46,878 nucleotides of DNA. Origin: Parasitella parasitica NRRL 2501 (taxonomy: Eukaryota; Fungi; Mucoromycota). Location: positions 1-46,878 of the forward strand of contig MU619417.1 of assembly GCA_025201805.1 (NCBI GenBank), given 5' to 3'. This document shows positions 1 through 46,878 of this stretch, piece after piece (within the stretch, counting starts at the first letter, position 1; each line of letters begins with the position of its first letter). The translations under genes were made by a program, and so were the position numbers. The notes beneath the pieces were generated by a model that saw only the letters and a list, made by a program, of their open reading frames with translations, made no database searches and had not been told where the DNA came from.

Positions 1-370
1 TCTCTATTCAGAGTAATCAACAAAAAGCAGTGGTTTTGCAGTGATTTTGCTGGGAATATCACATTATCGCTCATAACATACCATCTAAGAGAGATCCAGA
101 GGTGCAAAATAGGTTACTGAATCCACAAAAGATGCCACTATCATCTCTCAGTTGTTACGTGTAAGGATGACGTTTCTATCCAGATTAATCAGCAAAAAGC
201 AGTCATTTTGAGTGAGGAAAAGCACATTAATTGCCATACCTTGAGTGAATCAAGTCCATATACCACCAAAATTCTATGCAATACTTGCCTACGTTACCTC
301 TACTTCTCTGTACAGTTTCGTGTAAGGTTGATGTTTGTATCCAGAGTAATTAAGAGAAATCTGTGATTTT
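1..370. repeat. Degenerate tandem repeat, period ~160-172 bp (about 2.3 visible copies, truncated by the window edge)
   Basis: Motif CAGA(G/T)TAAT recurs at 9, 181 and 342, followed by CA(A/G)CAAAAAGCAGT in copies 1-2. CGTGTAAGG(A/T)TGA(C/T)GTTT(C/G)TATCCAGA recurs at ~158 and ~319. Confidence 0.75.
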
Positions 371-777
371 TTAGTTATTGTGTGAGTAAAAAACTTGTTA
401 ATTAGGTTATGCCTAAAGAATATTTTTTAAGGATCAGTATAAACTGATCATCACATAATAAAAAGAATTTGCATAAATATTATAAATATGAACTTCAAAT
501 TACCCCAGAATATTCCACAAAGATCACAATCATCAATGTTGTATCTGTAATGAAATGGCACCTATTATATGGCACCACAATTACATTAAAATAAAATCCA
601 GATGGATCATGGCTGATCTATCCAAGAAAGAAATACATGAAAAGCACAAGTAAACATTAACAAGTGTTGGTAGAGGCTTGCACCCCTGATCAAAGTACAA
701 TCTCCTACAACCCTGGCACATGCTAATGTTGAACAACGCCACTCATAATCACAAATAAACAAATTTCAAACATGTAT

Positions 778-825
778 AAACAATGCAATTGTTAAAAACA
801 ATGCAATTGTTAAAACAATTGCAAT
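778..825. repeat. 18-bp tandem duplication AAACAATGCAATTGTTAA x2 plus a partial third copy
   Basis: Exact copies at 778-795 and 796-813; each unit is quasi-palindromic (AACAATGCAATTGTT). Confidence 0.9.
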
Positions 826-2059
826 AATTCTAGATGCCAGAAATGGCTTGTTTATTACACAATAAGGAAAGCTCAGTCGCATTAGAAATAATCAGGATCC
901 TCAAATATTACAATCCTGCCCAAAACCATAATAGTATCAATTTCAATACCAACATATCGAAATCTCAACTACAATACAAGTGAGAGAATGTCAACAAAAG
1001 TGATTCTTCAAATAAGAAGTAAAATAAGCATTCTCACTGTAGAGGCAATTTTACAAGTAGTATAAATACAAGCTCTCTTAAAGAGCATGTATCTTTTCTT
1101 CAGTTTTCCTTTTAATCGAAAATAAAGGTGGAAAGACTATACAGTAACTGTATTTCTCTGGCTTTATTTTTTTACTTTTTTTTATTTTCACATAAAATTG
1201 ATCCCAATTTTATTGCAGTATCCATAGAATATCATGGTTACAACTATTTCAACTCAGTTGTCATGGCAACCGTTCCTGATCGGATCTAAGGTTAAATGGC
1301 ATCGATTATTCTATCTAGTAAATAGGAGTATTGAATAGAATGTCTTGTATAAGAAACCATCTATTTGGGTTCTACTTATTCTGAACTGCGAAGCTCAACT
1401 TATCGATGAATGATTCACATTCATAACGATCAGCTGATTAAATATAGAAATAGGCCTTGCTCTGACTACTACCGTGTTATAATATTGTTTGACAATTAAA
1501 TGTCAAACATGACCTGATTTTATTTTATAGATTGGTTTAGATAGATTTATTCTAATATAAATAGACAGCTTCTTGTCAATCAATAAATCAATAGTTTTGT
1601 ATCTGGTAAAATTAAGTCTTTATTACTTTCTTATATTCTTTATATCATATACAATCACCCCCTGCTGTGCTCATTTTCAAGACCATGCTAGCATGGATTT
1701 AAGAAGACGTAATGCAATATCAAGAACAAATAGAAGCAACTCCAACACTCGTTAAATCCGCCATTGGTTATCTCTTTATCAACCGTTGCTGCCAAGACGT
1801 TCTGGATGAATAATCCAATATAATTTAGGTTCATATCCATAATAATCATTTACCCTTGGAAAACTAGTATAAAATATAGTTTTTAAATGACGTTTTGATG
1901 ATCTTCATCTAAAAAATAAATAACAGTTTTAAAAAGTATTTTTCATATATTTTTTACTAGTAATTTCACAGTATTGCTTATTTGATTGTAAATTTTGGTA
2001 AAAAGTGGTAGAACCGCGATCTAAAATGGAAAACTTTATAGTTTGGCAGTGTTGGGTTA

Positions 2060-2258
2060 AAAAAGATAATAAAAAACCAAATGTTAACGAGATACAAAAA
2101 CTTAAAGATACTTTATTTAACATCGAAATTGCATCTGCTATTTATACTTTTTACAACTACATAAATTTATGGTGACTTATTTAGATTACTAATTGACAAG
2201 AATAATTCACAGTGACAATCTACTTGGCAGGGTACGATATGAGGTTATACAGCAAGGG
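2060..2258. repeat. Large inverted repeat, left arm outer block (pairs with ~3512-3725)
   Basis: 2129-2183 is the reverse complement of 3601-3655 at 53/55 identity. Flanking blocks (ACGAGATAC.AAAACTT; CAGGGTACGAT) also match. Confidence 0.9.
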
Positions 2259-2313
2259 CTACACGTCTTTGTGTTATGCGCAGAGGATATATAAATATGA
2301 TCTGCTCAAAAAA

Positions 2314-2728
2314 NNNNNNNNNNNNNNNNNNNNNNNNNNNNNNNNNNNNNNNNNNNNNNNNNNNNNNNNNNNNNNNNNNNNNNNNNNNNNNNNNNNNNNN
2401 NNNNNNNNNNNNNNNNNNNNNNNNNNNNNNNNNNNNNNNNNNNNNNNNNNNNNNNNNNNNNNNNNNNNNNNNNNNNNNNNNNNNNNNNNNNNNNNNNNNN
2501 NNNNNNNNNNNNNNNNNNNNNNNNNNNNNNNNNNNNNNNNNNNNNNNNNNNNNNNNNNNNNNNNNNNNNNNNNNNNNNNNNNNNNNNNNNNNNNNNNNNN
2601 NNNNNNNNNNNNNNNNNNNNNNNNNNNNNNNNNNNNNNNNNNNNNNNNNNNNNNNNNNNNNNNNNNNNNNNNNNNNNNNNNNNNNNNNNNNNNNNNNNNN
2701 NNNNNNNNNNNNNNNNNNNNNNNNNNNN
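2314..2728. other. Assembly gap (415 N)
   Basis: Run of N preceded by an A-tract. Confidence 1.
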
Positions 2729-2830
2729 TATTACATGTTCTACTGTACATTAATAGCTTATTCCTTGTCATTGTATACAAAGAATTACCAATCTAATAAT
2801 TGCTTAATCTCATGCCTTTCTGGCACAACA

Positions 2831-3024
2831 CTTTGATCTGACAGTTCCTTAACCTTTATCCTGGTGCTCAGATCTGTTTTACTTACAGGAATAACCTTCT
2901 TGATTTGAAACAGAGACTTTATTCTTCAATTTACACAAGCGTATCACATCACATCATTAGACTATCTTCAATCTTCAATTGAAGTACATTGCCATGATCT
3001 CCTGTGTATAATTATGGCAGATCA
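2831..3024. repeat. Large inverted repeat, left arm inner block (pairs with 3318-3505)
   Basis: CTTTGATCTGACAGT, ATAACCTTC.TGATTTGAAACA.AGACTTTATTCT, CATGATCTCCT and ATTATGGCAGATCA all occur reverse-complemented in 3318-3505. Confidence 0.9.
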
Positions 3025-3317
3025 CAAACTCAAGTAAACTCAATCCTGAACACAATTGAGGAACAAATCCCAATGAAATCAACATGGCATGTTCATGGAC
3101 AATAAATACAATCTATCGTTCCATTCTCTAAATCACAGCATGTTTCACACTTGTATCTTATCCCCACCATCAGTCTACTTAGATTTACTAGTATATTAAC
3201 CATCGTTTTTCTCATGTAATAAACGAGATCTTTACCTGATTAATTCACAACCGTTTTATTTGAATAATTTCTCATTGTGATAAATCAAATATGATAGTAC
3301 CTTATCACTATTGTTAA

Positions 3318-3725
3318 TGATCTGCCATAATGCAGGTTAGGAGATCATGATGGTGTACTTTAATTAAAGATTGGAGATTGTCCAATGATGTGTTGTTAGA
3401 CTACTTGTCGAAACAGGAGAATAAAGTCTTTGTTTCAAATCAGGAAGGTTATCTGTAACACAGATCTGTATGATTGACAAACAATAAAGTACTGTCAGAT
3501 CAAAGATCAATAACCTTGTAGTATAATAATACATCGTACCCTGTTAAGGATATGATGTTGCTTGCAAATTATTCTTATCGATTAGTATCAACTAGTATTT
3601 TAAATAAGTCACCAAAAATTTATGTTGTTGTAAAAAGTATAAATAGCAGATGCAAAGTTGAATCTTTAATAAAGTAATCTCAAGTTTTCGTATCTCGTAA
3701 TTCAACGTTTTATATTATACTTTTC
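3318..3725. repeat. Large inverted repeat, right arm
   Basis: Colinear reverse complement of the two left-arm blocks; 293-bp unpaired spacer at 3025-3317. Confidence 0.9.
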
Positions 3726-4985
3726 TTATTTCGATCTTGCAGATCTCAACAGTTAAGGAATAAGATATGTACTGGCTCAGTAATAGAATTGTTTTACTTG
3801 AGATGTTTCATTTTTGAAATTGATTCAAAAATATGGGCTGATAAGGCATTTCAAATAGTTGGTCCGGGCCTTGACAGTTGTTAAGATATGTACTGTAAAA
3901 GGCACAGCAAAATTTAGAATTTAATTTGTTGGCTAAAAAGTATATCCTTTTTTTTTTGTTTGAAAATAGCTTGATGTTGAAGCAAAAAATTAGAAAATCT
4001 CAAACTTGGATACCCTCTGCAGTATGAATATTGATACTTCGTAAAACAAGTAATGCAGAACAGTTTCTATTAGAATAGTACGGTAAATTCTTTGCTCAAT
4101 CATGGTAGCACCTTCAACAGATTTAACTGCTAAGCTGAACAAAAGAGCTTTGGGTATAAAAATAAAAGGAAAGAAACTTCACTTGATCAGGCAGTTCTGA
4201 TATGTTACACTGATATGTCGTTTGCGTTGTAAAATCAAATTTGTTAAGAGAATGAATACTATAAAAGCACAATGCACTTTACATGGCTCATTGAACAGAA
4301 CTCTAGGAAAAGCGCGATTGATTTTATACAGCAATTATTATGGGTTTAATGTCTTAAGAATAGACAGTTATAGGGTAAGACTGGATTTTGAGAGATTGTG
4401 CGTCTTCAATTTGGCATGTTTGATGTTTAGAGCAGAGACGAAGCTACCCAGAAAATTTATATTACCATTTAGCAGCTATCTTATCATTAAGGACTTCACA
4501 AATGCGGCAACAATTTATGAAATATCAACACCAACTTACATTACACAATGTAACAATCGCATTTGAATCTAACATTGATCATCTCGAAGAATGATTTCGA
4601 TGATCAAAAAGTAATTAGAATTGAATGGCTATGGAAATCAAAGCAAAAATTTTAGCAAAAGGCTATGATATTTGGTAAAACGTTATAATGCATTGCTTTT
4701 TTGAAACAAAATACTACAACACCACATTCACACATCTACAAGACTATTAAAATCTAAGTTGTGATTTGGTTGATAAAGTTGTTTATTCCTGGCAGAAGAT
4801 AGCAAAAATGATAATGGTTGCAAACATTCTTAGGAGTAGAATAATGAAGACGTTACGAGGCTTTAGCAAAAATTCACTAGTAGTCCTACAAGGCATTGCT
4901 TCAGCTTGTGAAAAGCAAGCATTAATTTTTTCTTTAGGATCTAGAAACTCTTTCAACCCAACTAATTCAACAACACTCTTTTTTA

Positions 4986-6047
4986 TTAAAAAAACCATGA
5001 ACCAATCTTTCTTAATGTTTGAGATTGTGCCATAGGCGTAGTAGCAGTATCTGTATTGGCTTTTTTTTGTGCTTTTTTATACTTGATCCACTTTTGAAAC
5101 CGTTTCCCTGACAACAAGGTAGGCGAAGGAAACCCTGAAGGAGTAGGCGTTGTTGCAGTTTCTGTTTCTTTGGGAGGAACTGCTGGCGGTACTGATGATG
5201 CAATATCAACAATAGCTGTCTTTGTTTCTGATGTGCTCATCCAAGCTGGTATATCTTGGTGTGCAGGTGTAATGGTGATTGCAGCATTCGGCATATCGTT
5301 TACTTTATCACCAAGACAGCTTAGAGACTCTCTCAATTTTGTAGTTGTTGCGGTCGCTGAACTACAACATACCTGCTGCTGTTTGTGTTGGTTATGATCT
5401 GACCAGTCTCTCTTTTGATTCGCTTTTAATTTCAATATCTCTCGCATAGCATACAAACCAACGGTTTTGACATGCGCACATGTGACGGTATCCATCAAAG
5501 GCAAACAGCGCATGAGAGTACACCAGTGAGTATATTGTGTGTCCAACATGTCGTTTAAAGATTGCTGGCTGGAGCCCATAAATGAAGAAGAGTTGGCAGT
5601 TGTTTGAAATGGTTCGATTGGGTTTGGCCATGGTACTCCATCTGCTGAGGACACGGTTCCTGTGCTTGCACAACATTCATTGGGACATTTCTGAAGGCTT
5701 TCATTGTCTTCCAAACGCTGTAAAAGTGCCCCGTAATTTTGTGGGACATAGGAAGCCCAGGGGTCAATAATGGAATGCGTAGGTGGCCTTTTAATGGCGT
5801 CGCTTTTTGTGTAATGATGGTGCTCTTGTTGAGGTAACGGTGGTAACGGTGGTTGCTGTGGTTCCGATGTTTGTTTTTTGCTGGCGGATTCCTTTTCTAA
5901 ATCGTCAATTTGGACAGATAATCTTTTCACTAAAAAAGCTAAATCGTCCATGGATACATTTCCGCTATTTGATGCAATAGGCTCTACTTTAGATCGTTTT
6001 CCGCCAAGCAAGTTTAACTTTCGAAACGAGTGGTTATTTGATAACAT
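4986..6047 (-). CDS. Hypothetical protein (~350 aa, low-complexity P/Q/S/T regions with a short helical core); may extend via an intron into ORF 4783-4940
   Basis: Long open frame (ORF 4986-6122); likely start MLSNNHSFRKL at 6047; no recognised domain. Confidence 0.75.
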   Translation of the reverse strand: MLSNNHSFRKLNLLGGKRSKVEPIASNSGNVSMDDLAFLVKRLSVQIDDLEKESASKKQTSEPQQPPLPPLPQQEHHHYTKSDAIKRPPTHSIIDPWASYVPQNYGALLQRLEDNESLQKCPNECCASTGTVSSADGVPWPNPIEPFQTTANSSSFMGSSQQSLNDMLDTQYTHWCTLMRCLPLMDTVTCAHVKTVGLYAMREILKLKANQKRDWSDHNQHKQQQVCCSSATATTTKLRESLSCLGDKVNDMPNAAITITPAHQDIPAWMSTSETKTAIVDIASSVPPAVPPKETETATTPTPSGFPSPTLLSGKRFQKWIKYKKAQKKANTDTATTPMAQSQTLRKIGSWFF

Positions 6048-7257
6048 ATTTGTAAATGCCAATAATGATAATAAAAAAAGAAAGAGAATTTCTTTCGAAG
6101 CAGGACTTATACATTGCGACAATCGTCAGAACAGCGTTGATATTATAACTTGAACTATTATTATTTTCAAAGAATTTCGGAGAGTAATACTGTATACACA
6201 TGTTAAAGAGACCGAAATTTCCTTTTGATGATATTATATAATAAAGATTATAGGTGATGATAACTCCCGTATGACAACAAGAAATCGCGCAACCATTTGC
6301 GCTGATAATTTATGATTACTGGTATGCATGCACAAATATTATTATGGCCTGATGCCGTTTTGAGTCAAATAAGTGTTCCTGGTTACTTGCTTTTTGGTAC
6401 GGAATTCTTTTTTATGATCTACCAGATTTGTAGCACATTTAACATCCTTGTTGCTTGCATGCATAACTTGTGTATATATTATATCAATACGAGGCGTAAG
6501 ATTTTCATGGCTATTTTTAAATCTCGGATCAAACTGTAACTGTTCTATGTGTATATGATGGTATACCACTATCATATCGATAAATATGAAGAAAAAACCT
6601 CCTATTTCATGGTTACAGCAAGACATATTCCGCCAACCGGCAGACATTACACAAGCACGACAATGCGCAGTTGCTGAAATTAATAGCTTTTGAGTGTGTG
6701 TTAACATGCATGAAGTTTATAATTTCTACACTGGTTTCGTAGCCAAAGGTAATGCCAAAATCTACAACTAATTTTTGTTGTAGTTGACAGACTATATTAT
6801 TTGAAACATCTAAAAGTTTTTTAGGAAGAAGAGAAAAGTTTAAAACGGATAAACAATAACAAATAAAGCAGAATGTTGTGCGTTGTTATTGCTTGATGAT
6901 GTGTTTGGTATAGTCTGTTTGTTTAGAAACTAAAAGGATGATCGTTTTTAGAAGGACATGTGTATCTAATGCAATGACCTCCGTAACTTGACAATTGCAT
7001 CCATATGGATACACATTTTCTGTTTAAGCGTGGAATTCTTGTTGTTCCATTCGTAAACACTGTCCAGTAGCACAGTTCCATGGCAATTTTAGTTTAAATT
7101 TATTGTGATTTGTAGTTTTTTTTTTATTGTATAATATATGAGAAATGAGTGAATGATTGTATATAAATTGTATGTATATAATAAAAGTATATGTATAAGG
7201 AGCGACTATAGAAATATTTTGTATGTACAGAGTCATTTTTCAGAGCATTGCAGAAGT

Positions 7258-8129
7258 TTAAGCTCTAATAAAAGCAAGATCTTCGTAAACGCCTTTTGCT
7301 AATTCAAATACACGGCTGTATAATTCGGATTGGAGATCAGATGTTAACTCAAAAATGTATCTATTCAAGAAGCCGTGTTGAGGTTCTTGTTTGATAGACT
7401 CTTGACCAGATTTGCTTGTGAATGAGACGAGAATGGCGGTCCAAATCTTTTCAGTCAGTGTTTCTTCTTCTTGGTCCTCTGCAGCAAAGGGGTTGTTTTC
7501 TTGATCAAAGATAGATTGGCATGATTTCAATGCCAATTTAACTTTGTAGAGAATATCGAATCTGTCAACAGCAGCAATGACACGATCAGCAATGTCCATA
7601 TTCAGCAGCTCTAAAGAGGCAACAAGCTCATCCATGACCTCTTGTTCCCAGTGACCTTTATTGATTGCATTCAATATGATTTGGCGGTATTCAATATCGG
7701 CAGTGGTCCACAGTTCCGAGACGATGGCATCAACACTGGAGTAGATTTCGTTGCTGAGTTCATGGATTTGATTAGCAATCATTCCTGGCATTTGTGCAAC
7801 ACAGACATCTATTGGAAAGTCAGTTTGTCACTCTTTAAACATTTCAATCTGATGAAATTACCTTGGATGTTGGGGGATCCCATCAATAACTCAGATTGGG
7901 GTCTCAAGGCAGCTTGCATATCGTGGGGGTTTTTAATCACAATGGATAATTCAGTCAGCAAGCCTTCGTTGTGTTGACTGAGGATGTCATCAATGATGGA
8001 TTCGTAGTGAGCTTGTGCAGTGTCTCTGATCAGCATGTCAGACTGAACAGAGTTAAAGCTGATTTGAAGGCCTTGGACGGCCATCAAGAAAGTGCATGTG
8101 AAGAGTAAGATGTATGATAAAGTAGACAT
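7258..8129 (-). CDS. Hypothetical secreted alpha-helical protein, 2 exons
   Basis: Signal-peptide-like MSTLSYILLFTCTFLMAVQG; GT-AG intron ~7861-7809 joins ORFs 7809-8204 and 7258-7791 in frame. Confidence 0.8.
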
Positions 8130-9177
8130 TGTTCGTTTGTATGTATTAAGATTGAGCAATTGACCAGCAACTGTTGAAAAACTAGAAATGAAATGTTGTA
8201 GCAAAAGGAGACAAAGAAACGTTACAAATTAAAAATTGCCCATTGTATTTATACTATTTTGCATGTCTAGAACGATTTGCATAAATTCAATCTCAATACA
8301 GTAAACTAGACTTTGTGCGCACATCATATAAACCAGGCAACCAAACAAACTCATTATTTACGCACAGATCTCGTGATGAAACGATGGGTTACACCTAAAT
8401 GAGGGCAGGTGTTTTTGAGTAAAGAAAGAAAAAGAAAAACAAAAGATAGAGAGAGAGAAATGATAAAATATGTGCTCAACTGTAGGCAATGTTTTGGCCT
8501 GAGACTCTTTTGTCTTGTAGTCTGTCCATCTCATTGTCATAATTTTCATTGTCAATGTAAGTGTTCATTGTTGTATGAAGCTGATTCAATGCCCGAACAT
8601 ACTACACCATGCAGATGAGGTGGGGGGGGGAGAGGAGCCTCCTGTAACAAAGAGAACGAAAACAAGGGGTTGTTAATCTATAATAATGCTCTTTTCTTGT
8701 TGTTTTTGAGAGTTTTTTTTTTTACTCCCTAGAAGGCCATAGTCAATATTTGCATCATACCATATATCAACTTGGATGTAAATACACAAAAACCTAATAG
8801 TCTACTTTATATCCGAAACTTATTTTCTTAATGATTTGATATCCATAATAGGTCAAAATTAATGTCCCTTGATTGGTATTTTCCTGATTCGGTTATGATT
8901 CTAAAAAGAGGGGCATCTCCATGAAATTATTCGTAATATGTAGACTGGATCTTACCATGTACACACGGTTGGGATTATACATGTTGCGAGCCCACCTCTA
9001 CCGGTACAACAACCGCTGATTCCTTCCCTCCTAAACATCACCTACATGGCAGAGATGTTTAACGCGGATGTTTAATATATGCTGCAGCAACATTCATCCT
9101 GACTACGTTGTTACATACACTACAGATTAGCGTTCGAAAGATTTTTTTGTTTTTTTTCTTTCATCCAACAGCACATC

Positions 9178-10094
9178 ATGGAAGAGGGTAATACGTTTTC
9201 GCTTGTAAACCACGTAAGATTAACCGTTTATGTCTTGAATAGAAGCATTTTTAAAGCAGCGTCTGGCGTTGGATGACAGACACGTTAAATTACTTGAAAA
9301 GAAATACTACAATTTTCTACAAACATTATACGATGAACCACTAGAGAGATCGTAAGCATTTTTGGGGATATTGCACAGAATTGCTTGCTCATTCATCTCG
9401 TTAGTCAGTTCCAGTTGGAAAACCTGTTGATTTTGTTATTAAATTATCAAACAAGTCTCGAACGCCATCCTCGTATTCAAGCTGCTAATACCCAAGAAGT
9501 GGAAGAATACGAAAATATTGTAAAAGAGACAGCCATCATACAAACCAAAGCAAGCGTAGATATCGTGGCCTTGAAAGAAGACTTGATAAAAGCCCAGAGA
9601 GCGAGAGATCAGAAACTGGAATATGATCGTGTAGCGAGAGAAATCATGAAATTTGAGACTAGAAATACCTATGCAGAATCCATCGACAATCTTCAGAACG
9701 ACATTCAGCTATTACAGCGAGAAAAAGCCAACAAACTAAGGGCATTCGAAGGTCGCAAAGAAAACTTGACAAAGCTGGTGGACTCATTAAAAGGTCTACA
9801 AAAATCGGTGGAGGACGAGCGTGCCAATTTGGTAAGTTGATACACAAGCATGCTATGATCCAGTTTTGCTAAACTTTTCTCTTGCAGACTGACGATCAAA
9901 AGAAACTCTTGGATATGGAAAGAGGCTATGTTTCTTCCGATGATGAAGGCGATATTGGACTATCTGACGATGAACCTGAGGTCGAAGAAGTGAAGGAGCC
10001 TGCAGCATCGACAAATCACAGATTCCAAGAAAGAAACGACGAAGAAGACGAAGAAGAGGGCATTGTACTCGATACACCCATGGCAGATCAATAA
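9178..10094 (+). CDS. THOC7: THO complex subunit 7 (THOC7/Mft1-like), 4 exons
   Basis: Spliced MEEEAFLKQRLALDDRHVKLLEKKYYNF...QEVEEYE...LKEDLIKAQRARDQKLEYDRVAREI matches the THOC7 coiled-coil pattern. Introns ~9188-9242, ~9352-9404, ~9832-9887. Confidence 0.85.
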
Positions 10095-10098
10095 TTTT

Positions 10099-11200
10099 TT
10101 ATTTTAAATATTCCTCCACTGCGTTTTTACTGTATATATAAAGCTGTTGTTGGATTTTTTCGTCTTCACTTTCCTTGTTGCTGAATAAGGTAAACGGCTT
10201 GTTATTCATCCAGTACTTTCCGCCTGTCGTTATGTCTGGACTAGATGCCAAGTGTATGCTGGTTTGTGCTCCCTGCGCGGGGGAATTGGACAGCAGGTAA
10301 AAAATAGGATAGAATATGATATCTAGAATATGAAATATGCCCGAGTTCTTTGCAAATTGAGTGCGGACCATCCCTGGATGGACTGAATTGGCAACCAAAC
10401 CTGGATGCGATCTATCCAAGTAATTGGCATAGGTGACATTAGCTAGTTTAGATTGCGTGTAAGCTTTCCAGCCAGTGTATTTGCGCTTCTCAAACTGAAC
10501 ATCCTGGAAATCTATGTGACCAAAAAGCATAGCATGGCTGGATAAATTAATAATGCGTGCAGGATTTGATTCATTTAGTGAAATCATTGCTTTCTGTAAT
10601 AGCGATTCTGTCAATAAGAAATGACCTAAATAATTGGTACCAAACTATATGATAGTGATAGTCATATGTATCATGTTATATAAATCAGTGTTATCATTAT
10701 CCGCTTCATATCATTTTACCTGCATCTCGAACCCATCTTTTGTTTGTCGCTTTTCATTCAAAATGACACCCGCATTGTTAATTAAGATGTCAACTTTAAT
10801 GGACCGACTGGCTAATCGACCCACGAAATCTTTAATTAAAGATAAATCGGTTAAGTCCAGAAATTCCAAGACTACGTTTTGCGTATCGTTGCCAGTGTAT
10901 GCTTTGCAGATCAATTCATGTGCCTGTTTGGCTTTATCTGATTCACGACAAGCCATAATGATCATTTTGGGGTTCATTTTAGCTAATCCCAGTGCAGTTT
11001 GTTTACCTATACCATCGCTTGCGCCTGTTTCAGGTGATTTACTACACAGCTCAAGCTGCAATATGTGTTGAATGCTTACCAGTAATTAGTATCACCTTAC
11101 TTGAAATATCTAGCACGATAAAAACAAACAAATACACACATATGGATCAGTTTGGAAAGTTCATTCCATTTGGTGTCCCTATATTACCATTTTTCCCCAT
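10099..11200 (-). CDS. Short-chain dehydrogenase/reductase, retinol dehydrogenase (RDH12/WWOX-like) type, 4 exons
   Basis: Spliced VILITGASDGIG (TGxxxGxG), LINNAG, FGTNYLGHF, catalytic YTQSK and VHPGMVRT. Confidence 0.93.
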
Positions 11201-11784
11201 TTTATCTTTCTATACAACTTGCGTACTAAAAAGAAAAGAGACAAAAAAGAATTGTATCCACATCATAGCTTTATCAAGGTATTGGTACTAAACTACCGCA
11301 CGATTTTCTCTCGCTTGGTGCATACAATCTCGATATGTTACAGGAGTCATAACGGTGTTTAAAGATGCCATGGGCTTCTTTCTTTATATGATTATAGATA
11401 AATACGATTGGATCGAAAACATTACTACTCATTCGAAGCACATTCGCTATCCCCAGAAGAAAATTGCTTGCGTAACCCATTCTTTCCGTTATTTGCAGGA
11501 AAAAAAAAAGGCGCATTTATTCTTTACGATCCGTAAAATTTGCTTCCAACTCACAACAACCCATACCTACCACTTAATTGCATATAAGGAGCTTTCAGAT
11601 GTTAAATTCAGGCTAGCGTTTTGGCAACAGATATGTAAATAAATAGTATTTGTAAATTAATTTTGTAAGAATTAGCCGTGCAATACAAATGTGAATTTAT
11701 TGAATAATTGATTAAAGTATATTATATGGTATATGTACAATATTCATTAGTTGATTATTAAGAGTATAAAAGAGGAATAATGAT

Positions 11785-14700
11785 CTATTCTAACGAAGCA
11801 TATTGAATCCAATCTTTGGTAGCAGCTTTAAACACATGCTGCCCCATCAGCCTTGCTACAATATCCCCCATTGCTTCTTGTTCCACAACAACTTCGGTGG
11901 ATCCAGCAGCATAAGTGTGCCAAAACACTTGATGTTCCGCACTCTGGCGATTCGCTACCGATTTTGCAGACATTTTGCACAACAATTCGTAGTTTGCTTT
12001 CCAGCCCAACGATTGCTTTGTTTGCAACATGCGTCTAGCCATCTCAGCGGACGGTAAAGATCCTGGCAACGATGATTTTGTTCGCAACGCGCATGCTAGT
12101 GTAAAGAGATAGAGATGCACTGCAGCTGCCATTTCTTTTCTATACGAATTGACAGGATTCATGATTGCCTTGCGAACACTGGTAGTGATGAATGTCTGTG
12201 CTTTTTGAATATGCTGAATCCAGTGTAGGATATTACGCTCGTGTTCTAAAATCAGTTCATATTCTTTGATGGGGAAGGGCCCTTTAGTTAACCGTGGTTC
12301 ACTAGCCGCTAATACCAACATTTCATGGACTACGTGCATTTGTTTTGTCAGTATCTTTTGATTACCCTCGCATTCATCAAATGTGGAACGATATCTGTAT
12401 GAGCTCGTATTTTCTTGACACACAAGCGAAACTACTCGAGAGTATTGAATACCAGTTGCAATGAGCAAATCTGCCAAGCTGGTTCTAAGCCTTTTCCTCG
12501 CCCAGACCGGCCAAATAATCTGATCTACCAACATGACTACGATGATAGCAAAGAAAGCCGTAACACTACGCTTCCATACAGGGTCGAAAATAGATTCGTC
12601 TAATGTATTTTCATAGCCGGTAGATGTGATTACCGCAAGCGTCAAGACAGAAATAAACCCGATCCGCGGATATTTGGTATCAAACATGAAATACCACATT
12701 GGAATCTGGAAAATCAGAACCATCACAGCAATTACATATGGATTTTGATTTCGATTACCAGCCAACAAACAAATGTAACCAGCTACTGCACCGATTACTG
12801 TCGCAATAACACGAAATAGGCATTGCAATGCAGTAGAGCCAACTGTATAATTGAATACAACCATGGCGGACAAGAGAGCCCATTGGCCATGGTTGTTATT
12901 GTACAGTTCGTTCGCACCATCGATGGGTAAAAACGCCATTAATACCAGGAGTTCGCATGTGATTGTGAATTTCAAGGCGTATCGAGTAGGTCCATACTGA
13001 AGCCATTTTGTGAGACTATACAGCCATTTATTCCAAATGTAGCGACCCTTGATCTGTTGCAATGGCACTGATTCTGCTTGTTCTGATTCCATTTCTTTCT
13101 CATGCTGCTCTTCTCTAATCAAGATGTCATCCGAAGAACCATTGAGAGCACCTGGATTTGTTTCAATACGACTAACAATTCTGCTAATGCGACGATTCAA
13201 TGCAAGACTTCCTTCGTTTTCATCATCGTCATTTTCATCCTCAAGCAGTTCAGCTGGTCCAGCAACTGTAGATCTTCTGTGCAACTCATGGTTGGTTGTA
13301 GTTTTTTGCATATCCCTTAGATCTTGGTTGTCCAAAATGACCTTTTCAGACATTGACTGTTCTCCTTTATGGGCAGATCCTTTGCTGAGCCACGCATTGA
13401 TATTGACACGCGGAAAATGGATCCTTGATGGCCACCAGCGAGCCTTATTGCTCTTCAGTATCAGTTCTTGCGCATGGTTTTGTAAGATACTCAGTTCCTT
13501 GCCGAACTCCACCAACGTAAAAATAACCGTAAATACTAGAAAGTGGTCCTCGGTTGGCACACTGCTGGATTGATCGTATTCTTGCTGCAGCGTCAATTCA
13601 GTTTCTTTGAATTCGGTCAATGCTGCATCCAAATCAATCTTCGATTTGCTGTGTGGCTTTTGGGTCCTTTTTTTCACAGTAATTGCTTTATGCTCCAACA
13701 GGTCATTTTCGACTTGATCCAATGTCAAAATGCAAGTGTTTATAAATCGTTTGAGCGCAGGTTGAATGGACTGTTGAAGTCTGTCAATGTCTTTGTATTC
13801 CCTGCCTTGCAATAAAGTGTCGCCAGACAACACACTAGCTTGTAACTGATCGTTATTTAACATCGTTAAGTTGGCAGAAGCTGTGGTAGGCAGAAATGGG
13901 CTAATCGATTTTGCTACAGGCAGCTGTCTACTGGATGATATACCAGTTGCCTGGTTTTCATACTCTTGTCGTCTTTTATGGCTGTCCAAATGTGCTTTGA
14001 CCTTCTTTTCCAACATGATACGGACCTCTCGTTTGATTGCCAACGAGAATCCTAGTAAATTTTGCGACAAAATGTACAAGGAATGATGTAATGGCTTGTA
14101 GCACGCAGGTTTGTAATAAGAAACGATGATTTCGTATTTAGCATCTTGCCTCGCAGCCTTCATACTACTAATGTCCTTTTGAAGCTTGTTGTTCAATCCT
14201 TGAAGCTTTGTACTGGCAGATACATCCCCTGTCATCACACCGGAATCATCGTTTTTCAGCAGATCTTGGTGAACAAAAGACAGAACATCTATCATTGATT
14301 CAATTGTATTTCCAATGGATCGTCTACAATTGGTTCAATTAGCCGTTTTTTGATCTGTCATAGATTCTGCAATAAAAAAAAAAGGCTTACTCTGCTGCCT
14401 TTGCTGCAGTTTCGGGCCACAGCAGCAGATTGACGATCAATGCAATGGCTCCGCCAATCAGTACAGGATAAAATGTGTTTACAACATCCATAACATTGAA
14501 CTCTGTATTATAAGCACCCAGAGTAATAATGAAGAAGGGCATTGTGAAGCCTTGCAAAGCCGGGATATATAGTCGAGGGTATTTCAACCTTAAATAGGCT
14601 ATAACGAACACGCAGATGCCGAATCCAATAGCACCAATGACACCAGCGCCGTTACTGTATAAATGGGAGTGTCCATTCAGTCGAGCATAATTATACACTG

Positions 14701-14968
14701 TACACAACTTGACAACAATGCCACTCCAGACAGCAGCAGGTGCCATTGTCAATATGTTGAGCAACATGCCCATGATCTGGTTGCCGGCCGTTCCGCTTGC
14801 GTTGAAAAATAAAGTTCCAAGTGGCACAAGGTATGGTGGACTACCTGCAACTTTATAAAATGCAGGAATTAGCACAAGAATAGTTGCTATTTCATAGGCT
14901 ATCATGCATTTCGTAATAATCCTCCATAATTCTCCTTTGCCTTTAAAAAAAAGTAAAGGAGATTTCAT
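11785..14968 (-). CDS. ArAE/FUSC-family (aromatic acid exporter/ALMT-like) membrane transporter, 2 exons
   Basis: Two multi-TM modules (ending LLWPETA and IIWPVWAR); RYALK; GQWALLSAMVVFNYTVG; RVIATVIGAVAGY; EPRL motif. Intron ~14389-14324. Confidence 0.85.
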
Positions 14969-15314
14969 ATTGTGTGATAAAGTAAAGAGTAAGAGAGAGC
15001 AGAGAAAAAGAAGATGGATGATGAAAAGAGACGTTTTTGCTCTTCTGTACGGCCCGTGCGGATGGCTGCAAATAAAAAGCAGCTTGGATGAGTATATCCG
15101 AAACACCAAGCATATGCTCTACCGAGAGAGATAAAAACTACTGCTGATCTAATTGACAGGCAAGTTTAAGAAATCGTAAAGAACAGCCTATACAAACAAA
15201 TGCTGCTTTTTAGCCCCCCCCAATGACACGATCCAAACATTGATATATGATGTGCACGTATTACAGTATAAATAATTTTTTATGTTACATTCTATTACTG
15301 TCAAGCAATAAAAA

Positions 15315-16862
15315 CTACTCTTTTTTGACAGGGACAAACTCAATTGTACCCTTTGGGCCAACTTCAGCGTAATACGAAGGATGGCCACCCGAAGATTTTT
15401 GAGCATACCCAGGATGTTTCTTTTTAATCAATGCATCGACAACTTCTGCCGGTGCTGCAGGGAAAATCGCGGTAGATTTCTCAAACAATTGGGAGGCAGA
15501 ATCATTAGCAGCAGCAATGGCATTCAATCTATTATCCACAAGAGCCGTGTTAGCCATGTACTTTCCAAAAATCATTCGCTTACAATCTGGATTTTTCAAA
15601 TCGAGGTTCAACACGGGAAGCTAAATAGAAATCACCAGGCCCCTTTAATTTTACAAAATCCTATACAACCATGTTGTCAATAAACTTGTGCCACGTTAAG
15701 CAATAAGCACTTACAGGCGCACCCAACATTAAATTACGGATAGTCTTGCATAAACTATCGAGATATTGTAACTTGGGTTGAAGAGAAGGGCTATCCACAA
15801 TATTTCTGACTACCTCAAATTTTCGAAGTTTAGATTTAGGCGAAGGGACAATGGGATGGCGAGCATGGAGTCTGGTAGGTTTTGTACGCTTATCCCACAT
15901 AACCAAATTACGAGGATTCGCTTGATATTCCTCCCCTGCAGCAAGCGAAATACGATATATGCCACCGTAATGGCTCAGGGCTAGTGTTCCTGGACCGACG
16001 ACAGTATGAATCAATTTATTCATCAGACCCTAAAACAGTCAATATAGGTTAGCATATAGCTTTCATTAAACAATCCAACAGTGCTTACAGTTTCATCATG
16101 ATTTACGCCCAAATCAAATGTCACTTTTTCTGTCTTGGCTAAAAAGGCATCACGTCTCATAACGTACTTTGTACTGTTCTTCAAGTTAATGGTTGTAATC
16201 TCGCCTAGACGAGGAGGGGCTAATAAAATGTCGCCGGCTGCATTTTTGGTATAGTACTATGTGGACAAATTATAATCAAAGTATTGGGAGGGAGGCGGGG
16301 GCGGGGGCGGGGGCGGTTCAACTACAACTTACTTTTTGATAAAACATAGCATCGCCAACCAGCTTTCTGCCAATTGATTTCACGGTGCTTTTATCGAGAG
16401 ACAACTTTGAAGCAACTTTAGTGGAGAGACCTAAGGCTGATCCAGTTGCCGCAGTAATTTCAGTATCAGGAGGTAGCTATAAGGATATAAAAGCTTAATT
16501 GAGCGTTCCTAGCAGCCATGACGAACTCACTTTGACCAACAATGCTGATCCTACAACATGTGTTAGTTGCAATGGAATGGCCGGAATGAGGCAATACATT
16601 ACCAACGCCAGAATTCACCACTTCAAAGATGGGTTCTGTTTCATTTTCCATATCGACGTCTACTCAAATGTTAGGCTCTTGGTTAATTTGCTTTCCACGA
16701 TGGAGGTATACCATCGCCAACTTCAGAAATGACGTTTGTAGGGCCATTAACGGTGTGTTGAAATGACTTTAATGATCGGTCAATAGTCTCAATTTTATGC
16801 GCTTGGTTGAAAGCAAGTCCAACATACGTGCGGCGAGATGCCACTACTAGATGCCTGTACAT
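15315..16862 (-). CDS. AIM24: Mitochondrial AIM24-family protein, multi-exon
   Basis: Targeting-like N-terminus MYRHLVVASRR; exons encode GDILLAPPRLGEI, RRDAFLA, GPGTLALSHYGGIYRISLAAGEEYQANPRNLVMWD. Confidence 0.8.
16286..16316 (+). repeat. G-rich (GGGGGC)n tract with G-quadruplex potential, inside an AIM24 intron
   Basis: GGGAGGGAGGCGGGGGCGGGGGCGGGGGCGG: five runs of at least 3 G. Confidence 0.8.
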
Positions 16863-17024
16863 ATTCGACAAAAGACAAAATGTGAAGATGGAAAGGGAAG
16901 GGATGAGAAAACAAATTCTTGGGTGTCGCTTTTTACAAACCCCGGGGTGGTATTGAACAAAGGAAGAGAGAGAGAGAGGGAAGGCGCGTATTAAACTTCT
17001 TCTCATTCTAAACCAACAAGCAGT

Positions 17025-17088
17025 ATGGATAGTGTAAATAGATATTATTTATAGCATTATGTCAAATCAACTGATATTTTATTTTCTA

Positions 17089-17123
<35 letters not shown>

Positions 17124-18268
17124 CCAACAGAAAAGCGAAAAAATTAGACAATTAAGGAATGTCATCAACTTGGGGTAGAGTAGAATCAAGCGGGTGTCTT
17201 TTCATCAAAATGCTAACTTGAACTGTAGCGAACGAGAAAGTTCAAGAATATTGGAAGCTTGTAATTGGGACGTCATGGCAGCACTGAATCATATTTATGA
17301 CCAAGAAACACGACAGCAACGGCAACAGCAACCACAGAGCTTCAAATCTTCAAAAGCTAGTACCCGAAATATCAACAACTTGTTTGATAATTACAAAGGT
17401 AGTCAGGTCAACCAAAATCAGCCATTCGTTTTAGTCACCATGAGGCTTGAACAAAGTTAGAGATTAATTTCTATATTTTATGCGCATAGATAATGAAAAA
17501 CCAGACCTGATTACTATTGATGGCACTATGCGACTATGCCAAGATCTCGAGATTGAACCTACTCAACTGGAGTTTTTATTGGTATCCCATCATTTAGGGT
17601 CTGAACGGATGGGCGAATTCACACGCGACGCATTCATCAAGGGGTGTCTTAATCTACAAGTTGATACACTTGAAAAATTAAAGCAGACAGTAAATACTAC
17701 CTTGAAGCAGCAGTTTCAAAAAGATGAAGGTTTCAGAAGGGTTTACAGTTATGCATTTTTGCTGGGTAGACAAACCGGCCAAAAGAGTCTATGTAAAGTT
17801 TCGTGCAAGTGCGTTGATTAGATGGCTAACGTGTTTAAAATAGCCTTAGAAGCCGCTACAGAACTCTGGAGATTGCTACTGAAGGATAGATTCAACTTAT
17901 TAGAGGAATGGATCAAGTTTTTGGAAGTATGAATCCTGTAATAACACATCTAATTTGGGAAAAAGGTATACTGATAAGATGCATGATAATGTAGGAGAAG
18001 CACGGTAAAGCAATTTCTCGTGATACCTGGAACCTCGTAAGTGTTTGCTTGGAAAAAAAAAAAAAAAAAAAAAGTCTGTACATTTTGTTCTGAATTATTG
18101 CATACAGTTTCTTGATTTTGCCAGCCAACAAAATTTAGATATGCAGACATATGATTCAGAGGGAGCTTGGCCCATTTTGATTGACGAGGTACCTTGAAAC
18201 TGCTTATATAAGTCGCTCAAATGCATATTGACCTTTATTCGTAGTTTGTAGAATACATGCAAAATTGA
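17025..18268 (+). CDS. DCN1: DCN1-like cullin neddylation E3 (UBA-like + PONY domain), multi-exon
   Basis: Spliced MDSKSEKIRQLRNV...ILEACNWDVMAAL; ITIDGTMRLCQDL; MGEFTR; GQKSL; ISRDTWNL; YDSEGAWPILIDEFVEY. Confidence 0.93.
17091..17120. repeat. (TTA)n microsatellite in DCN1 intron 1
   Basis: About ten TTA units. Confidence 0.9.
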
Positions 18269-19242
18269 TTTCTAGAGCAAGCATTAATAAATCGCACTTC
18301 AGACAATTTGTGTGGTCTATCCATTTGATTTACTCTGATTGGAGTTTATAGGCGGGGATCACTTTGCCTCCATCATCAGGGTTATTTGATGATAGTGCAT
18401 CAGAACTTTGTATCAATCACATGTAGAAACTGATATGTAAATGCTAGGTGTACATTAGAGCCCTAATATTAAACGGCAAAAGAATTGCACACAACACTTT
18501 CAAACTTTTTCTTGCGGTAGATGGTAATGAGCTTGAAGATATCTTGTGGTTTGAGATTCTTTATATCGTTTTATCAAGACCGTAGCTTGAGATGTTTCAG
18601 AAGAGTCTTCGGTGTGGGTTATATTTTTCTTTTTGTCTAAATCAAAACTACAGATAGGCGCTGCACTTTTCTTGCTTCTTTCAACATTTTATTTACTCTG
18701 TTTAGAGAGCTTTTATTTTAAATGAAAATACACGATCTTGTCATTTTGTCTAAAAAAACAAAAAGAGAAAAGATGAATAACGTTACTGGACCTGCAGAAT
18801 AATTTGTCATTTATCCACTTGAAAATATATTGAGCAACGGCGTATCATGCTAATTATAGGGTATATGATTAACAATGGACGCAGCACAGCTTTTATTGAT
18901 TGATCATTTTTTTGACATAGGCCCGTAAGTCGAACCTCTTTAGCTTGCATTAACATGTCTACAAAGTCATTCAAACAACCACGACACCATTGTCAATCTA
19001 ACTTTTTGCAACAGCTTTTCGACGTTAGAGACTGAATTTTCATGATGTATTCATATTGTTCATGTACGGCATACTGTTGGTGGCATTCGCCTGCCTTAAA
19101 TTACCTTCAATGTAGCAATGTCTTTGAAGCTACAACCAGTGGCGATGTGACTGGAAAGACAAAACTTGACATTTAATAACCCTGGGCCATGTCAAAGATT
19201 ATCGTTTCTCTTTTTCACAAATCCATCTACAACCATCATACA

Positions 19243-19609
19243 ATGTTTGGAGTTATCAAGTCTATTCCAAGAGGTGCAAGTCGTTTACAGTTAACAGCAA
19301 AGAAGGGACACAACTATTACAAAGGTAATTTTACAAAAATTTCAATACATCTCGATGCATATATTCTGAAGGTTAGAATGATCAGGTACTGGCTCTGGTG
19401 CTATGGGTAGACATACCAAGAATGGAGGTTATTTAGTTGATTGGAATAAAGTTAGAACTTTTGTTGTACCTGATCTCGAAGGATTCACAGTATGTATTAT
19501 TCACTGGAAGAACAACCTGGTTAATGAGTGACAATGTCTTGTTTTGTAGCTTGGACCTTATGTTTCTCGCAAAACTCCCATTTTAGCTAAAAAGAATGCC
19601 GCCATCTAA
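19243..19609 (+). CDS. MRPL27: Mitochondrial ribosomal protein mL41 (yeast MRPL27), 3 exons
   Basis: RGASRLQLTAKKGHNYYKG|TGSGAMGRHTKNGGYLVDWNKVRTFVVP...LGPYVS. Confidence 0.92.
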
Positions 19610-19777
19610 TATTCTGTTAACACCATTTAGTCAGCTTGATGGATAAATAGACCTTTATAGCTATTTATTACAAAATAACAAAAAAAAAAAAAATTGTGTA
19701 TAGTAATTCATTTATTTTTATTTGTGTGTTTGCATGTGTGTGGATGGGAGCGAGCATTCTAGATCAACCTGCGGTAT

Positions 19778-22700
19778 CTAAAGGCTTGTATCCATATTTT
19801 CAACCTTCTTGTTTTTTTGTTTTGCTTTCCACTCTGCAATCTTTTCTTTCAATTCAGTTGCAGGCTCAACCATTTCCAAGGTTAACGGTTTACGGTTGAA
19901 AGGATCACGAGTATCACCCAGCAAATACGTACGAATAGTACTGAGATCGACAATGACTTGAGATGTAGGTAATAGAACGGGATCTTCCATCAGAGAAAAG
20001 AAAATGGGGTCTATTTACAATGGTTCATGTCAATAACTACACATTTGACAAACGGCAAACTTACCCAAGAACTCATCAGGAATCTCGCCCAATTCCTCCT
20101 CTTCCTCAACTCCGCTTTGAATAGCCAATTCAACACTCTGCACGAACTTTTCAAGCGCACGAATGTCATCGACTGATCTCAAGCCATGCTTTTGCAGAAT
20201 AGAAGCAGCCTTTGAAAAATATTCTTTGCGATAAGATCTACCATCATGAGCAACAGCTTCAACAAAAGTAGGTGAATTCAAATTCAGATATACGTCGATG
20301 ATCTCGGATAGTAATTTACGAGGTTGGAAATGGTACTTTTCAGGGTTGGCCACCTTGAGCTCAGTACATTTGGGTCCCACTAGTTGCACTAAATTGTAGT
20401 CCAACATGGCAGCCAGACGATCCACAATTTCGTTGACCAAGAAGGGTTCGATGACCTCGGCTGTCATGTATTTAAGCATATGTACAGTTTCGTTGCCAAG
20501 CGCAACATACGATTGAGCTTGTCTTTCTAACGATGGAAGACTACCTTCACGTTCTTGGCGATGTTGCTTAGGAACAAGGGGTGAGAATGCAGGCACAATA
20601 TGTAACATGGCGGAACTTACAGGTGTTTGTGCTTCCCAGGCAGCCCTATCCTTCATTTCTAGCTGAATTTGATGAATTTCAGTGAGTTTACTCAAGCTTT
20701 CGTCCATGAGGTAGGTCACATCGCTCATCAACATGTTGACAAAGCGAGTAAAAGTTTTAGAATTCCTAGCGTATGTTGTTGTTCAGTATAGAGATATATA
20801 TCATATATCATTGGCTGCTTCAACTCACTGGCTTTCTTCTCTCAACTTGGCACGATGAGCAGGATGGCTCCATATCGTCTTCATGATATGACTGATATTG
20901 TAGCGAATGTTAAACTTATCGTAAAACTGTGAACTAGCACCAGTTTGCTCAACTTCTGCTACATGGTTCAGCACAAATCCTGAGAATGCAATGACATTGA
21001 AAACTTACCGACGTAGAAATTCATCAAAGAAGGCACCAAATGTTGCAATGCCAACGGATGAGAGTTAAGGATAGATTCCAATTCCCCCGGCACGCCCTTG
21101 GCAATAGGATAGGTAAAGAAGAACAAAATCTCCACCAGTTTAGCTTTCAGATAAGGGTTCTTTACGTATTTCGTGCTTCGTAAGAAGGTAATGATAAAGG
21201 TGACAAGTTCATCATGGGGACATTGCATCATGACTCGCGTTTCATACCCGTGCTTGCCAATAAAGATAAACAATTCGACGATATCTTCGATGATCCATTC
21301 GGGAAGCATAGCAAATGCTTCAGGGACAGTATCTGGTAATGGCAAATTCACTTTCTCCCAAGGATGTTTGTGTTTGGGGTCGGCGATACGGATTACCCAT
21401 GCCATGACGAGATCGTAGAAGCGCAAGGCTTCAGTCAAAAAGACAGGATCCAGCAGCATAGTTTCGTAAGCCAAACGGTAAGTTGTCATTTGCTCAAATT
21501 TGGCCTTCATTCTTTTAGCAACAAAGTCGCTCATTACACCTTGGGGAGTCTAACATTCGCGTTGTGAGTTAATGCAATGCGGTTGGTAATACTGTCTTAC
21601 ATTGGCTGTGCGGAGAGCATCTGCTTGGGCCTTGTCGTTCTGCTTCCTGACTTCATTGTATTCACGCATAAATTCATTGTAATTCACCAATGCTCGGATT
21701 GGGCCATAATGCATGAATGCCAGTGTCATAAAAAATATCTCGGTAATAAAGTTATGCTCTATACATAAAAAAAAAAAAAAAGAAAAAAAAAGAAAAAGGC
21801 TTGTTGGACCAAACGTTCAAATCATAAAAAGCGTATTCTGTGTTTACCTTTCAACTCTTGTTCTTGCCCATAATAAGCATCTGATTGTTCTTTGGTGGCA
21901 TTGATCTTTGTATCCTCAGAGATATTTAAGCGTTTGCTTGTACGAAGGAATGTCGTGTCAATTTTGTCAATTTTAGAGGCGCGAATATCCAGGAATGGAT
22001 CACAAAAAGATAAAAGAACAGCAGCAATGTTGTGCATGAGTCCATCAGAGGACACAGTCTCCAAGTCGACTTGCATTTGTGCTCTCTTCTCGTTCAATCT
22101 GATAATGTGTCCAAAATACTCTAATAAATGATTCCTTGCTTCTGCGTTCGCTCTAACGATCGCGTTACTAATCCCAAACATTGATCTCTGGTTTTTTTTA
22201 AGGTTAGCTGAGCATATCCTTGTCACTTGTGCTTGCAAAATCGTATACCTGGATATTTTGTACACTGCCTCGAAGGCCGTTTTTGCACGACGCAAGGTCA
22301 GCCGCATTTCTGTTTTCTGAGTTTTGAAAGTAGGATTCAGCAACCTTTGGCTGAATCAATCTGAAGTTAGCGTCAGAATTTGAATGGAAAGACGCACCAA
22401 CTTACTGCAGTATCCGGATATGCGCTCAACCGGAAAAAGGGACCAAGAAGTGAGACTTCCTCGATATTTTTCGCTGTTGCATCAGGAGGGTTGAATTCAG
22501 GAAGCCCGACCATCTAACTTTAAAGTGATTAAATGCATTACTCTGTTATGATAGTGATGAATTTACCATTGAAGCAACAGCCTTGTTCTCGCACAAGTAA
22601 GAGACTGATTGGATGCTAGTTTTGCAATCTTCCAAAATATTCCGCAAAGAAAGTTCTCTCGAGATAGCTGCAAAGGCAGGGCCAAGGATCTGTACAGACT

Positions 22701-23913
22701 GATTATTATCTAGCATCGGAATACGGCCATTACTTCCATACCATATCAAGTCCGTCATTATTGAAGCGATTGACCAACTCGACGATATACTCGCTTGGCA
22801 ACCCTTGAGCCTGGTCTGGCTGAACTTTAATGCGAGGTACAAGTTGCTCTGCTGCTCCAACAGGGGCACTAAACCAATAAACAAGGCGTGTTAATTGAGC
22901 ATTTCTCGATTTGGCCATGCCTGCTTACTTTTGAATTTGAGGAAACATGTCAGGCATCTGAAGCACGAGTCCAGAATAAGACACAATCAAAGCTTTAACA
23001 TTATCCAGTACTGCCAATCTCTGATCAAGAACAGACTTTTCCAGAGTTTTGCTTCTTTGAACTGTGTTCTTGCGAATTTCGTAGGCTGTCTTCCAGCAAT
23101 TCAAAAGATAATCGAAATGCAACGTATATAAAGTGTTTGCAATGTCTCGAGGCAGTTCGTTGTGCTGTTCAGTAGGATCTAGCGAAAGTCTGGCAACAAT
23201 AATACGGTCCAAATATTGCTGATTAAGCTTATGAGGTCGAGGCTCTAGGTTATTTTGGCCGAATTAGCAAGAGTTTTCTGTTGCAGCATTATGCTGTATC
23301 CTCGTACCTTGCTCTTCGACAAGTTCATCAGACAAGCCAGCCAGATATACACACTTTCCTTGTTCATGCATGGCGTCGGGCTATTTTGCAAGTTAGATCG
23401 GCTTGGTTGGATGTCATTTCTTGTGATACGACTTACATTCAAAGTTACTTGCAAGATGCGAGAAAGGACTACATCCTGCCAATCTTCAAAGCTTTTGGCT
23501 GCTTTTACTACAGGTTGTTGCTGCGATTGAGAGGTTGTGGCAGGTGTGTGTGCAGGCTGAGTTGGCTAGTAGTTGCATGCATTTAAGCCTTTTGAAAACT
23601 AATGCGTGTTGACTTCAACTTACCTCTGTCTTGGGGGTTGTAGCATTGACAGGCAGAGGCGTCTTTTTAGGCTTCTTTAACGGCATCGCCTCATCTAGCG
23701 TCTGGAGCACTGGCCTATTTGCAATACTAGATTTGTGCTCGGGTGAATTCGATTGAGCTTCTACTGGTGATGATTGTGTTGCCGGCGCTTGTTGTTGCTG
23801 TTGCATCTTTGCCAAACGCTTGAGACGAATCTGTGGCAATACAAGGATTAGAACAATGTGCCATATCATTGCTATTTTCAACGTTTTTCTTTTACTTTAT
23901 CAGCGTCAGACAT
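19778..23913 (-). CDS. UFD2: Ubiquitin conjugation factor E4 (U-box), multi-exon
   Basis: N-terminus MSDADK|IRLKRLAKM; KNPYLKAKLVEILF; QFYDKFNIRYNI; RLAAMLDYNL..LVGPKC; U-box IPDEFL|DPIFFSLMEDPVLLP...DPFNRKPL. Confidence 0.97.
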
Positions 23914-24145
23914 TGTTTGCTCGCTATTATCCATGGTTCGTATTCAAGCTGGGAAGACACCCACTCATTTTACATTGCAAACGCGCATTTATACACCATG
24001 ATTCCAAACAGCCACGTCATATACTAGGAACACCACCAAAGCATACATGCGACATATTAAATCGGTTGTTTGGCATAGACTTTTTTTCCATGTAATTGGG
24101 GGCAATATGATGATTGACTGTAGCTTATACATACATTATGTATGC

Positions 24146-24176
<31 letters not shown>
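24146..24176. repeat. (TA)n microsatellite
   Basis: Interrupted TA run in the UFD2-CAB5 intergenic region. Confidence 0.9.
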
Positions 24177-24339
24177 GCTGTATCGATACTTACCGATACA
24201 ACGCTACGGATTGATCTTTTGTTAATCTGTTGGGATGGTTCGTGCCTCTCCCTTTGAACATCCGGCTGGCATGCTTAATTTGTAATTTTTTTTACACAAG
24301 CATTTCTTCTCTTTTCACACATTTGAGCGTATAACAGTA

Positions 24340-25121
24340 ATGAAACTCATTGGATTAACAGGCGGCATCTCGACAGGTAGCATATATTTATGCATAAATT
24401 AAGCGTAATTACATATTCGTTAATTCTCCCAACTCAAGGAAAATCAACTGTATCAGTGATGCTGAGTGAACATAATATTCCCATAATCGACGCAGATAAG
24501 ATTGCAAGAGACATTGTCGAGCCAGGCAGGAAAGCAAACCAGCTAATTCGACAACATTTCGGCGACCAAGTCTTCTTGCCTAACGGCCATCTCGACAGAC
24601 CAAAACTTGGCCAAATAGTATTTCAAGACGCTGAAAAACGAAAGATATTAAATCGCTGTACGCATCCGTATGTACGGCTTGAGATGCTGAAGCAAGCGTT
24701 TATTTATTGGATCAAAGGCGCCAATATGGTGGTATTTGATGTGCCATTGCTGATTGAGAGTAAGCTGGATAGATTTATGAGCACTACAGTCGTTGTATAC
24801 TGCTCAGATGTGCTTCAACTGCAGCGGTTAAGGAAAAGAGATAATTTGTCTGAAGAACAAGCGTTGCAACGCATGAAAGCACAAATGCCAATGTCAGAAA
24901 AAGTGGCTAAAGCAGATATAGTACTGGACAATTCTAGTGATTTGAATCAGCTGGAAATTCAGGTGAATAATATGATCAAGAAACTTAAACCGTCTACATT
25001 TACATGGCTATTCGAATATGCTGGTCCTCCCGTAGCCTTGGTTCTGCTCTCTGTACTAGCTAAACAGTATGCCCCTACTTTATTAAGAACTATTGGTGAC
25101 AGCATTGCCACCTTGAAGTAA
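24340..25121 (+). CDS. CAB5: Dephospho-CoA kinase, 2 exons
   Basis: MKLIGLTGGISTG|KSTV P-loop; IIDADKIAR; LDRPKLG; THPYV; DVPLLIE; RMKAQMP. Confidence 0.96.
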
Positions 25122-25127
25122 TAAAAA

Positions 25128-25787
25128 CTATCTTTTGATGTATAATGTAAATTCGTATTCTAAATCCTTGTATTTCTGGGCGCCTTGAGCAACTCGCTGT
25201 TCGACATAATCCTCCAATTCCTGATGATTTGCCAAACGAAACTTTTTATTGTCGATTGGGGGGAAAAATGTATCGCAAGCCACGGTGGATTTCACTCGGG
25301 TAAGCACAATATGAGAGCATTCTTCGTGTTGCATTGCTAGACTATACATTTGTGCTCCTCCTATAACAAATACGCGGCCATGTTTTGTAGGATCAACAGC
25401 CTCGAGAGCACTCGCAAAAGAATTTTTCAAAACGGCATTTGGTGGTGTAGCCTCAGGAAACCTGCAATTAAAAACAATAAAAGGAAATGTTAGTCAACTT
25501 GTTTTACGCTATTGTTGCTACTCCACTTACAATTTATAGTCAAGGTTTCTGGATACGACAATGTTGAATCGATTGTCTAAAGGCCTGAATTTGGGAGGGA
25601 TGGATTCCCAAGTTACACGGCCCATAATAACCACGTTCTGAACGTTCGGTTGTTCCAATGCTTTAGGTACATGCGTTGTTACTTGTTTGAAGAAGGCCAT
25701 GTCTTTGGGAATATGCCATGGCAAGTTACCTGACACCCCAATACCTAACTCCTCTGTAGCTGCGACGATTAAAGCAAGTTTTGTCAT
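25128..25787 (-). CDS. DFR1: Dihydrofolate reductase, 2 exons
   Basis: LIVAA..LGIG..GNLPWHIPKDMAFFK; NVVIMGRVTWESIP..FRPLDNRFNIVVSR; FVIGGAQMY; CDTFFP. Confidence 0.97.
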
Positions 25788-26643
25788 GTATGTTATTGCT
25801 GAAAAGAGATAACAAACAAATTCAGGTCCATCATCAGTTCGTCTATGATCAGCTGTGACGCTTCAAAAGGTGGCTTGATTTACACAGCATTACGCCAAGG
25901 ATACCCACTTTGCAAGATGTAGCACACACAAGGGCAGCATGCATCATAATCTTGGATGACGTTTAGTGAATAATGCCATGATAAATAATTTAAAGATGCA
26001 GAATGCAATTACCAAATCAGTTTAACCTTGATCCGCAAATTTCCTCATTTTTTCAGGCTTTATTCTTGGTAAAGTGCTAATATTTATTTGGGCAGTTCCA
26101 GTGCTTTTTTATTTTACGAAAAACAATGTATATTTTATCAACATTCCATCCGCAATAGTATGCTGATAGATCATGTCTATGATTCAACAAATACAGGTAG
26201 CCGGACAGTCCGAAAAATGGTGTTTAAAATAACAAAAATCCGGACACCACTCGAACTACTGCTTAATTCGGCCCGGGTTAGCCGGACATTTGTTTGAATC
26301 CAACAAGTGTGCATCAGTTAAAGCATAATAATTGGCAAAAAGTAAAAGCAAGTTGTCTTGGCACATTAAATGAATATTACGCAGTTTTGAATTCTCTTTC
26401 AAATGGTGTAGTTTGGGACATCTTTTCTGCCAAAACAATGAAAGTTACATACAGAACTTGATGAAAAGTCAATCGCTTGGATGTTGATTACATTTGCATA
26501 AACAACATAAGCCACGTACTGTTTGACAGTCGTTTAATTATCCTTTTTTTTGTGACTTTATACAATCAAGCTTTCTACGAAAAAAAAAACTACATTTCCC
26601 CTTCAAAAACATACCAACTTTTTGTTTTCTTGTGGAAGATATT

Positions 26644-28679
26644 ATGGGTTATAAAGCCAAGAACAAGCAAGGTAATCCTGAGCCTCTCGAGAAGCCTGTC
26701 TATGAAGGTCTTTCAAAGAGAGCAAAAGCTAGACTCAACAAGACCAAAGCTGCTGCTGCTGAAAAGAAGAGTAAAAAGCGTCAACATGTAGAAGAGCCCA
26801 AGAAATCCAACAAGAAGGCAAAGAAGGCGGTTGAAGAAAATCCTGAGGAGGATCTCTGGGATAATATTGAAGTTGCTTCTGATGTTGAGAATAGCGATGA
26901 TTTGGACGACGAATTCGATATGGAAAACCTTGATCAAGTCGTTGGTAATGGCGATAAGGAAGAAGAAGAAGAGGATGAGGAAGATGAGGATGAGGATGAG
27001 ACACCAGAAGATTTTCCTCAAGCTAAAGGTGGTTTCCTTGGTTCTGATTCTGAAGAAGAACAAGGTGATGAGATGGATTTTGACCAGGAGGGCGATGAAG
27101 ACGAAGAGGATGATGAATACGACAGCGATGACATTGCAGAGGTATTTGACATCTGCATCACATGTGTGAATAATTAACCGACTGGTTCTTTTTTTCTTTA
27201 TTGCTTTGCAGGGAGAAGGTCTGGATGAACGTAAATCTCGCAAGATTGAAGCTCGTGCAGCTCGGGAAGCTGCTGATGCCGAAGCCGAGTTGTTAGAACA
27301 AGCAAATCAAGACAGTGAGCTTGAAGAAGATGAGCGATACGTTCTACCAGAGGGCGATGAGAATGAGTTGGTTGCCGATGTTACTGTGGTCAGCCAACGC
27401 ATCAAAGAGATTGTCAATGTTCTCAATGATTTCAAAAAGCTTCGTGATCCCAACAGTGATCGCCAAGATTATGTTGATCGTTTAATCAAAGATGTATCCA
27501 ACTACTATGGCTATTCTGAATTTTTGGCCGAGAAGCTCTTTAATTTATTCAGTGTCTCTGAAGCTATTGAATTCTTTGAGGCAAATGAAGTGCCCCGTCC
27601 TGTCACTATCCGTACAAACACCTTGAAGACTCGCCGCCGTGATCTTGCTCAGGCTTTGATTAACCGTGGCGTTAATTTGGAACCCATTGGTAAATGGAGT
27701 AAAGTAGGCCTTCAAGTATTTGACAGTAGCGTCCCTATCGGTGCTACTCCTGAATATCTTGCTGGTCATTATATGCTTCAAGCCGCATCTTCTTTCCTGC
27801 CCGTCATGGCATTAGCTCCTCAACCCAATGAACGTGTGCTCGATATGGCCTCTGCTCCGGGTGGTAAAACCACATACATCGCTGCTTTGCAAAAGAATAC
27901 AGGTATGGTGTTTGCCAATGATGCCACCAAGGATCGTTTAAAGTCCTTGATCGCCAATATTCATCGTATGGGAGTCAAAAACGCAGTTGTTTGTAACTAT
28001 GATGGCCGTGAATTCCCCAAGGTCATTGGCGGATTTGACAGAGTTTTACTTGATGCGCCCTGCTCAGGTACAGGTGTCATTTCGAAAGATCCCAGTGTCA
28101 AATTGAACAAGACTGAGAAAGACTTTATTGATATCCCTTTCCTTCAGAAGCAACTTATTTTATCTGCTATTGATTCAGTTGATGCCAAATCAAAGACTGG
28201 TGGCTATATTGTATATTCGACATGTTCGGTTACAGTGGAGGAAAACGAAGCAGTTGTGAATTATGCTTTATCGAAGCGTCCTAATGTAAAGCTGGTTTCC
28301 ACTACTCTTGATTTTGGTCGCGAAGGTTTTGTTTCTTACCGTGGAAAGACATTCCACCCTAGCGTCAAATTAACTCGTCGTTTCTACCCACATGTCCACA
28401 ATATGGATGGTTTCTATGTTGCAAAGTTCAAGAAATTGAACAACAAATATGATAACCACAAGGATGAAGAATTGAAGAGCCATCAAGATGATGATCATAA
28501 CAAAGAAACTCAAGAAAACAAGAAAAAGACTGAGCAATCTCTTGCTTTCAACAATGAAGAGGATTCTAAATATATTGAAGGTAAGTTTATCTGTTTTACT
28601 AGCGTGTTGCTCTCGATACTAAATTGTATATGCAGAATCCAAACTGACTCAAAGAAAGAAAAAGGGTCTCAGGAAATAA
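26644..28679 (+). CDS. NOP2: 25S rRNA cytosine-C5 methyltransferase Nop2, 3 exons
   Basis: Acidic N-terminus; RTNTLKTRRRDL; GATPEYLAGHY; LDMASAPGGKTT; FDRVLLDAPCSG; YSTCS; HNMDGF. Confidence 0.98.
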
Positions 28680-28838
28680 AAATCTCCATATTCATTTGTT
28701 ATCATCTTTCAAACCTTTTCTTATAAATAAACTTGTTCCATATATTAGATTTTTTTTCAAAGCAAAATTCTACTGTTCGTATGTATATATATTTATGGCA
28801 TTTATTTACAAGTGATCTAAAGGGAATGCTTTTCTATA

Positions 28839-29258
28839 TTATGCACATGGCCTATGACGATGCTTCTCAAGAAGTTTTGTCAATAAAACTGCCTTTTCAT
28901 TTTTGCATGCACGTTCCAGTTGGTCTTCCAAGTTTGGTATACTTCCATAGTATTTGCTTTGGATTCGGGTTGGTATTTCTGCCTTTTCAGGATTCAGGGA
29001 GGTATCTTCTTCATCTTCAACTATTGTTTTTTCACTAATTTGGAAATCAAAGGCGGGGCAATCAACCGGTAAAGGCTTTCTCCATAATTTCTTTTCTGTA
29101 GGAAGAGTGATATCGGCATGCTGTGGCACAGCTGGTGGTATATCCTTAGGCTCTATTTGATTTGTGCTGCTGGGAGCAATGCATGCTGAAAAACTAAAGT
29201 TATTTAATTGCTGACTGATTCTGTTTTTCCAGAGTCTTCTGATTTTTGATTCTGACAT
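28839..29258 (-). CDS. Hypothetical protein (139 aa)
   Basis: ATG-initiated single-exon ORF with plausible composition; no domain recognised. Confidence 0.6.
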   Translation of the reverse strand: MSESKIRRLWKNRISQQLNNFSFSACIAPSSTNQIEPKDIPPAVPQHADITLPTEKKLWRKPLPVDCPAFDFQISEKTIVEDEEDTSLNPEKAEIPTRIQSKYYGSIPNLEDQLERACKNEKAVLLTKLLEKHRHRPCA

Positions 29259-30386
29259 TGGATTTATACAAGTTGACTTGTTGCAGAAAAAGAAGAGGAA
29301 ATGAAGAGCGATGAAAATAGACCATGATAAAATTCACACTATTTATATGTATTTCAATTCCGGCATTATAGTACAAGCAAGAGCCCTATCCACAAGCTAA
29401 TAATAGCATTTCTCCATGTAAACACTTGAGTAGTTTATTTTTTCTTGGATTCGCATTATTGGATTCAAATGTCACCTAAGCTTATCTTTTTGACAGCGAT
29501 TGAATATGTCTGCTTTTTTCTTGATGTGTATACGCATAGTTTCATGTTACCTTGAACCCTACATGTTACACACTTAAATGTCTGAGTCTTCGTTTGATTT
29601 TTCATACATGATAGTTGATATTTGTATACAAATCAATTAGCCAAGACCAGGACCAAGCACTAATCTTTTTCGAGATATTTTGCCGTACTATGATTTCCTG
29701 CCTTGAAAGAAGGCTATAAATAGACTTTTGTATACTCTCTTTCCTTACTTCTTGTTTAAGGTTGGCCCCCGAAGATAATTGTTTTCCCCTTTTTGATTAT
29801 TTAATTCATCCGAGACATCAAATAGCAGATGACGGAGAACAATCTGGTTGTGCACCCACACAAAAAAAAAAAAAAAAAAACGAACAATTATTACCACCAA
29901 GCGCAATTTTCATTGTAAAATTCATTAGTAAAGGGAGATCTCCCCATGCATCTCCCCTTCACTCCCTCTTCTCATGACAACAACTTGATATCCTGGCACA
30001 ATTTACTTGTTTAAATTAGTAAAAACCTCGAGCAACTTGATATTTATTTAGAAAACAAAGAAATTGCACTATGGTATAAGCATGGCAGGCTAACTTTGGT
30101 GTGATTTTTGGGTTCCTTGGTATAATATAAACCAAAGTAAATTAAAATTTTGTAAACATCTTGGCTGCTACCAAGTTGCCCTCAAGGATCTACATAAAAT
30201 ATAAACATACCTGAAGTTTCTGATCTCTTATTTTTAATTTGAGAAACAGTAGATTAAATAAGCCCATTTCTTCATTTACTACCGCTATAATTTCAATCAA
30301 AAATTCTCTGTGCACATCAGAATGATAACCTTAGTAAAAATAATCAATTGCTTATGCATCTTGTTAAGTTGTCAATATTACATGCA

Positions 30387-30387
<1 letters not shown>

Positions 30388-30425
<38 letters not shown>

Positions 30426-30435
30426 NNNNNNNNNN
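30388..30435. other. Poly-T tract followed by a 10-N gap (30426-30435)
   Basis: Visible directly in the sequence. Confidence 0.95.
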
Positions 30436-30652
30436 CTGAATTTCAAGTTTTTAAAGTGTTGTAATACATCTTTCTTGTACACAAGATACAATTACTTCAA
30501 AAACGAGAAAGAATCATTGAACAAGATGAATGAATTACTCTTCTCTCTTGCTCTTCCTTTATCGTTTATTTCTTTTTTTATCTTTTTTTTTATTGCTTGT
30601 CATTATTTGACATTATAACGAATAGAACCGGAAAAAACATAGATACATATAA

Positions 30653-31979
30653 ATGGGAGCAAAACATTCTCGACAATTGAACGAAAATCATCAAAGAGGC
30701 AGTATTCAACAACAATCAGAGTCAATTAATGTGGATTCAAGAAAGCCTCGATCGGCAACCTCAGTCATTATTGATGGCCGAGACTACCATGTTGACGAAA
30801 TTGGAGTGTATACTTTACCAAGAGACGAACTAGAGCAAGATAGACTGAATTCCGTAAGACACCTCCGTTTATTTTACGTAATTTTAATCCTTATATTTAT
30901 ATATCATACATGATAGCAACATTTTTCATTAAAAGCGCTTTACAATGGGTAAAAAGTACAAATACATGTCATATAGAACAACGATTAAAAGTTTGGATTT
31001 TGCTCAGCAGAAATGTTTTACCCACAGTTGAAAAATTGCTACCATCAAATGCAAAGATTCTGGATCTTGGCTGTGGATCAGGATGCTGGGTTATGGTATA
31101 CCATGTTGTTGTTTTAGACTATTCTGATACAAAGATTTTTTTTTTTAACCCAAATTAATTAGGAAATGGCCATTGACTGTCCCCAATGCCAAATCATTGG
31201 GCTTGATATGGCCGACATGTTTCCAACTACGATCAGACCTGAAAATGTTAAATTCGAGCTACATAACATGCTGAATGGATTACCTTACCCTGATCAAACA
31301 TTCGATTATGTTCATATGCGATTATTGGTCACTGGTCTGCGCACAAAAGAATGGCCTGTGGTCATAGCTGAAATTTATCGGGTGCTTAAACCCGGGGGAC
31401 TCGTGCAACTCGTGGAGTCGGATTTTACTGTAAGAAAAAAAAAGAAGCACGATATGATAGAATGCCCGCATCTAAAATATGTATAAACATATATCGATAG
31501 GAAGAGTCCCATTCACAGATAGTCGAGGCATTTAATAAAGAGCGTGAGTCATTCTTCTGTACGTTTGTAGTATACGTGATATACGATTGACATAATGAAT
31601 ACACAGTTCGTGATGCCATGGTAGAGATTGATCAAGATCCATGGATTGGTTCGAAATTGGGATCTCTACTTGATCAAGCTGGTTTTAACGTTTTAGAGTC
31701 AAATGAAAAATATCTAGACTACAGTAAGGATATGGGGTAAATGTTGTATACGTACACTAAATATCACTACAAGGTTTACCATTGAGTCCAATCTCCAACG
31801 AAATGCTAATAAATTGGAGGAATGCCATGTTGTCCATCAAACCATTGCTCGCTCATCGGTTCAGTGCAAGTAAAACTACCGACAAGTACAACTCAGAAGT
31901 GGATCGTTACATAGAAGGCATTACGCACGCAGGATGGAAAGTGAAATTATGGGCATTATGTGGACAAAAGAAAATCTAA
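30653..31979 (+). CDS. Class I SAM-dependent methyltransferase (LaeA/TAM-like fungal family), multi-exon
   Basis: YTLPRDELEQDRLNS|QHF; KILDLGCGSGCW; GLPYPDQTFDYVHMR; EIYRVLKPGGLVQLVE; MG-start consistent with N-myristoylation. Confidence 0.9.
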
Positions 31980-32579
31980 ATAAACAAATTCAGGGTCCAT
32001 CGACAGCGTGCTATTACCTATCAAAATATACTAAACTGGGAACACAGGTGGAATTAGACTCTCTTTTTTCTCTTTTAATGTAGCACTATACAAATTGCTC
32101 AAAACTGATGCTTCCATGCGTAATATGAGTATCGTGTGTGAGTTATGCGTGTGTCTTTAGCGTGAGATACATGGCTTTATGAAACGCTTTCGTTTACATG
32201 TACAAGATAAGTTTCAGATCTGTAATATTGTTTTTTTCATGCAGTTTCTTTTTTTTTTTTTTTTAATTTTTTTTTATTACTAATATATACGTAGCTGTGC
32301 AACTATTGAAAATATATATGAGAGAAAAAAAAGAGAAAAAAAGGGAGGGAAATGTTGCATATGAAAATGAGAGAAGGAAAAGAATGATTCTATAGAGAAG
32401 CAACAAAATAAAGGGGAGACGTATGAAAAATGTTTGTATAAAAATTAAGATTGGGTCTTTGTCTAGTATGAATCGAATAATAATAATAAAAAAAGTGAGA
32501 AGGGAGAGTTTTACTACAAATGATGGCTATGATATGCGTGTTGGATTAAAAAGGGGGGCCGTTTGGGGAGTTGCTTTGC

Positions 32580-32999
32580 TTATATCATATATCCTTCGAA
32601 CTCATCTGTACCAAGAATATCACGATTCCCAGATCTATAGCGTACCATCCACTTGCCATTTGGTAGTTTGACATAAAAATTTGAGTACGGAAATTCGTTT
32701 GCTTTGCAATAAGTTGGGCTAAATGGCGGAATGACAAGCGCAGATGCCCTTGATTCATTAGCGCTACCACTGTAGCTATCAACTAATACTTTCTTGCGCC
32801 TGTTGTGTGAGCGTCGCTCGATTGAGCATGACGATCCTTTTGATGAATTGCTTTCATTGGAAGATGTTGATAAACGTCGATTACTATCCTCTGATGTGCG
32901 GAACAGATGGGAGAGTCTATTCCAAACAGTCTTCATTGTCGATGAGTCGTCCGAACTTATTGAATTGTTGTCATGCTTTTTGCGATTATAGTCAATCAT
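32580..32999 (-). CDS. Hypothetical Ser-rich protein (139 aa) with an ordered aromatic C-terminal module
   Basis: ATG-initiated ORF; C-terminus PFSPTYCKANEFPYSNFYVKLPNGKWMVRYRSGNRDIL looks like a small folded domain. Confidence 0.75.
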   Translation of the reverse strand: MIDYNRKKHDNNSISSDDSSTMKTVWNRLSHLFRTSEDSNRRLSTSSNESNSSKGSSCSIERRSHNRRKKVLVDSYSGSANESRASALVIPPFSPTYCKANEFPYSNFYVKLPNGKWMVRYRSGNRDILGTDEFEGYMI

Positions 33000-35900
33000 G
33001 TAGGTATAAATATAAGAATAGTGAAAAAAGGGTTGATTTTACCCAAGAAATTGAAAGAAAGCGCTTATATTTATACAAACAACAAATTTGGTTTGAATGA
33101 GCGAGAACAATGCAGCCAATCATGACAATGGACAAGATGGCACTTGACACCAGGCGATTTGATATAAATGGAAATATTTCGTGCAAAAAGGTAGCACAAA
33201 GCCTGATATTCATCAAACGGGTGGGATAAGCTATTTTTAACAGGTGCAATTTATCGCCTCCTTGGGGAGATACTGTTGTGCTGAAAAAATAAAAGCATCC
33301 GGTTGAATGAGTTAATGTAAATGAGTGCGCAAAATAACATCTTTACACAAAGAGAACATTTCATTTCAAACCATACATGAGTCATATCAGCAATGATACC
33401 CACGCAGTGTGAAAGTGTCATTGTCTTACTATACACACAAGTGCGAAGCGTTCTAGTAGACTAGGTTGTTAGCGCTGAATGATGTATTGCAATCGCAGCC
33501 TTGACTCTTTTTCTCTCTGAACCAGGATAAATAAAAAAACTAATAATAGTAGTATCATCTCTTTGTGGAATTTCTCGAATACAAAACATCACCCTGCAGA
33601 TTGATTAAAAGGCATAGTATCTCGTGTACATTATTCACCCATCTCCTGAGCCAGATTTTTGTCTCATTCATGGATCGCCAAACATATCGAGCTTTTTGTT
33701 TCGGGAAATTTTTCGATTATTGAAGATCTTTCTTGTAGCATTACTTTGCCACGACTACAAGTTTTGACCAACGACATCGCTATATAATCCCTCAACGATG
33801 GATTAAGAGCTGAAAAAGGAAGTTGCAGATGCAATGCAAACAAGCATCGATCTATATATGTCTGTTTCTCTTTTTTTTTTTTTTTTTCTTTTTTTTTTTC
33901 TCGCTAATGTGTGCATGAAATTTCATAATTATATCAAATACCATCCCTTGACTTGTTACGTAAGCTCATTGCCACTTATCCAGTAAGAACATTTAGCGGC
34001 AAAAAAGTACTACACAGGGTGATTTAATATTATTTAGTGTCAAGTATGCACAAACTCATCCCATGTAGATACAAACAATCAGTAAACCCATCATGATGTA
34101 GTTTATACAGTTTTTGGTAAATAAATTTGCTTATCTTGCTCAAGTTGCCGCTGATTCTGATGCAAGTATGCATGAAAAAGCTTGTTACACTGATGTAAGA
34201 GGGGTTTGTACGGCTTTACACTGAGAATATACTAATTAAAAGTGCGTTGGATCATGGCAGATTACATTTAAAAAAAAAAAGGTCAACAAATGCAGATACA
34301 AGGGATTCATCAGACCGTGTGCATACAATAATACAAAAAGAGCATGCATATGAATGCATCACTATTTCTGTTTTACATACATAAATTTAGTTTGGCGGTG
34401 CGCAATACAAGTGGCCACATTACTACATTTGGGCATATTTATACTGTATGCAATTATAGAATAGATTGGTAGTTCTCATATAGCAGCCATGTGTATATAT
34501 CAAACACTTAAAAAGCGCGCTTATATACACTTGCAATTTTTCGAAAAAGACTTGATTTAATTTGTATTATTTGTATAAGCTGCCGTTTCTAGTGTGTTAT
34601 TTCAATTGACGTTTGTCAATTAAAAACTCTTGACCTGAATACATTCGTCTAGTCATGTTATATGAGTGGTGCTATATTGGAATGTCATCATCATTACGTT
34701 TGTGTGATATACCTTGCACAAAATGATCAGACTTATTTACAAGAATTGCTTTAGAGTTTCAAGGGGTTAGTAGTTCATGCAAACACATCATTTTAAAGTG
34801 GATGATGTGTCAGCAATCAACTGACGAAACTATGCAATAACACATCATTTTATTTTCATCGAGGCGTGTCTCTTCAGGCTCTATTGTCAATCAGTTGTCA
34901 GCTTACCTTGAAGTTCTACCTTTGAAGTATTACTCAAGATTAAAATTTGTGTATATTTAAAACCCTTTCGAACATCTTTTGATGTTTATGGATCCAATGT
35001 TTTATAAATGGTTCGTTGGTAAGCGATAAACGACAAGGCATTTAATTGTTGAGTAAATGTTGTGCAGGCATGGTAGGTTTGCGGTTTTGCTGGTGCTTTA
35101 AAGTATCACTTGATTCAGACTAATACTACTTTGGATGTTAAATTCTGTGTATATTCTCGTTAAAATTGTTAAAATTCAATGGATTTTTTTGATCTATTTT
35201 ATGGCAGAAATGCATCAGATAGTGAAAACATGATTTCCACTTAATAAACAATAATGCGCAAAAAGAAACTTTTTGCACAACGATATAATATTGGGGTATT
35301 TGACGCAGAAATCGTCGAGCTACTACGAGCCGATACAAAGAACCATCTCTTTGAGGATACCGTAAGAACTCATCAAATCGCCATTACCATTTCTTTAATT
35401 GTCCATTTTTCAATATATCCGTCATTGAAAAATATGAGCACTTGCATTAGTAGCATCCTGATTAGTGCCCTCGCTGAATAGCGCACATGGACAGAAAACC
35501 TTCACAAACAAACAGATGGGCCTTAAAGAAGCTTTTATTTGGATGCTTATGAACGTTTTGTTAATTGCCCTTGCTAAGCTTAATTTGTTTCTTGGATCAA
35601 GTACCTTGCTTTTTTCTTCGCTTTAAATTCATAAAGTCTGCTCCAAAAGGCTTTGGTTAATCAAATCTTGATCGATCACATGCCATCTTACTTTGATTTT
35701 GATGTATCATTACCATTTACGTATTACTTACAAATATATCATCTTTCAGACTAAAATGTATCTTCCTTCAGACGAAAGCTTTGGTTGAAAGTTTATTTAC
35801 AACACATACCATCGGGTACAAAATTAAATTATCTACAAACGTACTTAAAACGATAATCTAATTGTCTTCGAACTGTGTATCATCATCATACGGATACCAT

Positions 35901-36827
35901 ACCCCACGAAAAAGATCTCATTGCATATTTTGAATTGTTGATAGTAAACTACAATTTTGCAGGTGATTATTAAGTATCACGCTCATTATACATCAACCTA
36001 GCTTATTTCTTTGGCTTTACATTTATGATTGAACCATTAAATACTAAGGACGTTGCGTAAAACCTCTTAGGATCCTACCAAATAAATTTTAATTCTGTTG
36101 CTTTCATACTGATTGCCCAATCTTGTAAATTGTAGGGTTATCTTGTATATGTGCTTTTCTAAATTTGAAAGTGCTTACAAGTTGTAACATGCACAAAACA
36201 TCATGACTCTTTGACCAGCCTCATAATCAAGTGGCCTGGAAAATCGTGCATGGAGTGATTCTTAATGTGATCCTATTCGTGTGAAACTATATGGGTAAGC
36301 TCCCTCAAGGCGATTGTAAGCAAATACGAAGAAATAGTTGATGATTATTTTCCATCTTTGAACAAACAAAAGATTTGCATTCTCACAAAGGGATAAAATG
36401 GTTTGATTGAAATCGCTGTGCAGTCTTTCCATAAGTGGAACAACTCTAATCTTAAAAAATGTAAGAGGGATAATGAGTACATTTGAACCCCACTTGTCCA
36501 AATATCAAAGGGTTTGGCTTTCAGTATGGACCCATCTTTCAATAATTATACACTATATATGATAGCAAAGCATAAATATTGGCATTGTCTTTGTTTTCGT
36601 AATCTTCATTTGGAGTTTAATGGCTTACTTGGCTGGCCACATTCGTTTAATAAGCGATTGGATAGTCAACCACTATGTCCAGAGCATAATTGCTCTCTAA
36701 ATATCTCTTGATACACTGTAATCAGCTCAACAACAAAAGTCAAGATTTTTGTATTTAAATACCCATTTTTCACGCGAATTTTTTCTTTAATGTAAAAAAA
36801 AAAAAAAGAGATACATAGATACTACAC

Positions 36828-37959
36828 TTAATAGAAGGTGGTGGGACGCTTGGCAACAAAAAGAGCACGGTGCTTCTTGTCAACGTTAGCAAGACGGTGA
36901 GGCAAGGGGAAGGCGAGCTTGGGGGTCAAGAGTTGCTTGATGTATTGACGGCGAACATCAGCATCCTTAACCTCAGCAACACGGATGATTTGAACAGATC
37001 TAAAACGAGCACGGTGGCGGGCAGCCATGTCTTGATAGCAGTTCTCAACAGCTTCAGTACGACGCATGGCACGGTATTCCTTATACATGTTGTGAGTGCC
37101 GGAACGAGAGTCGTAACGGATCCAGATACCAAAGTTTTTGATTTGCTCAGGACGCTTCTCGGAGATCTGCGTTTATCGTGTTAGTCACCTACCAAGATGC
37201 AATATTAACTAAAATTTACCTTGTTTAAGGAGACAATCTCACCAGCAGCCTTCTTGACCTTGCGAAGCTTCTTCAAAAAGTACCAGAAACGAGATTTGGC
37301 AACAACGTCATTAGGGGCGAAGATTCTCATACGGTAAAGCTTGGGAGAAGCTTCTTGAGCTGAGGGGAGCTTACGTCCAACAACCTACGAATTCATGTTA
37401 GTATTAAGCTTCCTGACATTTTTAGCTAATATAAACTTACTTGATATTCGGTAAACTGAGGAATTAAAAAAAAATAAATGATAATTAGTAAAACTGATTT
37501 GATTTTTGATAGTTCGAGCTTCAGTTTAACAATTGAACCAAGAGAGAAATAACGAATAATGATAAAATTGGGGGCTGGACGTCTTCATTCTGCATTGACT
37601 GCTTGATATTAATCAAAGTCGTGAATAGTATGGTGTTTAGAATGTCTAACCGGGATCGATTCTGAGGAGATTCTGTATCAAAAGATCGCAAGTTTCTAAA
37701 TGCTACATATCCATCCACCCCAAAGTCCATCCATCCATCCATTCTAAACGCATCTATTCTGCTATTTTCTGCTTGCTTGCCATTGTTGCCATGGTAACCA
37801 CAAATCCATACCATGCTTTTATTCTACTTGTTGCATGATTATAAAAATCCATCCATCACAGTAAAATTCCATCCACCCTTCATATTCATTATTTCTCTCT
37901 CATTCTACTGTCATTTAAGCTATAGCTCCTTATTCATGGTATCTTACTCTGCTAGCCAT
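36828..37959 (-). CDS. RPL20: 60S ribosomal protein eL20 (L20/L18a), 4 exons
   Basis: Exons 37959-37948 (MASR), 37455-37441 (FTEYQ), 37384-37220 and 37166-36828; [46 protein letters not shown]. Confidence 0.98.
37517..37592 (-). ncRNA. Possible intronic box C/D snoRNA in RPL20 intron 1
   Basis: C-like box ATGAAGA (37588-37582) and D box CTGA (37524-37521) spanning ~68 nt in an unusually long intron. No rRNA target verified. Confidence 0.25.
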
Positions 37960-38173
37960 GTTGTCCTTCTGTCAAACGATAAAGAGAAAGATTGCTGTTA
38001 CAACGATCCAACACCTTGAATACCCGAACTTCCCGCACATGGGTTGTACCAGTGTTTACTGTGAATATGGCTTTGTCCGACCTGCACAGTTTAGTTCAAA
38101 TAGTCACGGAGTATGAAGAATCGGTTTCAAGCAACATTGAACAAGACCCTCTCTTCCCAATTTGAAACTAAAC

Positions 38174-40923
38174 ATGTCATCTTCTGGTTTGATAGCAGCA
38201 AGAAAGAGACTCGAAAACGCTTTAAAAAGATATGATATACCTACTGAATCTGAGCCTAAGCAAGTCAGCAAATGCGAAGAGTAACGTATAGCCTACATGA
38301 TTGGCATCACATTATACTAATACTGAACTTTAGTGGTGTATTGTTACTATCCTTGTTGCAATCTCGACTTAATTGGACAAATGCAACATTTGCACGGTAC
38401 AAGACCGATCCAATACAGCAACCAAAAAGAACCAGCAATACACGTAGAAAATGGCCCAACATGAAGTATTTAGGTACCTGCACTTTGCAATTGGGTGCAC
38501 ATCTGTACGAAAACACCAATTTTTTCGAAGCCACCAGATCAGATTCATGGAAAGATATTGCCATCAAACAAGGGCTGATGAAGCCACCAATAATACCAGT
38601 TGCAGATGTAACAAAAGATAATAAACTAGAGTCTGATCCTATGCCAGATCTTGTAACGACAGAAACAGAGAAGAATGCACCCATCGCACCAAAAGAGGCG
38701 CAAGATGTTGTAATGGAAGAAGCTGATAAACCTGTAAATACCGTGTCTGAGCAAAATACCACCACAGAAGTAGAAAAGAGAAAGCCCACAGAACAAACAC
38801 AAATACAAGCTGAACCGAATACCAAAGAAGATCCAGTTCTAGAGACACAGACAAATGTAGGAAATACGAGTGCAGTTAGAGAGGTCCCCACAACAAACGT
38901 GGAATCACAATCTAGTACATCCTCAGAACCACAGCAGACAAATACATTCAACGTGACAGAAAGTGAATTACCACAACCACAACCACAACCACAACCACAA
39001 CCAGAGGAGGCTCCTGATGAGAAGTTGAAATTTGTGGATATAGTATTTGAATTGAAAGAATTTCCCAATGAACGATTTATATTTCCCAAGGAAGCGATTA
39101 TACAAACTACACTGACAGGACCAAATCCAGAAGATTGCTTGGTAATTTGGGGTGTAATAAAATTATAAAAAAAATACTGATTATCAATTTAGATCATCGC
39201 CTCTTTTGTACTGCCACTTGATCTAACACAAACAGAGGAATTCTTTCAGAAGCCTAAAGAGAAAATCTTAAAATACGGAGACACTTGTCAATTACCTTGT
39301 ATCAAAGACTACTATAATCAAAATACGACCCGCGAAACTCGAACTACGGCCGATACGTCTCTAACACTAGATTCTTATCAGCCTGTTAACATTCGTATGA
39401 CATGTGCCCACATCACAACTGCCAATGCTCTAAAAGAATATGTGCACAAAACTGAAATAGTTCGAAAGAACATGAAGGATAAGGTAATCTGACATAATAC
39501 TTTTACGCTTTGTTTTCTGTGCTAAAGCTTTTATCTATAGCTCAAATTCTTCCCCAAGAGAAAATTCTTGAAATTTGATGTTTCCGATGATCCAACTCGC
39601 CAGAATGAGATTCGAGAACTTATTAAAAGAGCTTCTGTTGCACTAGATATTTCTACAGGCCCCGTTCAAGCCGAAAAGAAACGAAACGAGATTCTCAATG
39701 CTATTCGTTTGGGCAAAAGAGAGCGAGACGAGAAATTTGAATCAGAATGTAAGTTGATATAACACTTGGAAGGAAAGGACATCTTCTCATTAACTTACGT
39801 ATGGTGTAAAGTGCCGAAACACAAATTGAATGCTAGAGACGATGGCTTTATGAAATGTGCTTACTGTAGCACTAAACAAACATCCATGTGGAGAGCTGGC
39901 CCCGGAGGACATGGTACTCTTTGTAATAGCTGTGGTATTCAATGGAATCGAGGCGAAATCTTGGTAGATGCGCCTGTTATAAGCAAAGAAGAGGAGAAAC
40001 GACTTTGGAAGGAAAGGAAGGAGAAAGAAAGGATAGCAGAAGCGTTGGAATTGGAAAAGGCTGAGAAAGAGGAAGAACGGCTCAAGAAGAAGATAAAACA
40101 TCATCATAGTGGTGGAAGCAGTAGCCATCACCAAGATTTTTCCTATAACAGTAGCACTTTCGCTGCCCAACTGCTTCAAAAAAGACACCTTCAAAAGCAA
40201 GCTAATTTACCTCCTGGAACTACCACTGTTGCTGTTGCTTCTACCTCTGCTGCCAGTGCCACCAATAACCCTCTCTCTGCAAATCCTTCTGTGGTTATTG
40301 CACAACAATCCAAACCCGAAGCTAAAAAGGCATTGCCATCAAAATCCAAAATGAATCAGGCAAAGGCAACTGAATCTAATGTGCCTACTACAACATCTGC
40401 ATCTCCTCTTCCATCTTCAACAGCGAACCATGCACCAGCCGTAATAATAGCTCAACAACCTGGACAGGCACAAGCACCACCGCAAACACAACAGCAAGCT
40501 GCTGCACCTGTACCCTTGTCACTGTATAGTCCTGCAGGCATCCCTCTCCCGACTTTATCCATTGACTTCGCTGGTCATTTGCAATTTGCTCATCCTAACT
40601 GCGGTATTACTTTACTCGATCGCCATTTTTCTGTGCGTCTATTCAAAGATGGCTGCGATCAAACGACAATTGAATTTGACAAAAAGGACTTAACAAACGC
40701 CATCTTTGAGGTTGTAACCGAAGGAGAAGCAGCCCTTAAACGCGAAGTGTTAAAGATGAAGATTGTGCCAGCAGATGTGAAGAAGATTGCGGCTTTTGGA
40801 AAAAATATGAAAATTGATAAAAAGCATGGTGTCAATATTAGGTTTTTGGAAAAGCTTGACCCTAGTGGTGGTGCTGTAGTGCAAAGAATTTTACAAAGAT
40901 GGCTTGTTACGGCCCCTCAATAA
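38174..40923 (+). CDS. Swc3-like chromatin protein carrying a GATA-type zinc finger, 5 exons
   Basis: GATA finger CAYC-x18-CNSC (WRAGPGG..TLCNSCG). N-terminal blocks GVLLLSLLQSRLNW...LGTCTLQLGAHLY and DIVFELKEFPNERFIFPKEAII resemble fungal Swc3 motifs (from memory). Introns at ~38281, 39142, 39484, 39749. Confidence 0.8.
38971..39003 (+). repeat. (CCACAA)n coding repeat (PQ repeat)
   Basis: Five CCACAA units encode PQPQPQPQPQP. Confidence 0.9.
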
Positions 40924-41368
40924 AGTACAATTGTCTTCTGGAGTGGGCGGATTTTATCATTTGACAATGCTTAAAGGGTACCGTTTCCTGTAAATAAGAG
41001 ACATCTGTAATACATATTCCGAGTACAAGTTCCGGAATCCTCTAGAATTGAGAATAAAACAATCGGATTTTTTCCACGGAGCAAAGGTTCATCAATTTGT
41101 CCGAAACCATTCAACCGTAGTAAGCTTCTCCATGCATTCTTTTATTTAATTTATCAGAGAATAATCATCATTTTACAAGTAGTTCTCGTCTTTCTCCTCA
41201 GCCAAGTATACAAGCGTCCAAATAAAAAAAAAAAGGGGGAGTGGGTGGGTTGATTCAACTTTTTTTCAGAATAAATACTGTATCCGTATATCAAGCTAAA
41301 TTCCGAAAGAAAAAACAGATGATTTTGGTTACTTTTTATTAAACAATTTATAAATGATAATGTCACCT

Positions 41369-41520
41369 ACTCAATAATATTAAAAGGTCAAAGTCAAAGA
41401 TGCAGCACTCGATTAATATTGAGCTATCCCCACGTTTTATATTTGTTTACTAACCTTCAAAGAGTATTGCCTCCATCGAAAGGCGAGCCCAGTACCTATT
41501 TTCTGTACAAAAAAGATAGG
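41369..41520 (-). ncRNA. Candidate omegaRNA scaffold at the 3' end of the Fanzor-like ORF
   Basis: Three consecutive hairpins on the minus strand: CCTAT..ATAGG (41520-41495, overlapping the stop), GCCTTTCGATGGAGGC (41484-41469), and GCTCAATATTAA...TTAATATTATTGAGT (41424-41369). Confidence 0.35.
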
Positions 41521-44500
41521 GCTAAATTGTTGAATTGTGTGCGCTTGGCAGTGGTGGGGTTTGGGTCGAAGCAGGGGAAAGTTACTCCAAACAAAAGGCA
41601 ACCAAGACCAGCAAGACCAATTGCAAGTGCTACTTGGTCCCGGCACATTGTCTTGAAAGCATTGGGGCATTCGGGATTTAAGCAAAGAAACGAACAGGCT
41701 GTTCGTTGTATTTTGCCATTGAGAGCAGCCACAGGATGAGAGAGCTTGTGGAAGCAGAAAACACACGTTTGTGTATAGCGGCCATGTCGCTGCTGTTTCC
41801 AGAACCCATCAAATTGTCTGTGTCCCTTGATGCGAGAGCCGAATCCATGTCCACGATCACCGACAAACATAATCGGCCTCTTTGCACAAGAACTCTTTCT
41901 CTCGTAAGCTGCTAGTCTGTCAAAGCCTTTTCTGTAAGAGAGTTCCAGCCGTCTTCTTCTTTTTGTCATGGATTGGTTGTACTAGAATGAGCGCAACAAT
42001 GCGCGCGCATTAGTGTGATGCGAATAGGCTTGCTCCAAACCATCAGCTGTTGAGCATTGATAAAGGCTATTTTTTCCAAGATCCATTTCCATCTCCAAAA
42101 CTGTATACCCGTCTTCTGTGGTCTTCTTTTTTCGACTCAACGAATTTGTAAAACTAGCCAAGCCGGTATCTTGATTAATTTGCTTGGAGCCCAAAGTGAG
42201 AGCGTGAGGTAGAGTCAAGTGTTTAAAAATATCAGCTTCATTTGTATTTGAACCATCAGCATTGTCTGCATCTTTGGTATCCTCTATAGGAGGCAAACAT
42301 ATTTAGAATCAGTTCCTTTAACTATATACATATGTGTTCAAAGGCATTGAGTTACATACACAAGATCTGAAACCTATTGTACAGCTTCAAGTGTGATGCG
42401 AAACAATCGATATCAAAAAACACTGTCTCGGTAGTCTTTATAATGCCATTATCCGTGCCACTGAACACGGCTGTTGTCATATCCATGTCTTCATCCAGCT
42501 TACATTCCTCTACCTTTCTACAGCATCCCTTGCTACCCACAGTGAAGGGCTTAAATGGTATTAGATTTTTCAAACAATCCACCAAAGGTTTTCCATATTC
42601 ATAAATCTTCCGCCGTAATGACGGAAGCATCTCCTTTGTATCTCGAATAGCTACCATTAATCTTCTCTTCCTTAACTTTACTGCTTCCACATTCTGATAG
42701 CGCTCGTCTTTTTCTTCAACTTTAGCCTTCCAAGTCTTCGTAAGATCAGAAGTTTTGTCCCTTTCTTGGGCATCTACGACTTTCTCATAACATTGTTTTT
42801 GTTCTTCAAAGTTGGTTCTCCAAGCTTTCTTGAGACCACGGACACTGTCGTTGTCTTGAAGAAACTGATACAGTTCGTTTGCGCGATCCCTGAGTGACTT
42901 ATCGAGCTCCTTCTTTTGAGCCTTCATAGCTCGTAACTGGTCGTCATCGGTATGATGGCTCAGCTTGCTTTTTGTTTCTGGGTTCCTGCGACTACACTTG
43001 AAATGTCCAATGCTGCCACACAATCTGACAGTCTTCGATCCTGGTAAGATGTGTATTCTATTTACGAACTCCATCCCATAGCTTGATGGCACGCTTTTCA
43101 GTTTGCCAATGTTAAAGAAACTGCTAAAGACGGCGTCTTTATGCTTTACGTAATTGCCTTAAAAGTCTCGAAGATACATCCGTTTTGAAAGTTTGCTCGA
43201 GCAGAAAAGTGCATACAGGGTCGTTGTGTCGATAAGAAGTGCATGCAAAGTAGTGGGTCTGACTATTGGAATAATTTAGCAACTTGGCCTTCATAGTCGA
43301 TTGAGCGCAGTAGTTGGTTTGCCATCAAGATGAACTTGAGTTGGCATGGAAGGAGATGATAAGTATCGCTTGATGCTATGTATGGCTGAATGAAGCTAGT
43401 AATTTTGATGATTGTTGCAAATTCTTGTGTGGTGATGTGTTCATCCTGATCTTGGAGGTATGCGTCTGTGATATCTTGCGTGGCAAACAATGCTGATCTT
43501 GCAATGTTGACTAACTGCCTGATTCTTTTTCTAGATACATTAGTATTGTTCCCTTTCTCGTAGTCCTCTCTATCATCAGTATCGCTTTCTTGGCGCTTTT
43601 CTTGCTGCTGCTGCTGCTGCTGCTGCTGATGTTTTGGATTTCTATCCCTTTCCGCTTGCTACATACATTCCGAGTTATGACACTATGTCTTCCTTTAAAA
43701 ACCAGACGACTCCTACCTCTCTACAAAGTACTTGCTCATATGTACCGATTTTCATCTGGCACATGTCTGCTGCCTCATGCTTTTCTTTCTCTTAATACTT
43801 GGCTTTTCGCTTCTTTTCATCGGAAAACAGTTTTTGTCTTCCATTTCTTGTCTTGATCAGCACTGAAATTTCTGCCATTGGGATACTGCAATTTGTCGCT
43901 CTTTGTCTGCCTTTATGGTTTTTTCGAAGCTTGGCCGATTGTCTTTCAGTCTTCTTCGTCTTGATAGCGTGGACTTAATTGGGAGATAAATGTACAAACA
44001 ACAAGAAGTTCAAGAGCTTTTTAAGTAGCTTGTTGACAATAGTATTCTCGGACCACACAATACGAAGATTCGTGTAATACTGTTGGCGAGCCATCTTCAT
44101 AACGTGGAAGGACAGATTTTGATGTGGGTTGGCTTCATCACGGCCCAAAACGTTTACAATTGCCTTGTGGAGAGGCGACTTTTTAAATTTAGACTCTTCA
44201 ATACCCATTTGACCATAGTATGTTGAGTGCATTTGTTCCAAATAGGGTTGTAGAAACAGCGATTGATAGTGAGCATTGAACTCGTCATTCTCGAGAGAGC
44301 TGGAATTTAATGGCTTTGGTACAGTGATATCTTCCTCTAAATACCCTTCTGGCAGTATTGACGCAATGCTGTTTCCACCATCGTAGACAAGTTCAATTTT
44401 GCCATCATTAGATTCAAATGTATACTCAGCAAACAACAGAGCGAATTTGAGAACCTGCTTGCTAAAGTCAGAGGTATAATAAGATACTTGCTACATGGTA

Positions 44501-45522
44501 GCACCGATTGTATTGATGAATAATGATCTGATGTCGTCTTTCAAGTCGTCTCTGAGCACTTGGCTCTAAGAAATTGAGCATGCGCGAAATTGCTCAGCGT
44601 CATCTTGAATCGCTCCATCATTGTCTTCATCTTCGCTATCTTCATTCTCTTTATAATCATTGCTACCATCATCCTTTTCTGGTAAATCCAAAGGGATTGG
44701 AAGTTCTTCTCAACAAATTCTGTCCAGTATTTACAATTCTTCTTTGGACTTCCAGCATTTTTATTCTGAGTATAAACGGTGCTCAACATCGTTGTGATTT
44801 TTCCAGGACTCTTCATTTTTGCTTCTGCTTCTTGCACTACACCTTTGGGTATTCTAGTACTTTTCAATAAAGAGATATACAGCTCATCATAGTCTCCATT
44901 CTTCTTTCTGCAATGTATAATTGAGGCTAAAAGACATATTCGAAATTGCAACTGCAGGGCATTCCAGTAGTCCGTTTTCTCTTTGGATGTCTGGACTTTG
45001 CTTCGAAGCCCACTGGATGGCTTTAGAAACGAAGCCGGAGGAATGATGGTAGTTGAGCCTGCAACATAACATTCTAACTGTCTTTTTTTGAATTTCATGT
45101 CTGGCGGCAGGCGTACAATAAAGCTAAGAAAAGAAAACTTGCTAGTTTTGGATGGGATGTCGCGTTTGCAACCTTTGTTGGCCCAAATTCTCAATTTATC
45201 AATCTCCCGTATCCCTAGCCTGCCAAAGCAAGCTGTAGCTGCGATTTCAGGAATCGCTGGCTTGTTTTCAATTTTTGGATTATGTCTCGTTGCTGTCTTG
45301 TCTTTAGTCGTCTATTTTGCTGATGTAACTGAAAACACATTGCAGTTAACAGGGAATTGTGGTGAGAATTTTGCCCAACTTCTTGATTATGATTGTTGTT
45401 GAGTGCATGCATCATGAAAGTAAATTGGCTGTTCAAGTGCTGATTTGTCCGCAAGACTCACGACTGATCTGACATTTGTCCTTCTTCATCATTAATAGCA
45501 GTAAGGCGTCTTTTGCAACCAT
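41496..45522 (-). pseudogene. Decayed large Fanzor (eukaryotic TnpB-like RuvC RNA-guided nuclease) gene, probably transposon-borne
   Basis: Colinear minus-strand fragments give FRACSIS*SQVLRDDL, QYYTNLRIVW, PIVRPTTLHALLIDTTTLYALF, FSSFFNIGK, RuvC-I VFSGTDNG (Asp 42453-42451), LRSF*YNQSMTKRRRRLEL, PIMFVGDRGHG..RIKGH, zinc finger CVFC...CLNPEC and RuvC-III RDQVALAI (Asp 41639-41637). Multiple stops and frameshifts. The 5' boundary is approximate. Confidence 0.8.
43603..43629. repeat. (CTG/CAG)n microsatellite inside the Fanzor relic
   Basis: About 9 TGC units. Confidence 0.9.
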
Positions 45523-46246
45523 TAAAAACGAATGACATAGATGATACGTTATTAACAAACAAAATAGTGGTTGATATGTATTGTTTTTTAATAGAATAAA
45601 TCGAAAATGTGAAGGTTTATATATGATTTCTAACTTCAGGGCTCTAATAATAACGAGATTTCGTGGCAAGTCAAGACTTAATTTTACTGTCTCAAATGCA
45701 GGGAAATATTCAGTTATTACCTTCTGAATTTGGACTAATATTTTTACTAATAGGTATAGAACATATGACTATCAAACTCGCAATGCTGCATAGTTTAAAG
45801 ATTCCATGTATAATATATATTAAAGCTAGAATTGAGTAGAGAAAGAGTTGCATTCATTTCTACTTTGGGGGTATAATTGTCCACGTTATTGATGCGTGCA
45901 AGTAATCGTCTTATACATTTTTGTTTATACATAATATATACAGCAACTGCACATATTGCAGTGCGGCACATACATTGCATACGTCAAATATTAAATGAAG
46001 CTACCTTTATTTCTGAATAAAACTAGATACAAAACTGGAAACTTTTCTAGACATAAAAGATATAAACTCTATTCATACTAAAACTTTATCTTGATCAATC
46101 TTCATCTACATAACTTGCTATAGGCCCATTTGCTATAAAATTAGCAAAATCTTGTTTTGGCAGTATCTCGATAGCAAAGCTAGATATTGAGATTTTAAAG
46201 ACGTAATATGACATACAATTATTTTACTAGATATGACGTCTTCTTA

Positions 46247-46337
46247 GTTTGGACCTCAAACCCGTACCTAAAAATGACCTTAAAGATCGACCCAAAGTTA
46301 AAAATTGAAAATTGAATGTGAGATTTGGGGTCCAAAC
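46247..46337. repeat. 14-bp inverted repeat pair (13/14 identity), 63-bp spacer
   Basis: GTTTGGACCTCAAA (46247-46260) and TTTGGGGTCCAAAC (46324-46337). Confidence 0.75.
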
Positions 46338-46878
46338 ATAGCAAAATCCGAAAAGTAGCCAGAGGTGAATGACACTCGGATATGTTGTAGAATGTTGGAA
46401 AACAAGAAGATTTAGGCTGAAAATTGTATCTCTGTCGCTAAGTAGTTTGCAATATTTCAGATTTGGTGGTAATTATTTCATCCAAAAATGAAGGTATACA
46501 AAATTGGTTTTTGAGCCCGCATTATACAATATCTCAGTTATCGATTCATATTAAGACATACCCAAGTTAACTTGTAGACTCATACTTTGCTCTTCAATCG
46601 AAAATAGTTATTGCACTCATTTACAACAACAAATTAAAAAGGCTGCAGATTGAATCTCAGCAATATGTTTTCATTTGACCCAAACCAATTTCGAGCTTTT
46701 TTCGCATAGTTCATTGCTAGATATCTCATAAACGCAATAAGTATACCGGATATGCGTACTAAGTGTTTCATAACAAAAATTTAATTCTGCATCTAATAAT
46801 ATAGATTACAAGGCTATAGCAACATATTTTCTTATTACCAATTTTCAAATATTCAAAAAACGCCCTTTTTGATAGTTT

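Follow-up and report, generated by a model that had tools for sequence, protein, structure and literature searches.

A degenerate copy of a large Mucorales-type Fanzor1 gene, very probably carried by a 5′-truncated single-gene repeat, in Parasitella parasitica

The window analysed here is a 46,878-nt stretch of DNA from Parasitella parasitica NRRL 2501 (contig MU619417.1), the minus strand of which carries a repeat unit enclosing a long coding span that has been broken into a series of ORFs. The pieces from about 45098 to 41457 are a single broken gene, as the initial annotation had proposed, and they are ordered identically in at least 10 other copies in the Parasitella parasitica genome. Its last ~340 codons encode a RuvC nuclease of the Fanzor1/TnpB type with a zinc ribbon. 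Fanzor1 proteins are eukaryotic, transposon-borne relatives of the RNA-guided nucleases TnpB and Cas12. The features of the locus, in window coordinates, are as follows:

41275..45734, minus strand: repeat unit (carrier); blastn matches to other copies begin or end at 41271-41275 and 45734
45099..45734, minus strand: 5′ non-coding part, kept in short internally deleted derivatives
41457..45098, minus strand: ancestral Fanzor1 coding span, broken (conserved ATG, frame-by-frame reading, homology)
43679..45098, minus strand: N-terminal region with a basic start (MKFKKRQ..) and an acidic stretch; motifs also in MCi-5/7 and PBl-3
43981-44070, minus strand: conserved helix motif N..W....NKLLKKLL..L..HLSP
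43270..43658, minus strand: poly-Q/acidic linker, then a helical REC-like segment (residues ~291-412 of the model of homologue P0035 helical, pLDDT 80-89)
43015..43053, minus strand: HILPGSKTVRLCG, conserved beta-hairpin strand before the coiled coil, in the model probably belonging to a WED domain (family motif TLLPGLKTVRLLG; P0035 strands 475-495)
42583..42945, minus strand: antiparallel coiled-coil hairpin of ~100 aa between the WED strands and RuvC-I (P0035 helices 522-561 and 570-628)
42445..42468, minus strand: RuvC-I, VFSGTDNG, with the catalytic Asp (column conserved in the family)
42284..42359, minus strand: 76-nt intron, GTATGT..TATAG (skipped in a contig of run X1)
41985-41999, minus strand: LLRSF
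41940-41963, minus strand: KRRRRLEL
41850..41870, minus strand: RuvC-II strand MFVGDRG, lacking the canonical Glu as in Fanzors
41820-41831, minus strand: IKGH
41763..41780, minus strand: site of a 33-nt deletion, reading RYT/QTC
41667..41765, minus strand: zinc ribbon (TNB domain), with CVFC at 41754-41765 and CLNPEC at 41667-41684
41613..41645, minus strand: RuvC-III, CRDQV-ALAIGL, with the catalytic Asp (aligned with SpuFz1 D606)
41275..41456, minus strand: conserved 3′ non-coding end of the unit (90-95% identity among copies)

The coding span runs from an ATG at 45098-45096, kept in other copies, to the stop codon of the family, TGA at 41459-41457. This amounts to about 1,200 codons, so that the ~1300 codons of the initial annotation are roughly 100 too many. 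The span given there, 41496-45522, also needs correction, since the TAG at 41498-41496 is a stop peculiar to this copy (CAG in the others) and position 45522 falls in the 5′ non-coding region of the unit. Segment by segment, the coding span is homologous to reading frames in the other copies and to proteins of 757-1285 aa from Mucoromycota. The genome search also returned open frames of 1,250-1,458 aa, which were considered as possible intact paralogues and were rejected, being artefacts that span N runs of ~4 kb.

One of the gaps between the ORFs is an intron, the 76 nt at 42359-42284 being skipped in a contig of sequencing run X1, the RNA status of which is a guess; of the runs on record, this is the one that covers part of the stretch, and only a small share of it. 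A second intron near 43720-43660 was considered and discarded, as the only frame-restoring GT..AG pair there would delimit 25 nt, which is implausibly short. A TAA near 43680 is common to all seven aligned copies and is accompanied in five of the seven by a +1 frame shift. This change of frame, together with the low-complexity stretch at 43975-43560, which has stops in every copy read, could point to two adjacent genes that have been mis-stitched, namely an unrelated N-terminal gene and a Fanzor of ordinary size. Such an arrangement is highly improbable, as both halves keep the same order in every copy and from genus to genus, public gene models (975-1285 aa) extend over the two together, and there is one conserved ATG with neither a second start nor a promoter-like gap; the 2013 catalogue of these elements also predicts single proteins of ~1,100-1,250 aa (Bao and Jurka, 2013; PMC3627910).

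The window copy, read as a single gene, is unable to make a protein, owing to eight premature stops, two frameshifts and the loss of a catalytic glutamate. The stops and the frameshifts, the latter being 1-nt deletions at about 43272 and about 44693, were identified against sister copies. The TAG at 41984-41982 (TAT elsewhere in the family) and the frameshift near 43270 had both been recognised initially; further in-frame stops lie at 44568, 44493, 43977, 43794 and 43161, while a G>T change at 42360, the last base of the exon, makes the spliced junction codon TAG. The breaks initially reported are thus real and more numerous than was noted, with the exception of the gap now assigned to the intron. 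There are also in-frame deletions of 18 nt (at ~43135), 33 nt (at ~41772) and 3 nt (at ~41632), the last of which removes the conserved Ser of RuvC-III (RD..SA.AI). The 33-nt deletion takes out PTLITKEHNTS (11 codons) and with it the alternative RuvC-II glutamate, a family column that aligns with SpuFz1 E541 and which is present in other members (TNEHNTSQTC in L023 and TKEHNTSQTC in L020). The loss of this residue had escaped the initial annotation. Judged from its sequence, the window copy descends from the Fanzor1 family and is not a working member of it, because the 33-nt deletion removes this glutamate.

It might be argued that the region is a working gene in which the seeming breaks are introns or assembly errors, and 42359-42284 is indeed an intron. 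However, this is next to inconceivable given the in-frame stops and 1-nt deletions relative to sister copies and the eleven missing codons with their catalytic Glu. In addition, a copy on another contig (C93) has five defects in common with that of the window, with different 3′ flanks, and contigs of the independent run X1 contain undeleted forms along with other copy variants.

The gene was identified as a giant Fanzor1 through a paralogue together with the family profile, and not through the window fragments alone, as single fragments gave only noise, reaching significance neither against Pfam (all eight) nor against the PDB (two searched). The queries were separate pieces of the gene and ORFs of paralogues free of stops. 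An exhaustive HMMER search found 531 relatives, of which all those looked up are hypothetical Mucoromycota proteins of up to 1285 aa; a word-based protein search with a 757-aa Parasitella homologue returned only the query itself. The family profile matched SpuFz1 (8gkh) with an E-value of 2.4e-7 over 235 aa, followed by Cas12f (E 0.035), and the SpuFz1 match places E541 opposite the family Glu and D606 opposite the family Asp. A paralogue free of breaks was modelled with AlphaFold2 (AF2; pLDDT 85, pTM 0.81) and the model was used for Foldseek, in which the 9 matches at E <= 0.001, as well as all the other matches listed, were Fanzor, Cas12 or TnpB structures, the top match being SpuFz1 (E 1.8e-6, probability 1.0, TM 0.47). 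When a homologue of 975 aa was modelled in full, the model gave a VIA Z of 14.3 to SpuFz1, with 354 residues aligned, and of 13.9 to PpFz1. The RuvC-I Asp column is conserved in 24 family members and lies on strand 83-89 of the paralogue model. Three relatives hit the Pfam Cas12f1-like TNB domain (PF07282) with E-values of 0.0016, 0.00073 and 0.016, all below the gathering score. The relic was initially assigned to the Fanzor1/TnpB lineage on motifs, all of which, from VFSGTDNG through to RD, are present in the window; the profile and structure comparisons, in which the nuclease core matches SpuFz1, PpFz1, Cas12f and TnpB structures, bear this assignment out.

The C-terminal ~340 aa form a RuvC fold with an inserted zinc ribbon and its parts in the Fanzor1 order. 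This order begins with the RuvC-I Asp (GTDNG), a helical insert and a Glu-less RuvC-II strand (FVGDRG), and ends with the alternative Glu (TNE..TSQTC) directly before the zinc ribbon (CxxC...CxxxxC) and the RuvC-III Asp (RD). In Fanzors the working RuvC-II glutamate lies ~35-45 residues beyond the RuvC-II strand (PMC10530073). N-terminal to the core, the models predict the ~100-aa coiled-coil hairpin, WED-like strands and a helical REC-like region. The hairpin of the modelled homologue retrieved generic coiled coils only in structure searches. The outermost part of the protein is an extension of ~450 aa without a match to anything. More broadly, the N-terminal half has neither a Pfam match nor a recognised fold, and the ESM Atlas offered for it nothing usable or scores below 0.9 (DUF8286 being a lead only, which Pfam did not confirm); in the AF2 model of P0035 this region is mostly helical and of low confidence.

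With regard to the carrier, each end of the element is present in at least 40 copies in the Parasitella parasitica genome, with sharp boundaries. The window copy lacks the first ~88 bp found in full copies, the 5′ ends of which extend further by this length and start (TA)CAGTATCATAACTAAAAAAAATATTT, while 20 copies break off sharply at their 3′ end, ...ATATACCGTTACAGTAT. The same word of 6-8 nt, (TA)CAGTAT, stands at the start and at the end of the element. No inverted pair joins both termini of a full copy, copies readable at both ends showed no target-site duplication in their flanks, and no transposase was found within the carrier unit, in keeping with what had been reported initially. The element thus has neither the terminal inverted repeats nor the 9-bp duplications that mark MuDR-type carriers. 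Internally deleted derivatives of 0.55-1.8 kb retain both ends, and a run X1 contig joins 41403 to 45314, the joint of such a derivative. Taken together, the window region 41275-45734 (minus strand) is very probably a dead copy, truncated at its 5′ end, of a DNA repeat of ~4.55 kb whose one gene encoded a Mucorales-type Fanzor1 of ~1,200 aa.

The element was mobilised in trans, as the short derivatives keep its ends and the window and C93 copies share defects while their flanks differ. One possible enzyme is the large protein itself, with a recombinase or integrase in its N-terminal ~600 aa fused to the Fanzor nuclease. This would explain a one-gene element bounded by sharp ends in so many copies, the absence of inverted repeats and of a transposase, and the identical short words at its ends, (TA)CAGTAT at both junctions resembling the core at which a site-specific recombinase crosses over; in addition, Mucoromycota at large conserve the N-terminal half. 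Nevertheless, a mobility enzyme of this kind is improbable. Neither Pfam nor the Atlas nor fold comparison matched the N-terminal half to any recombinase, the prediction for this half is mostly helical with low confidence, and Harbinger transposase genes are known in some MCi-5 copies (PMC3627910). Furthermore, the mobilisation of broken copies and short derivatives fits any trans-acting enzyme, including an unlinked transposase. It is also improbable that the one-gene element is a self-sufficient mobile unit in which either the N-terminal half or a Fanzor-RNA complex directs site-specific integration. If true, it would be a eukaryotic RNA-guided nuclease with its own insertion activity and not the passenger of a classical transposon.

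By analogy with SpuFz1, GtFz1 and PpFz1, intact giant Fanzor1s would probably associate with an RNA that is transcribed at one of the element's ends and would cut guide-matching DNA beside a short motif; such guided cutting would favour retention of the element and would not catalyse its transposition. An omega-RNA would be expected in the non-coding sequence at the 3′ end of the unit. The 180 nt there are conserved, with a single-sequence fold z-score of 0.19 and, in RNAalifold with 15 copies (75-95% alike), 0 compensatory pairs; no Rfam match was found for this end.

The locus itself is of little import, since it is a pseudogene and its family was already catalogued in 2013. The large Mucorales Fanzor1 clade is real and is not new, having been on record since Bao and Jurka (2013; PMC3627910); of the enlarged and divergent clade proposed initially, the size stands, at about twice that of SpuFz1, but not the novelty. 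The characterised Fanzor1s (SpuFz1, GtFz1 and PpFz1) are much smaller than the ~1,200-aa Mucorales type, for which no biochemical study was apparent in the literature searched. As Parasitella parasitica harbours both the giant lineage and the unrelated, characterised PpFz1, two Fanzor1 systems can be compared in one host. The carrier is of interest in its own right, having the same word at its ends and neither transposase nor inverted repeats, and the similar MCi-5 was left unclassified (PMC3627910).

The closest known counterparts are the Fanzor1s MCi-4 to MCi-7 of Mucor circinelloides and PBl-3 of Phycomyces, of ~1,100-1,250 aa (Bao and Jurka, 2013; PMC3627910; Mobile DNA 4:12, Additional file 3). 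Compared by eye and not by computed alignment, the MCi and PBl-3 proteins share TLLPGLKTVRLLG, FSGTDNG, FIGDRGTGVGSRIKGH.RYGG.WK, TNE..SQTC.FCF, C.NP.C and RDSLSALAIGL in the same order, as well as a basic N-terminus (M..KRR.QE..FTG) and the motif N.W...KLL..LL..HLAP. The carrier of MCi-5 is unclassified, lacks inverted repeats and is flanked by a constant hexamer, ATTTAT (PMC3627910). The Parasitella element likewise has no inverted repeats and is flanked by one constant short word, but this word is (TA)CAGTAT, and the Harbinger transposase of some MCi-5 copies was not seen in the Parasitella copies read. MuDR-like inverted repeats and 9-bp duplications have been reported for MCi-4, PBl-3 and ROr-4 (PMC3627910), whereas the Parasitella element has neither.

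Among characterised proteins, SpuFz1 of Spizellomyces punctatus (PDB 8GKH) is both the best profile match and the best structural match to the giant family. It too has a zinc ribbon between RuvC-II and RuvC-III, and many ORF-less 'ghost' elements with common ends. However, it has 638 aa, the giant family being about twice as large with a coiled-coil insert of ~100 aa and an N-terminal extension of ~450 aa, the identity over the aligned structure is only 13-16%, and its elements have 30-nt inverted repeats, of which the Parasitella element has none. PpFz1 (PDB 9CF0/9CF1) comes from the same host species and has the same fold (Foldseek E 4e-5, VIA Z 13.9), but represents a separate lineage, as even a search with the family profile gives no sequence match at E < 10, and there is no evidence in the giant family of its cyclophilin-binding FRI domain. 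TnpB (IS200/IS605, IS607) and Cas12f share the core of RuvC-I, RuvC-II, zinc ribbon and RuvC-III, with TnpB structures among the Foldseek matches and Cas12f as the second-best profile match. These are prokaryotic proteins of ~400 aa, intronless and encoded beside a TnpA transposase, whereas in the giant family the RuvC-II Glu occupies the rearranged position typical of Fanzors.

The ORF fragments described on this stretch by the initial annotation are real and are pieces of one gene. For each of its three parts (C-terminal, middle and N-terminal), 33-82 matching places exist in the genome; all three are collinear and in the same orientation on contigs C93, C233, C29 (two copies), C9 and C50, and C15 and C84 keep this arrangement for the two upstream pieces. 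The start codon is an ATG at 45098-45096 (MKFKKRQ...), kept in copies and resembled by the N-termini of published Mucor proteins, while position 45522, previously taken as the limit of the gene, falls in the non-coding 5′ part. The TAG at 41498-41496, formerly read as its end, is found only in the window, being CAG in other copies and in 6/6 contigs covering the site from X1 (a public sequencing run kept as contigs, its RNA status a guess); the family stop is a TGA at 41459-41457. Frameshifts and stops do separate the ORFs, but one interruption, at 42359-42284, is an intron of 76 nt (GTATGT..TATAG), and one X1 contig leaves out these 76 nt. A frame-by-frame reading gives approximately 1,180 codons for the gene as it stands in the window and approximately 1,200 before its deletions, rather than the ~1300 proposed. 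A TAA near 43680 occurs in 7/7 aligned copies and is followed directly by a +1 frame change in five of the seven (window 43720-43640). The only frame-restoring GT..AG nearby spans 25 nt, and the feature could represent an unusually short intron, an ancient defect common to the copies, or neither. At window 44268-44325, 56 nt with GT..AG ends on the plus strand, opposite to that of the gene, are absent from one X1 contig, whose shorter side measures 198 nt; the contig may stem from a spliced antisense transcript or simply from another copy with a deletion.

Searched singly, the window fragments (all eight against Pfam, two against PDB) gave only noise, and the unbroken 416-aa C-terminal ORF (L023:3522-4769, minus strand) of a diverged paralogue on C29 was therefore taken as query. 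This ORF holds RFSGTDNG, MFVGDRGLGIGSRTKG, YTNEHNTSQTCPYCF, CVNKDC and NRDTLSALVIGL. Its locus (L023; G000:C29:215000-224900, minus strand) shows 46% identity over its C-terminal part, retains every catalytic residue and has two long ORFs without stops (465 and 416 aa); it may represent an intact second subfamily, although part of it is masked with N. Against Pfam the 416-aa ORF gave only a sub-threshold match to PF07282 (Cas12f1-like TNB, E-value 0.0016). An exhaustive HMMER search of 1.84 billion representatives found 531 relatives, those looked up all being “hypothetical” Mucoromycota proteins, including ones from Mortierella (1285 aa), Halteromyces (975 and 1107 aa) and Mucor hiemalis (937 aa), and Helicostylum, Lichtheimia, Rhizopus and Parasitella are also represented. 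For several of them, alignment to the window extends from ~44840 to 41500. Of three P. parasitica proteins, KAI8642279.1 and KAI8644773.1 cluster together and share 95% identity with the C-terminal end of a paralogue in this genome, and KAI8646506.1 is 88% identical to part of it.

A 24-member profile of the family matched SpuFz1 (8GKH) in PDB at E-value 2.4e-7 over 235 residues, the next matches being two Cas12f proteins at 0.035. Counted along the profile alignment, E541 and D606 of SpuFz1, which with D383 and N385 hold two magnesium ions (PMC10432273), fall on the family Glu (TNE..TS) and Asp (RD). The structural comparison with SpuFz1, PpFz1, TnpB and Cas12f suggested at the outset was made through models of the paralogue and of the 975-aa Halteromyces homologue. 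Foldseek matches listed for the former (AF2, pLDDT 85, pTM 0.81), nine of them at E-value 0.001 or better, were all Fanzor, Cas12 or TnpB, in the order SpuFz1 (E-value 1.8e-6), PpFz1, Cas12o, Cas12f and GtFz1; the latter (pLDDT 68) gave Z-scores of 14.3 against SpuFz1 and 13.9 against PpFz1, and its model places a predicted antiparallel coiled coil of ~100 aa between WED-like strands and RuvC-I. Sequence and structure searches gave no informative match for the coiled coil or the N-terminal ~450 aa. The Fanzor identification, made via the paralogue and the family profile, is sound, and the original reading was correct in this respect.

The breaks in the window copy are as follows.

Breaks in the window copy of the gene (minus strand)
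~44693: 1-nt deletion, frameshift, common to C93
44568, 44493, 43977, 43794 and 43161: in-frame stops
~43272: 1-nt deletion, frameshift, common to C93
~43135: in-frame deletion of 18 nt, common to C93
42360: G>T giving a junction TAG, window only
41984: in-frame stop, common to C93
~41772: in-frame deletion of 33 nt, common to C93
~41632: in-frame deletion of 3 nt
41498: in-frame stop, window only

The 41984 stop and the frameshift near 43270 had been recognised from the start, and the 33-nt deletion had been missed. In place of the canonical RuvC-II glutamate, which they lack, Fanzors rely on another one, ~45 residues further downstream, and cutting requires it (PMC10530073). The alternative glutamate of this family is that in ...TKEHNTSQTC, and the 33-nt deletion takes out exactly PTLITKEHNTS, this residue included. 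The window copy is dead. Copies with a readable coding part are all degenerate, and many have N over ~3.3-4.0 kb of it (C55, C40, C25, C52, C9, C109, C24, C132, C21 and C38; loci L013-L018, L029-L031). “Open frames” of 1,250-1,458 aa from the genome search were rejected as artefacts of N-runs through the coding part.

The gene is carried by a single copy of a dispersed repeat (45734-41275, minus strand), whose limits of similarity to fetched copies lie at 41271-41275 and 45734 (blastn, 88-98% identity). Full copies have ~88 bp more 5′ of 45734, starting (TA)CAGTATCATAACTAAAAAAAATATTT, a piece absent from the window copy, and in 20 copies the 3′ terminus ...ATATACCGTTACAGTAT forms a sharp boundary with unrelated DNA. 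The same 6-8 nt word thus opens and closes the unit in direct orientation, and would fit the core of a site-specific recombination or an IS605-like target word. No inverted repeat linking the termini was found, nor was a target-site duplication seen at the flanks. Each end is present at least 40 times in the genome, and at C90, C83, C81, C17, C218, C122, C32 and C65 the two lie only 0.55-1.8 kb apart; these loci are internally deleted derivatives of the repeat.

Repeat 3′ end in the window and short derivatives with both ends kept
41275, minus strand: final T of the repeat
G000:C90:71422-72045: short derivative
G000:C83:26434-27688: short derivative
G000:C81:134791-136059: short derivative
G000:C17:296993-298047: short derivative
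G000:C218:20717-22073: short derivative

In one X1 contig, whose word depth is high (525), window positions 41403 and 45314 are directly connected, a deletion joint like that of the derivatives. In the C90 derivative (L048; G000:C90:71896-72206, minus strand, ~190-205) the 5′ flank ATACCGTTACTGTAT is a 15-nt match to the family 3′ terminus ATACCGTTACAGTAT; the derivative could have landed in the end of another element, or its subfamily could have a longer terminal direct repeat. Parts of window 1235-3698 recur beside other copies: 2065-3698 beside the C50 copy, 1235-1693 beside that on C20, 1438-1681 beside that on C93 and 3025-3234 beside that on C21. A second repeat family therefore tends to sit near the Fanzor elements. 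About 350 bp separate the 3′ end of the element from the end of an intact 385-aa ORF (39766-40923, plus strand) that encodes a GATA-type zinc finger, CAYCSTKQTSMWR...LCNSCG.

The C93 copy is 97.5% identical to that of the window over the longest aligned stretch and 98% over the 3′ 2.2 kb. It has the same two 1-nt deletions, 18-nt and 33-nt deletions and 41984 stop; the sequence beyond its 3′ end is unlike that in the window, and on the 5′ side the divergence sets in elsewhere. With five common defects and unlike flanks, an already-broken copy was therefore duplicated to a second site, which means mobilisation in trans.

If it behaves like SpuFz1, GtFz1 and PpFz1, an intact member would bind RNA made from one end of the element and would cut matching DNA next to a short motif. 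The 3′ 180 nt of the unit are conserved; among copies mostly 90-95% alike no compensatory changes were found, folding was no better than that of shuffles (z 0.19), and Rfam gave no match. No RNA run on record contains the window stretch.

The enlarged clade proposed initially is real, with proteins of ~1,100-1,250 aa in Mucorales, but it is not new and has been known since 2013, when PBl-3, MCi-4, MCi-5, MCi-6 and MCi-7 were listed as Fanzor1 of this size (Bao and Jurka, 2013, Additional file 3, PMC3627910). Compared by eye, at the level of motifs, these have N-terminal, WED-strand, RuvC and zinc-ribbon motifs in common with the window family. Two kinds of carrier are described in that paper. 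MCi-4, PBl-3 and ROr-4 were reported with MuDR-like inverted repeats and 9-bp duplications, neither of which was seen in the window element. The MCi-5 carrier is unclassified, without inverted repeats and with a constant ATTTAT flank (PMC3627910), and the window element resembles it in its lack of inverted repeats and its constant short word. The short, internally deleted derivatives of the unit recall the “ghost” elements described for SpuFz1 (PMC10432273).
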